Shown: in pieces, positions 1-64,000 of the stretch
How the letters are laid out: every line of letters begins with the position of its first letter
Numbering within the stretch: the first letter of the stretch is position 1
Sequence record: PX393108.1
Length of the DNA stretch: 64,000 nucleotides
Source of the DNA: a phage
Direction: 5' to 3' (one strand)
Notes under the pieces: model-generated
The model's database searches: none
The model's input: only the letters and a program-made list of their open reading frames with translations
What the model was told of the DNA's origin: nothing
Program-made: the position numbers and the translations under genes

Positions 1-726
1 AATAAAAAGTGAATCTATAGGTCCTTCTAGAACATATACATCACCATCTTTAACTCGTTCAACGCCATAGATTTTTGTTGCTTCAGGATAAGCTTTGATG
101 GTGATATATTTTTGAGGAGCATCTTTCTTTAATGCACGTCCTTGAAAAGACTCAGCTTTTCCATTAGCATTATAAATTGGAATAACAAGACGAGGCTCAG
201 GTATTTCCTTTTTATATGTTCCCGGTGCTATGCTATTAACTAATTTAGGCCATTCGGTTGTAAACCAAAGATATTTCCATTTATCCTTTGGAATACAACG
301 AGCTTTTACATATTTTATAATTGGATGGTCTTCCGCCAGTTTATCTAATCTAATGCATGACGGAAGAGATTTAATTATTTTCTTCTCAGGTTGTTTAGGA
401 AGTTCTTTAGGTTTTTCTACTGGACGACTTTTACCTTTTTCTTTTCTTATTTCAAAGATATACTCACGATATAAATCAGGTTCAAACTCCTTTAAATATA
501 TTCCGATTGGTGCATGATAGTTGCAATTATAACAATGAATATTTCCTTCATTATTATCGCCATAATACCATCCACGGGCTTTATTTTGGTCGGTTTTTGA
601 ATCTCCACAAACAGGGCATCTAAACCGCAATTTAAAAGTTGAACTATTATTTACTTGTGTGAATTTAGGTAAATGAGCTAATGCACGGTATGCAAACTCA
701 TTATCAATCCAAGGTATTGATGACAT
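1..726 (-). CDS. 61: DNA primase gp61, partial (N-terminal part; gene continues past window start)
   Basis: Minus-strand ORF to window edge, start at 726; N-terminus MSSIPWIDNEF with CPVCGDS...HCYNC zinc ribbon; adjacent to helicase 41 region. Confidence 0.85.
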   Translation of the reverse strand, partial: MSSIPWIDNEFAYRALAHLPKFTQVNNSSTFKLRFRCPVCGDSKTDQNKARGWYYGDNNEGNIHCYNCNYHAPIGIYLKEFEPDLYREYIFEIRKEKGKSRPVEKPKELPKQPEKKIIKSLPSCIRLDKLAEDHPIIKYVKARCIPKDKWKYLWFTTEWPKLVNSIAPGTYKKEIPEPRLVIPIYNANGKAESFQGRALKKDAPQKYITIKAYPEATKIYGVERVKDGDVYVLEGPIDSLFI

Positions 727-728
727 TT

Positions 729-893
729 TTACTCTTCTTTTTCTTTAGATTCCTCTTTTTTCTTTTTAGGAATCTGTTCAGGACCTTTATTTACTACAGC
801 ACCTGACGTTGTTCCAGTAGAGATATTTTCAGGATTACCACCCGAATCTCCAGCTACCATATCTTCTTTAATAAATTCTTTATATGTTTTCAT
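729..893 (-). CDS. Small protein (54 aa), 61.1-like, N-terminus MKTYKEFIKE resembles capsid targeting sequence
   Basis: ORF below 60-aa track threshold, read manually; ATG at 893, stop TAA at 729-731. Confidence 0.45.
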   Translation of the reverse strand: MKTYKEFIKEDMVAGDSGGNPENISTGTTSGAVVNKGPEQIPKKKKEESKEKEE

Positions 894-894
894 A

Positions 895-1251
895 TTAACC
901 TCTATTCATAAAAGCATTAAAAATTTGGTCATCAATCGATGGAATAGCAACCTTTTCGGCATCATTTAGCAAATCATTAATTTCATCAGATAGCATAACG
1001 CATGTACCTTTATTTCCTGTAATTGTTACTGCGCAATTACGAACGTTTTCTTTATCAAATTTTAGGTTAATATTTTCGTAGTGAAAATCCTTTAATGCCG
1101 AATATATCTTTAAAATGAAATTGTCTTTTACTACAATAAACCCAACTTCACTATTAAAACGTGGTTCATGGAAACTGTAATAAACCTTTTCATCTATAAA
1201 ATCGTATGAAATTTTTTCCATTTTTAAATATGAAAATTCAGAACTATACAT
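895..1251 (-). CDS. Hypothetical early protein (118 aa) in 61-41 interval
   Basis: ORF track; position equivalent to T4 61.2. Confidence 0.45.
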   Translation of the reverse strand: MYSSEFSYLKMEKISYDFIDEKVYYSFHEPRFNSEVGFIVVKDNFILKIYSALKDFHYENINLKFDKENVRNCAVTITGNKGTCVMLSDEINDLLNDAEKVAIPSIDDQIFNAFMNRG

Positions 1252-1263
1252 ACTAACCTCTAA

Positions 1264-1557
1264 TTACTCACCTACCACTTCAGCGATGATATTTTTATTA
1301 TTGAAGTTTTTATCACAATACAGAACGTAATTATACTGCATTACACCACCAGACTTAAGCTGTTTTTGCACTTCAGCTTTCATTTCAGGACGATCACGCT
1401 CAACGATATTCATAATATCCGCTTCAATTTGAGTTTCAACTTCAGTCTGATCTGCAGTCATAGACCATTCACACAAATCTTTGTCATAACCCGCCATAGC
1501 AGGCTGAGCAGCGCAAGAAGATAAAGCAAAAATTGCAGCAAAGATAAATTTTTTCAT
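1264..1557 (-). CDS. sp: Spackle-like periplasmic protein (97 aa)
   Basis: Signal peptide MKKFIFAAIFALSSCAA; 97 aa; RBS GAGGAG; early promoter upstream; T4 sp position. Confidence 0.7.
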   Translation of the reverse strand: MKKFIFAAIFALSSCAAQPAMAGYDKDLCEWSMTADQTEVETQIEADIMNIVERDRPEMKAEVQKQLKSGGVMQYNYVLYCDKNFNNKNIIAEVVGE

Positions 1558-1581
1558 GATAATCTCCTCAGTAGTTTATGT

Positions 1582-1615
1582 TTATAGTATCTCAATTTTC
1601 AACAAAAGTAAACAC
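1582..1615 (-). promoter_or_regulatory. T4-type early promoter upstream of sp
   Basis: GTTTAC, 18-nt spacer, TACTAT on minus strand; RBS and ATG downstream. Confidence 0.5.
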
Positions 1616-1660
1616 TAGTAGAAGCAAACAGACAAATTGCAATAATTGGTGATTTCAGTT

Positions 1661-1855
1661 TCATTCTTCTCCTCCTTCATGTTGATGAACATATTCTTTT
1701 TCAAGTCTAGAGCACAAGTTTTCATATTCAACTAATAAAAATGAATCAAGTGCGTTATTTCTATGCTGACACCGTTCTTGTAAAGAATCCATCTCTGAAC
1801 GTTGTTCTTGTGTTAATAATTGATAACCTGATACTTTAGACATTTTGTTCTCCAT
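1661..1855 (-). CDS. Hypothetical small early protein (64 aa)
   Basis: ORF with RBS GGAGAA and own early promoter upstream. Confidence 0.5.
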   Translation of the reverse strand: MENKMSKVSGYQLLTQEQRSEMDSLQERCQHRNNALDSFLLVEYENLCSRLEKEYVHQHEGGEE

Positions 1856-1871
1856 TTACTCGTTTGTTTTG

Positions 1872-1900
1872 ATAGGTCTATAATAACATGTTTAAAACAA
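1872..1900 (-). promoter_or_regulatory. T4-type early promoter
   Basis: GTTTAC, 17 nt, TATTAT on minus strand upstream of ORF 1661..1855. Confidence 0.45.
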
Positions 1901-1907
1901 AAGTAAA

Positions 1908-2162
1908 CTATTTTATTTCCTCAAGTTCGTTAATCAATAAAAGTTCTCTGGCGCTAAAAACAAAGAAAAATGTGTTCCCATCAACCAGAGCATGACCGCT
2001 AATAGAACACCCTCTGCGGAATTTAGAAACTTCACAATCTAGAACTGTAAAGGGTTTTAATCCTATGACTTTAGCTGTGCGTCTATTCAGTTCACAACCA
2101 CTCGCGAATTTTTCCAAATCTTCTTCTGATTTAAACTGATATTCTCTATTAACTAGCATCAT
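1908..2162 (-). CDS. Hypothetical small early protein (84 aa)
   Basis: ORF with RBS and own early promoter (GTTTAC ... TATAGT) upstream. Confidence 0.5.
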   Translation of the reverse strand: MMLVNREYQFKSEEDLEKFASGCELNRRTAKVIGLKPFTVLDCEVSKFRRGCSISGHALVDGNTFFFVFSARELLLINELEEIK

Positions 2163-2187
2163 TTTCTTTTCTCCGCGATTAGCTGAT

Positions 2188-2225
2188 AGAATTACTATAA
2201 CACAACTCTATCAGCTTGTAAACTA
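2188..2225 (-). promoter_or_regulatory. T4-type early promoter
   Basis: GTTTAC ... TGTTATAGT on minus strand upstream of ORF 1908..2162. Confidence 0.5.
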
Positions 2226-2483
2226 CTATTTTAAAACTTCTGTATAATCACATGTTACAAACTGTTTCTCTAACTTGACGATTTTACGAAAGTATCTTTT
2301 GCATTGGCGAATCTGCCGCTTTGTAGGGCGCACAGCAAACTTAATAAATTCCACTCGACCAAATGGAGGGCTTTCTTCTGCTGGAATATCTAATACCAAT
2401 TCCCACGTATCTGCGATAAGTGCTTTGAATTGAGTATTTTTCCTGACGTTATACGGAGTAGGTTTAAATAAAACAATATGCAT
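2226..2483 (-). CDS. Hypothetical small early protein (about 85 aa; start moved to internal ATG with GAGGA RBS)
   Basis: ORF 2226..2525 trimmed; ATG 2 nt after dmd stop with RBS GAGGATAA. Confidence 0.45.
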   Translation of the reverse strand: MHIVLFKPTPYNVRKNTQFKALIADTWELVLDIPAEESPPFGRVEFIKFAVRPTKRQIRQCKRYFRKIVKLEKQFVTCDYTEVLK

Positions 2484-2484
2484 A

Positions 2485-2667
2485 TTATCCTCGGCAATCC
2501 ACTTCGCATACTTTCTTGTCATCAATGAAAGCTTTAACTAGCGCTTTATTAACTTCAGCATATTGAGTAGTAGCCCATTGAACGTCATCTTTCATCATTG
2601 TGATTTCTTTAGTAAACATGCTTTCATTCTTAAACCACCCCATAAAAACTACCTTTACCAATTCCAT
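2485..2667 (-). CDS. dmd: Dmd-like antitoxin (discriminator of mRNA degradation), 60 aa
   Basis: 60-aa ORF MELVKVVFMGWFKNESMF immediately upstream of gene 41 as in T4; strong RBS GAGGAG; early promoter upstream. Confidence 0.65.
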   Translation of the reverse strand: MELVKVVFMGWFKNESMFTKEITMMKDDVQWATTQYAEVNKALVKAFIDDKKVCEVDCRG

Positions 2668-2689
2668 AAAAATCTCCTCATTTAACCAA

Positions 2690-2730
2690 CAAGACTACTA
2701 TACCATAGTCTTGTCGGCTTGTAAACTAAA
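2690..2730 (-). promoter_or_regulatory. T4-type early promoter upstream of dmd
   Basis: GTTTAC, 18 nt, TATAGT preceded by TGG, on minus strand. Confidence 0.55.
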
Positions 2731-4153
2731 ATTTTAATTCATTTGCCAAAGCATCTAACTGAGCTCGAGCGGATTCGTTTCTTTGATAGCGATTCTGTTC
2801 AGCCTGAATCTGCTGTGAACCTGCTACTTCGTTCACTTCAGTTGGAGTAGAATCTTGTTCAATTTCTACCCATTTCTGATTTCCTTTTTGAACACCCATC
2901 AAAAACTTATTCCATTTATTCTTATCACCGTATCGTGATTTGATTTGCTTAATGAGTTGTTGTTCAGCAGCTGCTAACTCCTCGGTTTCAATGACCGCAA
3001 GCATAAAATCGGCTGTTGCTGGAAGACCGGCAGATTCTGCAATATCGCTCATGTTAACATCAGAAGAATCCCAAGCTTGTTTACCAACCTGTGCTGCAGT
3101 CCAAAGAACAGTTTCGGTTTCAACAGCCAGAGCACGCAATTCCTCTGCGATAGCTTTAACAGTTGTGTAACTATTTTCTGAATAAACTCTGATGCGACAA
3201 GATTTACAAATACCTAGATAGTCAACAATAATGATTGTTGGAACAAAATTCTTCTTGAGCTTTAATTCGTTTAAAAGCGATCGAAATGTATTAGCGTCTG
3301 CTCCACCAGTAGGATACTGTTTAACGATTAAACGTCCAAGAGTAGATTTCTCACGCCATTTTTCCATTTTTCCTTTATATTCAGCGTAAGAAATATGCCC
3401 ATCATCAATGTCATCAAGAGAAACGTCAAGCATATTAGCATCAATACGTTTAGCACAGACTTCTTCTGCCATTTCCATGGAAATGTAAAGAACATTGTGT
3501 CCGAGCTGCAAATAATCTGCTGCCAATGAACACAATCCTAATGACTTACCAACGTTAACACCAGCCATTAAAACGTTCAGTGTTCCAGTCTCAGCTCCGC
3601 CTTTAGTAATTTTATTTAGAATTTTGAGTTTAAATGGAACCTTACGAGCTTTATTCATATAAGATAGCCAACGTGCTTCGTAGTCATCCATCCAATCATG
3701 ACCAACGTAGCTATCAAATGAAATTGATAATGCTTGGCGCATGATGTCAGGAATAGCACCTACATCTGGCATTTTCTTATTTCGTTTTTCCGGAGGAAGC
3801 TCAGCATTAGTTTGAATTTCAATTATTTTAGATGTGGCGTTAAACATCGCCCTTTGCTGAACATATTTTTCTGTTTCTTTTACTAACCAGCTATGGTCTT
3901 CCGGAGAATCGGCCAGTTTTGAAATAAGTGTTTTTACACCAGAATATTCTGTTTCAGTAAATGAACTATTTTCTAATGCAACATTTAACGCATTAATAGA
4001 TGGAACGCTATGGTATTCATTAACATGAGATTTAATTAATTTGAATGTATTTTTAGCTGGACCACTTTCAAAATATTCTGAATCCATATATGGCCAAACT
4101 TTTGAAAAATAAGCTTGATCAAATATGAGATGAGAAAGAATAATTTCTACCAC
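2726..4153 (-). CDS. 41: Replicative DNA helicase gp41 (DnaB family)
   Basis: 475 aa; Walker A GVNVGKS; DnaB-like motifs; T4 gene order. Confidence 0.9.
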   Translation of the reverse strand: MVEIILSHLIFDQAYFSKVWPYMDSEYFESGPAKNTFKLIKSHVNEYHSVPSINALNVALENSSFTETEYSGVKTLISKLADSPEDHSWLVKETEKYVQQRAMFNATSKIIEIQTNAELPPEKRNKKMPDVGAIPDIMRQALSISFDSYVGHDWMDDYEARWLSYMNKARKVPFKLKILNKITKGGAETGTLNVLMAGVNVGKSLGLCSLAADYLQLGHNVLYISMEMAEEVCAKRIDANMLDVSLDDIDDGHISYAEYKGKMEKWREKSTLGRLIVKQYPTGGADANTFRSLLNELKLKKNFVPTIIIVDYLGICKSCRIRVYSENSYTTVKAIAEELRALAVETETVLWTAAQVGKQAWDSSDVNMSDIAESAGLPATADFMLAVIETEELAAAEQQLIKQIKSRYGDKNKWNKFLMGVQKGNQKWVEIEQDSTPTEVNEVAGSQQIQAEQNRYQRNESARAQLDALANELKF

Positions 4154-4162
4154 ACTTACTCC

Positions 4163-4525
4163 TTAAAAGAATTTAAATTTTTTCTTTGACCTTTTATTAA
4201 ATGCATCTTGTAGTTGCATTGTAATACATTTTTCTACATGAGGAGCTAACTCAGCTTTTCTTTCTTGGTCAAGAACAGCAAAGTCCATTACGACTTTTCC
4301 ATCAACCCAATCTAATTTTGTCACATACACAATGTGTGTAGAACCGTCTTCTAGTTTAATGACAATCTCCTGGATAACATTTTCCATGGCAGATTTAATT
4401 ATCTTAAGAGATTCATTAAAAAGACGTTCTTTTCTTTCTTCTTCCCCCTCCGAAGAGGGGGATTCATCGATAATTTCTAGATCTAAATCTAAATCATCTT
4501 TATTCATTAAATTCTTCCATATCAC
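4163..4525 (-). CDS. 40: gp40-like head assembly protein
   Basis: 120-aa ORF between 41 and uvsX as in T4. Confidence 0.5.
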   Translation of the reverse strand: MIWKNLMNKDDLDLDLEIIDESPSSEGEEERKERLFNESLKIIKSAMENVIQEIVIKLEDGSTHIVYVTKLDWVDGKVVMDFAVLDQERKAELAPHVEKCITMQLQDAFNKRSKKKFKFF

Positions 4526-5681
4526 TTAACTGATCTAGGTCAGTTTCTAAATCAGCTGCTGATTTACTTTTACTTTCTGGAGATTTAAATTTTTCAACCT
4601 TTGAGTTAATCAATTCATCAACTTCAGCTTCAACAATTTCATTACTATCAATAGCACCTAACTGATAAGCGCGTTTAATAGCATCTCGGAATGGTTGATG
4701 CTTAAATAAAGGACCCCAGAATGTAGTACAGTTGGTATCTTTTGCGCGCCAAGATTTTTCTTCGCGAATCATCTCGCCGGTTTCTTCATCAAGAAATTCA
4801 CGAGCATACCAGCCATTTTTAGGTTTTACTACAAATCCTAATTCAAGAGCCATATCTAACAATCCAGAATAAGGATCGATGCCACCGTCAAATTTAACAT
4901 CAATAAAGAATTTACTTTTTTCTTTAACTGTACGAGATTTTTCTACATTTAGAACAAATTGATACCCCTGAAGATCAGAACCATCTTTAATCTGGCGCTT
5001 ACCGATAATGAATACAGTATCAGCCGAATACATTACGCCTGTACCACCTGTCATCACGGTTTTACTAAACATTTCAATTGTTTCAATTGTATGGTTAACC
5101 GCAACGCACGGAATGTTTTTAATACTAAAATAAGGAGTAACAATACGGAATAATGACTTCAGTGATTTAGCACGAGTCATATCTGCCACAGATTTTTCAT
5201 TCAAGGCATCTTCCGTTTCTTTCTTAGAAGCCATATTACCGATTGAGTCGATGAATACAATAACTTTTTCACCGCGCTCAATAGCTTCAAGCTGATTCAC
5301 CATATCAATTTTCAGTTGTTCAACTGACTGGATTGGTGTATGAATTACACGTTCCGGGTCAACTCCCATGGATCGCAAATAAGCTGGAGTAATACCAAAT
5401 TCGCTATCATAGAATAAACAAACCGCATCAGGATATTTGTTCAAATACGCCGCAACCATAGTCAAAGACATATTTGATTTAAAGTGTTTAGAAGGACCTG
5501 CAAAAATGGTTAAACCAGACTGCATACCACCATCAATCGCGCCGGAAATAGCGATATTGAGCATTGGAATTTTTGTACGGATTACATCCTTTTCATTAAA
5601 GAATTTAGATGTAGTCAGTTCAGCAGTCATTTTAGAAGTGGAAGCTTTAATCAAACGGGATTTTAAATCTGCAATAGACAT
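4500..5681 (-). CDS. uvsX: UvsX recombinase (RecA/Rad51 family)
   Basis: 393 aa; N-terminus MSIADLKSRLIKAS; RecA fold ATPase motifs; T4 gene order. Confidence 0.9.
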   Translation of the reverse strand: MSIADLKSRLIKASTSKMTAELTTSKFFNEKDVIRTKIPMLNIAISGAIDGGMQSGLTIFAGPSKHFKSNMSLTMVAAYLNKYPDAVCLFYDSEFGITPAYLRSMGVDPERVIHTPIQSVEQLKIDMVNQLEAIERGEKVIVFIDSIGNMASKKETEDALNEKSVADMTRAKSLKSLFRIVTPYFSIKNIPCVAVNHTIETIEMFSKTVMTGGTGVMYSADTVFIIGKRQIKDGSDLQGYQFVLNVEKSRTVKEKSKFFIDVKFDGGIDPYSGLLDMALELGFVVKPKNGWYAREFLDEETGEMIREEKSWRAKDTNCTTFWGPLFKHQPFRDAIKRAYQLGAIDSNEIVEAEVDELINSKVEKFKSPESKSKSAADLETDLDQLSDMEEFNE

Positions 5682-5758
5682 TCATTTTTTCCATAGGCAT
5701 CATTATATTTTCCTCACTGGTTAAAGATAGAGTAATTATAACACAATAAATTTAGGCA

Positions 5759-6607
5759 TTAATCAACTGCTATTGGATGAATAGCATTAAACTTATGAAA
5801 CGCTTCTGATTTTTCTTTGCGCGAAACACACATGCGAAGAACCTTTAATGGCTCGTCTTCTTCACCTAATGATTTTCGTTTTTCAATATTAGAAGTTTTC
5901 CAACGAGCTTGCTCTGGAAACTCTCTATTGATTTGCTCAAGAGCTCTATTATGTTTTGAATTACTACGAATTGAACTACATCCGCCTGGAGCTTGTGCTT
6001 TTCCAGATACAACCAGATATTTGAACAAGGCCAAATGCGGATAACCTTGATTAATTAAATTGAGAAATGCATACATATCTTCGCATAAATCAATTTTTCC
6101 ATACCCAATTTGTTCTGTTGTAAGTTTTCCAAGGTCATACCATGTATTCGTGAATCCATATGAATTTTCACGATAATTACCCCAAGATGAAGTAATTTTA
6201 AAAATAGGTAGACGAGCATGACCGTGATAATACCCGCAATCCATGGCATCTTCAACGTATTGAATCAATTCATAGAACTGTTCACGAGTTAACTGATTAA
6301 TTTTATCTACGCAGCGACGATCATCTTTCTTTCGCATTGAACTCATACGAATAGTAGTATCATCGTCAATCATCCAAATTCGTTGACCTGCATACATATC
6401 AGTAATTGCTTTACGAGTACCAGCAATTCCGTTAACATCATCAGGAATAGTTATAATTTTAGCTCTAGACCCGTAAGCGTCATAATAAGCTTTTTCTTCG
6501 TGTTCACGTACTACAATATGAGGTTCATAATCAGATGGAAACATATCAAGGGCAGAAACTGCCCCTACGCGTTGATAGCTTGGAATTACGAATTGAATCA
6601 TTTCCAC
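5759..6607 (-). CDS. Putative GT-A fold glycosyltransferase at the position of T4 beta-glucosyltransferase
   Basis: 282 aa; N-terminal VIPSYQR nucleotide-sugar binding-like motif and WMIDDD (DXD) motif; lies between uvsX and 42; not the T4 beta-gt sequence. Confidence 0.55.
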   Translation of the reverse strand: MEMIQFVIPSYQRVGAVSALDMFPSDYEPHIVVREHEEKAYYDAYGSRAKIITIPDDVNGIAGTRKAITDMYAGQRIWMIDDDTTIRMSSMRKKDDRRCVDKINQLTREQFYELIQYVEDAMDCGYYHGHARLPIFKITSSWGNYRENSYGFTNTWYDLGKLTTEQIGYGKIDLCEDMYAFLNLINQGYPHLALFKYLVVSGKAQAPGGCSSIRSNSKHNRALEQINREFPEQARWKTSNIEKRKSLGEEDEPLKVLRMCVSRKEKSEAFHKFNAIHPIAVD

Positions 6608-7338
6608 TCACCGTTATAATCTTTTTTCGCAATATGGGTTTCGCCAGTTTTCCACCAATGGTCAACCAAATAAAAATGACGGGAATACACATGAAGGCTC
6701 CCGACATTCCATATAATGGAACCTGCTTTATACTGACGAGTTGAATCACCTGCATTCAAATCAGATACTAATTTATCTAGTACGTATTTTTGCCATGCAT
6801 AATCATTACGGAATCCGAAGACCACGTCATTTGAACGCATGTTAACCACTGCATTAATTTTCTTATCACGAATCAGGTACTGTACTGTATTAGTACACAT
6901 GAAATCTGACATGCCATCTTTATTGTAGTCAAATTGCATGGATGGACGAGTATAAATCATGATACCACGTCGAGAATCAGGATTTTGACCAAGTTCAGCT
7001 AAACACATATCATACTGGGCATAGTTATCTTCTGACCAGATGGCCCAACCATAATTCGAGTTAATTTCGCCTTTAGAAGATGCTACCTGCTGCCAAATCT
7101 TTGGTGTTTCACCTGGAATATCTTTAACAAACAGACTTTGAGACTTATACCATTCAAGTTCACGCTGAATGTATTCATCATTAAGAGCGCCAAAAATAAA
7201 AGGTTCATCTGCTACAAATGATGCACCAATAATTTCAATAGTTTTAACACCGGTTTTATCAATTACGAAATCTTTTTCCTTTAATGCAATTCCCAAATGA
7301 AGACGGATTTCTTCAACTGTCATAGAATCATTAATCAT
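6598..7338 (-). CDS. 42: dCMP hydroxymethylase gp42
   Basis: 246 aa, thymidylate synthase-like fold; near-identical to recalled T4 gp42. Confidence 0.9.
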   Translation of the reverse strand: MINDSMTVEEIRLHLGIALKEKDFVIDKTGVKTIEIIGASFVADEPFIFGALNDEYIQRELEWYKSQSLFVKDIPGETPKIWQQVASSKGEINSNYGWAIWSEDNYAQYDMCLAELGQNPDSRRGIMIYTRPSMQFDYNKDGMSDFMCTNTVQYLIRDKKINAVVNMRSNDVVFGFRNDYAWQKYVLDKLVSDLNAGDSTRQYKAGSIIWNVGSLHVYSRHFYLVDHWWKTGETHIAKKDYNGEWK

Positions 7339-7491
7339 TTAAACCTCAATTGATACATTCATATTTAACTTGTAACAGTAATAAACTCCACCCTATAATA
7401 AGCGTTGGAATCATACAAGGAACTGCTACGCTATAGTATATACTTATTATAATCATCAAGATTAAAAGCAATACTGCTAAAATTTTGCTTT

Positions 7492-7743
7492 TCATTCCTT
7501 CTCTCTGATGATAATTACTTGATTTTGCTGTACAGATTTTTTAGTTTCACCCGCAATTGACCAAATAAAGGTAATAAACCAACCAATAATTGACCAGTTA
7601 AACAGTAAAGATGTGAAAAAGATTCCTACTGTCGATTTTGACCCACGCATCAAGGCGATGAACCATGGAAGCATGTATATAATAATAGCCAACATGCCTG
7701 AAACTAAAACCATAAAAATTGAACCTGCTACTAAAGTTTCCAT
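7492..7743 (-). CDS. imm: Immunity to superinfection membrane protein
   Basis: 83 aa, two hydrophobic helices; adjacent to 42 and 43 as in T4. Confidence 0.8.
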   Translation of the reverse strand: METLVAGSIFMVLVSGMLAIIIYMLPWFIALMRGSKSTVGIFFTSLLFNWSIIGWFITFIWSIAGETKKSVQQNQVIIIREKE

Positions 7744-7750
7744 ATTTTCC

Positions 7751-8131
7751 TCACTTAGTCAAATTTTTTACACATGAATTATAAGAATTCACTACATACT
7801 CCATCGGAGCATTTTTACCTGTACGCCATTGGTAATTATTAGCCCAATTAGCCCAAAGCTCAGCGCAGTAGTTTTCAATTTTTTCTTCACGCGTAATTAC
7901 ATCTGAATTACGATATGCTTGCGCAGATTCATCTGGACGAATAGCTTCGTCAAAATTCGCCTGCATCTGTTCTACTGTCTGTTTTGGAGCCTCTTTATAG
8001 CACTTGACGTTAGGATTATAAAATTTGCTTGAACAGTTTACAATTTTTCCTACATCAGATTGATTTACTACCGGTCCTTGAGCTACACAGCCAGTAAGAC
8101 CTAATGCAATAACCAAAATAGCGATTTTCAT
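7751..8131 (-). CDS. Putative lipoprotein (imm.1-like)
   Basis: 126 aa with lipoprotein signal MKIAILVIALGLTGC. Confidence 0.5.
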   Translation of the reverse strand: MKIAILVIALGLTGCVAQGPVVNQSDVGKIVNCSSKFYNPNVKCYKEAPKQTVEQMQANFDEAIRPDESAQAYRNSDVITREEKIENYCAELWANWANNYQWRTGKNAPMEYVVNSYNSCVKNLTK

Positions 8132-8141
8132 AACAATTTCC

Positions 8142-8378
8142 TCAAATACAAGTAGTAATTACTCCAGTAGTGCTTACACAGGTATTACCTAATTGAACAC
8201 CCAACGTTCCATTAGTATTCATATGAAGATTATCATCAATTTTTGTTGATACTTTACCATTCATGTGAATAATAGTATTAGATTCAATCACATTCTGAGT
8301 GTCATTTTCAATATCAATAAATGGAACAGCTGCTAATGCAACTAAACACACTGCTAAACAACCATAAACAATTTTCAT
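8142..8378 (-). CDS. Small secreted protein (78 aa); listed ORF trimmed to ATG after early promoter
   Basis: Signal peptide MKIVYGCLAVCLVALAA; RBS GGAGAATAAAATG; the upstream part of ORF 8142..8567 is promoter sequence. Confidence 0.45.
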   Translation of the reverse strand: MKIVYGCLAVCLVALAAVPFIDIENDTQNVIESNTIIHMNGKVSTKIDDNLHMNTNGTLGVQLGNTCVSTTGVITTCI

Positions 8379-8379
8379 T

Positions 8380-8455
8380 TTATTCTCCAAATCCGTATCA
8401 GTTGATAGTTGTATAGTACCATGGAAGAACAGGGATGTAAATAGTTTTGTGAAAA
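8380..8455 (-). repeat. Repeated early promoter-leader module, copy 1 (other copies near 34921-34995 and 50328-50420)
   Basis: 45 nt identical between copies 1 and 2; promoter core near-identical between copies 1 and 3. Confidence 0.6.
8408..8445 (-). promoter_or_regulatory. T4-type early promoter (copy 1 of repeated promoter-leader module)
   Basis: ATTTAC ... TGGTACTATAC on minus strand; leader repeated near 34921 and 50328. Confidence 0.5.
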
Positions 8456-8528
8456 AATTTTTAATGAATTTAAAGGACCTAGAATCATCTATTTTTCCTA
8501 AGTATAGATTTATATTACTTGTATGAAA

Positions 8529-8546
8529 AAGGGACCCGGAGGTCCC
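8529..8546 (-). terminator. Hairpin terminator downstream of gene 43
   Basis: GGGACC-UCCG-GGUCCC stem-loop followed by U-run on minus strand. Confidence 0.5.
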
Positions 8547-8559
8547 TAGATTTATTCTA

Positions 8560-11256
8560 TCAGCCAAACAGGAAGTCTAACGAAGCTTTTTCTTCATAGT
8601 CCATACCCGCCGATTCACACATACCCGCAAGCGGTTTAACAAACGATTTTTGGAACAAAGTTGAGTAGTCAATCCAAGATAGTACATCAGAACGAATTTC
8701 TTTTGGAAGTTCCGTACCCGATGGCCAAGCAATGCACTTGTCACCAAATGGATTTCCCTCACGTAACGGAAGAACCATTACCTTATTTCCATCCAAAATT
8801 GGAGCTACACCTAAACCGCTAACAGCTCGACGATAAGTTAGCACCCCACGAATATGGAACGGGCATTTAAACCCTGGCCAACCTTTATCGTCATATTTCG
8901 CTATATCGTTCGCGGTTTTTACTTCAGCAATAACTTTATAGTCAAGTTGACGGTATTCTTTCTCAAAGTTCTTATAGTATTCTTGGACAGACTCTTCGCC
9001 TTCCTGAAGAATACGACGAATACTTTCTTCGAGAGCTTCTTGTACTGCTTTTGGCGTTGAACTCTGCTGAGTTTCCATACCCATGATTTTTAGATGTGGT
9101 TCAGCAAATCGCTTATCTTCCATATCATAAACGTTCAGAGCATAACGTTTTTTCGCTTTCCAAAATCCACCAACACCCTTTGAACCAAGTGGAGGGCAAG
9201 AAATAGCTTCACGGTCCATATGCATCAGATGCTCGCGGTTATTCATATAATCACATAACTCACGATATGCAACATCAATCATAGGTTCCATCTTTTTCTT
9301 ACCAAACTGATTCATGAATTCAACTAAATCATTTTGTTCTTTAAAGCGGTCAAGACCTACTTTTTCAATTACTTTATCTACACAAACATATACCGAATCA
9401 GTATCACCCGCGGCGATGAAATCTTCACCATCAGTTCCACATACTTTATTCAGATATTCATTAATTTTACGAGCAATCCACTGAATACCAACTTGACCAA
9501 AAATTGTGATAGCAGTAGCATTTCGCAAATCATAGTAACGGAAATGAATATTACCAAGAGCACCATAAAGACTGTTAATAAGAATTTTACGGTTCAGCTG
9601 ATTTGTGTTAGCAAGTGTAGCTGCTTTTTCACATTCTTCGATCAGACTATTAAGAACAGATTCGGTGTAATTCGATAATTCGTTTAAGAAATCATCACTG
9701 AACTTAACATATCGTTCAACTTCTGGTTTAGTTGAACAAGACCCTGCACCTTTCATAATAATCTTTTTAATAGCTTCGGCATTCATTTCTTCAGCGAACA
9801 TTTTCTTTTTCCAATCTTTACGCTGGAAAAATACTTTAGCGATTTCCTTTGGAATGATACCTTCTTGGTGCTTATCATACATCCATCCATTCGGAGAGCA
9901 AGAATATTCATCACTTGGCTTAGGAGCTGTTCCTGCGATATATTCATGAATTGGATGAACTTTAAATTGTCCACGAATAGTCTCAGGACTAATGTTAACC
10001 TGACGAATAATGCTAGGATACAGAGACGTCAAGTCAAAACTCATAATGTATCGACGAGCAATCGGTTTAGGTTCAAATACAAATGCACCTGGAAAACTCT
10101 GTTTAACGTGCGAACCTTGTTGAGGAATAACCTTATGTTCACCTTTCAGTGAGTTAAAAATAATAGCGTCCCAAGTTTTAATAGGACTCATTACACCAGA
10201 AAAAGGCATTTTAGCGTAATAAGACATACTTAAAACTAGATCGATAAACCCACGAATTTTATCAATTGCTTGAACTGATTCTACGTCAATGATGTTATAA
10301 CTAATGTATCGTTGATGATTAGTCTCACGAAGTTTATTAATAGGACCATCGTACGGCAATTTACCTTTTTTGGTTTCGTGCTGAGCAACTGATTCCAAAG
10401 AGAATGATGGCAAATTAGTAAATGCGAATTTCTTGTATAAATCTAAATAATCAAGAATAGATACGCCATCAATAGAATAAATTTCTTTGCTACCGTACAT
10501 ATTTTGAATTAGTTTAGATTTTACTCGACCGATTGGGGAGAAGCGTTTCATACTGCGTTCACCGAGAACCATTTTAACGCGATTCATGATATACGGAACG
10601 TCAAATCCCTCAATATTCCAACCGGTAAAAATAGCAGGTCGTTTCTGTTCCCAGAGATTAATATATTCCATGAGCATATCACGCTCATTATCGAATGGCA
10701 TATAAATTACTCGGTCAAGAATTTCTTGAGGAACTTCATCACCACCTTCACAGTCAAGCTTAGCAGCTAACTTTGCATCCCATTTTGATACTGAACCGTA
10801 CATTGAATTCAACAAATCAAAGACGTAAAAACGGTCGTCAATTGAATCATAATGAGTGATAGCATCAATTTCATATTCTGCTTTCATTGGGTCAGGAAAT
10901 TTATCACCAGTAACCTCAATGTCACAGTTAGCTACACGAACAAATTTTCGGTCATAAACAATTTCTGAACCATATGTATCACTGATATAAGCGAGTTTAA
11001 AATCGTTCATACCGAGAGCTTCGAGACCGATGTCTTCCATTCGTTTCATCCAATCTCGTGCATCTTTCATTGATGGAAATTTTTGAGGAGCGCAATTTTT
11101 ACCGTAAATGTCTTTGTACTTTGACTCTTCCTTACAATGCCTAAACATAGTCGGAAGATATTCTACTTCACGAGTACGTTCCTTTCCGTTTTCATCAATA
11201 TAACGCTCAACAATATTATTTCCGACTGTTTCGATAGAGATATAAAATTCTTTCAT
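8560..11256 (-). CDS. 43: DNA polymerase gp43 (family B)
   Basis: 898 aa; exonuclease and polymerase motifs including YGDTDS; RBS AAGGAAT. Confidence 0.95.
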   Translation of the reverse strand: MKEFYISIETVGNNIVERYIDENGKERTREVEYLPTMFRHCKEESKYKDIYGKNCAPQKFPSMKDARDWMKRMEDIGLEALGMNDFKLAYISDTYGSEIVYDRKFVRVANCDIEVTGDKFPDPMKAEYEIDAITHYDSIDDRFYVFDLLNSMYGSVSKWDAKLAAKLDCEGGDEVPQEILDRVIYMPFDNERDMLMEYINLWEQKRPAIFTGWNIEGFDVPYIMNRVKMVLGERSMKRFSPIGRVKSKLIQNMYGSKEIYSIDGVSILDYLDLYKKFAFTNLPSFSLESVAQHETKKGKLPYDGPINKLRETNHQRYISYNIIDVESVQAIDKIRGFIDLVLSMSYYAKMPFSGVMSPIKTWDAIIFNSLKGEHKVIPQQGSHVKQSFPGAFVFEPKPIARRYIMSFDLTSLYPSIIRQVNISPETIRGQFKVHPIHEYIAGTAPKPSDEYSCSPNGWMYDKHQEGIIPKEIAKVFFQRKDWKKKMFAEEMNAEAIKKIIMKGAGSCSTKPEVERYVKFSDDFLNELSNYTESVLNSLIEECEKAATLANTNQLNRKILINSLYGALGNIHFRYYDLRNATAITIFGQVGIQWIARKINEYLNKVCGTDGEDFIAAGDTDSVYVCVDKVIEKVGLDRFKEQNDLVEFMNQFGKKKMEPMIDVAYRELCDYMNNREHLMHMDREAISCPPLGSKGVGGFWKAKKRYALNVYDMEDKRFAEPHLKIMGMETQQSSTPKAVQEALEESIRRILQEGEESVQEYYKNFEKEYRQLDYKVIAEVKTANDIAKYDDKGWPGFKCPFHIRGVLTYRRAVSGLGVAPILDGNKVMVLPLREGNPFGDKCIAWPSGTELPKEIRSDVLSWIDYSTLFQKSFVKPLAGMCESAGMDYEEKASLDFLFG

Positions 11257-11317
11257 AGATATTCCTTAGTTTATAGCCCGAGTTATTAGGCTCTTGATAT
11301 ATTATACTCCAAATAAG

Positions 11318-11338
11318 GGGCCGAAGCCCCTTGCTTAA
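11318..11338 (-). terminator. C(UUCG)G tetraloop hairpin
   Basis: AAGGGGC-UUCG-GCCCCUU on minus-strand transcript. Confidence 0.45.
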
Positions 11339-11556
11339 ATTAATACCATTTGTCGGTGAAAAATTGTCAATCCATCTGCATTAATTGACTTAACCACTGC
11401 GGTAAAGTGTTTTTGTTCTGGGTGAACTAATTTTTGAAATTCTACCTGAAATTTTAGTTGGAGATTTTCTGGTAAATCAAAAAGTGTTTCTGTTGCAGAA
11501 AGATTATATTTTTCTTTAAGAGACGCCATGTATTCTTGCGGGGTTATAGCAGTCAT
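11335..11556 (-). CDS. Hypothetical protein (about 73 aa) downstream of regA
   Basis: ATG overlaps regA stop (TAATATG); ORF 11335..11598 trimmed. Confidence 0.35.
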   Translation of the reverse strand: MTAITPQEYMASLKEKYNLSATETLFDLPENLQLKFQVEFQKLVHPEQKHFTAVVKSINADGLTIFHRQMVLI

Positions 11557-11557
11557 A

Positions 11558-11926
11558 TTAATTACCAATCGTATATTTAGGAACGAGTTTCCATTCATGT
11601 TTTTGTTTAAAAGAAATAACTCGGAAGTTATTGGTTAAATCTTTCATAAAAGTTCTTTGACCAGGAACGATTTCAATCAGTCCCCAATCTTCTAACAACC
11701 ATGCAATCGAATCACGACGAACTTCATCTTCTTCTGTCATTTCAACCTGACGGCCATCCATACGAAGCATTTCTTTAAAATGAACGATATAGTATAGTCC
11801 TTTTTTCTGAAGAATGTGGCAGGACTGATACAGAACTTTATCTTTATTATTAGCAATTCCCATGCGAGTCAAAGTTTCTTTTACTTTCAGAAAATCTTCA
11901 GGTTTTTTAAGAGTAATTTCAATCAT
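11558..11926 (-). CDS. regA: Translational repressor RegA
   Basis: 122 aa; MIEITLKKPEDFLKVKETLTRMGIANN matches recalled T4 RegA. Confidence 0.85.
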   Translation of the reverse strand: MIEITLKKPEDFLKVKETLTRMGIANNKDKVLYQSCHILQKKGLYYIVHFKEMLRMDGRQVEMTEEDEVRRDSIAWLLEDWGLIEIVPGQRTFMKDLTNNFRVISFKQKHEWKLVPKYTIGN

Positions 11927-11927
11927 T

Positions 11928-12491
11928 TTACCATTCCAATGCTAGTTTTTTGAGTTGTTTCTGTTCTTTTACGTTCTTAGTCACTTCTTTCAAAAAATCA
12001 TCCGTGACTAAACCTTTTAGTTCTTTTAATACTAAAGGAAGTTTTCCATTTTTAGTAAGAATTGATTTATAGTTAATTGCATCATTTGTATTAACTTGAT
12101 ACCGCTTAGCAAGTAACTTAATAATCAATACTTCGGTAGAATCTTCAACCAGTTTTGCCCATTTACCATATCTTTTACCCCGAGGAACAGCAGCCATCAG
12201 ATAATTAAAATGGGCTTCATCGCTTAAACCTGATCCAATTAAATTCATAGCATATACAGCTGGCATGCACTCAGGAAATTGTGATAATGCATTCTCAACC
12301 ATGTATTTTGAATAATCTTTTTGAGCAATAGAGCATTTAGTTTTATTATTAATAGCTCCAATTATTTCAAAAAATTCATTTTCAGCTTTTTCCTTAAAAG
12401 AATCAGCAGCAGATTGGACAGCTGTCCAATCTTTTGAATACCAAGCAACTTGATGCTCGTTTAATTGAATATCATCTTCAAATAAGCTCAT
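11928..12491 (-). CDS. 62: Clamp loader small subunit gp62
   Basis: 187 aa, immediately downstream of gp44 as in T4. Confidence 0.8.
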
Positions 12492-12492
12492 A

Positions 12493-13467
12493 TCACTTCC
12501 ACTGCATTTCGCATGCCAATTGAATGAAAAGATATGCTAAATGTAATTCCGTATTAGCCGCAATTCCATGATACTGGTTATTTTCACCAACAATTTCATA
12601 CATACGAATAATACTTTGCGGAGTTACGCGTGTATAAATTTCTTCGGCAAGTTTACCAACGAACCACGAATAATCAGCTGCATATTTTGGTGCTAAAGCT
12701 CTGAGCTGTTTAACATCTTTATTTTTGAGAGACTCAAGAACATCATCAATAGCACCACGATCGTTAGTAACCAGTGATAAAATACCAGCATCCAAAACAC
12801 CTTTAGACGAATAACTATCGAGCTCGCCAATAGTTTTACGAAAATCAGGAAAATTCTTTTTAACCAAAGCTGCTACAACTTTCATATCAGCTATAGCAAT
12901 TCCTTCATGCTTACAGATTTCAGTCAATCGACGAATCATCTGCTTCATCATTTCAATTTTATCTTCATCGGTTGGTTGACCGAACGTAATAACTCGGCAG
13001 CGTGACTGAAGCGGTTTAATAATACCATCAATATTGTTAGCAGTAATAATAATACTACAGTTTGAACTATAAGCTTCCATAAAGGAACGAAGATGTCGCT
13101 GAGACTCTGCTAGCCCTGAGCGGTCAAATTCATCAATAACAATTACTTTTTGACGACCATCAAATGAAGCTGCACTAGCAAAATTAGTCAAAGGACCACG
13201 AACGAAATCAATTTTACAATCTGACCCATTCACAAACATCATATCAGCATTTACATCATGACACAATGCTTTCGCTACGGTTGTTTTACCTGTTCCTGGA
13301 GAAGGAGAATGAAGAATAATATGTGGAATTTTACCTTTACTTGTAATAGATTTAAAGGTTTCTTTATCAAAGGCGGGAAGAATACATTCATCGATAGTAG
13401 ATGGACGATATTTCTGTTCAAGAATGTGTTCTTTTTCATTTACAGTAATCATAATTTCCTCATTCAA
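12493..13467 (-). CDS. 44: Clamp loader ATPase gp44 (AAA+)
   Basis: 324 aa; Walker A GTGKTT; RFC-like motifs. Confidence 0.9.
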
Positions 13468-13481
13468 GTTTTAGTGTAAAT

Positions 13482-13500
13482 TATAAAGGGCCGAAGCCCT
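13482..13500 (-). terminator. C(UUCG)G tetraloop hairpin between 45 and 44
   Basis: AGGGC-UUCG-GCCCU on minus-strand transcript. Confidence 0.4.
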
Positions 13501-13503
13501 CTA

Positions 13504-14190
13504 TTAAAAATCGTGGGTAGAATCAGCTTCAAGAGCTACTACATAATTCGCGTGTTCACCTTCAAATTTAGCAGCGCCTTGTTTACCTTTTGCCCAGAGC
13601 AGAAGTTTATAATTTCCTGGTTGCATTTTCATATTTGCCATATTGATAATGAAATTAAATGTATTTTCACCATCATAATCACCAAGAGTCAAAGAATATT
13701 TAACACGGGTCAAAGCAGAATCTTCTACTTTATTAAAACCGTTAATTACGATTTTACCTTCTTTTACTGTGATAGCAATTGTATCAATTTGCAGACCACG
13801 AGATACACGCAACAACTGTTGAAGGTCTTCAGCTTTAATTTCAGTAACAACAGATGCTACCGGGAATGGAATTGGTTTATTAGGAGCAACTACTGTACTC
13901 GGATCGGCTGCTGGCCAAAAAATTGTTGAACGGGCATCAGCAATTTTAATATTACCATCTTCTGACTGGGAAATTTCTGCATCATCATTAACGAGAGACA
14001 GAATACCAAGAAAACCGTTCAAATCGTAAATCGCTACATCAAAATCAATAGTGTCAGAAATATTTGCTTCTGCATAAGTTGTACCATTAACCGCGCGAGT
14101 CATAATAAATTGACCAGATTTAAGCATAATACCAGAGTTAATAGTAGCGAAATTTTTGAGCAGAGCAGTAGTATCTTTAGACAGTTTCAT
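13504..14190 (-). CDS. 45: Sliding clamp gp45
   Basis: 228 aa; T4 gene order 45-44-62. Confidence 0.9.
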   Translation of the reverse strand: MKLSKDTTALLKNFATINSGIMLKSGQFIMTRAVNGTTYAEANISDTIDFDVAIYDLNGFLGILSLVNDDAEISQSEDGNIKIADARSTIFWPAADPSTVVAPNKPIPFPVASVVTEIKAEDLQQLLRVSRGLQIDTIAITVKEGKIVINGFNKVEDSALTRVKYSLTLGDYDGENTFNFIINMANMKMQPGNYKLLLWAKGKQGAAKFEGEHANYVVALEADSTHDF

Positions 14191-14245
14191 GTAATTTCCT
14201 TCAATTCAAATGAGATTTAATTTTATAACTAATTTAATAAAGCAA

Positions 14246-14635
14246 TTAACGATTAAAATCAGCAGCAATTGTTTCCGCAACAATTTGAGCAGCAACAATT
14301 AGACGTTCATCTGCATTACCACAATAACCATCTTCAAGGCGTTCACCACATGAAGTCATAATAAATTTAGCACCAGCATTTAGAGATTCTGCCGTATGTT
14401 TGCGCATCAGTTCAATCCATTTATCACTCACTTCACGATCGATAGCTTCATAATACGCATGACGAGCAGGTGCAGATTTAATTTTGCTCTGAATAACTTC
14501 CATTGCGTTATCAGAAAGAGACAAAACCCATGCTCGACGAATTTTATTTTGGTTTTGTGGATTTGAATCAGAACGCACGTGTTTTGGCTGAATATCTTTT
14601 ACATCAACAGTATAATTCACAGTAATTTTAGTCAT
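14246..14635 (-). CDS. rpbA: RNA polymerase binding protein RpbA-like
   Basis: 129 aa ORF between 45 and 46 as in T4. Confidence 0.55.
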
Positions 14636-14644
14636 AATACACCT

Positions 14645-14833
14645 TTAGTCATAATAATCAGTAACAGTCCAAGCTTCATTTCTGTTGGACATTATTTTCG
14701 TATATTCTGATTTAAATGCATTCTTAAGCATAGATTCAGTAACTATATGCTCTTCATTAGAAAAATTATTTCTCAGAATATATCGTTTTATTTCAGGAAT
14801 AGTTAATAGATGCTGTCCAGTTGAATATTCCAT
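14645..14833 (-). CDS. Hypothetical protein (45.2-like)
   Basis: 62-aa ORF between rpbA and 46. Confidence 0.4.
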   Translation of the reverse strand: MEYSTGQHLLTIPEIKRYILRNNFSNEEHIVTESMLKNAFKSEYTKIMSNRNEAWTVTDYYD

Positions 14834-14888
14834 GTTTTTCCTCCATAGAGATTATACTCTAATAAATTAAAGCATAATCTCTTATAAA

Positions 14889-16571
14889 TTAAACCATTAC
14901 AGTAAATCGACCAACTTTCTTCATTTGAAGATGCTGACCATATGCTTGTGGGTCATGGTCTCTATGCGAAATAACAAAAACATTAGTATTTTTTAAACTA
15001 TCTAAAATAGTTGAAATAGCTTTTACGCCTTCAACATCAGTTGCTGAATCAAAAACTTCATCAAGAATTAGTGTGTTTATTTTAACACCTGAAACTTTTT
15101 CAGCAATATCACGCCAAGTAAATAAAAGAGCAATATCAATTCGTGCTTTTTCGCCTTGACTAAATGAAGCATAACTAAAATCTTCACGACCACGGGATTT
15201 AATTGTCTCATTAAATTCTTCATCTAATGTAAACACATAATCCGCTTCCATTATTTTAAGATAATGGTTAATCTGCTTATTAAATAATGGAATGTACTTT
15301 TTAATAATAGCACCTTTAATACCAGAATCTTTGAGCATATCAGTCAAAATTCCTCTGTGGTATTTTTCCATTACTAAATTAGTTTTTGTCTTAACAATTT
15401 TATCAAGTTCTTCTTGAAGCAGTGCTATTTCATCAGCATGGTCAATAAACTCAGATGATGCTTTTTCTATAGCTGCTTTAACTTTTTTAGCTTTATCTAC
15501 AGTCGTGATTAGAGATTGCTTTTTATTGCGAATATCATTTGCCAACGTCTGCTGGGTTTTAATATTATCTCGGTATTCATCAACAAGAACTTTTAAATTA
15601 TCACGATGTGTTGAAAGCTGTTCAAATGAATGCGTGCATTCAGAAACTTTATCTTTAATTTTAGAAACAACTTTATCACCGGAACTTAATTGTGACAAAC
15701 AGGTTGGACATAATCCACCTTCGTGATACATATTAATAACTTTATTATACGAGTCAATTTTTGATTTAATTAAAAATGCTTCTTGACCGATTTTATTAAA
15801 TGCATCAGTCGGGTCTTCATCCAAAACAATATTAACTAATCTTTCATTAGCTTCTTCTATTTCCGATTTTAGCGTTCTAGCTTCTTTTGCTAAATCATCA
15901 TACATATTCTGCAGACGAGTAAGATTATCACCAGTTAATTTTTTCTGGCGTTCAACGTTATCATTATATATTTTAATTTGCTGGATAATACTATCTTTTT
16001 TAACATCAAGCACTTGGTTTTGTGAATTTAATTCACGTATTAGTGCTTTATTAAGCTTATCCATTTCAGCTAATGTTCCTACCTCGAGCAGGTCTTCCAC
16101 AAGCTTTCTTCGCGCAGGGGTCGACAAACCCATGAAAGGGGTATACCCTGCTGTACCAAGGACAACAATCTGCTTGAAACTGGCATATGACATTCCGATA
16201 AGCTGTTCAAATTCTGCTTGGAAATCTTTACTGCTGGCAGATTCATTAAGACGTGTACCGTTAACGGTGATTTCGAAAACGTTTGGTTTTTGTCCTCTTT
16301 TGATATAGTACTTTTTCTCATCATATTCCATCCACAATTCAACTAAAAGTTCTTTCTTATTTGTGCTGTTTATTAATTGACCTTTCTTTACATCACGAAA
16401 TGGCTTGCCAAAAAGCCCAAATGTGATGGCTTCTAACATAGTAGACTTACCACCGCCATTTCGTCCAGTAATAAGAGTTTTTTGAACCTTATCTAGTTGA
16501 ATGTCAATAGGATTTCCACCTACTGACATTATATTTTGATACCTAACTCGGTTTAGTTTAAAATTCTTCAC
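14889..16571 (-). CDS. 46: Recombination endonuclease subunit gp46 (Rad50/SbcC-like ATPase)
   Basis: 560 aa; Walker A GRNGGGKST; coiled-coil middle with CPTC zinc hook. Confidence 0.9.
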   Translation of the reverse strand: MKNFKLNRVRYQNIMSVGGNPIDIQLDKVQKTLITGRNGGGKSTMLEAITFGLFGKPFRDVKKGQLINSTNKKELLVELWMEYDEKKYYIKRGQKPNVFEITVNGTRLNESASSKDFQAEFEQLIGMSYASFKQIVVLGTAGYTPFMGLSTPARRKLVEDLLEVGTLAEMDKLNKALIRELNSQNQVLDVKKDSIIQQIKIYNDNVERQKKLTGDNLTRLQNMYDDLAKEARTLKSEIEEANERLVNIVLDEDPTDAFNKIGQEAFLIKSKIDSYNKVINMYHEGGLCPTCLSQLSSGDKVVSKIKDKVSECTHSFEQLSTHRDNLKVLVDEYRDNIKTQQTLANDIRNKKQSLITTVDKAKKVKAAIEKASSEFIDHADEIALLQEELDKIVKTKTNLVMEKYHRGILTDMLKDSGIKGAIIKKYIPLFNKQINHYLKIMEADYVFTLDEEFNETIKSRGREDFSYASFSQGEKARIDIALLFTWRDIAEKVSGVKINTLILDEVFDSATDVEGVKAISTILDSLKNTNVFVISHRDHDPQAYGQHLQMKKVGRFTVMV

Positions 16572-16831
16572 AAAAGATTCCTTTTAATGTATCTTTTAGA
16601 CCATTCTATCATATCATCATAATCTAAAAAGTATTCATCAAATTCAGCCATGCAAACAACACCTTGTGCTGCTTTTGATGTGATATAAATTATTCCAACA
16701 TATCTAGAATCTTCTTCGGTGTAATCAATATTTGCTATGAATTCATCGTTAATGTCAAATGTCGAAAACTTCACAGTATGCATCCTTAATACAAGATACA
16801 GCCATATCTTGTAATGATTTAGGTGTGTCAT
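16568..16831 (-). CDS. Hypothetical protein (46.1-like; real start may be internal)
   Basis: ORF track; overlaps next ORF in alternate frame. Confidence 0.35.
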   Translation of the reverse strand: MTHLNHYKIWLYLVLRMHTVKFSTFDINDEFIANIDYTEEDSRYVGIIYITSKAAQGVVCMAEFDEYFLDYDDMIEWSKRYIKRNLL

Positions 16832-17018
16832 TATCTAAAATGTTGAAGTTAAAAGATACAGCCCAGTCAGTGCAGACCGTGACCTTTTTAATACAATTAT
16901 CTTCAACCTCTAGCGGTTCAAACCAATATTCAATAATTTCTTTATGCCCAATATCATCTTTTACTTCGCATTCAAAATGCTGACTCATCATAGCATTTTT
17001 AAATTCATCAAAAGTCAT
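16755..17018 (-). CDS. Hypothetical protein (46.2-like)
   Basis: 87-aa ORF between 47 and 46. Confidence 0.4.
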   Translation of the reverse strand: MTFDEFKNAMMSQHFECEVKDDIGHKEIIEYWFEPLEVEDNCIKKVTVCTDWAVSFNFNILDNDTPKSLQDMAVSCIKDAYCEVFDI

Positions 17019-18034
17019 TGTGTTGCCTCTACATATAACTGATTTGCATATTGAATAAGTGCTTCGCGGTCAGAATCAGTGATGTCTGGAATTGCATTAA
17101 TGTATTCTTCCATCAGCGTCTGAAGAGATTGAACTTCAACTTCTTCACTATCATCTGACTCAACAGAGTTATCAATCTTTGACACAACTCGTAATGAATG
17201 CACAACTTTTTCTAGTTCAGATTCGAACTTCGTCAGATTTTTGTCTACCTCAGTTACTATAACACGTACTGATAGATTTGTAAAATCTTTATAGTCAATT
17301 TTTCCCTTAAATGGATATTGAATTCGACGATGCCAGGTAGTGTTGTTTGGAATAAATTCCATTCGTTCTGTTTCTGTATCAAACATCCAGAACCCGCGAG
17401 GGTCATTCTCGTCACCTGCAGTTAGTGTCCATGGTGTCCCAATATATCTGACGTTAGCAGCCTCAGAGATAGTATGGAAGTGACCAGACCACACTTCTTT
17501 ATAAGTCTTAAGGAAATCAGGTTCAAGACCGTGAGATTTCATTCCTTTATAAAAATAAAATCCATTCAGCTCCCAGTGACCGACACAAAAAGAAGCAGAT
17601 GAAGTTTTGATGTGTTCAAGAATTTCACCAGTATTTTCTTCACACATCCAAGGAATTAAATCAATCAAACATCCGTCAAAATCTACAGTAGTAGGCTTAT
17701 CATATACTTTAACATTAGGATATTTAGCCAAAAGCTCAGTAGAAGCATTTGGAGTTAAAGTATTTTTAAAGTGCATATCATGGTTTCCTACAACAGTATG
17801 CAGGGTAATACCAGCATCATCAAGCATTTGAACTATTTCACGGGCGAACTCCATAGTTTTATGCGTGATTGCTTTTCGCACATCAAAAATATCACCGTAT
17901 TGAATCCATGTAGTAATTCCATTTTTCTTAGAATATTCTATTGCTTGTTTAATTCCATCCAACTGAATAGATTGAACCCACTCATCATCGGCTTTAACAC
18001 CTAAATGCCAATCACCTAAATTTAAAATTTTCAT
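17015..18034 (-). CDS. 47: Recombination endonuclease subunit gp47 (Mre11/SbcD-like phosphoesterase)
   Basis: 339 aa; calcineurin-like phosphoesterase motifs LGDWHLG and GNHD. Confidence 0.9.
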   Translation of the reverse strand: MKILNLGDWHLGVKADDEWVQSIQLDGIKQAIEYSKKNGITTWIQYGDIFDVRKAITHKTMEFAREIVQMLDDAGITLHTVVGNHDMHFKNTLTPNASTELLAKYPNVKVYDKPTTVDFDGCLIDLIPWMCEENTGEILEHIKTSSASFCVGHWELNGFYFYKGMKSHGLEPDFLKTYKEVWSGHFHTISEAANVRYIGTPWTLTAGDENDPRGFWMFDTETERMEFIPNNTTWHRRIQYPFKGKIDYKDFTNLSVRVIVTEVDKNLTKFESELEKVVHSLRVVSKIDNSVESDDSEEVEVQSLQTLMEEYINAIPDITDSDREALIQYANQLYVEATQ

Positions 18035-18191
18035 ATATCAAGAACCGTCATTGAAATGCAAAATAAAATTATTGAAATAAATCCATCTGGAGTGCTAAAG
18101 AACCCAATCCAGCATGCTCTAGTGAATAGATAAAATGCGAGAAAAAGTATCACATATCCAAGAAATATCATTATATCAAACTCCGTATAAA

Positions 18192-18215
18192 GCTAAAGGG
18201 CCGAAGCCCTTTATT
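18192..18215 (-). terminator. C(UUCG)G tetraloop hairpin downstream of a-gt
   Basis: AAAGGGC-UUCG-GCCCUUU on minus-strand transcript. Confidence 0.45.
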
Positions 18216-19413
18216 TTGTAATAATGTCAAACTGCTCTTTAAAGCAGAAGCTTGAATCTTGATGCTGATACAAAAATTCATAAGCTTTTTCACGTTCACG
18301 GTCATAAAGAGCTCGGTCAGATGACAGTTCTTTAATACGTTCAAATGTTGATTCCATGTCATTTTCATCAAACCAAACGATACCGCTATCATGAGAAATT
18401 AACGGAGTATTATCAACACGGAATTTTAAATTTTCGCCAGTAGATTTCCAAAATACTGGAATTGTTCCACATGCACCAAGCTCGAGATGAGTATATTCTA
18501 AAGAACGTTGTAGATATTTTTTATCTAATTTACTCAGCTGATAACCAAATCCGGATTTACTCATGCGTTCAAGCATTTCGCTATTTACATAACGGTCGAG
18601 AATTTGCGTTGGCAAATTAGGAGCAATTTTAATTTGGTCTACTTGATGAAGACGATAATACTCGTATGGAATTCCTTTTTCTTTAATAGGAATGAACGCT
18701 GGAGAACGTTCCAGACCTTCCATAATAGTACTTAGTCCTGCAGGTTTAAGATGTTTTTCGTGAAAATCAAACATCTGATAAAAACCTTTCCATGTAGTCG
18801 TACGACCAATCCAACGGTTGATATTCATGTTAATTTCAGAAACATCTTTCCAGTAGGTTGATCGAACCTTCGCAATATCCATAGGAGGCTGAAAGTTATA
18901 TACGGTCGGTGCTTCTTCAATATCATCAAACAAAGAAACTGTTTCTGGATACCATTCTTTCATCAAAACTTTATTAAAGTCACCATTGTCAGAATGACTA
19001 AAAATAACATCAGCTCGACGAACAGTTTCTTCTAATCCCAAATTTCGGCGCAAAGAAAGAGAAGAATGGTCATGTTGATAAACTACAACACGAACCGAAG
19101 GTTTAATGTTATCAATAATTTTTTTATAGTTATTAATTGTGTCTTCTTCAACTGAAGTAGCAGGAACTGAATTGATAATTAGAATATCACAATCATTTAC
19201 CAGCTTAAGTGTTTTATCGTATTCTTTTGCCAATAAAACCGGAATTGAAAATGACTTATAATCATGTGCGCAATTACGAGTAAATGATTTATCTTTAGCA
19301 TAAACCAAAGTTACTTCATGACCATTTTTAATAAACCAATCACGTTGCTCAAGAGAAAATTTAGTTACACCACAACCTTCAAGACCTCGAGCCATAAAAA
19401 TACATACTTTCAT
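18211..19413 (-). CDS. a-gt: DNA alpha-glucosyltransferase
   Basis: 400 aa; MKVCIFMARGLEGCGVTKFSLEQRDWF very close to recalled T4 AGT. Confidence 0.9.
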   Translation of the reverse strand: MKVCIFMARGLEGCGVTKFSLEQRDWFIKNGHEVTLVYAKDKSFTRNCAHDYKSFSIPVLLAKEYDKTLKLVNDCDILIINSVPATSVEEDTINNYKKIIDNIKPSVRVVVYQHDHSSLSLRRNLGLEETVRRADVIFSHSDNGDFNKVLMKEWYPETVSLFDDIEEAPTVYNFQPPMDIAKVRSTYWKDVSEINMNINRWIGRTTTWKGFYQMFDFHEKHLKPAGLSTIMEGLERSPAFIPIKEKGIPYEYYRLHQVDQIKIAPNLPTQILDRYVNSEMLERMSKSGFGYQLSKLDKKYLQRSLEYTHLELGACGTIPVFWKSTGENLKFRVDNTPLISHDSGIVWFDENDMESTFERIKELSSDRALYDREREKAYEFLYQHQDSSFCFKEQFDIITK

Positions 19414-19656
19414 TTAATATCCTCATTGTTTTGGTTTATTTTACCAAAAATTTATAAAGCAATATAGGAGCCGAAGCTCCTATCCGCATAATACACCGTA
19501 CAGAGGCTCATTAGAGCTTCTAAATTTTATACGCTTATATGTTATAGTTCCTTCTGCTTTAGCTTTATCATGAGACTCTTTAAAGCGCCTCATCATTTCT
19601 ACTTTAGAGGAACGAATTTTATTATAATCTATTTCAGAAGTCTGGGTGTTCATCTT

Positions 19657-19863
19657 TCACAGTTGCCACCATTTTTTGACTTGATAGGAATCAACCCACA
19701 CTTTCATATTAGGGTCTGCTCTTACAATAGGAGGATTAACTTCTTTAATTGAACTATCATGGTATTCTTTTTCAGAAATTTTCACGCAAAGATGACCATT
19801 CAAAGATTCAGTAAATCCTGCATTAATTTTAAGACGCTTGAATTTTACGTGTGTAAGCATCAA
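19657..19863 (-). CDS. Hypothetical protein
   Basis: ORF track, 68 aa. Confidence 0.4.
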   Translation of the reverse strand: MMLTHVKFKRLKINAGFTESLNGHLCVKISEKEYHDSSIKEVNPPIVRADPNMKVWVDSYQVKKWWQL

Positions 19864-20146
19864 TCATATCCTCAATCTGCGATCTAGTAGTCTTCCAAAG
19901 AATACTAATGAGTTCATCGTTATATGGCTGTTTTAGAATATCCCGACTTTTCTTGATAGCATATTCGTATTGAGCAAAATTATTGTTTTCAGCTGCAATC
20001 TGAGCGTGTTTATAAAGACGGTTCAGTTCGCGTTTGTTTTTAGACAATAACTTATTTGCTTTTCTTTCTGCTTCAAGACGGTTCTTTTCTTCAATAGAAG
20101 AAATAAGCTTTTCCACTTCATCATTAATTTCGGGTTTATCAGTCAT
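19829..20146 (-). CDS. Hypothetical protein
   Basis: ORF track, 105 aa. Confidence 0.45.
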   Translation of the reverse strand: MTDKPEINDEVEKLISSIEEKNRLEAERKANKLLSKNKRELNRLYKHAQIAAENNNFAQYEYAIKKSRDILKQPYNDELISILWKTTRSQIEDMIDAYTRKIQAS

Positions 20147-20147
20147 A

Positions 20148-20366
20148 TTATTTCTCTAATATAAAATAAAAATCATCATCTGTTAAATGATACCGATAGT
20201 TTAATTCTACACCATTAGATTTAAAAGCGGTATCATACGGATTTTCTGGATCAATATCAATGTCAAGAGCTAAAACTTCCCTGAGATACATTTTAAGTAA
20301 ATAGGGAATAGCTTCAACTTCAGGTATTTCTTCCAAGAATCCGGAGAGGTTAATCGTTAGCCTCAT
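20148..20366 (-). CDS. Hypothetical protein
   Basis: ORF track, 72 aa. Confidence 0.4.
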
Positions 20367-20913
20367 ATAAAAAATCCAAACTAGGAGAATCGTCTACAAC
20401 ACTTTTCTTTTCAGCCCCCGGTGTTCTATAGGTTGATTCTTCGTAATGCGTCATTTTATCGTAGATGTCTTGAATAAAAGTTTCATCTACTAACGCAACC
20501 ATATCGTCGTCACGACTGTCATAGACATTGTGAACGAAGTAACTATATTTCTTTGCAACTTCCTTACGTTCTTTTTTAATACGTTGGACGAATGCATTAA
20601 AACAAGCTTGAGTTATATATGCATGTGGGTTTTTATATTTCGTTTCATCAAAATTATGAAGCCCCTTAATAGAAGCTTCTATACCATCTGCAATCATTTC
20701 TTGTTTCCAAGATTGGGTGTATCCTGAAAAGTTGAAACGTTTAGATAAGCCTTCTGCGATAAGCATAATGGCTAATCCGATAGTATCATTCTGACGAACT
20801 ACTTTATTTGGGTCTTTATTATTTGCTAATTCTGTTTTCCAATCAATAATAGCCTGTAAAAGCTCTTTATTGTTTACGTAATTATATTTAGGCTTAGTTT
20901 CTGACATTTTCAC
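20350..20913 (-). CDS. 55: Late transcription sigma factor gp55
   Basis: 187 aa; position between a-gt and nrd genes as in T4. Confidence 0.8.
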
Positions 20914-20985
20914 CTCTTAGCTCAATTCATAGATCTATTATATCATAATATTTGAAGATCTATCTTAAAGCATAGAGGATATCAG

Positions 20986-21255
20986 TTATCTAATTAAACA
21001 GTATGCTTGGAACACTTTCTCCATCATCTTTTTAAATTCATGAATATCTATGTAATGACTAGTTAAATCAGCATGATATAAAAAGTCTAAAAACTTTTCA
21101 TGTGTGCTAACATATTCGCTTTCATTTAATTCAGAAACATGGCTTTCCCAATATCCAACACCAGTCTTATTTGGGAAAAATGAAATTTTCATGTATTGGT
21201 CAACATAGAAAATTCCATAATTTTCAATAGTAATAGAAATATTAATAAATTTCAT
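20986..21255 (-). CDS. Hypothetical protein
   Basis: ORF track, 89 aa. Confidence 0.4.
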   Translation of the reverse strand: MKFINISITIENYGIFYVDQYMKISFFPNKTGVGYWESHVSELNESEYVSTHEKFLDFLYHADLTSHYIDIHEFKKMMEKVFQAYCLIR

Positions 21256-21473
21256 ACATTCATCAACTTAGCCGCTTCAAGAGCTGCATCTAGTGAATCA
21301 AACTGGTCAACGTATTCAATCAATTCGCCATAATTAGCGTATAACCACCATTGGCTAAATTCATACTCAAGGATGAATCCATTTCCTTCAATTTGAGTTA
21401 AACCAATGCCATTTGTATTTACTTCATATCCAGCAAGACGTAAATCGTTAATAAGAGCTTCGTTCATATTCAT
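21252..21473 (-). CDS. Hypothetical protein
   Basis: ORF track, 73 aa. Confidence 0.4.
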   Translation of the reverse strand: MNMNEALINDLRLAGYEVNTNGIGLTQIEGNGFILEYEFSQWWLYANYGELIEYVDQFDSLDAALEAAKLMNV

Positions 21474-21796
21474 ACCTTAGCAATTTTCAGGTCAGCAAAT
21501 TTTTTCTTGCGTTGATTTTTCATACGACGAATAGTTTTATCAGAAATTTCGTGCTTTTGATAAGCTTTAGATTCTACACCAAAAGCTTTAACATCAAATT
21601 CTGACAAGATATATTGAACCAACAATTCACGGACAGTATTGCGCCCAATTTTCTGATCATTCTGTTTCATCGTCTGATGAAGCTCTTTTTCCCATTTATC
21701 CAAAATTTGAGGAGTTACAATATCGCCTTTTTCTAGCAAAGAAACTACTTTATCATATGCATAAGAATTGATGGCGTTTTTAATTTGAATAGTCAT
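21470..21796 (-). CDS. Hypothetical protein
   Basis: ORF track, 108 aa. Confidence 0.4.
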   Translation of the reverse strand: MTIQIKNAINSYAYDKVVSLLEKGDIVTPQILDKWEKELHQTMKQNDQKIGRNTVRELLVQYILSEFDVKAFGVESKAYQKHEISDKTIRRMKNQRKKKFADLKIAKV

Positions 21797-21831
21797 ACAT
21801 TATCCTCAATTGCATTAAAATTTTATTATCC

Positions 21832-21852
21832 AAAAAGGGCCGAAGCCCTTAG
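21832..21852 (-). terminator. C(UUCG)G tetraloop hairpin
   Basis: AAGGGC-UUCG-GCCCUU followed by U-run on minus-strand transcript. Confidence 0.45.
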
Positions 21853-22049
21853 CTAAACTGTTTGGCACCCTTCCAGCCTTCGTACATCATTGCAGCTGAT
21901 ATTAATATTGCTCCTGCGCATTTTGAATATTTGTGATTCCAAAACCAGTTCAGAAAAACTTCGTCATCAATACCCTGGGCTATCATATTTTCAAAGAACT
22001 GGCGACGAGCTTCAGCAATTCGTTGCGATAATTTAGATTCAGGATTCAT
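21849..22049 (-). CDS. Hypothetical protein
   Basis: ORF track, 66 aa. Confidence 0.35.
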   Translation of the reverse strand: MNPESKLSQRIAEARRQFFENMIAQGIDDEVFLNWFWNHKYSKCAGAILISAAMMYEGWKGAKQFS

Positions 22050-22265
22050 TTAAATTTTCCAGTTACCGTTTTCATCAATGAATTTAATCCAGTCATTTAC
22101 TGACCACTTGGTCGTATCGCCTTTTGGAGCAATATTTAAAGTGTATAATCCTTGTTTAAAAAGCATGCGTTTGATATTCATATTTTCCTCAGCTGTAACG
22201 ATAGCACTCGTTTGATTTACGCTTAGCAACTCGTTGAGAAGTATTGTAATCAAAATCATCGTCAA
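22050..22265 (-). CDS. Hypothetical protein
   Basis: ORF track, 71 aa. Confidence 0.35.
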   Translation of the reverse strand: MTMILITILLNELLSVNQTSAIVTAEENMNIKRMLFKQGLYTLNIAPKGDTTKWSVNDWIKFIDENGNWKI

Positions 22266-22482
22266 TGTAAACTGATTTTTTCAACTTTCTTACTTCACCG
22301 CGTAATTGACGATTTAACTCATCTTTAACTTCTGAATCAATGCCTTTCATTCTACGCCATTTATCAGAGCGAAAAATGTTTTCAACCATATCTTTATGAC
22401 TTACACCATCAGGAGCTTTACGCTTTCCGAAATAGTCATAATCACGTACTTTTAAATCTTTACGACGATACGTTTTACCCAT
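22189..22482 (-). CDS. Hypothetical basic protein (start moved to ATG with AAGGAAAT RBS)
   Basis: ORF 22189..22527 trimmed to MGKTYRRKDLK. Confidence 0.4.
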   Translation of the reverse strand: MGKTYRRKDLKVRDYDYFGKRKAPDGVSHKDMVENIFRSDKWRRMKGIDSEVKDELNRQLRGEVRKLKKSVYIDDDFDYNTSQRVAKRKSNECYRYS

Positions 22483-22657
22483 GGAGTTTAATTTCCTTAG
22501 CAACTGAACTAAATACAGCACGATCACAAATCATCTGTTTATGTAACTTGAGTATAAGATAATAAACTTCAAAACCGTTTACATAAGTAACACGAACAAC
22601 ATTACCATTAATAAAATAATATTGTCCCTTTTTAATTTCTTTATCAACCAAAACCAT
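22475..22657 (-). CDS. Hypothetical protein
   Basis: 60-aa ORF with early promoter upstream at about 22684-22720. Confidence 0.4.
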   Translation of the reverse strand: MVLVDKEIKKGQYYFINGNVVRVTYVNGFEVYYLILKLHKQMICDRAVFSSVAKEIKLHG

Positions 22658-22683
22658 ATCAAATCCTCAAAGGCAATTCATAT

Positions 22684-22720
22684 GTTAATAATACCACAGT
22701 TTAAACTTCTTGTAAACAAC
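22684..22720 (-). promoter_or_regulatory. T4-type early promoter
   Basis: GTTTAC ... TGGTATTAT on minus strand. Confidence 0.5.
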
Positions 22721-22815
22721 TTTGTGAAAATTATTTTAGGGAATGATAAGAAGGGAACGATAGCTTAGAATGGTAATATACAGAATGTGAGAAAGAAAGG
22801 CCCAGAGGGCCTGTC

Positions 22816-23124
22816 TTAGTCTTCTATGATATCTCTATCATATCCAAGTGAAATGAGAGTTTCTTTGAAGTGTTTAATGTTCTTTTGTCTAGAATCATTG
22901 ATGAAAATGACTGGATAACGAATGTTAAGAGATGTGAATCCAGCGCGTTTAGCAAGAGATACAATCAGTGGACGATCATACTCAATCTTACCATTATTTG
23001 TAAGAACTTTATAGAAAGTAAAAGGAGCATTGAGCTCCTTTAGAAGTTTTGTAACTGATTGACATCCAGGACAACGACCTACTTCATCTGGAATTCCATA
23101 GACTTCAATCTTGTTTTGTTTCAC
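22816..23124 (-). CDS. nrdH: Glutaredoxin-like protein NrdH
   Basis: 102 aa; CPGC redox motif; adjacent to nrdG and nrdD. Confidence 0.7.
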   Translation of the reverse strand: MKQNKIEVYGIPDEVGRCPGCQSVTKLLKELNAPFTFYKVLTNNGKIEYDRPLIVSLAKRAGFTSLNIRYPVIFINDSRQKNIKHFKETLISLGYDRDIIED

Positions 23125-23126
23125 AA

Positions 23127-23363
23127 CTATTCCTTACTAAGAGCAGCATTCAGCTTATTAGTAATTTTATCCAGACGCTCATTGAACTCACTAGAAGATA
23201 GTCCTTTTTCTGGAGAAATCAAACTAATCACGAAAAATATAGCAATAAAAGGAATAAGGAAAATAGCTCCAACTGCCATAAACAAAAAGAATGTTACGGT
23301 TGTAAGAAAATCAGCTAAACCTTTACGAAATTTATACATATTTACCCTTAATTGATTAACCAA
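23127..23363 (-). CDS. Hypothetical membrane protein
   Basis: 78 aa with one long hydrophobic segment. Confidence 0.4.
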   Translation of the reverse strand: MVNQLRVNMYKFRKGLADFLTTVTFFLFMAVGAIFLIPFIAIFFVISLISPEKGLSSSEFNERLDKITNKLNAALSKE

Positions 23364-23453
23364 GCATTGATAAGCACTAAACTATATTGCGAATAAAATT
23401 CTGGACCAAAATGAAAAATCATATCATTTATAGTGTCCATAATATAATTCAAT

Positions 23454-23924
23454 TTAATCATGTTTCCACACCCCATCGGTATTTGACCAAAGTCGCTGAT
23501 TATCTGAACCTCGCCACAGCTTTTTGGTCGGAAGATTTTTCTCATACTTCCCATCAATAATAACATCAACATATTTAAGCATTTCTAGTTGTTTAATATC
23601 TTCAAACTTATATCCTGTCCACAACCAAATGCTTTTATTCGGATAAAGATTTTTTACTGTTTGAACAATGCAATGAACAACATCTCGGTTATCAGGATAA
23701 AGAGGGTCTCCTCCAGTTATAGTTAATCCTTCTATATAATCATTATTCAAACATTCAATTAATTGTTCTAGTGTTTCACCAGTGAATGGAACGCCATTTC
23801 TAGCATTCCACGTTGATTTATTATAACACCCTTCGCATTTATGCAAACAACCTGTAACGAAAAGAACGACCCTGCATCCAGGGCCATTCACAAAATCACA
23901 GGGATAAAATCTATCGTAATTCAT
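23454..23924 (-). CDS. nrdG: Anaerobic ribonucleotide reductase activating protein NrdG (radical SAM)
   Basis: 156 aa; CLHKCEGC (CX3CX2C) cluster motif. Confidence 0.85.
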   Translation of the reverse strand: MNYDRFYPCDFVNGPGCRVVLFVTGCLHKCEGCYNKSTWNARNGVPFTGETLEQLIECLNNDYIEGLTITGGDPLYPDNRDVVHCIVQTVKNLYPNKSIWLWTGYKFEDIKQLEMLKYVDVIIDGKYEKNLPTKKLWRGSDNQRLWSNTDGVWKHD

Positions 23925-25738
23925 TGGTGTTTAACCCTATGCATGATTTCTTTATTTTTGCCGAGATTAAATCCGCGTTCATTCGGATTTCCCAAATAAC
24001 CACAAGTTCTTCTTATTGTGTTCATCTTTTTAGGATCAGTTTCTCCACAAATAGAACAAACAAATCCGTTTTCAGTAGGAGTCATTTCATGGGTACTTCC
24101 ACACGTAAAACATTTATCTACTGGCATGTTAACGCCAAAATAATCTAAATGTTGCGCAGCATAATCCCATACAGCCTCAAGACCTTTTAGGTTATTTTTC
24201 ATATCAGGAAGTTCAACATAAGAAATGTGACCACCTGTCGCAATGAAATGATATGGTGCTTCACGAGAAATCTTTTCAAACGGAGTGATATTTTCTTCTA
24301 CTGAAACATGGAAACTGTTAGTGTACCAGCCTTTATCAGTAACATCTTTTACACTTCCATATTTTTCGGTATCAAGTTTACAGAAGCGATAGCACAGGTT
24401 TTCAGCAGGTGTAGAATACAAGCTAAAAGCAAAACCAGTTCTTTCAGTCCACTGCTTAAGACGAGCATTCATTTTAGTTAAAATTTCCTGTCCAATATCA
24501 CGACCGACAAGAATATTCAATTCGTGAATACCAATGTATCCTAAGGACACTGAACTTCTACCGTTTTTAAATAACTCAATTATATCGTCATCAGGTTTAA
24601 GACGAACCCCGAATGCACCTTCTTGGTAAAGAATAGGAGCAACAGTAGCTTTAACTCCTTTTAAGGAACTAATTCTACACATCAATGCTTCAAAACATAA
24701 ATCCATTCTCTCATTGAACAATTCGGCAAATTTCTGTTCATTGAACTGTGTTCCAATATAAGAATCTAGTGCAATGCGAGGAAGATTCAGTGTTACAACA
24801 CCAAGATTATTACGTCCATCAAGAATTTCATTACCAGTCGAATCTTTCCATACACCCAAGAAACTACGACAACCCATTGGAGAAACAGGAATAGATGAAC
24901 CGGTGATAGCTTTATTGTTCTTAGCCGAAATGATGTCAGGATACATTCTTTTACTTGCACATTCTAGAGCAAGCTGCTTAATATCATAGTTCGGATCGTC
25001 TTTATAAAGATTAACACCTTCTTCAACGAACATAACAAGCTTAGGGAAAATAGGAGTTATCCCATCACGACCAAGGCCTTTAATACGATTTTTCAGAATT
25101 GCTTTCTGAATCATTCGTTCAGTCCAGTCAGTTCCCGTACCAAATGTAATTGTTACAAAAGGCGTTTGTCCGTTTGAACTAAAGAGAGTATTTACTTCGT
25201 ATTCATAAGCTTGGAATGCATCGTATACATCTTTTTCTGTTTTAGATTGGGCATAATTCAACGCATCAGCGATTTGCCATTTTTCTGCGTCCTCAATATG
25301 TTTTGCATAGGTGCGTTTAACATAAGGAGAAAGTACTTTGTCTACATTCGCAAAAGTCGTTCCACCATATTGATGGGAAGCAACCTGTGCAGTAATTTGC
25401 GCCATAATTGCAGTAGCAACACCGATTGATTTAGGAGTTTCAATCTGTGCATTACCGAGCTTAAATCCGTTCTCAAGCATTCCTTTTAAATCTACTAAAC
25501 AGCAATTAGTAAATGGAAGAGCAGGGGAATAATCAATATCATGGAAATGAATAATTCCGCTTTCATGCGCTTTCATAATAAAAGACGGGACCATATTTTT
25601 GGCAATGTGTTTAGACACAATACCAGCCATAAGGTCCCGTTGAGTTGGAAAAACACGAGAATCTTTATTAGCATTCTCGTTTAAAAGGTCTTTATTAGTT
25701 TTATGAATCAATCCTTCAATTTCTTTTTCAATTGTCAT
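23921..25738 (-). CDS. nrdD: Anaerobic ribonucleoside-triphosphate reductase NrdD, uninterrupted
   Basis: 605 aa; C-terminal glycyl radical motif RRTCGYLG; zinc ribbon CFTCGS...CSICG. Confidence 0.9.
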   Translation of the reverse strand: MTIEKEIEGLIHKTNKDLLNENANKDSRVFPTQRDLMAGIVSKHIAKNMVPSFIMKAHESGIIHFHDIDYSPALPFTNCCLVDLKGMLENGFKLGNAQIETPKSIGVATAIMAQITAQVASHQYGGTTFANVDKVLSPYVKRTYAKHIEDAEKWQIADALNYAQSKTEKDVYDAFQAYEYEVNTLFSSNGQTPFVTITFGTGTDWTERMIQKAILKNRIKGLGRDGITPIFPKLVMFVEEGVNLYKDDPNYDIKQLALECASKRMYPDIISAKNNKAITGSSIPVSPMGCRSFLGVWKDSTGNEILDGRNNLGVVTLNLPRIALDSYIGTQFNEQKFAELFNERMDLCFEALMCRISSLKGVKATVAPILYQEGAFGVRLKPDDDIIELFKNGRSSVSLGYIGIHELNILVGRDIGQEILTKMNARLKQWTERTGFAFSLYSTPAENLCYRFCKLDTEKYGSVKDVTDKGWYTNSFHVSVEENITPFEKISREAPYHFIATGGHISYVELPDMKNNLKGLEAVWDYAAQHLDYFGVNMPVDKCFTCGSTHEMTPTENGFVCSICGETDPKKMNTIRRTCGYLGNPNERGFNLGKNKEIMHRVKHQ

Positions 25739-26208
25739 TTTAAACTCTTTCTAAGCTGCTTCTTAAATGAAGCTATTAATTGTGTTTTAGTGTCAGATTC
25801 ATTATATTCAAATCCTCTTTGAAGCATCTCAGCCATCATTTCCTCTTTTCCTAAACGAGAAAATTCCTTTGATTTATCTCCAACGAAGTTAGGGTGAATA
25901 TTATTTTGGGTGTAATCGGATTTTAAATAAGTAAGTAAATTTTCTAACCATTCAAGATAATCAACACCTTGTCCCTTTAAGCCAGAACGATTAAATTTAT
26001 GCTTCATTTGACCTTCCGCAGCATTGCAGAGATTACAGAGCAATCCACGTACCTTTCCTGCTTTTGGTCCATTTAATTCATGGTCATGGTCAAGGTGATT
26101 AGCTTGAACATCAGGATTTAGTTCTCGTTGGCAAATTAAGCATTTACCGTTTTGTGCATTATAAAATTTTTGTTTTTCTTCTTTGTATAATTTGCCAGTC
26201 AATAACAT
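25735..26208 (-). CDS. 49: Endonuclease VII (Holliday junction resolvase) gp49
   Basis: 157 aa; zinc-binding CLIC...HLDHDHE; T4 gene order. Confidence 0.85.
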   Translation of the reverse strand: MLLTGKLYKEEKQKFYNAQNGKCLICQRELNPDVQANHLDHDHELNGPKAGKVRGLLCNLCNAAEGQMKHKFNRSGLKGQGVDYLEWLENLLTYLKSDYTQNNIHPNFVGDKSKEFSRLGKEEMMAEMLQRGFEYNESDTKTQLIASFKKQLRKSLK

Positions 26209-26426
26209 AATAAAACCCTTACCTTAAATAGATAAGGGTATTTATTATTTTCAAGTATTGTAAAACATTCGATGCAATCGCTTATATTGTCGAATCATCT
26301 TTTTAGTAGGACGAGAATAAGTTCCTATACAAGTGGTCATATTAGGGTCAGTAGGACTTCCTTTAATAAAAAGTTTCCAAACCTTACCACCATTTAACTT
26401 TTCAGTATAAATTAATTCGGTTTTCA

Positions 26427-26891
26427 TTAAAACGCTCGGTCAGAAAAAGAAATTTGAGTTTCAAGCCATTCAATATATTCTGCCGCAGCTTGCATCAGGT
26501 TACCTTCATAACCATCGTTATTTTCTTGTGCAGCTAATTTAGCTAATGCATATGAAATGCGTTCACCTTGAAAAGCGGCTTTAGGTTTATGAATAACTTG
26601 ATCAACTCGTTCTACGACCTCTTCAATTTCGCCATTTTCTGCGGATTCAGTATTCCACAAGCACCAATACGTAATTGGCTTATCATAGATGTTAATAATC
26701 TTTCCATCAGAAAGTTCAATTTCAATAATTCCAGTATCAGGTTCTATATCATCTTCGCATTCTTTTGCGAGTTCACGAACTTTAAAGACAGTACCTGCAC
26801 TAAGTTCTGGCCAATAATTACATAGCCCTTTATCAGCACGATTAATTCTAAACCACTTATCTACTGTAATCATGTCCCATCTCCATATCAA
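26427..26891 (-). CDS. Hypothetical protein (T4 pin position)
   Basis: 154-aa ORF downstream of gene 49. Confidence 0.4.
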   Translation of the reverse strand: MIWRWDMITVDKWFRINRADKGLCNYWPELSAGTVFKVRELAKECEDDIEPDTGIIEIELSDGKIINIYDKPITYWCLWNTESAENGEIEEVVERVDQVIHKPKAAFQGERISYALAKLAAQENNDGYEGNLMQAAAEYIEWLETQISFSDRAF

Positions 26892-26996
26892 TTAAGTCAT
26901 TTATCGTTGGTTCATTATATACTGTTTCTTCATCAGTGTAAACCGGTTCTTCCGGTTCTGGCTCTACTGTTTCCCATCTAGCCGCCCACCAAGGTT

Positions 26997-27317
26997 TTAT
27001 AGCGTAATCCATTCTCGTACTGTCTGAGTTACTACACGTTCACGGGGCTCGACTAGTTCAACAGTCGGAACTGCATAATACCAGTCAGAATGGTAAGAAC
27101 CTGAGCGAGATTCATTTACAGACACATGAACGTTATGTTTTGGACTAAAATAAACACACTGACGATATTGGCATTTGCCATCTTGTACCCAATCTTCTAT
27201 TTCGACAGGTTTAAGATAATCCGAAAAATCGAAATCATAATTTTCTGAAAATGCATCATGGTCTTCGATGATTTCACTCAGAACTGCATCAACATCTAAT
27301 TTATTTTCAATATTCAT
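26997..27317 (-). CDS. Hypothetical protein
   Basis: ORF track, 106 aa. Confidence 0.4.
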   Translation of the reverse strand: MNIENKLDVDAVLSEIIEDHDAFSENYDFDFSDYLKPVEIEDWVQDGKCQYRQCVYFSPKHNVHVSVNESRSGSYHSDWYYAVPTVELVEPRERVVTQTVREWITL

Positions 27318-27328
27318 TTTTCACCACT

Positions 27329-27538
27329 TTAATTTCGCAATTTATTAAGTTCTTCATAATCAATCCAGGATTCTAGTCCTGATGGCAAATCAGATTCAAT
27401 TTCCCAAAGAAGCTCTTCAATTTTCTGAAGACGATCTAATTCTTCGGCTGGAATAGTAACCATTGACGGAGTTCTTGATACACTAATATCGTAAATCATA
27501 TTTACCCCAGTTTGACCATGCAATCGCCGTATTTCCAT
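27329..27538 (-). CDS. Hypothetical protein
   Basis: ORF track, 69 aa. Confidence 0.35.
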   Translation of the reverse strand: MEIRRLHGQTGVNMIYDISVSRTPSMVTIPAEELDRLQKIEELLWEIESDLPSGLESWIDYEELNKLRN

Positions 27539-27717
27539 TTAGAAATAGACTTTTCACCGTTAGAATAATAAACTTCGAGTTTAGCACGATTATTTTTAAT
27601 TTGAATAACCTTTGCTGTCATCAAAGTTCCATACCCGTAATAAACTGCAACCTCATCACCTACATATACCGCGCTTCCGCGGTAGTCATGGATATAATCA
27701 GTTCCTTCGAGCATCAT
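27502..27717 (-). CDS. Hypothetical protein
   Basis: ORF track, 71 aa. Confidence 0.35.
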   Translation of the reverse strand: MMLEGTDYIHDYRGSAVYVGDEVAVYYGYGTLMTAKVIQIKNNRAKLEVYYSNGEKSISKWKYGDCMVKLG

Positions 27718-27977
27718 TTAAAGTATTCCCGCAATTGGTCAAATCCACCAATATGACTTCCATCAGGAGCAAATACTTGCGGCATTGTCAAACCAATTTG
27801 AGTATCACGACCTAGTTTCGTCAGAAGCTCAGCGATTTTCTCATCATCAAAAACACCTTTTTCCGGCATAATATTGATAAATTCAAACGGCTGTTTCTTC
27901 ACAGTCAAAAGACGTTTTGCATTATCGCAATACACACATTTGTGGATGTTGCTATCATAACCATATACTTTAAACAT
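27714..27977 (-). CDS. nrdC: Phage thioredoxin/glutaredoxin NrdC
   Basis: 87 aa; CVYC active site; MFKVYGYDSNIHKCVYCDNAKRLL matches recalled T4 NrdC. Confidence 0.85.
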   Translation of the reverse strand: MFKVYGYDSNIHKCVYCDNAKRLLTVKKQPFEFINIMPEKGVFDDEKIAELLTKLGRDTQIGLTMPQVFAPDGSHIGGFDQLREYFK

Positions 27978-27978
27978 A

Positions 27979-28221
27979 TTATTCCTTAATTCCTAGTACT
28001 TGTTTAAAAGTCTCGTCGTAATCAAGACTTTGACCCGTTTGTTCTTTATGTTTGTATATAATATCACTTACTTCTGATAGCATATTTTTATATGAACGAG
28101 TTAAAGCAGATTTAAGCACGCTGTATCTATCAGGAAATTTACCGTGTTCATTATAATACGCTATTGCTAATTCACGGACTGCCTTTTCAGCAATCTCCAT
28201 ATATTCTTTACGCTTGGTCAT
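27979..28221 (-). CDS. Hypothetical protein (nrdC.1-like)
   Basis: ORF track, 80 aa. Confidence 0.45.
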
Positions 28222-28525
28222 TTTCTTCTCGGTTAAATCGGTGTTTACAATGACGACATTTATAACGAAGATTACTAGTCTGCCAATGAATTAATTGAAC
28301 CTGTTCAGTACCACATTTTGGACAGTTCGGAACATTCTTAGAAACCCTTTCGCGGCGTTCAACCATAACCATAATGGCATCCCAGGCTGGAGGTTTAAAA
28401 TCTAAATCATCACAACCATGAATCTTTCCACGCATTTCCAGATCGTCTTCTTCACCAGCCATAATAATTTTAATTAGACTGGAATTACTTGAAGCTGCAA
28501 TATCTTCTAATAGACGCTTTTTCAT
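28208..28525 (-). CDS. Hypothetical zinc-ribbon protein (nrdC.2-like)
   Basis: 105 aa; CPKCG ... CRHCKH four-cysteine motif. Confidence 0.45.
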
Positions 28526-29451
28526 TTCAATACCTCAATAGCATTACGTAAACCATTTGCTTTTGCATTAAGAGCTTTTAACAATTTAGTGTGTTCGGCA
28601 ATTTGGGCTTCAACTTCAATCAAACGAGCATTGAGATATTCGCGTTCTTCGCTCAAGCTATCAACCTTTTCTACTTTAGGTTCTTTTACAACTGGCTTAT
28701 ATGTATTAGGGTTCTTCAGTTTAATTAGAATACGTGAACTGTATAACATTGAACCATTATTTTCGATTTCGTCATACATTTCTACTACGTCCATGATTTT
28801 TAACATCATGCGGAGTTTATAAGATAACGAACGAATAGTTTTGTTGTGCTTATTAATTTCTCTAGCTGTCATGGTGCCGAGATTACGTGAGTAATAATAA
28901 GGAACCTGGATATTAATTAATACTGATGAACCACCTGGCTTGTGTGTTACTTCATCAGCAATAACCCAGTCCTTAACATGAACTGTATTTGTACGGTCAT
29001 CGCCCGCGGTAAATAGTTTACGAGCATGCTTAAAAAGCATATTCACTTGGTCATTGAATTGACAAGCAAATTTATCAGCAAATTTAGTTTCAGGAATGGT
29101 AGATAACCAATCAGCCAAATGGGTCTTTTTAACATCGTTAACAATAGTAAATTCAACCAAATCAGTTATAGATGTCTCAGATTTAATAAAGCTCGGCTTC
29201 ATAAAGTTTTTAATGTTATCGCGAGCTACAGTAGAAGATAACATACGAGAACGTTTAAACCATTGAAGCAAATTGCCCAACGAATGAGAATAAGCGTTCT
29301 GTGTATCTTTACAGATATGATTTTCCTGGCCAACATACTGAAGGAAATCACGAAGAATATTATTGATTACTGCTCTATGTCCTATCTGATAATTACGATG
29401 TTTAGTAATAAGACTGTCAAAATAATCAATATAATGTTTACGAGTTTTCAT
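28522..29451 (-). CDS. Hypothetical protein with C-terminal coiled coil (nrdC.3-like)
   Basis: 309 aa; heptad-like C-terminus. Confidence 0.5.
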   Translation of the reverse strand: MKTRKHYIDYFDSLITKHRNYQIGHRAVINNILRDFLQYVGQENHICKDTQNAYSHSLGNLLQWFKRSRMLSSTVARDNIKNFMKPSFIKSETSITDLVEFTIVNDVKKTHLADWLSTIPETKFADKFACQFNDQVNMLFKHARKLFTAGDDRTNTVHVKDWVIADEVTHKPGGSSVLINIQVPYYYSRNLGTMTAREINKHNKTIRSLSYKLRMMLKIMDVVEMYDEIENNGSMLYSSRILIKLKNPNTYKPVVKEPKVEKVDSLSEEREYLNARLIEVEAQIAEHTKLLKALNAKANGLRNAIEVLK

Positions 29452-29503
29452 GTTCTTCTCACTTGGTTAATGATTTATACTCCGAGCCATCCTTGGCTTT
29501 AAA

Positions 29504-30505
29504 TTACTTAATTAACTGTAAAGCTTGTTCCAAACGATCAAGGCGATTAACAGATTCTTCCCAAATCCTTTTAGCCTTCTCATATTCTTTCTGCGCTTTA
29601 TTAGAAATTTCTAGAACTTCTTTATAAGCTTTTTCTAGCGCAATAACTTCTGGACGAATTTCTACCGGTTCAGGCGAATCATCAAGATTATCCATTAGTT
29701 CCTCAAGTGTAGTTTCTTCTTTAGGAGTATTCACAATTTCATCACATTTTTGTTGGTAAATTTCTTTATCAGTCGGTGAGTACGTACGTTTCACTTCACG
29801 AAGGCTAATTATAATTTTATATCCTTCCCAACCACACATATTTTTGAAAGGATATGTATGAATACTTTTTACGGTTTCCATACAGCCCAAAGCCGCCTCT
29901 AATTGATAAGTTATAGTGCTAGCAATTGAGAAAAATTTATTAATATTCTTTTGGTTAGCGTTTGGTGTAAAAAATCCATAATTCACAAAAATAGCTACTT
30001 TATTTTTATCAAGCTCATATTCTTTTACGATAATCATATCAGAAGCCAAAGGATGAATTTGACGATAATCGCCATAACATAATTTAGAAGCTGATTTTAG
30101 AATCTGTCCTTTGAAAAGCCTGAAATTACTAATCCAACGACGAGTAAAAATATTCTCAGGGTCTTCTTTATTATTAAGATGATAAGAATTAACATCACCG
30201 AACCAATTATATCCTACTACATCTTTAGTTCGTTTAATTTCTTTCCCAAATTTACCAAGAATATCTCTGTTGACTAAGTATGAAAGAAGACGAGACCCTT
30301 TAAAGGTTTTCTTAATGTCATCTTTATCTGTACGACTAGAAATTTCACGAACTTCGTGAATAAATCTGCTGGAAGAAACAATGCTTACATCAATATTATT
30401 GAGCCATTGATTGATAATAGAAAGAACACTATTCTGACTAGACATAGGTTTAACTTTATCATCAATAACGCTATTGAATGATTTGATATATTCGTTACGA
30501 GTCAT
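29504..30505 (-). CDS. Hypothetical protein with C-terminal coiled coil (nrdC.4-like; start moved to ATG after GAGGAG RBS)
   Basis: ORF 29504..30556 trimmed; early promoter at about 30530-30566. Confidence 0.5.
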   Translation of the reverse strand: MTRNEYIKSFNSVIDDKVKPMSSQNSVLSIINQWLNNIDVSIVSSSRFIHEVREISSRTDKDDIKKTFKGSRLLSYLVNRDILGKFGKEIKRTKDVVGYNWFGDVNSYHLNNKEDPENIFTRRWISNFRLFKGQILKSASKLCYGDYRQIHPLASDMIIVKEYELDKNKVAIFVNYGFFTPNANQKNINKFFSIASTITYQLEAALGCMETVKSIHTYPFKNMCGWEGYKIIISLREVKRTYSPTDKEIYQQKCDEIVNTPKEETTLEELMDNLDDSPEPVEIRPEVIALEKAYKEVLEISNKAQKEYEKAKRIWEESVNRLDRLEQALQLIK

Positions 30506-30529
30506 ATTAATCTCCTCAATAGAAAGTAA

Positions 30530-30566
30530 GAACATTATACCACATCCTTGTGGCAAAGTAAACTAG
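30530..30566 (-). promoter_or_regulatory. T4-type early promoter
   Basis: GTTTAC ... GGTATAATG on minus strand upstream of ORF 29504..30505. Confidence 0.5.
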
Positions 30567-31591
30567 TTTAGTGCATTTAGTGCATTGTTCAGTTTAGAAC
30601 GTTGCTTCGTAAGATTTTTGACTTTTTCTTGAGCTTTTTCTAGCATCTTTTCAGCTTCTAGCACTTCATTAGTTGCTTTAACGAGTTCATCATCTACTGC
30701 CTTGATAGACTTCTCAATCGCATCCGCGTGCCATTTTTCAACAGGTTTAAGACTCGGATTTTCAACAGGAAGAAAATTCACTTTATTGAATTTCCATGCA
30801 TCCTTATTACCTGAACTATACATCCAAAATTTAGGATCGTTTGATGAGTAATTGGATAAATTTAAATTTAAGTTATCTTGCACTTCTTGCTTTTTCTCTT
30901 GCGTGACTTCGTCCTTTCTCAAAAAATCGTATTTAAATGAAACGATCATATCAAGTTCATATGTTGTTGTGTCTAATTTAAATCGTTCGAAATGCTGTGA
31001 AATCTTAGACTGAACAGCAGCAACAACGTCCATATACTTAAATGCTTCTGTCAACTGTGATTTAAGGCATTCGCAAATTGAAAGAGAATTTTTTGTATTA
31101 GGTTTAAAGCTAATTCGTGCAGTTCTGTTATTTTCTTTTAATGGTCTTACTTCCATCTGAAGAGTATAACCATCAAATTTCAGATTCTTTAAGTTAATAT
31201 CAGAACCTTTTAATCGACTCGCAGTTGATAAAATTTGCTTTAATTGTCTACGGAACAGAGCAATAAATCTCCATTCAATACGATAATGATTTGGATTGAA
31301 AAATCCAGATGATAAATCGACCTTACTTTGACCAACGCCTTGAACAAATAGAGGATTTTTATAATCGATAGTTTTACAGAAATCGGTGAGCTGCTCACGA
31401 GCCGTCATTTGTGTAATATAACCCGCTTTACTAAAATTACGCACCCATTCACTGCTATTCGTATACTTAAAGTGATGAATAACACGATTAACTTTATCAG
31501 GGTCTAAATTATTTTCACACAAAAATGTCATAACATCACGAGTATAACTGGCATTACGAACCATATCTTCAATTTGAGAACGAGTTTTCAT
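30563..31591 (-). CDS. Hypothetical protein with C-terminal coiled coil (nrdC.5-like)
   Basis: 342 aa; RBS AAGGAAT. Confidence 0.5.
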   Translation of the reverse strand: MKTRSQIEDMVRNASYTRDVMTFLCENNLDPDKVNRVIHHFKYTNSSEWVRNFSKAGYITQMTAREQLTDFCKTIDYKNPLFVQGVGQSKVDLSSGFFNPNHYRIEWRFIALFRRQLKQILSTASRLKGSDINLKNLKFDGYTLQMEVRPLKENNRTARISFKPNTKNSLSICECLKSQLTEAFKYMDVVAAVQSKISQHFERFKLDTTTYELDMIVSFKYDFLRKDEVTQEKKQEVQDNLNLNLSNYSSNDPKFWMYSSGNKDAWKFNKVNFLPVENPSLKPVEKWHADAIEKSIKAVDDELVKATNEVLEAEKMLEKAQEKVKNLTKQRSKLNNALNALN

Positions 31592-31599
31592 GGTATTCC

Positions 31600-32490
31600 T
31601 TAAGATTTAAGTAAATCAACAATTTTAATTAACTTTTCACGCTCAGATTTAGCTTTACTACTCAATCCAGATAGTCTGAAAATTTCATCGTCATATTGTT
31701 GAATAGAAATATTCAGCTCTTCAATCTGCTTATTAAAATAATCAATTTGTTCAGAATGTTTTTCGTTACTACGAACTGGTACAGGTTTTGTAGGCAATTT
31801 AGTTGAACTGGATTCATCCGGGCGATAAATTAAAATACAACTTGAACCAATAGGGCATTTTGCACCAGATGAATATTCTAATGTTCCAGCTTCTTTTAAA
31901 ACTTCAAAAGCTAAACAGAGATGATGCCCCATATTAACATAATCTGTAGAGTGAGCTCTGATATAATAATCATCTCCACGAATACTAAATTTAAAGCATT
32001 TAAGGTCTTCTGTATTATTGGTCTTAAAAATCATTTGTTTATCTAGACCTTTAGCTAATCGAGCACCCAATGCTAATAATCGTCGTTGATTTTCCCACAA
32101 ATCTGCAATCATTTGGTCGAATGATAATTTTGGCATTAGTCGACCATAAAGGTCATATCCTTTATTGTAATTACGAAGGATTTCACTCGCATTAATACGA
32201 GACAACGCTCCAATTTTATTAAGGGCTTTCATAATGCGATTAGATAAACTCATTCCAGACCCATTTGTTCGCTGTAAATGTTTTTCTAATCCAAATCCAA
32301 TATCAACTTTAAACTTATCTAAAATTTCAGCATGAACATCTCTGTCGATAACATTCAAATCCAAAGTTGGGTTAAATCTATGAAAAAATTTATCTGGCTC
32401 TCCACGGCGAAGTACAGTCCATTCATTCATCATTTTTTTATTAACTAAAGATTTAATTACTGCATTGACATTATTAATTACTACTGACAT
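31600..32490 (-). CDS. Hypothetical protein with C-terminal coiled coil (nrdC.6-like; start moved to ATG after GAGGAA RBS)
   Basis: ORF 31600..32526 trimmed. Confidence 0.45.
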   Translation of the reverse strand: MSVVINNVNAVIKSLVNKKMMNEWTVLRRGEPDKFFHRFNPTLDLNVIDRDVHAEILDKFKVDIGFGLEKHLQRTNGSGMSLSNRIMKALNKIGALSRINASEILRNYNKGYDLYGRLMPKLSFDQMIADLWENQRRLLALGARLAKGLDKQMIFKTNNTEDLKCFKFSIRGDDYYIRAHSTDYVNMGHHLCLAFEVLKEAGTLEYSSGAKCPIGSSCILIYRPDESSSTKLPTKPVPVRSNEKHSEQIDYFNKQIEELNISIQQYDDEIFRLSGLSSKAKSEREKLIKIVDLLKS

Positions 32491-32497
32491 ATTTTCC

Positions 32498-32905
32498 TCA
32501 CTCAATTTCAATTTTACTAAATACACAGAATATGATTGAACAGACTACATAAGCACCACACACAGATTGAACTAATACCATCCCAAAGAACCAAACAATA
32601 TTATCAAACAGTGTCTGTTTTACGTCGAAAGGACGTAAACTTACAGTAATATTATCACCTTTTTCTATTGAAGAATACATCTCTGGGGAAATATATTCAC
32701 TAAATCTATAACCGTCTTTGAGTTCATATACGGCAATAAACGATAAACTAGACCCTTTTCCTTGTGTTCCTGTAATGGTATTAACTACAGTAACATCATA
32801 ATCTCTATAATGCATATAATCATTAATTGCGTAATAACCATATGCAACTACTACACATAAACAACATATCAATAAATTCAATCTTTTAATTATCAACTGT
32901 TTCAT
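32498..32905 (-). CDS. Hypothetical membrane protein
   Basis: 135 aa; hydrophobic segments at N- and C-terminus. Confidence 0.45.
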   Translation of the reverse strand: MKQLIIKRLNLLICCLCVVVAYGYYAINDYMHYRDYDVTVVNTITGTQGKGSSLSFIAVYELKDGYRFSEYISPEMYSSIEKGDNITVSLRPFDVKQTLFDNIVWFFGMVLVQSVCGAYVVCSIIFCVFSKIEIE

Positions 32906-32960
32906 AATAATCTCAATTAAAAGGGCTTAGAACCATTATACCATCCTTGGTATAAAGCGG

Positions 32961-33488
32961 TTATGCGAGTACCGTCTTTAACCGTTCTTCAAACTTCCGA
33001 AGAGTATTTTGGCGTTCAGCTCTTTGCTTTTTGTAAGTTTCAATACGCTCTGAAATGAGAGTGTATCGTTCATTTACTGATTCTTTCATAAAATCAGGAA
33101 TTTCACGAGAAGCTTTAATCTCGTCAAATTTATCAATAACAGCTTGCTCTTCAGCAATTAAGTTATCATACATTAAAATATCTTTCTTGATGAACTCAAT
33201 ATCTTCTTGAGTTACACGAGATAATTTAGATGCTTTATCCTTTTTGTACTGTTCGTTAGTATCACGAGACCAGTGTAATGTACGATTTTTATTCGTATTT
33301 TTGTAAATTTCTACAATACCGATCTCATCAATAATAACGATCCAATTCCAACGCGATTTGTAAATTTGTCCTCCATCAACAGTGATTTCACCTCCGATTG
33401 AGATGTCATTAAAGAACTTGCTTTGTGCTTCAGATTTAAATTTACCATCGTTGTAATTTACCAAGTTGAAAATATCTTTAGCGTTCAT
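32961..33488 (-). CDS. Hypothetical protein
   Basis: 175 aa; RBS GGAGGAA; early promoter upstream. Confidence 0.5.
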   Translation of the reverse strand: MNAKDIFNLVNYNDGKFKSEAQSKFFNDISIGGEITVDGGQIYKSRWNWIVIIDEIGIVEIYKNTNKNRTLHWSRDTNEQYKKDKASKLSRVTQEDIEFIKKDILMYDNLIAEEQAVIDKFDEIKASREIPDFMKESVNERYTLISERIETYKKQRAERQNTLRKFEERLKTVLA

Positions 33489-33512
33489 TTTCTGTTCCTC
33501 CGTAGTTGATAG

Positions 33513-33548
33513 GGTAATAATACCACAGAGGAACAGTCTTGTAAACCA
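33513..33548 (-). promoter_or_regulatory. T4-type early promoter
   Basis: GTTTAC ... TGGTATTAT on minus strand upstream of ORF 32961..33488. Confidence 0.5.
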
Positions 33549-33851
33549 CTAAAAGAAACTTCTTTCACAATTTTTTCCACTGAACCATGCACTCACTGCT
33601 TTCTTAGTCTCAGGAGCAGTGTTATCCATAAACCATTCAAAGGCAGCCTTTTTATGATTCTGGAGGGCTTCTCGGGCTTTAATCTGCTCACGGTCTATTA
33701 ACACTAACATATGAGCCTTTCTTGTCACCATGGGCTTCTTATGATTTTTTGAATACTCCCAGTCATTTGTCCATCGCATTGTCGTTGCGAACTGAAATAC
33801 TGCTTCTTTAATCTTAGTTTCGTAAATTTCACGAGCCTTTGAGTATAACAT
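33549..33851 (-). CDS. Hypothetical protein
   Basis: ORF 33549..33863 trimmed to second ATG after GGAGGT RBS. Confidence 0.4.
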   Translation of the reverse strand: MLYSKAREIYETKIKEAVFQFATTMRWTNDWEYSKNHKKPMVTRKAHMLVLIDREQIKAREALQNHKKAAFEWFMDNTAPETKKAVSAWFSGKNCERSFF

Positions 33852-33952
33852 CACTACCTCCATTCACCAGTTTAATTCTAGTCATCTTTTTAATGGCAGT
33901 CCATATAATCTATTTCTGAACTGCCTTTTTGTCATAGAAGTCCTCTTATGAA

Positions 33953-34921
33953 TTATTTCAGAAGAGTAACCTCAGCAATTTCTTCCCAACCGTTTTTGTC
34001 GGTCATAATAAAGTCAGCAAGATAAAGAGCAGTACGCAGTGAAACATTGCGTAAACGATTAACATTAACTTTCATCCATGATAATGCTTTATAAGTTTCT
34101 TCATCAGAAAGACCGCGCTTTTGCATCATGTCAGTTGAAAGAATAACATCTTCAACCCTGACCATAATTTCTTCATTAGTGTGAACACCCAAATCCAAAT
34201 AAACCGAGCGGGACACTAATGCTTGTAAATGTGGAGCAAGTTTAGTACCACGGTCTAATTCGCGGTCAATGTCAACGTTTGTGATAAAAACAATCGTTCC
34301 TTTAAATTCAAACTCACGGTCAATGCCTTTTTCTTCTAAGTAAGAAGATGCAGTGCTCCAGCAGACTTTACGGGTCTCTCCAGTGTCCAGAGCAGCTTTT
34401 AGAAGATTAAGAATGTCCATATCAGAGAAAACATCCACATCATCAATCAAAAGGACAGAATTCTCTTCACGATTATTCCAAAGCTGTTCATAAAGACCAA
34501 TACCAGAGATTTTACCATTAATGCTTTTATACTCAATGTATCCAATATCATTTGCTTTATTTAAAGCTTTATCTAAAGAATACGTTTTACCAATACCTGC
34601 TGCGCCAGAGATAATCAATGAACGAATATTTCCGTTAATAATACCATTCGTCATCATTCCCATAACATTAAATCTTTTATTAATGCGGGTTTTCATATCT
34701 TCATACGATTCTTTAACTTCCTCAACTTTTACACTATCATATGAAATATCTGATTTGTAAACCCAAACACCGCGACGTTTACCGTCAATTTCAACAAAAA
34801 CTTTACCATCTCCTTGTGCATCTACCGGAGCATTATCTGGGAACCATTCGCCTAAGAGCTCAAAAGTTCCAGAGATTTCTTTACCAAAGTAGATACCCTT
34901 ATTGATAGTTACAGTTTTCAT
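33953..34921 (-). CDS. Putative P-loop ATPase (AAA+-like; nrdC.10-like)
   Basis: Walker A GAAGIGKTYS and Walker B-like LLIDDVD; start moved to ATG after promoter-leader repeat. Confidence 0.5.
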   Translation of the reverse strand: MKTVTINKGIYFGKEISGTFELLGEWFPDNAPVDAQGDGKVFVEIDGKRRGVWVYKSDISYDSVKVEEVKESYEDMKTRINKRFNVMGMMTNGIINGNIRSLIISGAAGIGKTYSLDKALNKANDIGYIEYKSINGKISGIGLYEQLWNNREENSVLLIDDVDVFSDMDILNLLKAALDTGETRKVCWSTASSYLEEKGIDREFEFKGTIVFITNVDIDRELDRGTKLAPHLQALVSRSVYLDLGVHTNEEIMVRVEDVILSTDMMQKRGLSDEETYKALSWMKVNVNRLRNVSLRTALYLADFIMTDKNGWEEIAEVTLLK

Positions 34922-34951
34922 TTTATTCTCCAAATCCGTATCAGTTGATAG

Positions 34952-34988
34952 TTGTATAGTACCATAAAGCTTTATGCTTGTAAACTGT
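34952..34988 (-). promoter_or_regulatory. T4-type early promoter (copy 2 of repeated promoter-leader module)
   Basis: GTTTAC ... GGTACTATAC; 45 nt identical to copy at 8380-8425. Confidence 0.5.
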
Positions 34989-35016
34989 TTTGTGAAAATT
35001 TTTTGAAATAAAAAAA

Positions 35017-35035
35017 GGGAGCCCGAAGGCTCCCT
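35017..35035 (-). terminator. Hairpin terminator downstream of nucleotidyltransferase-like gene
   Basis: GGGAGCC-UUCG-GGCUCCC followed by U-run on minus strand. Confidence 0.5.
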
Positions 35036-35036
35036 A

Positions 35037-36050
35037 TCATTTATAATAACTTCGGTGGTTTTCAAGATAAACCCTCTCAAGGAAGTCATCCCAGAAACCC
35101 ATGTCTACTTTTTGTTGCATACCGTTCTTAGAAGCTTCAATGGATGCTGCTTCTACTTGATCGACCACATCTTCCAAAAACTCTTGAACAGTTTTAAATG
35201 GATGCTTACCCAGCTTCACGTCGAGAATAAATGGAGCGTCTTGAAGTGGATAAACTAAGTCACCGGTTTTGTAAATTTCCAATAGTTGGAGTCCACCACG
35301 ACAAGCATGACTCAGAGCTTTCCAGTCAATACCCTCATTCGCTTCAGCTTTACGAGCACGTTCACCATATTCAGCATCAAGTTTATTCAAAGACTGCTTA
35401 AGCTCAATAAGAGAAAGTGTAGTCTGATATTTACGACCCAACACAGTGTAAAACGTTTGTGGGCCTGTTTTCTCATGATTATGGAATACCCATTCGCAGA
35501 ACTCGTTTTCTGGAAGACGATGCTTAATATCTTCAACTTTAGTGCGACGAAGTCTATCAGGGATTCCTTCTTGATAGTCGACCCACTGGTCAGGGATTTG
35601 ATTAACTACTTTCAATACATCACGCAATGCGGCCAAACGAGAACCCTTGACACCATATTTAGAAGCTTGCTTGCGGACATATCCTAAATAAGATTTCATG
35701 TTAGTTGTATAAAAACGAGAACGATTGTCTTGAATAAACTTCCATACATCAGGCAAATCAGATTTAACTACCAGTTCAGGTGGAGTGTGGAGCATATCCA
35801 ATGCTACAGTTTCACCATCTGCTGCTAATTTAAAGAAATACTTAAGACTGTATAGTTCATGGTCAATATCATCTTTAGTGTTTTTAGATGATGTGTTGTT
35901 AGTGTTTTTACTCATATGCTCTTTAACATTTCCAATAAGAATATCGCGAGCAGGAGGAACAAAGATTTCTTTAAAATCTACATCAGATTCTGGAGTAGAA
36001 GTTCCATAAAGATGACTACCAAAATAGCTTTTCATTACTGTTTTCATCAT
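35037..36050 (-). CDS. Putative Pol-beta superfamily nucleotidyltransferase (nrdC.11-like)
   Basis: 337 aa; N-terminal GSHLYGTSTPESDVD matches the GS ... D-x-D nucleotidyltransferase signature. Confidence 0.5.
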   Translation of the reverse strand: MMKTVMKSYFGSHLYGTSTPESDVDFKEIFVPPARDILIGNVKEHMSKNTNNTSSKNTKDDIDHELYSLKYFFKLAADGETVALDMLHTPPELVVKSDLPDVWKFIQDNRSRFYTTNMKSYLGYVRKQASKYGVKGSRLAALRDVLKVVNQIPDQWVDYQEGIPDRLRRTKVEDIKHRLPENEFCEWVFHNHEKTGPQTFYTVLGRKYQTTLSLIELKQSLNKLDAEYGERARKAEANEGIDWKALSHACRGGLQLLEIYKTGDLVYPLQDAPFILDVKLGKHPFKTVQEFLEDVVDQVEAASIEASKNGMQQKVDMGFWDDFLERVYLENHRSYYK

Positions 36051-36508
36051 TCAGCCTTATATTCAATAACAGGACATACTTTAGCTTTACGCGCTTTTAA
36101 AAATTCGACGATAATAGATTTCTTTGGTTGAATAGGAGGTAAACCTTTATACGCCCTATCAATATTTTCTACATGTAAAGCATAATCCTTTTTCCATTTA
36201 TAATCTTTATATTTTTCATGCAGTTGTGCAGGAATAACAAATGAACCAATAATAAGTAAAACAAGCAAAATAGCAAGTATAAATGCTGATGGAATAAGAG
36301 TCCATAAACTACCAAAAATAAGCCATTTCTGCATGATTTCTGCGCAGATGATAGTTAGACCTGCTAGTATAGTACATCCGAAAAAAGAAACGAAAAATGT
36401 AGGGATAACAATAGACCAAAAATATGCACACAGTGTCTTAGGTCGTTTCCATTCGTCGTTAAACATTTTGAATAATTTATAGTGCCAAGAGCTTTCATTA
36501 ATAATCAT
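36047..36508 (-). CDS. Hypothetical membrane protein
   Basis: 153 aa; about three hydrophobic helices. Confidence 0.45.
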   Translation of the reverse strand: MIINESSWHYKLFKMFNDEWKRPKTLCAYFWSIVIPTFFVSFFGCTILAGLTIICAEIMQKWLIFGSLWTLIPSAFILAILLVLLIIGSFVIPAQLHEKYKDYKWKKDYALHVENIDRAYKGLPPIQPKKSIIVEFLKARKAKVCPVIEYKAE

Positions 36509-36510
36509 AA

Positions 36511-37032
36511 TTATCCTTTCATTGAAGGTGTAACAGTTGTTAAATACTTAATCATAGCTTCAGCTTCTGATTTTGATAATGAAATTTCTCCATTGTTTTG
36601 ACGAATAGAAATAAAATCTGGATGACGGTCACCACCAGCTTTTAAAATACACATATAAGTATCAGTTTCATCTTCAATATCTGAAATGATTGAAGCAGTT
36701 CCGCATGAATGTGGTTTTTGATAAATCAATGCAGCTTTTCTTCCACCGTTTGACTGTTCATAAACTTTTAACACATCAAACAAATCACTTCTTTTATCAA
36801 TAGCTAAGATGTTGTTTTCATCTTCAATGTTAAATCCTTCGGATACTTCATAAAGTGTCACCCATAAATCGCCAATATCAATGACAGCATTCACCTTTCC
36901 ATGATTTTCAAGAGCATTACAAATTTTCTTAATTTCATCATAACTCATTTTAATAATATCATCTCCTTGAATAAGGAAGATGTCATTTTTAAATTCAACA
37001 CGAATTAAACCGCTTTCACTTGAAATAAACAT
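36511..37032 (-). CDS. Hypothetical protein, paralog A of a tandem pair
   Basis: 173 aa; shares EGFNIEDENN and C-terminal KSEAEAMIKYLTTVTPSM with neighbouring ORF. Confidence 0.45.
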   Translation of the reverse strand: MFISSESGLIRVEFKNDIFLIQGDDIIKMSYDEIKKICNALENHGKVNAVIDIGDLWVTLYEVSEGFNIEDENNILAIDKRSDLFDVLKVYEQSNGGRKAALIYQKPHSCGTASIISDIEDETDTYMCILKAGGDRHPDFISIRQNNGEISLSKSEAEAMIKYLTTVTPSMKG

Positions 37033-37038
37033 ATTTCC

Positions 37039-37602
37039 TCACTTTGAAATCATAGTTGGAATGACAGAATCAAGATAAGTCTTTAGCGCAATGGCTTCGT
37101 CTTTGGTAAATGTGACAATATGTGATCGAAAATCGTCAATTTGGCGAATAGTTAAGACATCTCCCTCTTCATAACATTTTGATACATTTAAAAGAGTTTC
37201 ATCATTTTGATCGCACTGATCGCAAGCGTTAGTAATAATAGCATTGCAATTTTTAAGCCATTTTAAACTATGTTTTCTTTCATTAGAATAATAAAAATAT
37301 TTAATGTAAGTTATAAAATTATCCCAATTATTAATTGATAAGCATATTGACTCGCTTTCAATGTTAAATCCTGGGCATGAAGAATAAAAATGAATTTTAT
37401 GCTCATCATTGATGCTTACAATTTTATCAGTGTAAGGTTTTTCAATTTGGGTTAAATGAATAATTTCGCTAGGCGTAAAATACAGCATATCGTCTTCTTG
37501 CGTCAAACGATACATATTATTTACTTTTTCTATAGCCAATTCACCAAAAAGTGAACTAACTTCTAGTACTAATCGTTTCATATTAATCCTTTTTATTGGC
37601 AT
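37039..37602 (-). CDS. Hypothetical protein, paralog B of a tandem pair
   Basis: 187 aa; PGFNIESES and C-terminal TKDEAIALKTYLDSVIPTM similar to upstream ORF. Confidence 0.45.
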   Translation of the reverse strand: MPIKRINMKRLVLEVSSLFGELAIEKVNNMYRLTQEDDMLYFTPSEIIHLTQIEKPYTDKIVSINDEHKIHFYSSCPGFNIESESICLSINNWDNFITYIKYFYYSNERKHSLKWLKNCNAIITNACDQCDQNDETLLNVSKCYEEGDVLTIRQIDDFRSHIVTFTKDEAIALKTYLDSVIPTMISK

Positions 37603-37861
37603 GAATTTTTTCTAAAATTTTAGAGTATTCCTTTGTATCAGATTTACGCACAATCGATACACTATAAGGCATACTATCAGTGTCTTTTATAAAGCGTTCC
37701 AAATGACACTCTAATAAAATTTCTGGATTATAAATCGTGTACATCAAATTACCTGTTGCTCCACGATATTGGCAGATTTCTACTGATTGAGCATCATTCC
37801 ACAATTTTGTTAAGACTAAATCACCTACTTCTAATTTCGGAAAGCTCACATTATTCACCAA
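37583..37861 (-). CDS. Hypothetical protein
   Basis: ORF track, 92 aa. Confidence 0.4.
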   Translation of the reverse strand: MVNNVSFPKLEVGDLVLTKLWNDAQSVEICQYRGATGNLMYTIYNPEILLECHLERFIKDTDSMPYSVSIVRKSDTKEYSKILEKIHANKKD

Positions 37862-38237
37862 TTAAAGTTTCAATTAATTCTCTTAACTTAAAAGCTTGTT
37901 CATTTGTCATTACATACTCCTTTGAATAATATCAATAATATTGTTAACCAGATTATAAGTAAACATTGGGTAATTATATTGAATCATCACATACACAACA
38001 AACAAAACTTTCATTCTCTTCTCCTTGGCAGTTGACAAGATTACTATACCATAACCTTGCCAACTTGTAAACCATTAAATGACGTTTTCAATAAAATTCT
38101 GAAGCTTTGTGTGAGCATCAACCATGATTTTCATTTCTTCCTTTGCGAAAGCTGTACCTCTTTCTCGAGCAGAATACTCATAGTCAGAAACTGCATTAGC
38201 ATATTCTTCAATTAGTTTCATTAAAAACATCTGCTTT

Positions 38238-38432
38238 TCAGTTTTCATTATTCCACCTAATCATTTCAAGATATTGAACTAACTTAGCTTTGGATTTATC
38301 CAAATCCTTTTTAGCTGCTTCTATACCATCGTATGAATATCCTTCACAATGCTCAACTGCCAATTGGTATGAATCTATTTCAATATCACGTGCTAATTTA
38401 ATGATTTTTTCAAACTGTTCACGTGTTAGCAT
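38238..38432 (-). CDS. Hypothetical protein
   Basis: ORF track, 64 aa. Confidence 0.4.
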   Translation of the reverse strand: MLTREQFEKIIKLARDIEIDSYQLAVEHCEGYSYDGIEAAKKDLDKSKAKLVQYLEMIRWNNEN

Positions 38433-38434
38433 AC

Positions 38435-38674
38435 TTAAACTCTCGTATTATGATCGATAATTTCATCAAGAAACATATCTAAAGCTTCTACAGCATTATC
38501 AACTTTAGCTTCAAGTTCTTCAGCGCCTTTATTTGCAATGCCTGCCGAAAACCAAGCAAAGTCACTAAGTTCCTCGTCTGCTTTGCGAATTAAAGCTACC
38601 AATTCTTTAATTTTATCTGCTTGTTCGATACTAATCATTATTCCACCACATATGAAAGAGAGAATATTGCACAC
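38435..38674 (-). CDS. Hypothetical protein
   Basis: ORF track, 79 aa. Confidence 0.4.
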
Positions 38675-38871
38675 GCCATATGAGTTGCAGCTTCATCACA
38701 CATATCATAACGTTTCTTAAGAAGTTTTTCAAGTTCTTCACTGGTAACTTCATCCATGTCGACGAAAAAATCGCCATTAATGATGACGTAGATATTTCCT
38801 TCTTGATTGAGTGCTTCAATTTTCATGATGTTCTCCTCTTTATCTGATGGTTGTATAGTATCACAGCTCAA
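38638..38871 (-). CDS. Hypothetical protein
   Basis: ORF track, 77 aa; preferred over overlapping 38631..38819. Confidence 0.35.
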
Positions 38872-38921
38872 ATGGAAAGTAAACCGGTAAAATGAAAAAA
38901 GTCTCCCGAAGGAGACTAATG

Positions 38922-39308
38922 TTATTCGAGGGAAAGAAGATATTTACTTTGATAAAACATCCCAGTAATATCATCTATCGTGCTTTGAATGGCTGGAGGC
39001 ATTTCTTTATAAATGCTGTTAGACTGGTCTAGTATGCGATCAATCATTTTAATTGTGTCGGTAGGAAGTTTACTGGCATCCGGAATTGACGGCGTGTATT
39101 TTCTACCAGAATACCCCAAATATTGCTCACCAAATTTATCAATCAAATCTGGTAACTCAGAGAAAATAAAATCGTATGCTTTGTGTCTAGCATAACTTTT
39201 AGTTTCAAAATGCGCAGAATGAAAATAAGCTTGTGCAGCCATTAATAAACCTAAGTATTCATCTGCCTTTGAAGGTTTTCCACTTTGTGAAAAGTCGCTG
39301 AATTTCAT
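38922..39308 (-). CDS. Hypothetical protein (rI.-1-like)
   Basis: 128-aa ORF immediately downstream of rI. Confidence 0.45.
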
Positions 39309-39598
39309 TCAGTCTCCAATTTAATGTTCATAATTCTAGCGTATGATTGTGCCATCTCCGCGCCTCGCTCTATACATTCAAAATCGGAAGAGCACGGGTC
39401 ATTTTTATAGGTCGTTCGCATAAAACTATAGAACTGTTCAGATGATTCTACGCTTTTATTTTCAAAAAGCATATAAACATGTCTAATACCAGATTCCATA
39501 AATTTATCAAAATGAGGATCGACATTCGCTTCAATCGGTGGAGATAAAGCAAACGCTAATCCTAGCATGGCAAATAGTGCCGTTGCTTTTAAGGCCAT
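39305..39598 (-). CDS. rI: Lysis inhibition regulator rI
   Basis: 97 aa; N-terminal signal-anchor MALKATALFAMLGLAFA; adjacent to tk. Confidence 0.75.
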   Translation of the reverse strand: MALKATALFAMLGLAFALSPPIEANVDPHFDKFMESGIRHVYMLFENKSVESSEQFYSFMRTTYKNDPCSSDFECIERGAEMAQSYARIMNIKLETE

Positions 39599-39610
39599 AA
39601 AGGCCTCCTA

Positions 39611-39823
39611 TCATTTTTGTCCTGTATTTACTTTGTGCCGATGCACGGCCTTAACTTTATCAAGGTATTTTTCAAAATTTCGCAATCTAGTATAGTCTGC
39701 CGGAGATTGGTTGAGTGATACTTCTCGACGCAAAGCTGAAATGATATTTCCAACTTCCCTACGAATTTCATCTAATTGAAGAACAGTAAGATTGCGAAGT
39801 TGCTTTTCAGTTAATTGTAGCAT
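39611..39823 (-). CDS. Hypothetical protein (rI.1-like)
   Basis: 70-aa ORF between tk and rI. Confidence 0.4.
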
Positions 39824-39865
39824 ATATACCCCTTTAGTTAGATAAACCTATTTATAACTTTTGCA

Positions 39866-40447
39866 CTAACCGAGCTTTTTAGTTAATTCATTCCAATGTT
39901 TTCTACACAAAGAAACATAAATTTCATCACCAATACAGATTTGATTACCTTCTTTAACTGGTGTTCCATCTTCCATTAATCGAGCTGTCATAATAGCTTT
40001 TTTACCACAATGACAAACTGCTTTTAGTTCAATAAGTTTATCTGCAATCGCCAAAAGTTCTTTAGAACCTTCAAATAATTTTCCAGCGAAATCAGTCCTT
40101 AGCCCATAAGCCATAACAGGAACATTGTATGTATCGACAATTCGGCTTAATTGATGCACCTGTTCAGTTTTTAAAAACTGAGCTTCATCTACAAATACGC
40201 AATGAATATCTTTTTGTGCTTCAGCCCATTTATAGAACTCAAAAATATCCATATCATCCGTAATAATATTCGCTTCCTGCTTAATTCCAATGCGAGAAAC
40301 GACTTCACAGACAGAATCGCGAGTATCAATAGCAGGTTTAAGAACTAATACACCCATTCCGCGTTCTTTATAATTATGCGCAGCAGTCAAAAGAGAAGCA
40401 GATTTTCCAGCATTCATTGCTGCATAAGTAAAAATTAAACTCGCCAT
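39866..40447 (-). CDS. tk: Thymidine kinase
   Basis: 193 aa; P-loop AMNAGKS; C-terminal zinc ribbon CHCG ... C. Confidence 0.9.
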   Translation of the reverse strand: MASLIFTYAAMNAGKSASLLTAAHNYKERGMGVLVLKPAIDTRDSVCEVVSRIGIKQEANIITDDMDIFEFYKWAEAQKDIHCVFVDEAQFLKTEQVHQLSRIVDTYNVPVMAYGLRTDFAGKLFEGSKELLAIADKLIELKAVCHCGKKAIMTARLMEDGTPVKEGNQICIGDEIYVSLCRKHWNELTKKLG

Positions 40448-40456
40448 ATCACCTTC

Positions 40457-40663
40457 TTAAAGCGTATTCACATAAGCTATTAATTCGTTTTCTTTCTTAT
40501 CAAACCGGTCAGCAAATTCTTCTTGCTGTTCGGGAGATAGCGGGCCGTATTCATCATAAAAGGTGTTTGCTTCTGTATGCTCATCTAGAAGTTCATGGAT
40601 AAGCTCAAACAATTTATCTTTTTGTTCTTTACTCAGACTCATAACCATGTAACCTTTAAGCAA
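40457..40663 (-). CDS. Hypothetical protein
   Basis: ORF track, 68 aa. Confidence 0.4.
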   Translation of the reverse strand: MLKGYMVMSLSKEQKDKLFELIHELLDEHTEANTFYDEYGPLSPEQQEEFADRFDKKENELIAYVNTL

Positions 40664-40851
40664 TATTCTTCTACATGTTGTTTACGACCTTTCCTATCAA
40701 TAAAGGTATATTCAACGAATGTTCCAATATAGTCTTTATCTACATCATGAGGACTATTAATTGGGCATTTAGTACGGCAAATGCGTTCCCATTGACGAAT
40801 AATTTCCGCTTTGTTTTTAGGATCAAACGGATGCGGGTAATGTACTTTCAT
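40639..40851 (-). CDS. Hypothetical protein
   Basis: ORF track, 70 aa. Confidence 0.4.
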   Translation of the reverse strand: MKVHYPHPFDPKNKAEIIRQWERICRTKCPINSPHDVDKDYIGTFVEYTFIDRKGRKQHVEEYCLKVTWL

Positions 40852-41302
40852 AATCCACCACTATCAAATCAATATCAGGAGTAAACATGTCGATTAATTT
40901 AGAAACCTTATCCCAATCACCGCCAGCAATACCACAACCTATGCGTGGAATATAAATTACTGGTTTAAACAAAAGGGTCTCTGCCTGTAGATTTAATTCT
41001 ATCATGCAATTTACTAAAGCACCATAATCAAGATTAGGACCCGGTTCGTATTGCGTATACAGGTTATAGCATATACCAAATCCCGTAGGACTATGTTTAA
41101 AAACAATAGACATATCGCCTAATTTATCGCGAGAACCGTACTCGGTAGTAGTTTTATCTATTTCTAAAATTTTGGGATAGGCTCTTGCTAATTGACCTGC
41201 CACACCTGAACCCATAGTATGAAAGCAGTTGCACCCGTGCGCAATAATATTACCTTGAAGAAATAGGGCGACAATATCGCCCTTGATATATTTTACAATC
41301 AT
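40823..41302 (-). CDS. Putative macrodomain (ADP-ribose binding/processing) protein
   Basis: 159 aa; KGDIVAL ... NIIAHGCNC ... MGSGVAGQLA and IPRIGCGIAGGDWDKV resemble macrodomain glycine-rich motifs. Confidence 0.5.
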   Translation of the reverse strand: MIVKYIKGDIVALFLQGNIIAHGCNCFHTMGSGVAGQLARAYPKILEIDKTTTEYGSRDKLGDMSIVFKHSPTGFGICYNLYTQYEPGPNLDYGALVNCMIELNLQAETLLFKPVIYIPRIGCGIAGGDWDKVSKLIDMFTPDIDLIVVDYESTLPASV

Positions 41303-41640
41303 CTAGTACTCAATCCTCGATTATAAGAATCTACCAAACGGTCAACCATTGAATGACAAGCGGCTTTATCTTTCTCCTCCGCAACTGAACATTCTAAGGT
41401 ATTCCACTTTTTAGCATATCGTTTTAATAAAGTATCGTTCTTGTATCTGCTTGATTTATCTCTTTCTCCGTCTTTATATGCATATATTAATTTCTGCGCA
41501 AATTCAGCTTGGCATGCTTTATTTTTCCCGCAATAATCCGCGGCAGTACGGTTTACATACTCTCTAATTTCAGTATATGATGTATTTGCTAACGCAGAAA
41601 ATGAAATTAATCCTATACATAAAACCAAAATTTTAGTCAT
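41299..41640 (-). CDS. Hypothetical secreted protein
   Basis: 113 aa; signal peptide MTKILVLCIGLISFSALA. Confidence 0.45.
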   Translation of the reverse strand: MTKILVLCIGLISFSALANTSYTEIREYVNRTAADYCGKNKACQAEFAQKLIYAYKDGERDKSSRYKNDTLLKRYAKKWNTLECSVAEEKDKAACHSMVDRLVDSYNRGLSTR

Positions 41641-42178
41641 TTACTATTTCCAAAAGTTTATTATTTTTAAGGTAGTTAGCCTTTTCTAGGACTTCAGAAG
41701 CATATTTAGAACCTGCTTTAACATTCCATCCCGAATTATAAGAGGATATAGCCTTTCTTATATCGCCCTTATGTATATTTAACCAATAAGAAAGTTCAAT
41801 GTACGCCCAGGAAGCTGAATTGGACCGTTTATTCAACATTCTTTTTATTTCGGCATCGGTCATATTATAACCAAGTTCCTTAACTCTTGCTCGCATAGTA
41901 GGCAAATAATTTTGGAACATTCCGTAGGCATGATGCTTTGGTTTAGATTTTAAATTAACTCCGGCAGAGCTTTCTTGCCATAAAATAGCAGCCATTATAT
42001 GACCTAATCCGCTCTTATGGATATTTTTGTGTGTTTTATATTTTCCATCCTTAGAAAATTGTTCCCCGAATTGATACGCGTAACGCATGTTATCGAGTTG
42101 GACATTACTGAAAGTATGCTCGGAGCTATGTGCCATCATTGAAATGGCCAATAGACCAGCGAGTAGTGCTTTTCTCAT
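41633..42178 (-). CDS. Putative secreted lytic transglycosylase-like protein
   Basis: 181 aa; signal peptide; WQESS and SSYNSGWN motifs resembling SLT domain. Confidence 0.45.
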   Translation of the reverse strand: MRKALLAGLLAISMMAHSSEHTFSNVQLDNMRYAYQFGEQFSKDGKYKTHKNIHKSGLGHIMAAILWQESSAGVNLKSKPKHHAYGMFQNYLPTMRARVKELGYNMTDAEIKRMLNKRSNSASWAYIELSYWLNIHKGDIRKAISSYNSGWNVKAGSKYASEVLEKANYLKNNKLLEIVND

Positions 42179-42185
42179 GCTTACC

Positions 42186-42647
42186 TCATTGAGTTTTAAT
42201 TACTGCTTTAGAAGCCTTTCCCGGTAAACGACGACTATTGATAATTGCCATCCTGCACTGAAGTGACGGGTCTTTGAACTTCGCATTAGGTTTACAAACT
42301 GTAAATCCAAGCCAAAGATTTCCATCTGTGATTTCTAAACGCCCAGGACGATATTCAACCCCATCAATAAAATCCTCGTCAATGTCAGGACGCGGAGGCA
42401 TACTCAGGAATTCATTAACTTCTAAAACATGGTCTTTTATTTTATGGAATAATTCAAAAACATATGTCTCATCAATCTCCCGTTGAATTGCACGATCAAG
42501 AAGATGCTGAGAATATTTTAGATGAAACGATGAGACCCCTGCTGCTTTTGATGCCTCACGAATCTCATTGTTAATTTGACGAAACTCCGACTCAAAGTGA
42601 CGACGGAGCTTATTTCGACGGATAAAAACTTCTGTGTTGATAGTCAT
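42186..42647 (-). CDS. regB: Endoribonuclease RegB
   Basis: 153 aa; MTINTEVFIRRNKLRRHFESEF matches recalled T4 RegB; early promoter upstream. Confidence 0.85.
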   Translation of the reverse strand: MTINTEVFIRRNKLRRHFESEFRQINNEIREASKAAGVSSFHLKYSQHLLDRAIQREIDETYVFELFHKIKDHVLEVNEFLSMPPRPDIDEDFIDGVEYRPGRLEITDGNLWLGFTVCKPNAKFKDPSLQCRMAIINSRRLPGKASKAVIKTQ

Positions 42648-42671
42648 GTTATTCTCCTCTTAACTGATAGA

Positions 42672-42706
42672 AAAATTATACCACAGTCAAGAGGAAAAGT
42701 AAACAG
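42672..42706 (-). promoter_or_regulatory. T4-type early promoter upstream of regB
   Basis: GTTTAC ... TGGTATAAT on minus strand. Confidence 0.55.
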
Positions 42707-43027
42707 TTATTCTTTAAATCTAATCAATTTATTCATAGACTTTGTAACTTCTGCACGAACCTCATGTAGGTTTTTGAGCTGTTCAAGACGTTGCTCATAG
42801 TAAGCAATTTCATCTTCTTCGAGACAGTCCTGTGAATCTTCTTTAAGATAACGTGCATAGTCCTGGAAAGCTTTACGGACTACTTCCTGGAAGTCATCAA
42901 GACTTTGAATTTTCTTAGGAGCAACAGATACACGACGAGGGGCAGTATAATACTCATAACCAAACCCTGCGCTTAATTGAGCCATTAATATTTTTCCTCT
43001 GGTTGGAACACAGCACGACAAGCCCAC
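42707..43027 (-). CDS. Hypothetical protein (vs.3-like)
   Basis: ORF track, 106 aa. Confidence 0.4.
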
Positions 43028-43251
43028 ATACTGGCTTCTTTGAGTTTCGTTTTAGCAATAGTTAACTGATCAAGACTTTCAGCATAATTCTTTGCGAATT
43101 CACAGTCTTCACAATTATCTAGTGCTTCCCAGAATTCATCATACAAAGCATCAAAGATAAGTCCTAAACGAACTTCAGCATCTTTGATAGCATTCACTTT
43201 ACCGATTTTCTCTTCAGTGTGCGGCTTATAACCCTTAATATCTTCAATCAT
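42985..43251 (-). CDS. Hypothetical protein (vs.4 position; possible Acb2-like)
   Basis: 88-aa ORF upstream of regB by position only. Confidence 0.35.
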
Positions 43252-43465
43252 ATTCTACTTCCTCACCAGTACATAAATCATATTCAACTAAACGAATAGG
43301 TTCATGAATGCCATATCCCTGAACAGAAATTTCTGTCGTAGGATAAATTCCATCAATATCACCCATATTCCATGCTTCATTAAATTGCTGTTCGCCTGAA
43401 TTACTAAACCACTCGGCGAAAGCATTTAGCACATCTTTAGAACCTTCAATAATTATCTTTGCCAT
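43244..43465 (-). CDS. Hypothetical protein
   Basis: ORF track, 73 aa. Confidence 0.4.
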   Translation of the reverse strand: MAKIIIEGSKDVLNAFAEWFSNSGEQQFNEAWNMGDIDGIYPTTEISVQGYGIHEPIRLVEYDLCTGEEVEYD

Positions 43466-43839
43466 TACAGACTCTCGGTAAAGGTACGAGCGATAACGTC
43501 GCGCTGCTGTTCCGGAGTCAGAGAGTTAAAGCGAACTGCATAACCGGATACACGGATGGTCAGCTGCGGATATTTTTCCGGATGCTTAACTGCATCTTCC
43601 AGAGTTTCACGACGCAGAACGTTAACGTTCAGGTGTTGACCACCTTCAATTTTAACTGTAGGTTGTGTTTCAATTTCAATTTCACGGGCATGCAAACCGT
43701 AGAAAATTTCTGGGTCTACAAAAGAGTCCTCTTTAAAGGTTTTAGAGACAATAATTCGTGCTTGAATACCGTCTTCAAAATAAATAGTACCTTTATGCGT
43801 GCCTTCAAGAATTTGATATGCTTTCATATAACCTCTCAA
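43465..43839 (-). CDS. Autonomous glycyl radical cofactor (GrcA/YfiD-like)
   Basis: 124 aa; C-terminus [29 protein letters not shown] carries the glycyl radical motif. Confidence 0.8.
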
Positions 43840-44216
43840 TTAGAAAATAAATTTATCCAAGACTGTTCTTTAATTAAAAATGGCTCAGAATCATATGCCA
43901 TTAAACTTTGGGTGATTAGTCCTTTAAAAGGTCCATCAATAAATTCCATGGTAAAATATGGAATTTTATTCATTAATCTTGCATTAGGAGCAGTACACAA
44001 AACTCTGCATCCTTTGAATACGCCTTTTTGTAATTTGTATTGCTTAGGATAAAATTCGCTCAAGACGTTGTTATTTGCCAAAATTTCAAAATGATTCACC
44101 AATTTATTTTTAATAGTTTTTGGCGAAAAATAAAGATATTCGAAAAGTTGCGTATCTGTCATCATTGCATCCCAATTACGAAAAACTGTGGACGAGTAAT
44201 ACCACCAATGCAACAT
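43836..44216 (-). CDS. Hypothetical protein
   Basis: ORF track, 126 aa. Confidence 0.4.
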
Positions 44217-44701
44217 TTACTATTGCAGCAGTGTTGCACAGTTTCAATATGAATATCGTAAATTTTATCCATATCAGGAGATTTAACAGGCTCATCAATT
44301 ATATACAAAATTCGTGAAAGCGATAAACCTCTGAACTTGCTACCTCTATTACCAACAAAACTACGGACAGAATCAGTAAATAAACGGAATCGAATATCAT
44401 CATTAGAATAACGTGAAAATTCTTTTTTAATGTGGCCCGCAGAAATTTTAGCGTAAGCTGAAGTATTAGAAAGAACAATAACTGTTCCACCGTCATACAA
44501 CCAATTAGCGGCAAAATTAGTTACTGCAGTTGATTTACCGGATTGACGTCCACCATCTAAACGAAGTGTGCAATACTGCTTAAGTAAGTCTTCAAATGGT
44601 GGGATATAATCGTTTTTACAAATTTCTTCTACTCTAGCATCAGAATGGTGTGTAAAAGCATTCATCAGGGATAGATAAGGACCAGTTAAAAATGTTCTCA
44701 T
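44162..44701 (-). CDS. Hypothetical P-loop NTPase (start moved to MRTFLTGPY)
   Basis: Walker A GGRQSGKST and DEP-type Walker B-like YIIDEP; ORF 44162..44749 trimmed. Confidence 0.4.
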   Translation of the reverse strand: MRTFLTGPYLSLMNAFTHHSDARVEEICKNDYIPPFEDLLKQYCTLRLDGGRQSGKSTAVTNFAANWLYDGGTVIVLSNTSAYAKISAGHIKKEFSRYSNDDIRFRLFTDSVRSFVGNRGSKFRGLSLSRILYIIDEPVKSPDMDKIYDIHIETVQHCCNSKCCIGGITRPQFFVIGMQ

Positions 44702-44842
44702 TTTATTCTCTCTAAATTTGGGCCATTCCATGGCGCATGAATTGTCCATTTCTGTATTTACCCATTACCGCACTTGGGCTCGACCTTATTACAGGTTGGC
44801 GGGAATCCCTCACAGAATCATGAGGTCCAGGTTGTTCCCATA

Positions 44843-45316
44843 TTATTTGAATGATTTGACGTACTGAATAGAACCTTTACTATTCACGAAAGCGATTTTA
44901 CCATTCTTATTATACATGGTAGCAGTACGCTGATAGCCATAAGTTTGCTTACCAGATTGATAACCAACTAATGCGAAATTATCTTCACCCATTTTATTCT
45001 GTTTAGCACGAATACGTTCATGACCGTGTGCCATAAGAACCTTAGCATCACCAGTTGAAATTGATCTACGAGTTTTTTCATCTTCAACTGTATTAACAAA
45101 GTCGTCAAATGAATCAAATTTAGCATGGGATTTATTATACAGTTTTCCATCTACTGCATAATTATATCCCTGTACATCCATCTCAACTTCTGTACCATCA
45201 TCCAATACAGCAGTGATTTTTTGACCTTTTTTAAATTTCAAAAGATCAGTAAAAGATTCAGCAATAATTTGAGAATTAATAGCTGCTTCAGTAATAAATT
45301 CTTGATATGTTTTCAT
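44843..45316 (-). CDS. Internal protein (IPIII-like) with capsid targeting sequence
   Basis: 157 aa; N-terminus MKTYQEFITEAA with (I/L)-x-E prohead protease site. Confidence 0.65.
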   Translation of the reverse strand: MKTYQEFITEAAINSQIIAESFTDLLKFKKGQKITAVLDDGTEVEMDVQGYNYAVDGKLYNKSHAKFDSFDDFVNTVEDEKTRRSISTGDAKVLMAHGHERIRAKQNKMGEDNFALVGYQSGKQTYGYQRTATMYNKNGKIAFVNSKGSIQYVKSFK

Positions 45317-45330
45317 GTGTATCCTTTAAT

Positions 45331-45648
45331 TTATTCTTTAGGGAAGTTTTTAGAATATGCATCATAAAGCTTATTTCCAATACGGCGGAAAACTCTAGCC
45401 GCAAAACGATTTTCTGGGTTTTTAATCATGATTTGCATCATATAAGTACCCGCGTCAGAAAGAGCTTCTTCATAGTACCCATTAATTTCTTTAAGAGTCC
45501 TACGTTTACCACCAGGACCATCAACAGTAATTTTCCATTTACCTGTAGAAGTGCGGCTCGGTGGCTCAACTTGTTCAATCCAAATATAACCTCCTTCTAC
45601 ACGTTGTCCTTGGGCAGATTCTGCAATAAATTCTTTATACGTTTTCAT
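45331..45648 (-). CDS. Internal protein (IPII-like) with capsid targeting sequence
   Basis: 105 aa; N-terminus MKTYKEFIAESA. Confidence 0.65.
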   Translation of the reverse strand: MKTYKEFIAESAQGQRVEGGYIWIEQVEPPSRTSTGKWKITVDGPGGKRRTLKEINGYYEEALSDAGTYMMQIMIKNPENRFAARVFRRIGNKLYDAYSKNFPKE

Positions 45649-45657
45649 ATGTTTCCT

Positions 45658-46074
45658 TTAAATGTAAATATTTTTGCCGTAATACTTGTACCAGTGTGGC
45701 TTTATTAAAATTTTTTCATCGAGTCGTTGTTGACTCAATTTAATAGCTGATTTGCATGGATTATAATCATTTTTCCATTCTGCTGGAATATCGCTGATGT
45801 CGGGAACTTCAGTATCTTTTATACTAAACCCACGTTTTAAGCATTCCGTTATAATGTCTGATTGACGCTTTCGCAAAAATTCTAACTTATCGTAAAAGAA
45901 CGTAACATGACCAGAACCTAAAATAAACTCGGAAGATATTTTAAAATCTTTAACCCGCTTACCATTTGCCACGTGTTTACGAACTATACCAAAAACACGT
46001 GGCAATTCACGGTATTCTGCGATTAAATGCTGATCAGCAAGTTCAGATACTAAAGTCAAATTAATACGAGTCAT
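45658..46074 (-). CDS. denV: Endonuclease V (pyrimidine dimer glycosylase)
   Basis: 138 aa; [17 protein letters not shown] ... WYKYYG close to recalled T4 EndoV. Confidence 0.9.
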
Positions 46075-46096
46075 TTTATCCCTCCAAGTAACTGTG

Positions 46097-46132
46097 AATA
46101 TACTATCACAGTTTTAGGAGAAAGTAAACAAC
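46097..46132 (-). promoter_or_regulatory. T4-type early promoter upstream of denV
   Basis: GTTTAC ... TGTGATAGTATAT on minus strand. Confidence 0.5.
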
Positions 46133-46133
46133 T

Positions 46134-46664
<531 letters not shown>

Positions 46665-47120
46665 TTAAAAGAGGCTGTTCATTATTCGGTAAAGTGAAGG
46701 ACCCATCACATATTGCCACTGAGTACGAGGAATAAGAGCAAAAGCATCCATCTCTGGAATCATAACGCCATCTTTATTTTCAAAATAAGACTCACAACGG
46801 CAATTTCTGAACATCTCATGCTCTACTGGAATCGTATAATAAAATAACTGTAAGTCTTTATTACTAGAATATTTAAATACACCTAGGTCTTCTAGAAGGT
46901 CTGGATTATAATTGTTAAAACCAGTCTCTTCTGAGCATTCTCTTCGTGCTGCATCTAATGCGCTTAAATCAGAATTTTCTACACGCCCCTTTGGAATATC
47001 CCAGCGATGTGCCATCATTCCAGGCTTACGAGAACCAGTAACTCGTCCCATAAATAAATCTTTATCTTCTGTCATAAAGATAATACCAGCTGATAATGTT
47101 TTCATTTTAATTTCCTGCAT
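46665..47120 (-). CDS. nudE: Nudix hydrolase NudE
   Basis: 151 aa; Nudix box GRVENSDLSALDAARRECSEETGF. Confidence 0.8.
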   Translation of the reverse strand: MQEIKMKTLSAGIIFMTEDKDLFMGRVTGSRKPGMMAHRWDIPKGRVENSDLSALDAARRECSEETGFNNYNPDLLEDLGVFKYSSNKDLQLFYYTIPVEHEMFRNCRCESYFENKDGVMIPEMDAFALIPRTQWQYVMGPSLYRIMNSLF

Positions 47121-47590
47121 TCAGTGATAAAGTTATTTAAATTTTGAGTATATTTCTTTTCATCAAAAATCTTTTGTTGTCTGCGTAGCCGCCATGGCAT
47201 TTCAATGAACGCGTACCATATCCCAGATAATATTGCTGCTGTAAAAATATTAACAAGTATGGTTAAAATAATCCAATCTCCCGTTCTGCCTACTGGACTT
47301 TCTCCAAAGAAGCAAAATACAAATGATGTCACAGGAAAACTAATAATGTACCACAGAATCATAATTTTATCTGTGAACCAATCAGCGTTCGTTAATTTAG
47401 CGCGACCATTATGAATACACACGAATTTATCATCTGTTGCAGTAGATGGCTTAACTGGTTGATATCCCATTCTAAACTCCCTAATTAATCGTTTCTTTGT
47501 ATCTTCAGAACAGCCGCTCCAGTCAACTCTATCGACTGAAATGCCATCGTCCCCATCATCTAAATCATACCAGCGAGTTTTTAAAATCAT
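47102..47590 (-). CDS. Hypothetical membrane protein (e.2 position), paralog family member
   Basis: 162 aa; two TM helices; C-terminal FITECRKLK. Confidence 0.45.
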   Translation of the reverse strand: MILKTRWYDLDDGDDGISVDRVDWSGCSEDTKKRLIREFRMGYQPVKPSTATDDKFVCIHNGRAKLTNADWFTDKIMILWYIISFPVTSFVFCFFGESPVGRTGDWIILTILVNIFTAAILSGIWYAFIEMPWRLRRQQKIFDEKKYTQNLNNFITECRKLK

Positions 47591-47949
47591 TTAATTTTCC
47601 TACAATCACTCACAAACTCTTCCATTGATTCATTTTCAATATAAGACATGTAGTTATTATATTCTTTTAATTGTATTTTGTAATCCTTTTTTCTTTGCCA
47701 ATTTATTTTAAAATTATCATAATGAAAATATAGCATGGTACCAAAGAATGAAAATAATGTAATCGCTATAGTAAAACGAAGTTCACTCCAAACCTCTGTT
47801 ATAATTGCTGAACCATCGATGTTTAAAATAATACAGTCAATTAACAATCCAATAAGACTACCAGCAAGAGCTGCAAATACTGACACGGCAAGAATTAATA
47901 GTGCCTCGGGAAACGAATATTTGACTTTATTTAGTTTTGGCTTTTGCAT
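47587..47949 (-). CDS. Hypothetical membrane protein (e.3 position), paralog family member
   Basis: 120 aa; two TM helices; C-terminal FVSDCRKIK. Confidence 0.45.
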   Translation of the reverse strand: MQKPKLNKVKYSFPEALLILAVSVFAALAGSLIGLLIDCIILNIDGSAIITEVWSELRFTIAITLFSFFGTMLYFHYDNFKINWQRKKDYKIQLKEYNNYMSYIENESMEEFVSDCRKIK

Positions 47950-48344
47950 CGTGATTCCTTAACAAATTTCATAATTTCATTAAATTCATACTCAGCAAGT
48001 TTAAGCTGGTGTTCCTTTTTAATCTTTTTACACTGTGCTTTCCAATCACGTACACGTTTACGATAATGTCTTCCTTGATACCAATATCCTATCCAATTTA
48101 CAGGTACTAATAAAAGTGGAACTATTAATGGAAGAATTAGCATTAACACAAGTATTTCGCCAGAATCAATATCAGTCATAACATCTAAAACACCTCCAAT
48201 AATCAATAGAATTACAAATGATATGAGTATAACAGGACCTATTAATACATCAGTAGGAATTAGCTGACGCTTTAGTTCATACTTCACAGGTTTACTTGGA
48301 AGGTATAGTGATGGCTTTGACATATTCTCTACATTCCTTAACAA
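47931..48344 (-). CDS. Hypothetical membrane protein (e.4 position), paralog family member
   Basis: 137 aa; two TM helices; C-terminal FVKESRCK. Confidence 0.45.
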   Translation of the reverse strand: MLRNVENMSKPSLYLPSKPVKYELKRQLIPTDVLIGPVILISFVILLIIGGVLDVMTDIDSGEILVLMLILPLIVPLLLVPVNWIGYWYQGRHYRKRVRDWKAQCKKIKKEHQLKLAEYEFNEIMKFVKESRCKSQN

Positions 48345-48897
48345 ATTTTTCTAATAATAAATCGCTTTCAAAATTAGGATTTTCCACGAATTTATCAAAA
48401 AGATCATCAACGATAGTTAAGATATTCTTTTTACTAAGAATACGCTTATTTTCATATTTTGTTTCAGAGTCAACTATAAGAGTAAAGAAATATTTCTTTC
48501 CCTGAAATTTTACCGTAGTATCAATATAGAACAAATTTGACTTTTGTAAATTACGTTTAAACCATGCGTCACTTAAACTGTAAACGCCAAGATAATCATA
48601 ATCGTCATTTAAATAACAAACTGTCCATTCAGGAGAAATGAAATCAGTAAATTCAACATCAAAATCACACGTCAATGAATGAATTGATTCAATACTTTTA
48701 ATGAGTATTCCAGGACGTATTAAAGACTTTTTACCTTTATAAAATCCAGAAAGACTTTCATCAGTTTCATATGAAGACCCCCAATAGTAATTACGTCCTT
48801 CTGCCATACGTTTAAGAGCATTTAGTAATTGGTCTGGAACATCAATCTGTCTTTGGAACTCTTCAAACATTGAATTGAAATCACTTTGCATTTTCAT
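48292..48897 (-). CDS. Hypothetical protein (e.5 position)
   Basis: 201 aa; C-terminal FVKECREYV motif similar to upstream membrane paralogs. Confidence 0.45.
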   Translation of the reverse strand: MKMQSDFNSMFEEFQRQIDVPDQLLNALKRMAEGRNYYWGSSYETDESLSGFYKGKKSLIRPGILIKSIESIHSLTCDFDVEFTDFISPEWTVCYLNDDYDYLGVYSLSDAWFKRNLQKSNLFYIDTTVKFQGKKYFFTLIVDSETKYENKRILSKKNILTIVDDLFDKFVENPNFESDLLLEKFVKECREYVKAITIPSK

Positions 48898-48917
48898 TCC
48901 TATTTACTCCAAGTAAT

Positions 48918-48938
48918 AGGGGCCGAAGCCCCTTATCA
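48918..48938 (-). terminator. C(UUCG)G tetraloop hairpin
   Basis: AAGGGGC-UUCG-GCCCCUA on minus-strand transcript. Confidence 0.45.
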
Positions 48939-49532
48939 TTATTTCAGAGAATTAATGTATTCCTGAACATCGGCAGAGGTAGTTTCAACCCCGGAAATAT
49001 TACCGTTAAAGGTTTCAACTCGAGCAAGGGTATCTTCAATATCAACCTTAGTCAGTGCTGCAATTTCAACTACATCATCGGCAGTACTAATTCCAAGAGC
49101 ATTTGCCGCACGAGTTTCACGGATATATTCCAATTTAACCGCAAGTTCTTGGCGAGCATCATCTAACTCAACTACTTTCTTGGCGATTTCAATTCGCATT
49201 TCAGCATAACCGTCAGCTTTAGTAGTCAACTGCTCAGCTGTTCGACGATATAGCAAACCGAGTTTAGCATGCATTGTTACATCTTGACCTTCGGAAAGAA
49301 GTTTACGAATTTCACGCTCTTTTGATTCGGCCTGTCGATTCTTTTCGATAACAAGTTCACGAATACGTTTTTCTTCATTAATAGATTTAATAGAAGCAGT
49401 TTTTAGATCTTTAATTTTATCAAGTAATTTTGCTGCTGCAGCAGTATACTGTTCTTCGACAGATAGATTTTTAGCCATAGCAGAACCAAGTTTAGTGCGA
49501 ATAAACTCAACAATTTTCTTCAGTGTGTTCAT
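48939..49532 (-). CDS. Hypothetical coiled-coil protein (e.6 position)
   Basis: ORF track, 197 aa. Confidence 0.45.
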
Positions 49533-49607
49533 AGTATTTCCTTAGGTTAATTGAGATTTAAAATCCGTTGGAGTATTATATCTTGTTCTCCGAGGGATGT
49601 AAACATG

Positions 49608-50006
49608 CTATTTCATTTTTGCGAGACAGATTTCGTTGGCTTCCCATTGAGCTTGCTTAATAATAGCTTTGGATACAGGAACCTTTTGACCATAAGTTTT
49701 TGATGTTGAGAGAACAATATATTTGTTTGCCTCATTATGCCAACCCCATGATTTTTCACCATGAGTACCTTTAACTACAGCTGACACCTCAACAGAACAA
49801 CCATCAGCTCCAATCTTGGTATCCACAATCCATTCATTTCTCTCGGCAGCTTCATTTTCCGACCTCATTTTTTCTTCATACACGGCGGCCCAATCAGTTT
49901 TTGTCAAGCTTAAACTAAGAGCTTTCTCTAATTCTTTGGCAGCTTTTTGTTGTTCGGGTGTTAATGAATTATATAACTCTCGCATTTCTTTATCTTCAAT
50001 ATTCAT
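49608..50006 (-). CDS. Hypothetical protein (e.7 position)
   Basis: ORF track, 132 aa. Confidence 0.45.
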   Translation of the reverse strand: MNIEDKEMRELYNSLTPEQQKAAKELEKALSLSLTKTDWAAVYEEKMRSENEAAERNEWIVDTKIGADGCSVEVSAVVKGTHGEKSWGWHNEANKYIVLSTSKTYGQKVPVSKAIIKQAQWEANEICLAKMK

Positions 50007-50061
50007 TATGTTCTCCTCAAGTTACAGGCTCATAATATCTCAATCATGAGCCTGTGTAAAC

Positions 50062-50325
50062 TTATTTCATATTATTGAAATATTCTTCTGCGATTTCGTC
50101 GTTATCATGGTAAACTTTAGAAGACAGTTTAACATAACCTTCTGCTGTAAACATGTTAATCACAACCTTTACAGTATACCACTGACCATCTTCATTACCC
50201 ATTACTGCGTAAGTTTCAAACATCGGATGATCAGGACCGATAACTTTAATATCATTCACTGTACGACCGAAATCTTCTGAAACACATTTCATAAAGAAGT
50301 TGAACAGTTCGCCGTAATTATCCAT
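50062..50325 (-). CDS. Hypothetical protein (e.8 position; start moved to MDNYGELF after GGAG RBS)
   Basis: ORF 50062..50388 trimmed; upstream portion is the promoter-leader repeat. Confidence 0.45.
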   Translation of the reverse strand: MDNYGELFNFFMKCVSEDFGRTVNDIKVIGPDHPMFETYAVMGNEDGQWYTVKVVINMFTAEGYVKLSSKVYHDNDEIAEEYFNNMK

Positions 50326-50363
50326 TTTATTCTCCAAGTTGTTTTCTGTATCAGTAGTTGATA

Positions 50364-50400
50364 TTGATATAGTACCACGGAAGAACATGGATGTAAACAG
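50364..50400 (-). promoter_or_regulatory. T4-type early promoter (copy 3 of repeated promoter-leader module)
   Basis: GTTTAC ... GGTACTATATC; near-identical to copy at 8408-8445. Confidence 0.5.
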
Positions 50401-50564
50401 TTTTGTGAAAAAAATTTTAAAAAGTTTTAGGGAATTCTAGGGCAGGGAGGGGCAATTAAAGGATAGGATAATATATTATAAAGGGTAGAAACTAAATGAT
50501 GCCTAGAGAGGTCCAGAAAGGCCTAGATACCAAAAAGCCCTATCATTTAGATAGGGATTTAAAA

Positions 50565-51128
50565 TTATTTATCTAGTTTAGTTATTATAGCTTCTGCGGC
50601 AGCTTTTAGCTTAGATGCAGTGTTAATACGATTTTTAATTTCAGTATACGCATCGCCAAGAACATCAAGGCTATCAGAATAAACACTTACACTATTGCGT
50701 TCGCTATTTGAAATAGAACCTTTAGTTTTACGATCAAAATCGGTGTACACGTCTTGAAGATCACGGGCTGCCTTCTTTGCATCATCCAATGCATCAAGAG
50801 CTTTATTCAAAGCATTAACGTATTTTTTAGTGTCGAACATATTCTTAGAAATTTTAACAGGTGCGCGTTCAGGAGTAGCTAATGCAGATTTAGGAACCTG
50901 AGCGCCAGATGCCAATTTCTTAGAAATTTTGAAAAACGCTTTATTGAATTTATTTTCTTGACTCATCGTAAAAGAACTATTATCGATGTTGTACATTTCA
51001 ATAGCTTTAGCTTTCCACTTAAGAAAATCGCCGCGGTCTTTTGGGTCCAAGTGGAAGAATACTTTAGTAAGATCTGCTTCAGATGGTAATTTTGCTGCTT
51101 CGGTTAAAAATTCGGCATAGGTTTTCAT
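50565..51128 (-). CDS. Capsid-targeting-sequence protein (internal-protein-like), 187 aa
   Basis: N-terminus MKTYAEFLTEAA with (I/L)-x-E site; RBS AAGGAT; GAAA-loop terminator downstream. Confidence 0.55.
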   Translation of the reverse strand: MKTYAEFLTEAAKLPSEADLTKVFFHLDPKDRGDFLKWKAKAIEMYNIDNSSFTMSQENKFNKAFFKISKKLASGAQVPKSALATPERAPVKISKNMFDTKKYVNALNKALDALDDAKKAARDLQDVYTDFDRKTKGSISNSERNSVSVYSDSLDVLGDAYTEIKNRINTASKLKAAAEAIITKLDK

Positions 51129-51215
51129 TTAAAATCCTTGAAATAATTTATCGGTTGGTTATTAATTATTTATTACTTTGTTATTATCCGTAACAGCATT
51201 CTCTATGTGATTCAA

Positions 51216-51240
51216 ACTAAAAACCCCAACCTTTCGGTCG
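51216..51240 (-). terminator. GAAA-tetraloop terminator downstream of CTS gene 51253..51727
   Basis: GCCCCGACC-GAAA-GGUUGGGG followed by UUUUU on minus strand; near-identical copy at 51782-51806. Confidence 0.55.
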
Positions 51241-51252
51241 GGGCTAAGAATG

Positions 51253-51727
51253 TTATTTGATTTGTTTAGCAGACCAAATGCGGTCTTTGATGATTTTTTG
51301 GATGTCTTCAACATACTCTAGGTCATGAGCATGTGGGTTATCTTTGAAACTATAAGCACGAGCTAGTTTTTGGCCTTCAGTTTTGATTACTAAAAGCTCT
51401 TTAAGGATAGCTTCATATTTAGCGATAATTCCTTTAACAATATTTTTTTTCTTGTGCAGCTTTAGGATCTGCTTTAGGAGCAGGTTTACCCGAAGCCTTT
51501 GCAAAAGCAGCACCAGTAGCAACTAAACTTTTCCAGGCCATACTAACCGCATTTCCTGTAAATCCTTCTGCTTTCATGTCGCGAGCAAACTGGAATCGTG
51601 ATTCGTCAGAAGCATCTTTATAGGAATATTTACCCGCTGCAATGGCTGCTTTTGCGACAGCTTGAATTTCGGTGCTAGATGCTTCATTTAACACCGCTTC
51701 ATTTAAAAATTGAGCATATGATTTCAT
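51253..51727 (-). CDS. Capsid-targeting-sequence protein gene split over two frames at an A8 run (possible frameshift or pseudogene)
   Basis: N-terminal frame 51434..51727 starts MKSYAQFLNEAV; C-terminal frame 51253..51522; frames meet at A8 (51443-51450); TATAAATA late promoter upstream; terminator downstream. Confidence 0.45.
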
Positions 51728-51766
51728 CTTATTTCCTGTTTTAATTCGTGATTTAATATACTACTA

Positions 51767-51774
51767 TATTTATA
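51767..51774 (-). promoter_or_regulatory. T4 late promoter upstream of CTS-protein gene
   Basis: TATAAATA on minus strand about 40 nt upstream of ATG at 51727. Confidence 0.5.
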
Positions 51775-51781
51775 CTAAAAA

Positions 51782-51806
51782 GCCCCAACCTTTCGGTCGG
51801 GGCTAA
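51782..51806 (-). terminator. GAAA-tetraloop hairpin (second copy) upstream of CTS gene late promoter
   Basis: Same GCCCCGACC-GAAA-GGUUGGGG plus U-run as at 51216-51240. Confidence 0.5.
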
Positions 51807-51829
51807 GCCTTGCGGCAACCTTGTCGGGG

Positions 51830-52115
51830 TTCCACCTGCTAAGGCAAGTGTTTGTACGAAACGCCGGGATTCGAACCCGGTTATTAAGCAGTTGACGCTA
51901 CTTAATATTTTTAAAAGGCCATATCTCGACCATATCCGAACGTTCCGTCAAAAACGCTACTCGGCTTACGGCAAAGATATTTCCTCGAATCGATAATTCG
52001 GTGCGCCGTTTCTGCTGTGATGTAAGAGGGCATCAACAAATCATAAAGATTTATTAACACAATTCCTTACTCAGGGAACATCAGTCCGACGACTTACCGG
52101 TAGCGACCCGGTTTC
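51830..52115 (-). ncRNA. Non-coding tRNA-like region, possibly small stable RNAs (T4 species 1/2-like)
   Basis: About 285 nt with no ORF beside the tRNA cluster; contains T-arm-like CCGGGTTCGAATCCCGG and an 8-bp hairpin but no complete cloverleaf. Confidence 0.3.
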
Positions 52116-52466
52116 TTAATATTCTTTTAAAGCATCAATCTGTTCACGACGTTTACGCCATAAATCAATTGCTTCATACGCAGATTCAGCATTTCGAATT
52201 GGACGGCATTTATATAAAGACTTGTGATTTTGATATTGCGTAGATAACGAAATTTTATCTAAAAGGTCTTTACGTTCAAAGTATTCGTAACCATCTAAGC
52301 CAAATGAACGATTTTTGAGAAATTGCCAATGACCATATTCGTTTTCGACATAAACATAATCCGCGTGTTGATAAAGCAAATTAATTACACGTTCAGAAAT
52401 AACAGTGTCATTGTGATTAAAATAAAATGTTAAATCATGAACTACTAAATAAACATTACCTTTCAT
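52116..52466 (-). CDS. Hypothetical protein inside tRNA region
   Basis: 116 aa; RBS GAGGAAAAT. Confidence 0.45.
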   Translation of the reverse strand: MKGNVYLVVHDLTFYFNHNDTVISERVINLLYQHADYVYVENEYGHWQFLKNRSFGLDGYEYFERKDLLDKISLSTQYQNHKSLYKCRPIRNAESAYEAIDLWRKRREQIDALKEY

Positions 52467-52484
52467 ATTTTCCTCACTTATAAT

Positions 52485-52560
52485 TGGTCGAGGCAGTAGG
52501 GATCGAACCTACGACCTAGGACTTAGAAGGTCCTTGCTCTTCCTTCTGAGCTATGCCCCG
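52485..52560 (-). tRNA. tRNA-Arg (anticodon UCU)
   Basis: Acceptor CGGGGCA/UGCCUCG, anticodon loop CUUCUAA, encoded CCA. Confidence 0.8.
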
Positions 52561-52564
52561 TAAT

Positions 52565-52640
52565 TGGGGTGACCGATGGGAGTCGAACCCATGACTACGA
52601 GAATCACAATCTCGAGTTCTACCAACTGAACTACGGCCAC
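52565..52640 (-). tRNA. tRNA-His (anticodon GUG)
   Basis: Acceptor GUGGCCG/CGGUCAC, discriminator C, anticodon loop UUGUGAU, encoded CCA. Confidence 0.7.
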
Positions 52641-52753
52641 ATTAATACCTACTCCAACAATCAAGATGTCTTCACACGAAATTAAGAGAAGAGTGATCAG
52701 TTCAACCCTATAATCGCGTCAAGTAGATATTAATGTGACAGTTGTCACAAATT

Positions 52754-52828
52754 TGGCGGACGTGATAGGATTCGAACCTATAACCAATCGCTTAACAGGC
52801 GATCGCTCTGCCATTGAGCTACACATCC
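52754..52828 (-). tRNA. tRNA-Asn (anticodon GUU)
   Basis: Acceptor GGAUGUG/CACGUCC, anticodon loop CUGUUAA, encoded CCA. Confidence 0.7.
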
Positions 52829-52832
52829 AAAT

Positions 52833-52919
52833 TGGTGGGGAGTGATGGAGTCGAACCACCCGAGTCGCAATGACAATGGATTTACAGTCCACACCGCTAC
52901 CTCTACGGGATAACTCCCC
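52833..52919 (-). tRNA. tRNA-Tyr (anticodon GUA)
   Basis: Acceptor GGGGAGU/ACUCCCC, anticodon loop CUGUAAA, long variable arm, encoded CCA. Confidence 0.7.
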
Positions 52920-52932
52920 TTAATTCTTAATT

Positions 52933-53007
52933 TGGTGGCCCTGGGTGGAATTGAACCACCATCTGGCGATTATGAGTCGCTTGCTTGAACCTTCCAGCTA
53001 CAGGGCC
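52933..53007 (-). tRNA. tRNA with anticodon CAU (Ile2-type or Met)
   Basis: Acceptor GGCCCUG/CAGGGCC, anticodon loop CUCAUAA, encoded CCA; T4 tRNA-Ile uses CAU. Confidence 0.7.
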
Positions 53008-53008
53008 T

Positions 53009-53084
53009 TGGTGCTGATTGACGGAATCGAACCGCCGACCTTCTCATTACAAGTGAGTTGCTCTACCTACTGAGCTAAATCAGC
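53009..53084 (-). tRNA. tRNA-Thr (anticodon UGU)
   Basis: Acceptor GCUGAUU/AAUCAGC, anticodon loop CUUGUAA, encoded CCA. Confidence 0.8.
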
Positions 53085-53089
53085 AAAAC

Positions 53090-53179
53090 TGGCGGAGGCG
53101 ATAGGATTTGAACCTATGAGTCGCCGGAGCGACTGCCGGTTTTCAAGACCGGTGCATTAAACCACTCTGCCACGCCTCC
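53090..53179 (-). tRNA. tRNA-Ser (anticodon UGA)
   Basis: Acceptor GGAGGCG/CGCCUCC, anticodon loop CUUGAAA, long variable arm, encoded CCA. Confidence 0.8.
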
Positions 53180-53181
53180 AG

Positions 53182-53255
53182 TCTCCATACAAGGATTTGA
53201 ACCTTGGACCTCCTGATCCCAAATCAGGCGCTCTACCAAACTGAGCTACACGGAG
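53182..53255 (-). tRNA. tRNA-Pro (anticodon UGG)
   Basis: Acceptor CUCCGUG with G-U pairs, anticodon loop UUUGGGA; CCA not encoded. Confidence 0.75.
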
Positions 53256-53265
53256 TAAATTAAAT

Positions 53266-53339
<74 letters not shown>

Positions 53340-53344
53340 AAATT

Positions 53345-53431
53345 TGGTGCGAGAAGTGGGACTCGAACCCACAAGGAAATCATTCCGCAGCATTTTAAGT
53401 GCTGTGCCTTTACCAATTTGACCATTCTCGC
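53345..53431 (-). tRNA. tRNA-Leu (anticodon UAA)
   Basis: Acceptor GCGAGAA/UUCUCGC, anticodon loop CUUAAAA, long variable arm, encoded CCA. Confidence 0.8.
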
Positions 53432-53432
53432 G

Positions 53433-53505
53433 CTGGGAATAAAGGACTCGAACCTTTGCATCCTGGAATCAAAATCCAGTGCCTTACCAACTTGGCTAAT
53501 TCCCA
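53433..53505 (-). tRNA. tRNA-Gln (anticodon UUG)
   Basis: Manual cloverleaf: acceptor UGGGAAU/AUUCCCA, anticodon loop UUUUGAU, T-arm GGTTCGAGTCC; CCA not encoded. Confidence 0.8.
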
Positions 53506-53591
53506 ATTATTAACAAAGGCTCTCAGGAAAGAACCCTTGATGATAGAGGGTATTAATCAATGCGATATGAGTTAATAATAACAAATAATTC

Positions 53592-54116
53592 TTAAAGCAA
53601 ATTAAACATTTTAACGGTCGGCAAAACAATTTCTTCTTCTATATAAGAGTATTTAACACTCTCAACTACACGCAAAAAATCATAATCATAATACTCAGAA
53701 GCATTACCTAAAATATTAATAAGTCCTTCAAGCACTTTATTACCATTCACAAAGAATAAGTCAAATACACGTTCTTCATCTTCTTCAGATTTATTACCAA
53801 GGTCAACTTCTATATCAAAGACCTTTTTAATGAATTCTGGATAAAGTTGGTCTGAGAACAGTCCTTCAACCAAGTATTCATAGATAAAAAGCGATTGCTC
53901 ACTGAACGAAGCATTACCACAATAGTGCTCAATTTTAGTACTAGAATGTCGGCTTTTAAACTTCTTTAAAAGATATTGGAATTGTAAGATTTCATGCTCT
54001 TCTACGCCAAACAGTGTTTTGGTTTTATAGTTGTCACCATCATTTTCCCAGGTAGTGACATCAATTACGTAACCCTGCGGAATTGTAGTACCCAAACAAA
54101 TATTCATTTTCATCAC
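53592..54116 (-). CDS. Hypothetical protein
   Basis: ORF track, 174 aa. Confidence 0.45.
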   Translation of the reverse strand: MMKMNICLGTTIPQGYVIDVTTWENDGDNYKTKTLFGVEEHEILQFQYLLKKFKSRHSSTKIEHYCGNASFSEQSLFIYEYLVEGLFSDQLYPEFIKKVFDIEVDLGNKSEEDEERVFDLFFVNGNKVLEGLINILGNASEYYDYDFLRVVESVKYSYIEEEIVLPTVKMFNLL

Positions 54117-54400
54117 GCTGCATTAATGTAAGTATATTTAATACATTCAAGATCTAAAGGATTCTTGAAAATATCATATTCAAGAGGACCTTTTTCCGTT
54201 TCAATAAAGAAATCAAAGTTAACTGTGTTAAATTTACGGTCTTCCTTCACTAATTTAACTTGAGAAGATGAACGGTCAATGTAAACCTTTTCAACTTCAA
54301 AATATGTTAAAATGCCATAATCATTAATCAAGGCTTTAGCCGCGTCTTGATCATATTTATATCCATTTTCAATGGACGATACTTTCGCATAAAGAATCAT
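54113..54400 (-). CDS. Hypothetical protein
   Basis: ORF track, 95 aa. Confidence 0.4.
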   Translation of the reverse strand: MILYAKVSSIENGYKYDQDAAKALINDYGILTYFEVEKVYIDRSSSQVKLVKEDRKFNTVNFDFFIETEKGPLEYDIFKNPLDLECIKYTYINAA

Positions 54401-54402
54401 TA

Positions 54403-54807
54403 TTAACCTTTATCAACAATAGTATGAGTATGGGCATTTACAATTTGCCACCAGTCGAAACTATCGCCAAATCGTTTTGATTTATTGTCTTCAATAATTT
54501 GGCGTAATTCATCTTCTGTTTCAGCATACGCAATCAAATCATCATATCCACCGCAAGGATAGTAATTATCGCCTGCGAACAAAAGAAAATTTACTTTAGA
54601 TGGGTCTACATAATAATGCTCTTTAGGATATTTAGTTCCTTTCCAATCAGTTACTTCAACATAACGGTAAGAAAATCCATTTTTACTTTCAACCCAACTC
54701 CACGCTTCAAAAGGAGTATTAAAAACTTTATCAGGTATTAAATTACCTTCAAAATGAGAAGGATTTGCATAATCCCCAGCATAAACATAGTATTCGTTAA
54801 TACTCAT
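54403..54807 (-). CDS. Hypothetical protein
   Basis: ORF track, 134 aa. Confidence 0.45.
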   Translation of the reverse strand: MSINEYYVYAGDYANPSHFEGNLIPDKVFNTPFEAWSWVESKNGFSYRYVEVTDWKGTKYPKEHYYVDPSKVNFLLFAGDNYYPCGGYDDLIAYAETEDELRQIIEDNKSKRFGDSFDWWQIVNAHTHTIVDKG

Positions 54808-54993
54808 CTATTCACCTTTAGAAATTTTATCCATAACAATAGCGATTAAACCAATTAAAAATGCTACTACAAGTGAAAACACATTTTCTGCTGTAGTTAA
54901 TAATCCACATATAAATCCAACAAACATTGAAAAACTAAAAGCAGAAGCAGAAATTGCAATAGCAACATTTCGAATTAATTCACAACGTTTCAT
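54808..54993 (-). CDS. Hypothetical small membrane protein
   Basis: 61 aa, two hydrophobic segments; early promoter upstream. Confidence 0.4.
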   Translation of the reverse strand: MKRCELIRNVAIAISASAFSFSMFVGFICGLLTTAENVFSLVVAFLIGLIAIVMDKISKGE

Positions 54994-55069
54994 TTTATTC
55001 TCCTCGGTAGTTGATAGGGTAATAGTATCACAACTAAAACCCTATGTAAACAACTTTGTGAAATATTTA

Positions 55070-55357
55070 TTACAAAAGATTTTTAGCAATAATCTTGAGA
55101 TGTGCCGCAGAAATGTGTTTAGCTTTAAACAACGCAGTTTCTTCAGCAGGAGAGATAATGATTGTAGCACCATCCTTTTTAGCAGACCACCCATCACCTA
55201 GGTAAACAGTACCTTTGATTTCTTCGCCATCAACCAAACTAATCATTGGTTTACCTTCTCGTCCTTTATTTGCTTTAATAACTTCAGAAGTAAGAGTAGC
55301 TTCAGTAATAGTAGAAACCGGGGTAGTTTTTGTAGTAAACTCTTTGAAAGTTTTCAT
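55070..55357 (-). CDS. ipI: Internal protein I-like (capsid-targeted)
   Basis: 95 aa; N-terminus MKTFKEF; position upstream of 57B as in T4; early promoter upstream. Confidence 0.6.
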   Translation of the reverse strand: MKTFKEFTTKTTPVSTITEATLTSEVIKANKGREGKPMISLVDGEEIKGTVYLGDGWSAKKDGATIIISPAEETALFKAKHISAAHLKIIAKNLL

Positions 55358-55384
55358 TTTATTTTCCTAATTAATTTTGATGAG

Positions 55385-55420
55385 ATAATAGTATCACTAC
55401 CTCATCAACGTGTAAACAAC
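55385..55420 (-). promoter_or_regulatory. T4-type early promoter upstream of ipI
   Basis: GTTTAC, 18 nt, TACTAT on minus strand. Confidence 0.5.
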
Positions 55421-55429
55421 TTTGTGAAA

Positions 55430-56126
<697 letters not shown>

Positions 56127-56127
<1 letters not shown>

Positions 56128-56840
56128 TATAGTACCTTTAGTGTATTTTTAATTTTAGAAAAAAGTTCTTCAAGAGAACCATCGTTTGTAATTACTAAAT
56201 CGCCATCACGAATTGGCAATCCAGCTTCTGTAATATGAGTATCATTGGATTTTTGACCAGGACGAACTACATGAATTACTGTAGCACCCATCGCCCTAGC
56301 CGCATCCATTTCATGATCTTGACGAGTATCAGGAACGATATAATAATCATAACCTGAGTTAAATTTATCAAGATAATCTAAAGCAAATAATTTTACCCAA
56401 TACATGCGGTCGAAGTTATTAACAATCAAATCCGTACCTAGGGCTTGCATCAGACGACGGACTGACCATTGATCTTCAATATTATTTATAACGTCAGCAA
56501 TCTTGTTAAATGCTACGAAATTAACTGCGTCATCAAAAATAAACACACCTTTAATTGGGCTTTTACTATTAAGATAGCAAAATGCTTGTTCCATAATCGT
56601 AATTACTTCTAATTTAGTCAGATTTAAATTAGTTTCACGATCATAGTCAATTCCTTCAAACTCTTTACGAGTTAAACAAGGATAGCCAGTGTTTGCTGCA
56701 AATACACCCCATGCATAAGCCAATGCATCCTTAATAGGACCAGCAAGTTGATATTTAACTGCAGAATAATTTTCCATGATAAAATCCGCAGTAGTATCTT
56801 TTCCGCTACGCTTTACACCACTTAAAAAGATTAGTTTCAT
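56127..56840 (-). CDS. 1: Deoxynucleoside monophosphate kinase gp1
   Basis: 237 aa; P-loop GVKRSGKDT; close to recalled T4 gp1. Confidence 0.9.
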
Positions 56841-56889
56841 ATGTTTCTCCTCAAATTTAGTTAAGATTATAACACATGAAACTGAAGCA

Positions 56890-57420
56890 TTAAACTTCTG
56901 CTATAATTTTGCCATCTTTTTCTACTTGAAAATACGTATAAGGAATCGTTGCTGTGCATACTAAGGCTGGGTCTGAATCTTCTGTGTAGCTAAATTCTAC
57001 TTCAGACAGGTCAGAAACCCAAGGCTTATAAAAATTTATTGACATCACGATTTCAGTTTTACTATTATCTAAAATGTAAAGCGTAATGTATTCAGGACCT
57101 GTTTTTTGGGCAGTATTTTCGCCTGTAAGATAGTTACTAGTTCCTAGCATCCATTCATACATTCCTATCCATGACTTAAGCTCTTCATCAACTATAAATC
57201 TCACGATGAGTGGGTCGTACTCAAATGTAACACCTGGACGTTGTGCTCGGCCTAGTCCAAACGGCCCAGTCACGGTATCAGTAACAGGTATCCTAATTCC
57301 CGGAATAGGAACTGACTGAGCATTTAAAGTAAAAGCAGATGTAGTATTACTATGCGGTATTGATACTACAAAGTTAGTTGTATTTGCTTGGTTAAAAATT
57401 TGTTGCAATGCTTGCGACAT
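56890..57420 (-). CDS. 3: Tail sheath stabiliser / tail completion protein gp3 (start moved to ATG after GAGGAA RBS)
   Basis: ORF 56890..57501 trimmed to 176 aa; T4 gene order 1-3-2-4. Confidence 0.7.
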   Translation of the reverse strand: MSQALQQIFNQANTTNFVVSIPHSNTTSAFTLNAQSVPIPGIRIPVTDTVTGPFGLGRAQRPGVTFEYDPLIVRFIVDEELKSWIGMYEWMLGTSNYLTGENTAQKTGPEYITLYILDNSKTEIVMSINFYKPWVSDLSEVEFSYTEDSDPALVCTATIPYTYFQVEKDGKIIAEV

Positions 57421-57526
57421 ATATTCCTCATAATGCTTCATAAATGTTGGTGGTATAATGGGTCTAAGTCCCTTCCATTCAATTCCAATTAGAACAAACA
57501 ATAGAAAAGAATGGAAGATAATAGAA

Positions 57527-58351
57527 TTAGATATTTGACCAGACTTTGTTTGCAGAGAAACGTTTTCCTTTTGAAACGAACTGCTGAAGTGGCATTAACA
57601 CAACGTTCGCCCAGTCTTTCGGGGCGATTTCAACAAGGCTACCCATAATATTACCGGGTATATATGCCTTAATCATTTGGTCTGCACCCCTAAATCCTTT
57701 CACTTGACTCCAATCAATTTTTAATTTCGTTTTATTAGTAATAGTAGGTGTATTCGAATATTGCTTTAAAAGCTCTTCTAGAAATTGCTGACGAGCTTTA
57801 GGTGGAATATAGTGCAAGTTCAATCCGTACATTAAATTATGTTTACCTAAACCGAGGTAAATTATCAAAGGAAATTTATCCCAGTAAGGAAGAGTTTCTT
57901 TGTGTTTAGCATCGTAAGCAAAAGCATATATTCGTCCCGGCTGCGGGCGAACAACTTTATGTCCTTTTACTTGCTTAATAGTTTCAGCAAACCACTTTCT
58001 GGTTTTATTATTAATTGCTGCACCTTCATTACGAATTTTATCACGCAATGTTTGCCTGAATGAATTTATCATAAGCAGTTGTCTTTCTTGCTTATTGAGT
58101 TTATTCATTGGTTTTGATTCAAGCTTTTGAATCTTTTCAGCCGTTTTAATTCCTGAAGCATATTTTGACATTGCCGAAGTAAACGTAGAGTATTTGATTC
58201 CTCTTTCTTCAGCAAATTGCTTTCCTGTCATTCCTTTTGCTTTGGCCTTTCTGTATTCAAGACCTATTTGAATCCATTTCTTTTCGTTTAATGATTGCTT
58301 AACCTTTGGAACTTGGGGAGTGCTTTCATTAATTATTTGAAAAATAGCCAT
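57527..58351 (-). CDS. 2: DNA end protector protein gp2
   Basis: 274 aa; T4 gene order. Confidence 0.75.
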
Positions 58352-58803
58352 TATGCCCCCTTAAAGCCAAGAGCTCTTAATCCATCTTCTGTTAGAATTC
58401 TAAATTTTATTCCACGCTTTTCAGCTAAAGCTTGCGCTGCTTTCCATTTGTCAGTATTAACGGAATATGTATAAATTTCATTCATAAATCTTTTCTTCGC
58501 TGCAGTTGTTAGATGTGCTGGTTTAACTGGTGGTTGTGTTTCTTTTTTAGGTTTTATTTCAATAAAAAATTCTTGTCCAGAAGAATCTTTCATCCAAATA
58601 TCCATGAAGTATCTACGTTTTTTCCCTTCTGCATTACAAAAATAAGGAATTACTGCTGTTTCACTACCCCATGCAATAATTTCTGGATTTTTATCTAACC
58701 ATTCAAAAAAGAATTTTTCCCAATTTGATCTATACGTAATTTTTTTAGGGTCACCTCTATATTTTGATATATTTTTAGGAACCCATTTTCCAGAATATGC
58801 CAT
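58351..58803 (-). CDS. 4: Head completion protein gp4
   Basis: 150 aa; late promoter TATAAATA and RBS AAGGAG upstream. Confidence 0.75.
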
Positions 58804-58814
58804 TGGATTCTCCT

Positions 58815-58837
58815 TATAAATAGATAATATATTTATA
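58815..58837. promoter_or_regulatory. Divergent late promoters between genes 4 and 53
   Basis: TATAAATA on plus strand (58815-58822) for gene 53 and on minus strand (58830-58837) for gene 4. Confidence 0.6.
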
Positions 58838-58850
58838 AACAGGAGGGCCC

Positions 58851-59441
58851 ATGCTCTTTACATTTTTTGATCCGATTGAATATGCGGCCAAAACGGTGAA
58901 TAAAAACGCGCCGACTATTCCTATGACAGATATTTTTAGAAACTATAAAGACTATTTCAAACGTGCTCTTGCGGGATACCGTTTACGCACTTATTATATC
59001 AAAGGTTCACCACGCCCGGAAGAATTAGCAAATGCTATATATGGAAATCCGCAGTTGTATTGGGTTTTATTGATGTGTAATGATAATTATGATCCGTATT
59101 ATGGATGGATTACTTCGCAAGAAGCTGCTTATCAAGCATCTATACAAAAATACAAAAATGTAGGTGGAGACCAAATAGTATATCATGTGAATGAGAACGG
59201 TGAAAAATTTTATAATTTAATATCATACGATGATAATCCATATGTTTGGTATGACAAAGGCGATAAAGCTAGAAAATATCCTCAATATGAAGGAGCACTT
59301 GCTGCGGTCGATACGTATGAAGCTGCTGTTCTTGAAAATGAAAAACTTCGTCAAATAAAAATAATAGCAAAATCAGACATCAATTCATTTATGAACGACC
59401 TTATACGTATAATGGAGAAATCTTATGGAAATGATAAGTAA
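58851..59441 (+). CDS. 53: Baseplate wedge protein gp53
   Basis: 196 aa; plus-strand late promoter TATAAATA upstream; RBS AGGAGG. Confidence 0.8.
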   Translation: MLFTFFDPIEYAAKTVNKNAPTIPMTDIFRNYKDYFKRALAGYRLRTYYIKGSPRPEELANAIYGNPQLYWVLLMCNDNYDPYYGWITSQEAAYQASIQKYKNVGGDQIVYHVNENGEKFYNLISYDDNPYVWYDKGDKARKYPQYEGALAAVDTYEAAVLENEKLRQIKIIAKSDINSFMNDLIRIMEKSYGNDK

Positions 59442-61152
59442 TAACCTTAATTGGTTTGTTGGTGTTGTTGAAGATAGAATGGACCCATTAAAATTAGGTC
59501 GTGTTCGTGTTCGTGTGGTTGGTCTGCATCCACCTCAAAGAGCACAAGGTGATGTAATGGGTATTCCAACCGATAAATTACCATGGATGTCAGTTATTCA
59601 ACCTATAACTTCTGCAGCAATGTCTGGAATTGGAGGCTCCGTTACTGGTCCGGTAGAAGGAACTAGAGTTTATGGTCATTTTTTAGACAAATGGAAAACT
59701 AACGGAATTGTCCTTGGCACGTATGGTGGAATAGTTCGCGAAAAGCCTAATAGACTTGAAGGATTTTCTGACCCGACTGGACAGTATCCTAGACGTCTAG
59801 GAAATGATACTAACGTATTAAACCAAGGCGGAGAAGTAGGATATGATTCGTCTTCTAATATTATCCAAGATAGTAATTTAGACACTGCGATAAATCCTGA
59901 TGATAGACCACTATCAGAGATTCCAACTGATGATAATCCAAATATGTCAATGGCTGAAATGCTTCGCCGCGATGAAGGATTAAGACTAAAAGTTTATTGG
60001 GATACCGAAGGATATCCGACAATTGGTATTGGTCATCTTATCATGAAGCAGCCAGTTCGTGATATGGCCCAAATTAATAAAGTTTTATCAAAACAAGTTG
60101 GTCGTGAAATTACCGGAAATCCAGGTTCTATTACAATGGAAGAAGCGGTAACTTTATTTGAACGTGATTTAGCTGATATGCAACGTGATATTAAATCACA
60201 TTCTAAAGTTGGCCCAGTTTGGCAGGCAGTTAATCGTTCTCGTCAAATGGCATTAGAAAATATGGCATTCCAAATGGGTGTTGGCGGTGTAGCTAAATTT
60301 AACACAATGTTAACTGCTATGTTAGCCGGAGATTGGGAAAAAGCATATAAAGCTGGTCGTGATTCATTGTGGTATCAACAAACAAAAGGCCGTGCATCCC
60401 GTGTTACCATGATTATTCTTACAGGGAATTTGGAATCATACGGCATTGAAGTGAAAACACCGGCTAGGTCTTTGTCAGCAATGGCTGCTGCTGTAGCAAA
60501 GTCTTCTGATCCAGCTGACCCTCCTATTCCGAATGATTCGAGAATTTTATTTAAAGAACCTGTTTCTTCATATAAAGGTGAATATCCGTATGTTCACACA
60601 ATGGAAACTGAAAGCGGTCATATTCAGGAATTTGACGATACCCCGGGACAAGAACGATACAGATTAGTTCATCCGACTGGAACATATGAGGAAGTATCAC
60701 CGTCAGGAAGAAGAACAAGAAAAACTGTTGATAATTTGTATGATATAACAAATGCTGATGGTAATTTTTTGGTAGCTGGCGATAAAAAGACTAACGTCGG
60801 TGGATCAGAAATTTATTACAACATGGATAATCGTCTCCACCAAATAGATGGAAGCAATACAATATTTGTACGTGGCGATGAAACTAAGACAGTTGAAGGT
60901 AATGGAACTATCCTAGTCAAAGGTAATGTTACTATTGTAGTCGAAGGTAATGCTGACATTACAGTTAAAGGTGATGCTACTACTTTAGTTGAAGGAAATC
61001 AAACTAACACAGTAAATGGAAATCTTTCTTGGAAAGTTGCTGGGACGGTTGATTGGGACGTTGGTGGTGATTGGACAGAAAAAATGGCATCTATGAATTC
61101 TATTTCATCTGGTCAATACACAATTGATGGATCGAGGATTGACATTGGCTAA
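59425..61152 (+). CDS. 5: Baseplate hub and tail lysozyme gp5
   Basis: 575 aa; internal lysozyme domain (GYPTIGIGHLI); C-terminal beta-helix V-x-G repeats. Confidence 0.9.
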   Translation: MEMISNNLNWFVGVVEDRMDPLKLGRVRVRVVGLHPPQRAQGDVMGIPTDKLPWMSVIQPITSAAMSGIGGSVTGPVEGTRVYGHFLDKWKTNGIVLGTYGGIVREKPNRLEGFSDPTGQYPRRLGNDTNVLNQGGEVGYDSSSNIIQDSNLDTAINPDDRPLSEIPTDDNPNMSMAEMLRRDEGLRLKVYWDTEGYPTIGIGHLIMKQPVRDMAQINKVLSKQVGREITGNPGSITMEEAVTLFERDLADMQRDIKSHSKVGPVWQAVNRSRQMALENMAFQMGVGGVAKFNTMLTAMLAGDWEKAYKAGRDSLWYQQTKGRASRVTMIILTGNLESYGIEVKTPARSLSAMAAAVAKSSDPADPPIPNDSRILFKEPVSSYKGEYPYVHTMETESGHIQEFDDTPGQERYRLVHPTGTYEEVSPSGRRTRKTVDNLYDITNADGNFLVAGDKKTNVGGSEIYYNMDNRLHQIDGSNTIFVRGDETKTVEGNGTILVKGNVTIVVEGNADITVKGDATTLVEGNQTNTVNGNLSWKVAGTVDWDVGGDWTEKMASMNSISSGQYTIDGSRIDIG

Positions 61153-61186
61153 TATACTTCCAATGAGCGCTGATTTAGGAGAATCC

Positions 61187-61681
61187 ATGGAAGGTTCTTC
61201 TATCGACGTCACCTTTACCGCTCAATTAGAAACAGGTGAAACGTTAGTATCTATAAATATAACTAGTTACGAAGAAACTCCTGGGGTTTTAGTAGAAGAA
61301 AATCGTTTATATGGAACGTATGAATCTGTATTTGGATTTGGAAATGATGCGCTGAAATATCGTTTAGATAATGAATTTAAAACCGCTACTTCATGGGAAG
61401 ACCTTCCAACTGATTCTAATACTCAGTTATATCTATGGAAGGCTCCTCAAAACCTCCAGAAGACATTCACTTACGAAGTAACATTAATATATGACTACCA
61501 AGAACAAGGTGAATCTGGAGGTTCTGGCAGTAATTCTAGGTCATCTTCTGATACTACTGAACCAACGAATCCTCCAGCTCCAATAAGAAAAACTCTTGTT
61601 AAAAATTACACAAAAACTATAGTTGGAAATTGGAGTCGTTGGGCTAATAAATTGAGAAGCTACGTGTATGAGAGGCCATAA
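61187..61681 (+). CDS. Hypothetical protein (5.1-like; start moved to ATG after GGAG RBS)
   Basis: ORF 61124..61681 trimmed; Ser/Gly-rich linker. Confidence 0.45.
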
Positions 61682-61975
61682 ATGTCAGGATTAAGTTATG
61701 ATAAGTGTGTTACTGCTGGCCATGAAGCGTGGCCTCCAACAGTTGTAAATGCTACACAAAGTAAAGTATTCACCGGAGGAATTGCTGTTCTCGTAGCAGG
61801 TGATCCAATTACAGAACATACAGAAATTAAAAAGCCATATGAAACACATGGCGGAGTGACACAACCTAGAACTTCTAAGGTATATGTCACTGGAAAGAAA
61901 GCTGTTCAAATGGCTGATCCAATATCATGCGGTGATACTGTGGCTCAGGCATCATCTAAAGTATTCATTAAATAG
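61682..61975 (+). CDS. 5.4: Baseplate spike tip protein gp5.4 (PAAR-like)
   Basis: 97 aa; position between 5 and 6. Confidence 0.65.
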
Positions 61976-61983
61976 GATTTAAA

Positions 61984-63966
61984 ATGGCAAATACCCCTGT
62001 AAATTATCAATTAACAAGAACAGCAAATGCTATTCCCGAGATATTCGTCGGGGGTACATTTGCTGAAATAAAACAAAACCTCATTGAATGGCTTAATGGC
62101 CAAAATGAATTTTTGGATTATGATTTTGAAGGCTCAAGATTAAACGTTCTGTGCGACCTTTTGGCTTATAATACATTATACATTCAGCAGTTTGGTAATG
62201 CTGCCGTGTATGAAAGCTTTATGCGTACTGCTAATTTGCGTAGTTCAGTAGTTCAAGCTGCACAAGATAATGGATATTTACCTACTTCAAAATCAGCTGC
62301 TCAAACTGAAATTATGCTAACTTGTACAGATGCATTGAATAGAAATTACATTACTATTCCTCGTGGTACTCGCTTTTTAGCATATGCAAAGGATACTTCC
62401 GTTAATCCTTACAACTTTGTATCTACCGAAGATGTTATTGCTATTCGCGATAAAAATAACCAATATTTTCCACGTTTAAAATTAGCCCAGGGACGTATAG
62501 TAAGAACTGAAATCATTTATGATAAATTAACACCTATTATCATTTATGACAAAAATATAGATAGAAACCAAGTTAAACTATATGTTGATGGAGCAGAATG
62601 GATTAACTGGACAAGAAAGTCAATGGTTCATGCTGGTTCTACATCAACAATTTACTACATGCGTGAAACTATTGATGGAAATACTGAGTTTTATTTTGGT
62701 GAAGGTGAGATTTCTGTTAATGCGGCAGAAGGAGCATTGACTGCTAATTATATTGGAGGTCTTAAACCTACCCAGAACTCTACGATTGTTATTGAGTACA
62801 TCAGTACTAACGGTGCAGATGCGAATGGCGCAGTCGGATTTTCATATGCAGATACATTAACAAATATAACTGTCATCAACATTAATGAAAATCCAAACGA
62901 TGACCCAGATTTTGTTGGGGCAGATGGCGGCGGTGATCCAGAAGATATTGAACGTATTCGCGAATTGGGTACTATTAAACGCGAAACCCAGCAGCGCTGC
63001 GTAACTGCGACTGACTATGATACATTCGTTTCAGAGAGATTTGGTTCTATTATTCAAGCAGTTCAGACGTTCACTGATTCTACTAAACCTGGTTATGCAT
63101 TTATTGCTGCTAAACCTAAATCAGGGCTATATTTAACTACTGTACAGCGCGAAGATATTAAAAATTATCTCAAAGACTATAATTTAGCTCCTATTACGCC
63201 ATCAATTATTTCTCCTAATTATCTTTTTATTAAGACTAATTTAAAAGTCACATATGCTTTAAATAAGCTGCAAGAATCCGAACAGTGGCTCGAAGGTCAA
63301 ATAATTGATAAAATTGATCGTTATTATACCGAAGATGTAGAAATTTTTAACTCATCTTTCGCTAAATCTAAGATGTTGACATATGTAGATGATGCAGATC
63401 ATTCTATCATTGGCTCATCAGCGACAATTCAAATTGTTCGTGAAGTACAAAACTTCTATAAAACGCCTGAAGCAGGTATTAAATACAATAATCAAATAAA
63501 AGATCGTTCTATGGAATCTAATACGTTTTCATTTAATTCTGGACGAAAGGTTGTAAATCCTGATACTGGTTTAGAAGAAGATGTATTATATGACGTTCGC
63601 ATAGTATCAACAGACCGAGATTCTAAAGGAATTGGTAAAGTTATTATTGGTCCATTTGCTTCTGGCGATGTTACAGAAAATGAAAACATTCAGCCGTATA
63701 CAGGCAACGATTTTAACAAATTAGCAAATTCTGATGGACGCGACAAATACTATGTTATCGGTGAAATAAATTATCCAGCTGATGTGATTTATTGGAATAT
63801 CGCTAAAATTAATTTAACATCTGAAAAATTTGAAGTTCAGACTATTGAATTATATTCTGACCCAACCGATGATGTTATCTTTACTCGCGATGGTTCACTG
63901 ATTGTATTTGAAAATGACTTACGTCCACAATACTTAACTATCGATTTGGAGCCTATATCACAATGA
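61984..63966 (+). CDS. 6: Baseplate wedge protein gp6
   Basis: 660 aa; T4 gene order. Confidence 0.85.
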   Translation: MANTPVNYQLTRTANAIPEIFVGGTFAEIKQNLIEWLNGQNEFLDYDFEGSRLNVLCDLLAYNTLYIQQFGNAAVYESFMRTANLRSSVVQAAQDNGYLPTSKSAAQTEIMLTCTDALNRNYITIPRGTRFLAYAKDTSVNPYNFVSTEDVIAIRDKNNQYFPRLKLAQGRIVRTEIIYDKLTPIIIYDKNIDRNQVKLYVDGAEWINWTRKSMVHAGSTSTIYYMRETIDGNTEFYFGEGEISVNAAEGALTANYIGGLKPTQNSTIVIEYISTNGADANGAVGFSYADTLTNITVININENPNDDPDFVGADGGGDPEDIERIRELGTIKRETQQRCVTATDYDTFVSERFGSIIQAVQTFTDSTKPGYAFIAAKPKSGLYLTTVQREDIKNYLKDYNLAPITPSIISPNYLFIKTNLKVTYALNKLQESEQWLEGQIIDKIDRYYTEDVEIFNSSFAKSKMLTYVDDADHSIIGSSATIQIVREVQNFYKTPEAGIKYNNQIKDRSMESNTFSFNSGRKVVNPDTGLEEDVLYDVRIVSTDRDSKGIGKVIIGPFASGDVTENENIQPYTGNDFNKLANSDGRDKYYVIGEINYPADVIYWNIAKINLTSEKFEVQTIELYSDPTDDVIFTRDGSLIVFENDLRPQYLTIDLEPISQ

Positions 63967-64000
63967 CAGTAAAAGCACCTTCAGTCACTAGTCTCAGAAT
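63963..64000 (+). CDS. 7: Baseplate wedge protein gp7, first 12 codons only
   Basis: ATG overlapping gp6 stop (ATGA); MTVKAPSVTSLR. Confidence 0.5.
   Translation, partial: MTVKAPSVTSLR

Follow-up and report, generated by a model that had tools for sequence, protein, structure and literature searches.

A conserved tail helix common to soluble and membrane proteins of the early e.5-e.2 gene block of a T4-like phage

T4 is the best-studied lytic phage, and roughly half of its genes, e.2 to e.6 among them, are without a known function. Within a 64 kb stretch of Tequatrovirus DNA (sequence record PX393108.1, 64,000 nucleotides, here called the window), three consecutive genes for small membrane proteins and the reading frame next to them end in much the same few residues, and the original prediction took them for a tandem family of paralogues that could act in superinfection exclusion, lysis timing or counter-defence. 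Here, we ask what this common tail is: the mark of a gene family, an element with which the proteins work, or a by-product of the DNA that encodes it. A literature search, with the T4 genome review outside its scope, retrieved no paper on the function of e.2 to e.5, and neither the tail motif nor a link of the membrane proteins to e.5 is described in the sources searched.

All four reading frames exist; they are the orthologues of T4 e.2, e.3, e.4 and e.5 and, like the other genes and sites placed below (a 16-nt repeat excepted), lie on the minus strand. They are known, non-essential T4 genes, and the motif that they carry is conserved across phage genera. The e.5 homologue (48292..48897) encodes a soluble protein of 201 amino acids whose last predicted helix bears the motif, and belongs to the T4 e.5 family by its match to phrog_2607 (1.5e-107), its place after e.6 and its C-terminal F-x-x-x-C-R helix. 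The e.4 homologue (47931..48323) had been given a TTG start at 48344, which we move to the ATG at 48323; the resulting 130-amino-acid two-helix hairpin protein has the length of T4 e.4 and phrog_2604 (2e-70, residues 8-137 of the TTG reading frame), and all of its 98 homologues carry the precomputed domain PF26873. The e.3 homologue (47587..47949), another such hairpin protein of 120 amino acids, falls into the T4 e.3 family (phrog_2330, 1.3e-57, residues 1-118) and has 46 homologues at 66-97% identity, and the 162-residue e.2 homologue (47102..47590; phrog_2203, 9.3e-79; 51 homologues with PF26896) places a cytoplasmic N-domain of 75 amino acids ahead of its hairpin and tail. The gene chain runs e.5>e.4>e.3>e.2>nudE with overlaps of 32, 19, 4 and 19 nt, the final member being a Nudix hydrolase gene (nudE, 46665..47120; Pfam NUDIX 1e-13; T4 annotation). 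Order, strand and overlaps are those of T4, in which e.2, e.3 and e.4 are annotated as 'conserved hypothetical, predicted membrane protein'; identity to the T4 orthologues is ~79% for e.3 (tblastn), ~84% for e.2 and 94% for e.5, and e.2 is intact here (162 amino acids), whereas two frameshifts break it in the T4 reference.

Directly upstream of e.5 lies the e.6 homologue (48939..49532; phrog_1203), which encodes a helical protein of 197 amino acids without cysteine, and between the two sits a GC-rich hairpin with a UUCG loop (48918..48933). A sigma-70-type promoter-like site (49575..49603; TTTACA-17-TATAAT, 11/12), a pattern match only, is found ~40 nt upstream of e.6, in keeping with the T4 orthologues being classed as 'early' by their RNA. 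In T4, e.2 to e.5 give early RNA and their proteins have been detected, those of e.4 and e.5 early (PMC9697503 supplement). The region is an early, translationally coupled block e.5-e.4-e.3-e.2(-nudE). Its genes share their strand with nudE and the endolysin gene e and lie 5' of both; the position downstream of the lysis genes that had been stated is incorrect. The T4 orthologues are classed 'Not Fit' in CRISPRi-ART, which we read as knock-down without a fitness effect in the laboratory host, and the module appears to be accessory: dispensable on laboratory E. coli, of differing copy number between genera and often damaged.

In the homologues of e.2, e.3 and e.4, Kyte-Doolittle peaks mark two transmembrane (TM) helices each, followed by a basic segment, just as the original prediction had it. 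The helices lie at residues ~27-49 (48177..48245; peak 2.85) and ~57-78 (48090..48155; peak 3.04) of e.4, at residues 76-96 (47303..47365; peak 2.09) and 106-128 (47207..47275; peak 2.21) of e.2, and at residues ~17-42 (47824..47901; peak 2.55; also a helix in the AF2 model) and ~57-75 (47725..47781) of e.3, where the second runs on into a cytoplasmic helix. The AF2 model of the e.3 homologue (pLDDT 76) consists of a helix from residue 13 to 45 and a single unbroken helix from 50 to 119. A K/R-rich segment follows every hairpin, and the loops hold 0-1 K/R against 4-15 in the N-termini and tails; by this distribution, together with the AF2 hairpin and its long helix, the products of e.2, e.3 and e.4 are helical hairpins of the inner membrane whose two termini face the cytoplasm (N-in/C-in). 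Their conserved part is the long, basic, amphipathic cytoplasmic C-terminal helix, and the TM and periplasmic parts drift, the frequency of the major residue being 0.95-0.97 in the tails versus 0.74-0.88 in TM segments and loops. The TM segments and periplasmic loops vary, in one case by a 4-amino-acid indel, beside invariant cytoplasmic tails. The e.5 homologue has no hydrophobic peak, and its single-sequence structure model reached a pLDDT of only 44 and is unusable.

The e.2 homologue ends in ...NNFITECRKLK and the e.3 homologue in ...EEFVSDCRKIK, with the motifs F154-I-T-E-C158-R159 (47114..47131) and F112-V-S-D-C116-R117 (47599..47616; invariant residues), respectively, and the e.4 and e.5 homologues end in ...KFVKESRCKSQN and ...KFVKECREYVKAITIPSK. 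As had been noticed, the reading frame at 48292..48897 closes with the motif as well, F185-V-K-E-C189-R190 (48328..48345). Across all six-frame ORFs of at least 60 amino acids in the window, the pattern F[IV].[ED]C[RK] has exactly three matches, in e.2, e.3 and e.5, each of them no more than 17 residues from the stop, with a shuffle expectation of 0.065 overall and of 0 in tails, and the entire T4 genome contains only three matches to the looser pattern F[IV]..C[RK], which are the C-terminal tails of e.2, e.3 and e.5. The common motif is thus well above chance, but the trailing cysteine that had been counted as part of it in e.4 is not conserved: its TGC codon arises from the overlap with the ATG of e.3 and is not kept in other genera. 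The motif proper to e.4 is F-x-K-E-x-R, here F120-V-K-E-S-R125 (47949..47966), combined with an upstream W-x-x-x-C, here W94-K-A-Q-C98-K (48027..48044), an aromatic-x3-Cys-basic element that resembles the tail motif of e.2, e.3 and e.5 and onto which the e.2 and e.3 tails align (BLASTP, hhalign); F.KE.R, W and C are invariant across four genera. An aromatic-[IV]-x-x-C-[RK] element closes the cytoplasmic helix of the membrane proteins and also the last helix of soluble e.5. A likeness to the capsid-targeting sequence of internal proteins (MKTYQEFIxEA) was dismissed as coincidence, only F-I-x-E being in common and the location being another.

Are the three membrane proteins then paralogues? Pairwise BLASTP among them gives E-values of 0.002-0.18, too weak to decide, and family profiles with decoys were used in its place. 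The e.3 and e.4 profiles match with a probability of 96% (hhalign, E 4.7e-9, score 54.6 versus 8-18 for decoys) over 42 tail columns, and the proteins are collinear over their full length at low stringency, the TM parts being without signal. By this profile evidence e.3 and e.4 are paralogues, demonstrably so through their tails. The proposal of a tandem family holds for this pair and is less well supported for e.2, whose match to e.3 (85%, score 35.9) is confined to 14 motif columns and which has no match to e.4 in the hhalign profile comparison, so that the 'family of three' amounts to a common architecture plus a motif. The e.5 and e.3 profiles score 30 against decoys at 8-15. Run against 1.84 billion representatives, the e.3 profile HMM returned five matches, all fragments from T-even-like phages, with distant relatives and cross-matches to e.2 or e.4 absent.

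The motif reaches furthest in the soluble protein. The e.5 proteins of Tequatrovirus and Mosigvirus form one family with e.5-like proteins from six further genera (hhalign 96.5%, E 7e-10, 123 columns); identity within this family is otherwise 15-20%, and only six columns of the eight-genus alignment are invariant: M1, N97, Y148, F185, C189 and R190. An earlier impression that the bodies of e.5 and e.5-like proteins are unrelated came from a tail-only alignment with four sequences per side and was reversed when the six genera were added. The order e.6 > e.5-like gene recurs in at least eight Straboviridae genera, with an Aeromonas phage among the cases, e.6 is present in 1107 phage records, and the soluble e.5 family is far more widespread than the membrane proteins. 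Aeromonas phage ZHF, in which membrane paralogues are absent and no gene overlaps the end of e.5, has the motif (MFVDYCRR) 80 nt from the next gene, so the primary role of the motif in that phage cannot be membrane tethering. As judged from these alignments, the motif is the hallmark of the soluble e.5 family, better conserved than anything else in it, and not a membrane-protein signature, and the tail element is ancestral to that family. That the e.5 tail is a leftover of a deleted membrane gene was rejected, the motif being invariant family-wide, including in a phage without membrane paralogues. Among the membrane proteins of other genera, e.3-like tails read FIKECRK, FIKECKS and YFIKECR, e.2-like tails FIEECRK and FIKGCRN, and e.4-like tails FVKEIR, FIKEVR and FVKEVRRK; F-I-x-x-C-R is retained in e.2 of Gaprivervirus SP18 and Kanagawavirus PEi20. 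Dhakavirus is without e.4, phiC120 retains only a remnant of the e.3 tail, together with its ribosome-binding site, and UFV05 has an e.4/e.2 fusion.

The DNA of the motif has a second role, as the ribosome-binding site of the next gene and as a short direct repeat for in-frame loss of cassettes. In most motif copies AAGGAA (encoding K-E) or AGGAAA (R-K) stands 6-11 nt ahead of the next ATG: AAGGAA in the e.4 motif is the Shine-Dalgarno sequence of e.3, AGGAAA in the e.3 motif that of e.2, where stop and start overlap as ATGA, and AGGAAA in the e.2 motif that of nudE. The e.4 and e.5 tails have in common an exact 16-nt repeat (AAATTTGTTAAGGAAT on the coding strand; 47954..47969 in e.4 and 48333..48348 in e.5). 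Given this repeat and the Shine-Dalgarno sequences within the motif, part of the likeness between the tails is DNA-level. Between the Dhakavirus e.5-like tail and the Gaprivervirus e.4 tail, the DNA itself matches. The arginine of the motif is encoded by AGA, AGG, CGA, CGT or CGC and the cysteine by TGT or TGC, and this use of five different arginine codons implies selection on the protein.

What, then, does the tail do? We tentatively favour, at a probability of about 0.42, a docking element that ties e.5 to membrane anchors or binds a partner common to all four proteins. The tail helix would serve in docking or assembly: the tails of the membrane proteins and of e.5 might pack together, or each might fit into one and the same groove, either on e.5 or on a partner common to them, for which the candidates are e.6, always adjacent, and a cytoplasmic protein of the host. 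In both cases e.5, soluble and early, would be held at the membrane by between one and three anchors that can replace one another. The S, I or V that replaces the cysteine in e.4 fits a packing position, yet leaves the motif less than uniform, and the strict invariance of Cys-Arg in e.2, e.3 and e.5 could instead mean chemistry, that is, a catalytic, redox, metal-binding or modified pair, with e.5 an enzyme and the membrane proteins bearing a reactive or substrate-like element. This we consider quite improbable: C189 and R190 are strictly invariant along with N97 and Y148 in the e.5 family, the cysteine is strictly retained in e.2 and e.3 across genera, and some records name e.3/e.4 homologues 'sulfurtransferase', but that label is without detectable basis (no Pfam or NCBIfam rhodanese match at E up to 0.1-1), Pfam, NCBIfam and PDB sequence searches gave no other enzyme domain, the e.4 substitutions tell against it, and F and C lie one turn apart on an amphipathic helix, as is typical of packing. 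It is also improbable that the peptide has no function and that the motif is a translated ribosome-binding site and recombination or duplication junction. The embedded Shine-Dalgarno sequences, the e.4 cysteine codon created by the overlap, the 16-nt repeat and the cassette deletions that stop at these junctions (Dhakavirus, phiC120) speak for such a by-product; yet ~900 other T4 ORFs with comparable ribosome-binding sites never end in F[IV]..C[RK], the arginine codons differ, the motif is kept where it lies upstream of a separate Shine-Dalgarno sequence (e.5-like genes of Dhaka- and Gaprivervirus) or where no gene overlaps (Aeromonas phage ZHF), and F, C and R are among the sole invariant residues of a family at 15-20% identity.

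The docking reading also has to be set against proposals in which the proteins act separately or in another known process. A role of e.2 to e.4 in superinfection exclusion or counter-defence is possible, and it is conceivable, if rather unlikely, that they are independent early membrane effectors, working in Imm/Sp-like exclusion or membrane-level counter-defence with the tail as a short linear motif for one host cytoplasmic target. Early expression, dispensability, copy-number variation between genera and variable TM segments and periplasmic loops next to invariant tails would suit this, but hhalign finds no profile similarity of e.2-e.4 to Imm (probability 0.3-5%), Sp (at most 5%) or rI (at most 0.2%), PADLOC gives no match to known anti-phage defence for e.2-e.5 (nor did NCBIfam, Pfam or Rfam return anything relevant), the tight overlapping chain suggests a fixed stoichiometry, and it is in a soluble protein that the motif is oldest, the host partner being a candidate only. 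The suggestion that these are lysis-timing factors of the holin, antiholin or spanin kind is barely credible: it has in its favour only the closeness to the endolysin gene and the small membrane-protein architecture, and early timing and the position 5' of nudE and e argue against it, as do the location of T4 holin t, rI and the spanins pseT.2/pseT.3 elsewhere in the genome, the lack of rI similarity and the knock-down without a fitness effect. Very improbable, too, is a phage Psp-like membrane-maintenance module, with e.6 as a PspA/Vipp1 (ESCRT-III-type) protein and e.2-e.4 as PspB/PspC-like adaptors recruiting through the tail. The e.6 profile is collinear from the N-terminus with four Vipp1/sll0617 PDB sequences (3-136 versus 3-138), its ...LLxEGxDV..AKLGLL... 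segment lying opposite Vipp1 ...LALTNGEENLAREALARK..., e.6 always precedes e.5, and the membrane hairpins have cytoplasmic helices; these Vipp1 matches are weak, however, at E-values of only 0.23-3, Pfam PspA_IM30 matched 0 of 8 e.6 homologues, hhalign gave no match of e.6 to E. coli PspA, and neither PspB nor PspC matches any of e.2, e.3 and e.4 (best PspB-e.4, probability 21.6%, score 23.7; the rest at most 3%). For a Serratia phage homologue of e.6, the HHpred note of the depositors says 'coiled coil' only. The broader idea of a Straboviridae module e.6-e.5-(e.4/e.3/e.2), in which an ESCRT-III/Vipp1-like e.6 and the adaptor e.5 would be recruited by interchangeable anchors via the F-x-x-x-C-R helix, is in our view a long shot; if true, it would be a phage-encoded membrane-maintenance or remodelling system acting early in infection.

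Four 'hypothetical proteins' can thus be treated as one testable module, with F, C and R as obvious point mutants. These early proteins of neighbouring genes, the soluble one and the three membrane-anchored ones alike, share a terminal helix that is selected at the level of the protein and that marks out a soluble family conserved between phages of E. coli and of Aeromonas. The locus also shows cleanly how a coding motif can serve, in addition, as the ribosome-binding site of the gene downstream and as a joint for recombination by which cassettes are gained and lost. Laboratory growth does not require the genes, which keeps the immediate impact modest.

Several known systems bear comparison with this block. 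In their form, the hairpins recall the stator proteins TolQ, ExbB and MotA, whose TM helices, like those of the e.3 model, run on as long cytoplasmic helices. Foldseek with this model returned only its own relatives from BFVD and no significant PDB match; the stator hairpins are its best PDB neighbours, non-significant (E 0.26-1), and a query-normalised TM-score of ~0.4 at 15-20% identity points to a generic hairpin likeness, not to membership. The Psp system resembles the block in that a coiled-coil-like soluble protein (e.6) adjoins small membrane proteins with cytoplasmic helices able to bind, and both termini of PspC are reported to be cytoplasmic; the E. coli system has no counterpart of e.5, and there is no significant sequence relationship between e.6 and PspA or between e.2-e.4 and PspB/PspC. 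Like T4 Imm and Sp, e.2-e.4 are small, early, non-essential proteins of the envelope, and Imm is also a two-TM inner-membrane protein, although, unlike them, it has neither the long cytoplasmic helix nor the F-x-x-x-C-R motif. Finally, T4-type phages are known for modular cassette shuffling at short repeated gene junctions, of which the PeSL cassettes are an example; here, too, whole genes are lost or fused in frame where short repeats mark the gene boundaries, but whereas the repeat of PeSL-type cassettes is a promoter stem-loop, that of the e.5-e.2 block is coding and consists of the motif and the ribosome-binding site within it.

The genes e.2, e.3, e.4 and e.5 are already known T4 ORFs, and their homologues in the window (e.2h, 47102-47590; e.3h, 47587-47949; e.4h, 47931-48323; e.5h, 48292-48897) lie on the minus strand in T4's gene order, which is e (endolysin, 46134-46628, minus), nudE (46665-47120, minus), e.2, e.3, e.4, e.5 and e.6. 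By megablast, 647 phage records match 46600-49600, nearly all of them Tequatrovirus at 90-97% identity. Overlaps along the four genes and nudE measure 32, 19, 4 and 19 nt, a strong sigma-70-like site (11/12) is located about 40 nt upstream of e.6, and a UUCG hairpin is found between e.6 and e.5. Two details of the original prediction needed correction: e.4h starts at ATG 48323, giving a T4-like 130 aa, and not at TTG 48344, and the cluster is not downstream of the lysis genes, because it sits 5' of nudE and the endolysin gene; the holin, rI and spanins of T4 are encoded elsewhere in the T4 genome. The four ORFs fall into four separate PHROGs families, phrog_2203 (annotated 'membrane protein') and phrog_2330, 2604 and 2607 (unknown function), and had no matches in the Pfam, NCBIfam and PADLOC libraries searched; precomputed protein database entries assign PF26896 to the e.2 family and PF26873 to the e.4 family. 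In several GenBank/RefSeq records, e.3 and e.4 homologues are named 'sulfurtransferase', one e.3 homologue 'DNA primase' and e.6 'host specificity protein', names for which domain searches gave no support. The e.6 homologue (48939-49532, minus) is a Cys-free, mostly helical protein of 197 aa.

Two strong hydrophobic peaks are present in each of e.2h, e.3h and e.4h, as had been proposed, and e.5h has none. The loops between the helices contain 0-1 K/R and 2-3 D/E, whereas the N-termini and tails are K/R-rich, and the positive-inside rule thus gives N-in/C-in as the predicted topology. An AF2 model of e.3h (12 homologues, pLDDT 76), with a helix at 13-45, a short turn and a single helix at 50-119, depicts a transmembrane (TM) hairpin whose second helix would extend about 45 residues into the cytoplasm. 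The C-terminal motif, F-[IV]-x-[ED]-C-[RK], is real and specific to the e.2-e.5 cluster: among the window's six-frame ORFs (60 aa or longer) it occurs three times, against 0.065 expected, in e.2h, e.3h and, as anticipated, e.5h, each time at most 17 residues from the stop, and in the complete T4 genome even the looser F-[IV]-x-x-C-[RK] is found only at the tails of e.2, e.3 and e.5.

Elsewhere in the window, four ORFs (50565-51128 and 51434-51727, both minus, 44843-45316 and 45331-45648) have starts resembling the capsid-targeting sequences of internal proteins (MKTYAEFLTEAA, MKSYAQFLNEAV, MKTYQEFITEAA, MKTYKEFIAESA); the likeness of their F-I-x-E core to a part of the tail motif is probably coincidental. 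In two cases the ORF falls between e.8 and the tRNA cluster, a place where T4 lacks any. The tRNA cluster itself (52485-53505, minus) comprises 11 genes (His, Asn, Tyr and Met among them), and its T4 counterpart eight.

The cluster had been described as a tandem paralogous family of three membrane proteins, of which one pair is upheld. Since pairwise BLASTP among e.2, e.3 and e.4 was marginal, family profiles including other genera were compared with hhalign, using as decoys one alignment reversed or column-shuffled. The e.3 and e.4 profiles aligned over 42 tail columns (96%, E 4.7e-9, score 54.6; decoys 8-18) and, at low stringency, were collinear over their full length with a shared M-x-K-P-x-L start. 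The C-terminal half of e.2 aligned with e.3 over 14 motif columns only (85%, score 35.9; decoys 10-18), and e.2 and e.4 gave no alignment (decoys 6-16). These profile scores show that e.3 and e.4 are paralogues, to which e.2 is linked through architecture and motif only; the TM segments gave no signal. Both BLASTP and hhalign placed the e.2 tail on an internal W-K-A-Q-C-K-K-I-K of e.4, and W94, C98 and F-x-K-E-x-R of e.4 are all kept across four genera. Conservation within Tequatrovirus peaks in the cytoplasmic tails (major-residue frequency 0.95-0.97) and is lowest in the TM helices and periplasmic loops (0.74-0.88, with one 4-residue loop indel).

By tblastn, e.3 and e.4 are restricted to few Tevenvirinae genera, and an HMM search with the e.3 profile found only five matches among 1.84 billion representative proteins; e.6, present in 1107 phage records, has a far wider spread. 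The gene directly after e.6 always encodes a soluble protein (178-288 aa) ending in F-[IV]-x-x-C-R, namely FVKECRE in Tequatrovirus, FIMECRE in Mosigvirus, FIAECRE in Gaprivervirus and Dhakavirus, FIKYCRE in Jiaodavirus, FVDQCRA in Kanagawavirus, FVKMCRT in Winklervirus and FVDYCRR in Tulanevirus (Aeromonas). With four sequences per side, the tails alone of e.5 and these e.5-like proteins aligned; with six more genera added, the bodies align (96.5%, E 7e-10, 123 columns), and M1, N97, Y148, F185, C189 and R190 are invariant across eight genera. The alignments thus point to e.5 as the protein to which the motif belongs. In seven of the eight genera, the Aeromonas phage being the sole exception, one to three two-TM proteins with a similar ending follow the e.5-like gene: e.3-like (FIKECRK, FIKECKS, YFIKECR), e.4-like (FVKEIR, FIKEVR, FVKEVRRK), e.2-like (FIEECRK, FIKGCRN) and others without profile assignment (FIKNVRRK, WIKEMK).

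Starting with the gene that follows e.3-like, Mosig-, Dhaka-, Gapriver-, Kanagawa- and Winklervirus encode two to four small, acidic, soluble proteins in tandem (L002 2857-3651, L003 2665-3704, L009 4711-5790 and L011 4829-5394, in comparison phage loci). Almost all have the C-terminus G-x-W-[VI]-S-S-S-x-x-C, with W-x-P-S-S-C variants and Cys as the last residue; a regex scan found no such array in the window. Jiaodavirus and Gaprivervirus (L008 5194-5430; L013 1692-1928) encode a very acidic 78-aa protein between the e.2-like gene and nudE, ending in SWNECQ in Jiaodavirus.

The motif codons fall within the translation-initiation region of the next gene, whose Shine-Dalgarno sequence, AAGGAA (K-E) or AGGAAA (R-K), lies inside them; the terminal Cys codon of e.4 overlaps the e.3 ATG, and e.4 and e.5 have an exact 16-nt repeat in common (AAATTTGTTAAGGAAT). 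The frequency of K-E and R-K follows from the ribosome-binding site; the presence of F, [IV], C and R does not. Selection on the peptide itself is shown by four facts: the motif Arg codons vary (AGA, AGG, CGA, CGT, CGC), the e.5-like motif of Dhaka- and Gaprivervirus (FIAECREY) precedes a Shine-Dalgarno that is separate from it, the e.5-like protein of Aeromonas phage ZHF ends in MFVDYCRRTAPKRD with the next gene 80 nt away, and the motif is absent from all other T4 genes that have a similar ribosome-binding site. The cluster also varies in gene content and integrity. In the T4 reference, e.2 (67490-67960) has two frameshifts, with a tail ORF ending in FIEMPWRLRRQQKIFDEKKYAQNLNNFITECRKLK readable in the original frame, which is why PHROGs 35263 and 35580 are split; Dhakavirus is without e.4, and the DNA at the end of its e.5-like gene matches that at the end of Gaprivervirus e.4; Mosigvirus phiC120 (L007 2400-2590) has lost e.3 bar the last ~16 codons and the next gene's ribosome-binding site; and P0144 of phage vB_EcoM-UFV05 is a natural protein in which the N-terminus of e.4 is fused in register to e.2 from TM1 to tail, joined at a shared 'PV' in TM1. 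From these cases, the repeated junctions behave as joints for cassette loss. What is new here is that a widespread soluble family and adjoining membrane hairpins have a protein-level motif in common, and that this motif also serves as ribosome-binding site and recombination joint.

In T4, e.2-e.6 and nudE are all early RNAs, and all their proteins are detected, e.4 and e.5 as early, e.2, e.6 and nudE as middle and e.3 as late (PMC9697503). CRISPRi-ART scored e.2-e.8 and nudE, with prior essentiality listed as 'UNKNOWN', as 'Not Fit' (PMC11879866), which we read as knock-down without fitness effect; a T4 transposon-sequencing preprint does not mention e.2-e.8 or nudE. The e.2-e.5 module is an accessory one.

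The membrane hairpins carry constrained cytoplasmic helices and a shared terminal helix motif, and are co-translated with the soluble protein that owns it. The motif would terminate an amphipathic helix whose hydrophobic positions are i-3, i, i+1 and i+4 (the Cys), and could act as a shared element for docking or assembly, either linking e.5 to interchangeable membrane anchors or binding one partner common to all four proteins, for which e.6 or a host protein would be candidates. Cys-Arg, strict in e.2, e.3 and e.5, may have a chemical role; a packing role of the Cys position would fit e.4, which tolerates S, I or V there. Among known systems, profile comparisons of e.2-e.4 with T4 Imm, Sp and rI and with E. 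coli PspB and PspC showed no similarity, and e.6 matches neither Pfam PspA_IM30 nor, by hhalign, E. coli PspA. In structure, the e.3 model comes closest to the TolQ/ExbB/MotA hairpins (non-significant), and from its N-terminus onwards the eight-genus e.6 profile is collinear with PDB entries of cyanobacterial Vipp1 (E 0.23-3, non-significant), a likeness that may serve as a lead only.

Follow-up and report, generated by a model that had tools for sequence, protein, structure and literature searches.

Two tandem genes with T4-type capsid targeting sequences between e.8 and the tRNA cluster of a Tequatrovirus: candidates for a third internal-protein locus

What is the role of two small minus-strand genes that lie between e.8 and the tRNA cluster of a T4-like phage, at a position which is empty in T4 itself? 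The window, i.e. the whole stretch of 64,000 nucleotides of sequence record PX393108.1 that was analyzed, belongs to a Tequatrovirus, and the 1.5-kb stretch that holds the two genes (50400-51900) shares 99% identity with Shigella phage SH-2 and Escherichia phage G50; 676 phage records match a part of this stretch. A preliminary description, made from the letters alone, considered the pair to be additional internal-protein-like genes and stated that T4 has none here. The T4 annotation agrees, as it contains no protein gene between e.8 and rnaC, and both genes, termed A and B below, are absent from T2 and T6 as well. Gene 21 is located outside the window, but the 99% identity of the 1.5-kb stretch to Tequatrovirus genomes suggests that the window's phage builds a T4-type prohead with a scaffolding core and the gp21 protease. 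Homologues of the T4 small stable RNAs rnaC and rnaD, placed by alignment to the T4 interval between e.8 and tRNA-Arg and by the T4 annotation, sit directly upstream of the A and B cassettes; no Rfam model matched either RNA. The features of the locus are as follows.

50538..50556, minus strand: terminator-like hairpin 3' of gene A, with a 7-bp stem, a 5-nt TAAAT loop and a T-run
50565..51128, minus strand: gene A, 187 aa, with targeting sequence, N-terminal helical domain, Pro/Ala/Lys-rich linker and C-terminal helical hairpin (predicted)
50842..50930, minus strand: linker-coding segment of gene A, with an exact 14-nt direct repeat at both edges (50842..50855 and 50917..50930)
51099..51128, minus strand: targeting sequence of gene A, MKTYAEFLTE
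51222..51245, minus strand: terminator after gene B, GAAA loop
51253..51442, minus strand: out-of-frame remainder of gene B, coding for what are residues 95-157 in intact B, the C-terminal helical hairpin
51434..51727, minus strand: gene B as read in the window, a 97-aa ORF of targeting sequence, N-terminal helical domain and linker, ending in QEKKYC and a stop
51443..51450, minus strand: A8 homopolymer where the frameshift arises, within the linker between the two domains, which is predicted to be disordered; intact alleles have A7 and SfPhi01 has A6
51698..51727, minus strand: targeting sequence of gene B, MKSYAQFLNE, followed by a second LNE site at residues 13-15
51767..51774, minus strand: T4-type late promoter motif TATAAATA, 39 nt before the gene B ATG, i.e. 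at -47
51781..51804, minus strand: terminator hairpin of the rnaC small RNA, GAAA loop, at the upstream edge of the gene B cassette; it aligns with the sequence after T4 rnaC
~51855..51993 and ~52000..52119, minus strand: rnaC and rnaD homologues

Gene A was found as described, a single unbroken ORF whose 187-aa translation begins MKTYAEFLTEAA. Gene B had been delineated as one ORF at 51253..51727, and this part of the description did not survive: the span is 475 nt, which is no multiple of 3, and comprises two frames. The ORF with the N-terminus MKSYAQFLNEAV starts at 51727 and meets its stop at 51434 after 97 aa, the remainder lying in another frame. The gene is intact in the 99%-identical G50 and SH-2 (474 nt, 157 aa), and the alignment reveals a single causal difference, A8 in the window versus A7 in these two phages. 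Values of dN/dS are 0.07-0.08 for B and 0.04-0.2 for A, decreasing to 0.03 for the part of B downstream of the frameshift site (G50 vs APCEc01). Judged by these substitution patterns, A and B are real genes under strong purifying selection (dN/dS 0.03–0.2). Gene B occurs in 512 phage records and gene A in 165; every record checked labels its product as hypothetical, probably because T2, T4 and T6 lack the family.

Whether the products could enter the phage head is a matter of their first residues. Mutagenesis of T4 IPIII has established that residues 4 and 7 govern capsid targeting and residues 8 and 10 processing, and ten such residues suffice for loading foreign proteins into T4 heads (PMC9026906). 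The shared N-terminal pattern with an (I/L)-x-E site, from which the interest in this locus arose, is well founded, since both proteins have Y4, F7, L8 and E10. The head-targeting determinants at positions 4 and 7 are thus present in A (MKTYAEF) and in B (MKSYAQF), F7 being invariant in the alignments of both families, and residues 8-10 provide a candidate site for the gp21 prohead protease, L8-T9-E10 in A and L8-N9-E10 in B, where L13-N14-E15 forms a second one. Translated in six frames, the window holds five matches to the motif M[KR][TS][YF]xx[FL][ILV]xE, where dinucleotide shuffles give 0.01 on average. All five copies are on the minus strand, with an ORF continuing from the motif Met, and three of the five start calls were confirmed; the bearers are A, B, two genes in the ipII/ipIII position and gp61.1 (729..893), while the window's IPI orthologue (55070..55357) carries an IPI-type variant of the targeting sequence. 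The tag is also retained in remote family members of 20-30% identity, such as P0056 (MITFNEFLNE), KMB19 (MLNFKEFIAE) and IME08 (MKTYNEFLNE); in the alignment with such members M1, F7 and E10 belong to only nine invariant columns. The predicted mature proteins are small and basic (A, 19.7 kDa, pI 9.46; B, 16.0 kDa, pI 9.40), with a pI (9.3-9.5) like that of T4 IPI*/II*/III* (9.0-9.65). By sequence, then, the N-termini of A and B are genuine capsid targeting sequences of the T4 type, complete with the determinants mapped by experiment.

Such a start may nevertheless have arisen without any relation to the capsid. The MK(T/S)Y..FL.E beginning could represent a 5' gene module, consisting of ribosome-binding site and first codons, which is spread by recombination, and the products would then be unpackaged accessory proteins in the cytoplasm of the producing cell. 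In this respect, the 42-nt 5' ends of A and B (repeat D2), which include the ribosome-binding site, are 76% identical as DNA, and repeated terminators at the cassette edges would promote shuffling. Moreover, gene A lacks a canonical late promoter, and gp61.1, which lies in an early-gene region, has the same N-terminus. This explanation is regarded as rather improbable because the tag and cleavage residues persist in homologues only 20-30% identical, whose DNA has long diverged; the late promoter before B is likewise conserved in distant genera. As ten residues of this kind load foreign proteins into T4 heads, a late-made protein with such an N-terminus would be packaged by default.

Evidence from particles exists for a close relative of B. 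In purified virions of Yersinia phage fD1, Gp140, which is 96% identical to B, was found by LC-MS/MS to be particle-associated at a strict threshold, as were g129 and g146, the other two tag-bearing proteins of the region, whereas several neighbours were not (PMC8309999 Table S3). The preparation was unspecific, with 113-137 of the 277 phage proteins and 672 host proteins detected, the enzymes Tk, DenV and NudE among them (PMC8309999), so that detection in it is weak proof of packaging, a point that also leaves some room for the unpackaged alternative. The earlier suggestion of a packaged protein is therefore strengthened for B by a virion-associated homologue, to the extent that a not very clean preparation allows. 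The ValerieMcCarty proteome supplements contain no peptides of the Jiaodavirus homologues, and that lineage has just a 58-aa remnant. The fPS phage paper is without proteomics. We infer that A and B are packaged and injected, and as an inference this reading is well supported.

The signals around the genes differ between the two. Each gene had been credited with a GAAA-tetraloop terminator; this applies to the hairpin of B, whereas that of A has the 5-nt TAAAT loop, beyond which follows the e.8-proximal sequence common to T4 and the window. The late promoter motif described for the second gene is indeed in place, at 51767..51774. The octamer TATAAATA alone is not over-represented in the window (9 seen vs 9.9 expected); it also precedes B homologues elsewhere, at -48 in fD1 and at -44 in Jiaodavirus KP1, with unlike flanks, and the homologue in Mosigvirus APCEc01 has AATAAATA at -37. 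The search upstream of gene A for a canonical late promoter found none, just AATAAATA at -46, and phage CT01 carries GATAAATA in its place as a promoter variant. Transcription of gene A would probably depend on read-through or on a weak variant promoter.

The terminators also mark the edges of a cassette. A 30-nt terminator repeat is present at 51778..51807 (rnaC) and again, with 97% identity, at 51219..51248 (after B). In phages that carry B only, such as teqhal, the sequence downstream of the B terminator is that found after the rnaC terminator in T4, and the T4 layout is thus what would remain if the B cassette were lost exactly from one terminator repeat to the other. Mobile cassettes edged by repeated regulatory stem-loops, termed PeSL, were reportedly described in T4-type phages by Arbiol et al. 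in 2010. The arrangement here resembles them in that the cassettes are repeat-edged, the 30-nt repeat bracketing gene B, and that recombination over short homology permits insertion, deletion and replacement. It differs in that the repeats consist of a terminator followed by a late promoter, whereas those of PeSL are early-promoter stem-loops. Gene A is subject to changes of its own, as in CT01 a 75-nt in-frame deletion between its 14-nt repeats has eliminated the linker; this phage is also without B.

Are A and B related to one another beyond their tags? Direct comparison by BLASTP, by Smith-Waterman with shuffles (z 0.7-2.0) and by shallow profiles (probability 39%) gave no paralogy, just the tag in common. 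The relationship surfaced only after an exhaustive HMMER search with the gene A profile had added distant members of the A family, from a set of relatives extending to 351 phage records. With the profile so expanded, hhalign matched A to the B profile with a probability of 96.2% (E 2.5e-9) over 97 columns, which take in the N-terminal domain's last helix, then the linker, then the C-terminal hairpin. Both proteins also match PHROG 2280 ("unknown function"), A over residues 1-181 (E 1.4e-53), intact B over 1-157 (E 5.7e-60) and truncated B over 1-95 (E 3.9e-37). This is the sole database family that contains both, and they match it end to end; the entry is without annotation, and the targeting sequence, the conservation of the locus and the two-domain structure are unrecorded there. 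On the strength of the profile comparison, A and B are remote, diverged paralogues within one family, of which the window's lineage has two tandem copies.

The family occupies the same junction, between tRNA/rnaC and e.8, in at least five Tevenvirinae genera, which comprise Mosigvirus, Dhakavirus, Karamvirus and Jiaodavirus besides that of the window. B homologues in Mosigvirus APCEc01 and Jiaodavirus KP1 have the same position, and further relatives include the following.

Karamvirus KMB19: relative of 216 aa, beginning MLNFKEFIAE
Dhakavirus IME08: orf129, beginning MKTYNEFLNE, exactly between tRNA-Arg and e.8
Jiaodavirus ATCCa: relative beginning MKFKDFLTE

The Jiaodavirus locus has an N-terminal domain of either A type (ATCCa) or B type (KP1). 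This exchange, together with the shared position across genera, marks the site as a conserved third Tevenvirinae locus for tag-bearing proteins, which diversifies in a modular manner. The two genes are accordingly "extra" relative to T2, T4 and T6, as had been stated, but not in a wider sense, being diverged paralogues of one family at a locus used in at least five genera.

The predicted structures give an outline of the proteins. AlphaFold2 yielded a usable model of B (pLDDT 73), with a helical N-terminal domain at residues 17-76 (pLDDT 85-91), a disordered linker at 81-93 and then a helical hairpin. The model of A suggests the same layout with low confidence, and its pLDDT of 58 was too low for use in a fold search. 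Foldseek with the B model returned nothing at E < 1 from the PDB and self-hits only among viral structures; profiles of the A and B families found nothing meaningful among PDB chains, and scans of Pfam and NCBIfam gave sub-threshold noise only, e.g. cytochrome b562 and ALIX. The window's other genes with a targeting sequence (the 157-aa internal-virion-protein family and a 105-aa gene) have, apart from that sequence, no PHROG or Pfam family in common with A or B, in a comparison confined to genes of the window. No similarity to IPI*, Ip2, Ip3 or known anti-defence proteins was detected by sequence or fold (PHROG/Pfam, PDB, Foldseek). The names RB14ORF136 and RB32ORF133c led to no paper that uses them, within an incomplete coverage of the literature. 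The preliminary description named no target for these proteins, and no match of sequence or fold points to one.

What, then, would such proteins do in the cell? The nearest comparison is with the internal proteins of T4, since each of Ip1, Ip2 and Ip3 blocks a different type IV restriction enzyme of the GmrSD kind, and the other Ips, from "the two Ip loci", are expected by the same authors to behave in this way (PMC12373910; Silas et al. 2025); IPIII, in addition, is required on ECOR17 (Srikant et al. 2022). Like T4 IPI/IPII/IPIII and the other T-even Ips (Ip4-Ip13 type, e.g. T2 'internal head protein 7' and IME08/K3 Ip9), A and B have a 10-residue targeting sequence with an aromatic residue at 4, Phe at 7, Leu/Ile at 8 and Glu at 10. 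They are likewise encoded by small, basic, non-essential accessory genes on the minus strand of the same 12-kb neighbourhood, a late promoter precedes B, and their cargo is unrelated in sequence to that of other Ips, which is normal in this class. Indeed, the sequences of Ip1-3 are themselves unrelated to one another (PMC12373910), so that the dissimilarity of A and B to them says nothing on function. In contrast to these Ips, A and B are located at a third locus (rnaC/tRNA-e.8) rather than at the ipI locus (57B-trna.4) or the ipII/ipIII locus (denV-e). Their family, with its predicted two-domain helical architecture, is conserved in at least five genera and strongly constrained by purifying selection, in contrast to the hyper-variable picture of the classical Ip loci; T2, T4 and T6 do not have it. 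Compared with the GmrSD inhibitors IPI*, Ip2 and Ip3 (Bair & Black 2007; PMC12373910), the likeness would reside in the proposed injection with the DNA, the action before phage gene expression and the use of one inhibitor per enzyme variant. The difference is that A and B show no sequence or predicted-fold similarity to them: the alpha/beta fold of IPI* is compact (PMC3012670), while the structure predicted for B is helical throughout and has a flexible linker.

The explanation preferred here, to which we give about an even chance, places A and B, so far unrecognised, in the internal-protein class, with a third locus of their own; they would be packaged via the tag, trimmed by gp21, injected and most likely directed against a host defence. 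An anti-restriction activity is plausible by analogy with the T4 proteins only, a GmrSD-type enzyme being the likeliest opponent. The main rival, which the strong purifying selection favours, holds that the proteins are packaged but serve a conserved purpose other than anti-restriction; they could be head-internal or ejection-stage proteins or injected host-takeover factors. Possible tasks would include neutralisation of DNA charge or condensation, aid to DNA exit, or action on a host target that is itself conserved. Such strong purifying selection contrasts with the fast change usually associated with Ip cargo and leaves room for such a function: the C-terminal domain of B has a very low dN/dS (0.03) and the position is fixed in at least five genera, unlike that of rapidly replaced anti-defence cargo. 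Basic, all-helical proteins of two domains, with a Pro/Ala/Lys-rich linker and a long C-terminal helical hairpin, as predicted here, would suit these tasks, and the searches showed no similarity to known inhibitors. We nevertheless consider this rival unlikely. The genes are dispensable in culture, as T2, T4 and T6 are entirely without the family and frameshifted or deleted alleles recur in isolates, which makes a core structural role unlikely. The swapping of A-type and B-type N-terminal domains within Jiaodavirus (KP1 vs ATCCa) fits diversification driven by a target, and all T4 Ips of known function are GmrSD inhibitors.

The condition of gene B in this genome requires separate consideration. 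An additional A in the slippage-prone A7 run would confine its product to the targeting sequence and the N-terminal domain, with a mature fragment of 87 aa; since the run lies at the domain boundary, truncated B retains the tag and the entire N-terminal domain. The gene is probably inactivated or shortened here, and its function is probably lost or reduced, which would be tolerated on hosts without the relevant defence. The extra A may instead be an error of sequencing or assembly in the record, the true gene being intact (157 aa). Some sequencing platforms typically miscount homopolymers, the flanks of the run are the same as in intact alleles, and the C-terminal coding part of B bears no additional damage. 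Possible as this is, it appears doubtful in view of the distribution of the allele. Alleles at the run were surveyed by short blastn queries against GenBank phages and by an exact-pattern scan of IMG/VR, which matched one contig: A7 is the majority allele, A6 occurs in SfPhi01, and A8 recurs in at least nine GenBank phage records from differing laboratories, hosts and sequence backgrounds, among them the window, teqhal, G28, SF2-1, AUBRB02 and PYps55T. The exact 97-aa product is moreover encoded by 19 public contigs from several sources. Runs of A are classical hot spots in T4 genetics, where spontaneous frameshifts concentrate. The A-tract of gene B is thus a recurrent frameshift site, be the window's extra A real or not. 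In phage OE5505 both A and B are frameshifted, at other sites. Programmed ribosomal -1 frameshifting on the run was considered as a rescue of gene B and rejected, because the C-terminal frame requires a shift of +1 or -2 (475 nt vs 474 nt).

A bolder reading, which we hold to be quite improbable, is that the A7 run is a contingency switch that renders B a phase-variable injected effector, PHROG 2280 being a third pan-Tevenvirinae Ip locus which inhibits defence variants insurmountable for T2, T4 and T6. Slippage during replication, and possibly during transcription, would then produce a mixture of full-length B and a packaged form with the N-terminal domain only. Selection would maintain the switch if the strongly conserved C-terminal hairpin helped against one host defence and was sensed by, or harmful with, another.

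Under the preferred explanation, that of an internal-protein-class pair, the genes would be expressed late, B from its TATAAATA promoter, and the 10-residue N-terminal targeting sequence would bind the scaffolding core of the prohead. The protease gp21 would cleave after Glu10, and in B perhaps also after Glu15, generating the predicted new N-termini AAKLPSEADLTK for A and AVLNEASSTEIQAVAK or ASSTEIQAVAK for B. The basic mature proteins (A ~19.7 kDa, B ~16.0 kDa, pI ~9.4) would remain in the head with the DNA and enter the host together with it. In the new host they would most likely neutralise a first-line defence that targets DNA, the most probable target being a particular GmrSD type IV variant.

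The present work recognises the targeting sequence, the conserved locus and the two-domain layout of an otherwise hypothetical family, whereas proteins of this kind, the Ips, were already known. The 2025 result on GmrSD for the T4 Ips sharpens the idea of an anti-defence function for A and B, to which it applies by analogy (PMC12373910). Being widespread, tagged and unannotated, and absent from T2, T4 and T6, the family offers ready-made candidates for new injected anti-defence proteins. For therapeutic T4-like phages, the host range may depend on whether genes A and B are intact, and the deposited genomes include frameshifted alleles.

Gene A, which encodes an N-terminal targeting sequence, a linker and a C-terminal helical hairpin, contains an exact direct repeat on either side of the linker:

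50842..50855 and 50917..50930: both copies of the 14-nt repeat TTCTTAGAAATTTT

In Shigella phage CT01, which has no gene B, gene A (L011:3001-3489) exhibits an in-frame 75-nt deletion lying exactly between these repeats. A second deletion allele, fusing e.8 to gene A in some phage, is indicated by a 40-aa predicted protein of a public collection (P0055, without a locus), since it joins parts of both, namely the e.8 N-terminus MENEMDNYGELF and the C-terminal helix of gene A. Frameshifted alleles also occur in other isolates; in phage OE5505 both genes are frameshifted outside the A7 run, and gene A of phage G29 is likewise in two pieces:

L008 (phage OE5505), 1541..1975 and 2101..2663: split gene B and split gene A, respectively

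The region upstream of the two genes comprises small RNAs, an additional ORF and a tRNA cluster:

51855..52119, minus strand: rnaC and rnaD homologues (small stable RNAs of T4), well conserved
52116..52466, minus strand: 116-aa ORF between tRNA-Arg and rnaD, PHROG 3355 (unknown)
52485..53505, minus strand: tRNA genes for Arg, His, Asn, Tyr, Met, Thr, Ser, Pro, Gly, Leu and Gln

An Rfam scan of the rnaC and rnaD homologues gave no family match at E <= 0.1. T2, G50 and teqhal carry the 116-aa ORF, whereas T4 has no counterpart between tRNA-Arg and rnaD. The cluster holds 11 tRNA genes, compared to 8 in T4, and includes neither tRNA-Ile nor the segB homing endonuclease gene.

Two genes upstream of e (44.8-45.6 kb) encode the targeting sequence, yet neither is T4 IPII or IPIII:

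45331..45648, minus strand: gene for a 105-aa protein with the targeting sequence, PHROG 3966 (unknown)
44843..45316, minus strand: gene for a 157-aa protein with the targeting sequence, Pfam DUF7412 / PHROG 3155 ("internal virion protein")

The latter protein is also found in T2 and fD1. A full targeting-sequence-like start, with an I-K-E site, is likewise displayed by gp61.1:

729..893, minus strand: gp61.1, a 54-aa ORF adjoining primase gene 61, N-terminus MKTYKEFIKE

This ORF is located in an early-gene region. PHROG 1823, a family of unknown function, is matched by its product, which could be a tiny peptide that is packaged; alternatively, the 5' module may have been reused by coincidence.

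Two Jiaodavirus phages, KP1 and ATCCa, carry differing alleles at one locus:

L010 (KP1), 2995..3528: allele with a B-type N-terminal domain
L016 (ATCCa), 2495..3079: allele with an A-type N-terminal domain

The C-terminal parts differ as well, and the gene downstream of the locus is 99% identical between the two phages. The difference looks like the replacement of a cassette or domain.

What the first reader, a model, noticed from the sequence alone, without database searches (positions are those of the whole stretch)
51253..51727. CTS-protein gene split by a frameshift inside an A8 run
The N-terminal frame (51434..51727) ends shortly after an A8 run in the mRNA (plus-strand T8 at 51443-51450). 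An overlapping frame (51253..51522) continues with protein-like sequence up to the terminator hairpin. Removing one A joins them into one ORF of about 157 codons. This could be a homopolymer sequencing error, a recently inactivated gene, or slippage that produces two isoforms.
Basis: seen in the sequence. Interest (0 to 1): 0.5.

Follow-up and report, generated by a model that had tools for sequence, protein, structure and literature searches.

The report
Slippery A-run splits phage accessory gene
A non-essential gene of a T4-like phage, whose product probably rides inside the capsid, is cut short by one extra A in a run of A's, and the same run gains or loses a base again and again in related phages, so it is a natural mutation hot spot and not a special recoding device.

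Summary
On the minus strand, ORF 51727..51434 (97 aa) ends three codons after an A8 run (plus-strand T8, 51443-51450). Removing one A joins it to 51444..51253, giving a 157-aa protein that matches phrog_2280 end to end. The window is a Tequatrovirus. The gene is an accessory cassette between rnaC and e.8 that T4 lacks, with an N-terminal leader resembling the T4 IPII/IPIII capsid-targeting sequence.

Most of about 400 deposited relatives carry A7 and an intact gene. At least 11 phages carry A8 and 3 carry A6, on different haplotypes, and metagenomic contigs show both states too. Two near-isogenic pairs (AUBRB02/EPIMRB01, bov10K1/bov9_1) are identical over about 50 kb except for this one base. 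Three A8 genomes have documented Illumina sequencing. Every variant still repairs to a full-length protein. The run is the window's only homopolymer of 8 or more, and long coding A/T runs are 8- to 13-fold depleted.

Best reading: a real, recurrent replication-slippage variant at a hypermutable tract, removing only the C-terminal helical hairpin and held rare by selection. A read error in this assembly is not excluded. No programmed-frameshift signals were found. Interest is moderate.

The parts
51434..51727 (-). N-terminal reading frame as it stands (97 aa, stop TAA at 51436-51434): leader, helical N-domain, Pro/Ala/Lys linker, then 3 out-of-frame codons (K-Y-C)
   Evidence: the exact 97-aa product is on record in public assemblies (19 contigs; listed in 44 index blocks)
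51698..51727 (-). Codons 1-10, MKSYAQFLNE, a capsid-targeting-sequence-like leader ending in an L-x-E|A motif; a second LNE|A lies at residues 13-16
   Evidence: T4 IPII/IPIII translate to MKTYQEFIAE|A; 6/11 identical, more than T4 IPI's own 5/11; residues 1-15 are disordered in the model
51443..51450 (-). A8 run in mRNA sense (T8 on the plus strand). The ancestral and majority state is A7, encoding E93-K94-N95 (GAA AAA AAT). This is the hypermutable tract.
   Evidence: A6, A7 and A8 seen in relatives; sole difference in two ~50-kb isogenic comparisons
51253..51444 (-). Displaced C-terminal coding segment (63 codons plus stop, NIVKGIIAKYEAILKELL...WSAKQIK*), which encodes a helical hairpin. 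It is open but out of frame in this window.
   Evidence: helices 88-125 and 132-154 in the AlphaFold model
51734..51737 (-). Shine-Dalgarno-like AGGA, 6 nt before the ATG
   Evidence: read from the sequence
51767..51774 (-). TATAAATA, a T4 late-promoter-type motif 40 nt upstream of the ATG
   Evidence: The motif count in the window is not above chance (9 versus 9.9), so position only. The annotators of phage SA21RB mark the same motif as a late promoter.
51781..51804 (-). Upstream terminator-like hairpin AGCCCCGACCGAAAGGTTGGGGCT followed by a T-run; ends the rnaC transcript and bounds the cassette
   Evidence: homologous to the T4 e.8-rnaC spacer
51222..51245 (-). Downstream terminator-like hairpin, a near-identical second copy of the same sequence; bounds the cassette
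50565..51128 (-). Neighbouring paralogous cassette: 187-aa protein with leader MKTYAEFLTE|A, same PHROG family
   Evidence: phrog_2280, E = 1.4e-53; 8/11 leader identity to T4 IPII/IPIII; weak similarity to the finding's protein, E = 0.007

Best explanation
The window carries the +1 length variant (A8) of a naturally hypermutable A7 tract inside a dispensable, late-expressed accessory gene of a T4-like phage. The gene product has a leader like the T4 internal-protein capsid-targeting sequence, so it is probably loaded into the prohead, trimmed by the head protease and injected with the DNA (inferred). The tract lies just after the linker between a helical N-domain and a C-terminal helical hairpin. 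Gaining one A by strand slippage during DNA replication ends translation three codons later, giving a 97-aa product that keeps the leader, N-domain and linker and loses only the hairpin. The same tract expands (A8) or contracts (A6) repeatedly and independently in related phages. Because almost all genomes remain in frame at A7, and because variants sit at the tips of the tree with no secondary damage, the out-of-frame alleles are probably mildly deleterious and short-lived (mutation-selection balance). They do not look like a programmed or fixed state. Low-level RNA polymerase or ribosome slippage on the run may let each allele make a trace of the other's product, but this would be incidental. 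Shown: the anatomy, the recurrence, the isogenic pairs and the genome-wide avoidance of such runs. Inferred: replication slippage as the cause, capsid packaging, and mild deleteriousness.
For: Intact A7 gene in the closest relatives; window identical to SH-2 across the gene except for the run. At least 11 A8 phages (SF2-1, AUBRB02, PYps55T, ph0021, PsgM02F, G28, teqhal, EC128, ECO07P3, FJ1, bov10K1) and 3 A6 phages (SfPhi01, 235Ecol030PP, F26) among about 400 records. A8 and A6 also occur on divergent backgrounds in ENA and Logan assemblies. There are 6 distinct A8 haplotypes among copies sharing the window's 97-aa product. For most fetched non-A7 copies the nearest neighbour is an A7 copy (three are ambiguous), and all repair to 153-157 aa. 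AUBRB02 vs EPIMRB01: 49,815 nt, 0 mismatches, 1 gap, at the run. bov10K1 vs bov9_1: 49,901 nt, 0 mismatches, 1 gap, at the run. Illumina sequencing for AUBRB02, EPIMRB01, teqhal and PYps55T, with >300x depth stated for the first two. In the window, this is the only uncompensated 1-nt homopolymer indel inside a conserved ORF relative to SH-2. Control T7 run in a-gt: 0 of 59 length variants. Coding A/T runs of 7 or more: 5 observed vs 39.4 +/- 4.2 expected; 8 or more: 1 vs 13.0 +/- 2.5. Domain layout from the model. T4 lacks the gene.
Against: No reads are available for this window, so its own A8 could still be a consensus miscall. The a-gt control versus this site is only suggestive statistically (Fisher one-sided p = 0.11), and the second control was uninterpretable. 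Some A8 haplotypes recur in several metagenomic samples, and for one of them no close A7 twin was found among deposited phages, so not all A8 alleles are demonstrably ephemeral. Allele frequencies are lower bounds taken from partial listings. Packaging and function of the protein are untested. The mutation mechanism is inferred from the pattern and from textbook T4 genetics, not measured.
Confidence: 0.6

Rival explanations
1. Sequencing or assembly artefact in this window: the true genome has A7 and an intact 157-aa gene, and the eighth A is a homopolymer miscall.
For: The gene is otherwise identical to an A7 phage. Homopolymers are the classic site of consensus indel errors. The platform for this window is unknown. 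Nearly identical depositions that differ only here could also arise from ambiguous base-calling of a mixed or difficult site.
Against: The window shows no other uncompensated homopolymer frameshift in a conserved ORF across 64 kb. The same A8 state appears in Illumina-based genomes from independent labs, with >300x depth stated for AUBRB02, and in many metagenomic assemblies. Errors should hit other 7-base runs equally, but the a-gt T7 run shows 0 of 59.
Confidence: 0.2
2. Adaptive contingency (phase-variation) switch: the tract is maintained by selection, so that phage populations always contain both a two-domain and a one-domain form of an injected protein, as a hedge against variable host defences.
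For: The tract is conserved in all homologs down to about 70-75% identity while neighbouring synonymous sites vary, in a genome that otherwise purges such runs 8- to 13-fold. It lies at a domain boundary, so both products are clean. Expansion and contraction both occur, and all variants remain repairable. T-even internal proteins are described as diverse injected anti-defence proteins sharing only the CTS (PMC3012670).
Against: Out-of-frame alleles are only a few percent of isolates and mostly singletons, as expected for deleterious mutations. Codon usage alone gives GAA-AAA-AAT for E-K-N with probability 0.50. Relaxed selection on a dispensable gene (absent from T4) explains the retained tract equally well. 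No phenotype is known for either form.
Confidence: 0.15
3. Programmed recoding: transcriptional slippage or ribosomal frameshifting on the run is used to make two isoforms from one gene, as in dnaX.
For: In the A7 allele the run forms a canonical slippery heptamer, A AAA AAU, and the -1 frame stops after 3 codons, which would give exactly the 97-aa product. In the A8 allele, loss of one A in the mRNA restores the 157-aa product. A/T runs of 8-9 can slip productively in some systems (PMC1088944).
Against: No stable RNA structure follows the run (MFE z = -0.71), and the sequence has no Shine-Dalgarno-like stimulator upstream. The majority tract is only 7 long, below the 9 at which selection against slippage is typically evident. 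At least 96% of homologs are in frame and need no recoding. The trans-frame extension is too short to test for conservation.
Confidence: 0.05

Closest known systems
T4 internal proteins IPI, IPII and IPIII (capsid-targeting-sequence proteins)
   Same: N-terminal leader of the MKTYQEFIAE|A type ending in an L/I-x-E cleavage motif. Small accessory gene in the variable region around the tRNA cluster and gene e, with a late-promoter-type motif. The literature describes T-even internal proteins as highly diverse, sharing only the CTS (PMC3012670).
   Different: No sequence similarity to IPI, IPII or IPIII beyond the leader. No Pfam or NCBIfam family and no fold relative. Presence in the virion, processing and injection are untested. 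T4 itself lacks the gene.
Spontaneous frameshift hot spots at A-runs in phage T4 (Streisinger strand-slippage model; rII and lysozyme genes). From my own knowledge, not retrieved here.
   Same: +1 or -1 changes confined to a run of A's in a T4-type genome replicated by the T4-type polymerase; reversible in principle; rate rises with run length.
   Different: Those hot spots were defined in laboratory mutant hunts at runs of 5-6. Here the evidence is natural polymorphism across hundreds of wild isolates at a conserved run of 7, and no rate has been measured.
Homopolymer contingency loci (phase-variable genes) of bacteria (PMC2831843), and hypermutable poly-G tracts reported in Campylobacter phages (from memory)
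   Same: Intragenic homopolymer; several length alleles among near-identical strains; switching between full-length and truncated product.
   Different: Off-frame alleles are rare here, not balanced. The tract is short (7) and made of A rather than G/C. No demonstrated adaptive benefit or measured switching rate.
dnaX-type production of a truncated isoform at an A-run (E. coli -1 ribosomal frameshift at A AAA AAG; Thermus thermophilus A9 transcriptional slippage, PMC1088944)
   Same: A-run near a domain boundary, with the shifted frame hitting a stop almost at once, so the alternative product is a C-terminally truncated protein.
   Different: No downstream hairpin or upstream SD stimulator, a run of only 7-8, and the truncated form is produced here by a change in the DNA.

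Membership tests
T4-type CTS (internal) proteins | N-terminal ~10-residue capsid targeting sequence resembling MKTYQEFIAE | tested here: met
   MKSYAQFLNEA is 6/11 identical to IPII/IPIII with S/T, L/I and Q/E conservative changes; the paralog scores 8/11; T4 IPI itself scores 5/11
T4-type CTS (internal) proteins | Prohead-protease (gp21) cleavage motif L/I-x-E| at the end of the leader (motif definition from my own knowledge) | tested here: met
   F-L-N-E|A at residues 7-11 and V-L-N-E|A at 12-16 (translation). Sequence match only; cleavage not shown.
T4-type CTS (internal) proteins | Late transcription, so that the protein is made during head assembly | tested here: inconclusive
   TATAAATA at 51774-51767, 40 nt before the ATG and right after a terminator, but the motif is no more frequent in the window than in shuffles (9 vs 9.9)
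T4-type CTS (internal) proteins | Physical presence in the capsid and injection with the DNA | not testable with these tools
   Needs virion proteomics
Programmed -1/+1 ribosomal frameshift sites | Slippery sequence in the correct frame | tested here: met
   The A7 allele reads GA|A AAA AAU (X XXY YYZ). The A8 allele allows Lys-tRNA re-pairing +1 within the run.
Programmed -1/+1 ribosomal frameshift sites | Stimulatory element: downstream hairpin or pseudoknot, and/or upstream SD-like sequence | tested here: not met
   83 nt downstream fold at -13.4 kcal/mol, z = -0.71 against shuffles. The upstream sequence CCTAAAGCTGCACAAG has no SD-like element.
Utilised transcriptional slippage sites | Run long enough for efficient slippage (typically 9 or more A/T, sometimes 8; PMC1088944) | tested here: inconclusive
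   A8 in the window, A7 in the majority; the threshold is taken
Utilised transcriptional slippage sites | Homologs conserve a split-ORF organisation that requires slippage for the full product | tested here: not met
   At least 96% of ~400 homologs are a single in-frame ORF with A7
Contingency (phase-variable) homopolymer loci | Several tract lengths among closely related genomes | tested here: met
   A6, A7 and A8 found; two ~50-kb isogenic pairs differ only at the tract
Contingency (phase-variable) homopolymer loci | Tract retained against the genomic trend | tested here: met
   The tract is present in all homologs examined, while coding runs of 7 or more are 8-fold depleted. Caveat: codon usage alone gives the run with p = 0.50.
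Contingency (phase-variable) homopolymer loci | High measured reversible switching rate and a selective advantage for each state | not testable with these tools
   Needs fluctuation tests or amplicon sequencing, and host-range or competition assays

The most novel reading that the evidence does not exclude
The conserved A7 tract is a selected contingency switch in a capsid-packaged, injected effector. By frequent +1/-1 slippage (and perhaps RNA-level slippage in every infection), T4-like phage populations continually produce both a two-domain form and an N-domain-only form of the protein, hedging against host defence systems that recognise or are blocked by the C-terminal hairpin. This would be phase variation of a phage counter-defence protein in the best-studied phage genus.
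Probability: 0.15. Interest if true: 0.65.

Novelty: new member of a known kind. Interest (0 to 1): 0.4.

Why it matters
Practically, it tells annotators that the 97-aa and 111-aa 'hypothetical proteins' scattered through Tequatrovirus genomes are length variants of one 157-aa gene. It also shows that this tract is the first place where otherwise identical therapeutic-phage stocks diverge: two such pairs differ only there over the ~50 kb compared. Biologically, it identifies what may be the most mutable single position in these genomes, inside a gene whose leader suggests an injected internal protein, a class known to include anti-restriction factors. If the variation proved adaptive, it would be an example of phase variation in a phage counter-defence gene. 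If not, it is a clean natural illustration of strand-slippage mutation held in check by selection, in a genome that otherwise avoids long A/T runs.

Tried and rejected
(1) SH-2 as a reference for counting assembly errors: it is only ~98% identical and mosaic. It was still usable to list indels, but no near-identical genome to the window exists in the phage collection.
(2) An exact A8 30-mer scan of IMG/VR found nothing, because flanking synonymous sites vary. The protein-guided scan gave only 9 loci, all A7 or divergent.
(3) Pfam and NCBIfam gave only sub-threshold noise. Foldseek against PDB and BFVD found only the protein's own family, so no function was obtained.
(4) Rfam found only the tRNAs. 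rnaC and rnaD were located by BLAST to T4 instead.
(5) The second homopolymer control (nrdC.6/nrdC.7 junction) spans a variable two-gene boundary and could not be interpreted.
(6) A search for a frameshift-stimulating RNA structure was negative.
(7) Independent translation of the C-terminal segment was considered and rejected. There is no in-frame ATG/GTG/TTG with a usable SD after the run, and the listed TTG at 51522 is a mechanical ORF start inside the N-terminal coding region.
(8) A dN/dS test on the downstream frame within A8 lineages was not attempted. The variants are tip events sharing haplotypes with A7 copies, so the test has no power.

Full report
OBSERVATION. The region was read on the minus strand and ORFs were listed. 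ORF 51727..51434 starts at an ATG preceded by AGGA and encodes 97 aa ending ...PKAAQEKKYC*. The sequence across the junction is GCT GCA CAA GAA AAA AAA TAT TGT TAA. The run is eight A's, seen as T8 on the plus strand at 51443-51450. It is the only homopolymer of 8 or more in the whole window. A second frame stays open from the run to a stop at 51255-51253 and is followed by a terminator-like hairpin at 51245-51222. Removing one A gives a 157-aa protein that matches PHROG family phrog_2280 from end to end (E = 5.7e-60).

WHAT THE GENOME AND GENE ARE. The window is a T4-like phage of the genus Tequatrovirus. About 600 deposited phages match this stretch, but none is closer than about 98% over long segments. 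An 11-tRNA cluster lies at 52485-53505. BLAST to T4 places rnaD at 52116-52000 and rnaC at 51993-51855. In T4 the interval between rnaC and e.8 is a 284-nt spacer without a gene. In the window that spacer is interrupted by two cassettes: the finding's gene, and a 187-aa paralog at 51128-50565 in the same PHROG family. Copies of one terminator hairpin, AGCCCCGACCGAAAGGTTGGGG, flank the finding's gene at 51804-51781 and 51245-51222, and a different hairpin (50556-50538) follows the paralog. The gene is therefore accessory.

LEADER AND LIKELY ROLE. The gene's first ten residues, MKSYAQFLNE followed by A, resemble the leader of T4 internal proteins IPII and IPIII, MKTYQEFIAE followed by A. I translated those from the T4 record. 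Identity is 6 of 11, more than T4's own IPI shows at 5 of 11, and the paralog scores 8 of 11. Beyond the leader there is no similarity to IPI, IPII or IPIII. [quoted passage not shown] A TATAAATA late-promoter-type motif lies 40 nt upstream of the ATG. The motif is not enriched in the window, so only its position is suggestive. Pfam, NCBIfam and fold searches gave no functional assignment.

STRUCTURE. An AlphaFold model built on P0001, a 157-aa family member 98% identical to the repaired protein, has mean pLDDT 73. It shows:
- a disordered leader at residues 1-15;
- a compact helical N-domain at 18-75;
- a low-confidence Pro/Ala/Lys linker at 76-87;
- a C-terminal helical hairpin at 88-154.
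The tract encodes residues 93-95. The A8 allele therefore deletes only the hairpin and leaves a plausible stand-alone N-domain.

THE KEY RESULT: THE RUN VARIES AGAIN AND AGAIN. The closest relatives (SH-2, SH-1, G50, CrRp10, SA21RB) have A7 and an annotated 474-nt CDS. SH-2 is identical to the window across the gene apart from the extra A.

A8 is not unique to the window. Junction and whole-gene BLAST listings cover about 400 records with the gene:
- A8 occurs in 11 distinct phages: SF2-1, AUBRB02, PYps55T, ph0021, PsgM02F, G28, teqhal, EC128, ECO07P3, FJ1 and bov10K1.
- A6 occurs in 3: SfPhi01, 235Ecol030PP and F26.
- These counts are lower bounds, because only part of each listing is shown.
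- For six of the A8 phages I fetched the records, and each annotates the same truncated 294-nt CDS.

The large protein collection also holds truncated forms on divergent backgrounds. P0008 ends ...EKKYC, the A8 reading. P0006 and P0009 end ...EKIS.KEL...KSF, the A6 reading. I confirmed both at DNA level, and the A6 form occurs in three separate assemblies. The window's exact 97-aa product is listed on 19 contigs and in 44 index blocks. The ten contexts retrieved carry 6 distinct gene haplotypes differing by 0-37 nt.

With the run normalised, every variant copy translates to a full 153-157-aa protein with no secondary lesion. For most of them the nearest neighbour is an A7 copy. G28's closest gene relatives are all A7. 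This implies at least about six independent expansions and at least two contractions.

ISOGENIC PAIRS. AUBRB02 (A8, 166,871 bp) and EPIMRB01 (A7, 166,870 bp) align over 49,815 nt with 0 mismatches and one gap, at this run. bov10K1 (A8, 166,364 bp) and bov9_1 (A7, 166,363 bp) align over 49,901 nt with 0 mismatches and one gap, at this run. In both pairs the total genome lengths differ by exactly one base. The tract is thus the first and only position to differ between otherwise identical genomes.

ERROR OR BIOLOGY?
- AUBRB02 and EPIMRB01 were produced at the same facility with the same chemistry and assembler: Nextera, MiSeq 2x250, SPAdes 3.15.5, more than 300x depth (PMC12108427 and PMC13295566).
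- teqhal was sequenced on Illumina NextSeq (PMC7552041).
- PYps55T was sequenced on Illumina MiSeq, in a study whose sibling phages are A7 (PMC8762354).
- High-depth short-read consensus rarely miscalls a 7- or 8-base run (my own knowledge).
- Within the window, the alignment to SH-2 contains 45 gaps, but the only uncompensated 1-nt homopolymer indel inside a conserved ORF is this one.
- Errors should not depend on the gene they fall in. A control T7 run inside the alpha-glucosyltransferase gene showed 0 of 59 length variants in an evenly spaced sample, against 3 of 56 at this site in the equivalent sample. The Fisher one-sided p is 0.11, so this is only suggestive.
- A second control was uninterpretable.
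Overall the variation across the genus is best taken as real. For this particular window a miscall cannot be excluded without reads.

WHY THIS TRACT? Synonymous-codon shuffling of the window's 88 long ORFs predicts 39.4 +/- 4.2 A/T runs of 7 or more and 13.0 +/- 2.5 runs of 8 or more. The observed numbers are 5 and 1, and the single run of 8 is this one. Slippery runs are therefore strongly purged from coding sequence. That matches published genome-wide analyses, which attribute the avoidance to slippage at the transcription and/or replication level (PMC1088944).

The A7 tract in this gene is conserved in all homologs examined down to about 70-75% protein identity, while adjacent synonymous sites vary. 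Codon usage alone would produce GAA-AAA-AAT for Glu-Lys-Asn half the time. So retention can be explained by weak selection on a dispensable gene, and positive selection for mutability is not required.

The population stays about 96% in frame, and off-frame alleles are mostly singletons at tree tips. This argues that the C-terminal hairpin matters and that truncated alleles are mildly deleterious and transient (inference). Some A8 haplotypes recur across several metagenomic samples. They can therefore persist for a while.

PROGRAMMED RECODING? In the A7 allele the tract is a canonical slippery heptamer, A AAA AAU. Either a -1 ribosomal shift or an extra A in the mRNA would give exactly the 97-aa product. 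In the A8 allele, loss of one A in the mRNA or a +1 shift would restore the 157-aa protein. However:
- no stable structure follows the run (z = -0.71);
- there is no SD-like stimulator upstream;
- the majority run is shorter than the 9 at which slippage usually becomes consequential;
- homologs do not conserve a split organisation.
Any recoding is therefore likely incidental and at a low level.

COMPARISON WITH KNOWN SYSTEMS. The gene behaves like a member of the loosely defined class of T-even CTS or internal proteins. The leader and cleavage motif are met, late expression is only suggested, and packaging is untested. It is not homologous to IPI, IPII or IPIII. The mutational behaviour matches classical T4 frameshift hot spots at A-runs (textbook knowledge, not retrieved here). 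In form it resembles bacterial homopolymer contingency loci (PMC2831843), but the features that would make it a true contingency locus, a measured switching rate and an advantage for each state, are untested. It resembles dnaX only in outcome, a truncated isoform at an A-run.

VERDICT. The most likely explanation (about 0.6) is a real, recent replication-slippage expansion at a naturally hypermutable tract in an accessory, probably capsid-packaged protein gene. An assembly miscall in this window (about 0.2) is not excluded. Adaptive phase variation (about 0.15) is the most interesting reading still open. Programmed recoding is unlikely (about 0.05). This is a new example of a known kind of phenomenon. 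Interest is moderate, raised by the striking recurrence and the two isogenic pairs, and limited by the ordinary mechanism and the unknown function.

Noticed in passing
window 50565-51128 (-): A second CTS-like gene directly downstream: 187 aa, leader MKTYAEFLTE|A, same PHROG family phrog_2280 but only weakly similar to the finding's protein. Present in some relatives (SH-2, G50, SF2-1) and absent in others (G28, AUBRB02, teqhal, T4).
   Followed up: partly
window 51781-51804 and 51222-51245 (-); also 50538-50556: The finding's gene is flanked by near-identical copies of one terminator hairpin (AGCCCCGACCGAAAGGTTGGGG). T4 has a single copy in its e.8-rnaC spacer, which the window's two cassettes split. 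The repeated hairpins look like recombination joints for cassette gain and loss.
   Followed up: partly
window 51855-51993 and 52000-52116 (-): Homologs of T4 small stable RNAs rnaC (97.8% identity) and rnaD (94%) lie just upstream of the gene. Rfam has no family that detects them; only tRNAs were reported at gathering threshold.
   Followed up: partly
L022 vs L023 (AUBRB02 vs EPIMRB01); L039 vs L040 (bov10K1 vs bov9_1): Two pairs of separately named and deposited phage genomes are identical over ~50 kb apart from the single base in this tract, and differ by exactly 1 bp in total length. They are effectively the same phages under different names.
   Followed up: yes
whole window (88 long ORFs): Strong genome-wide avoidance of long A/T homopolymers in coding sequence: runs of 7 or more, 5 observed vs 39 expected; runs of 8 or more, 1 vs 13, under synonymous-codon shuffling.
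   Followed up: yes
window 35010-35016 (+): An A7 run that is A6 in phage SH-2. It lies between genes (between SH2_192 and SH2_193), so it is a second length-polymorphic homopolymer, but a non-coding one.
   Followed up: partly
proteins P0007, P0012, P0013, P0014: Database proteins that join parts of this family to unrelated sequence. P0014 carries the last ~33 residues on a different N-terminus with a PF26894 hit. P0007 is a copy split at a different site, near a GGTTTT run. These could be modular shuffling or chimeric assemblies.
   Followed up: no
L029-L038: Copies with an identical 97-aa N-terminal product differ by up to 37 nt overall, with differences in the C-terminal segment (for example IVKGIIAKY... 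vs IAKGIISRY...). This suggests recombination between the two halves of the gene near the tract.
   Followed up: no
window 52116-52466 (-) and 52485-53505 (-): The tRNA cluster has 11 tRNAs (T4 has 8; His, Asn, Tyr and Met are additions and T4's Ile is missing). A 116-aa ORF of unknown function (phrog_3355) sits between tRNA-Arg and rnaD, at a position where T4 has no gene.
   Followed up: no
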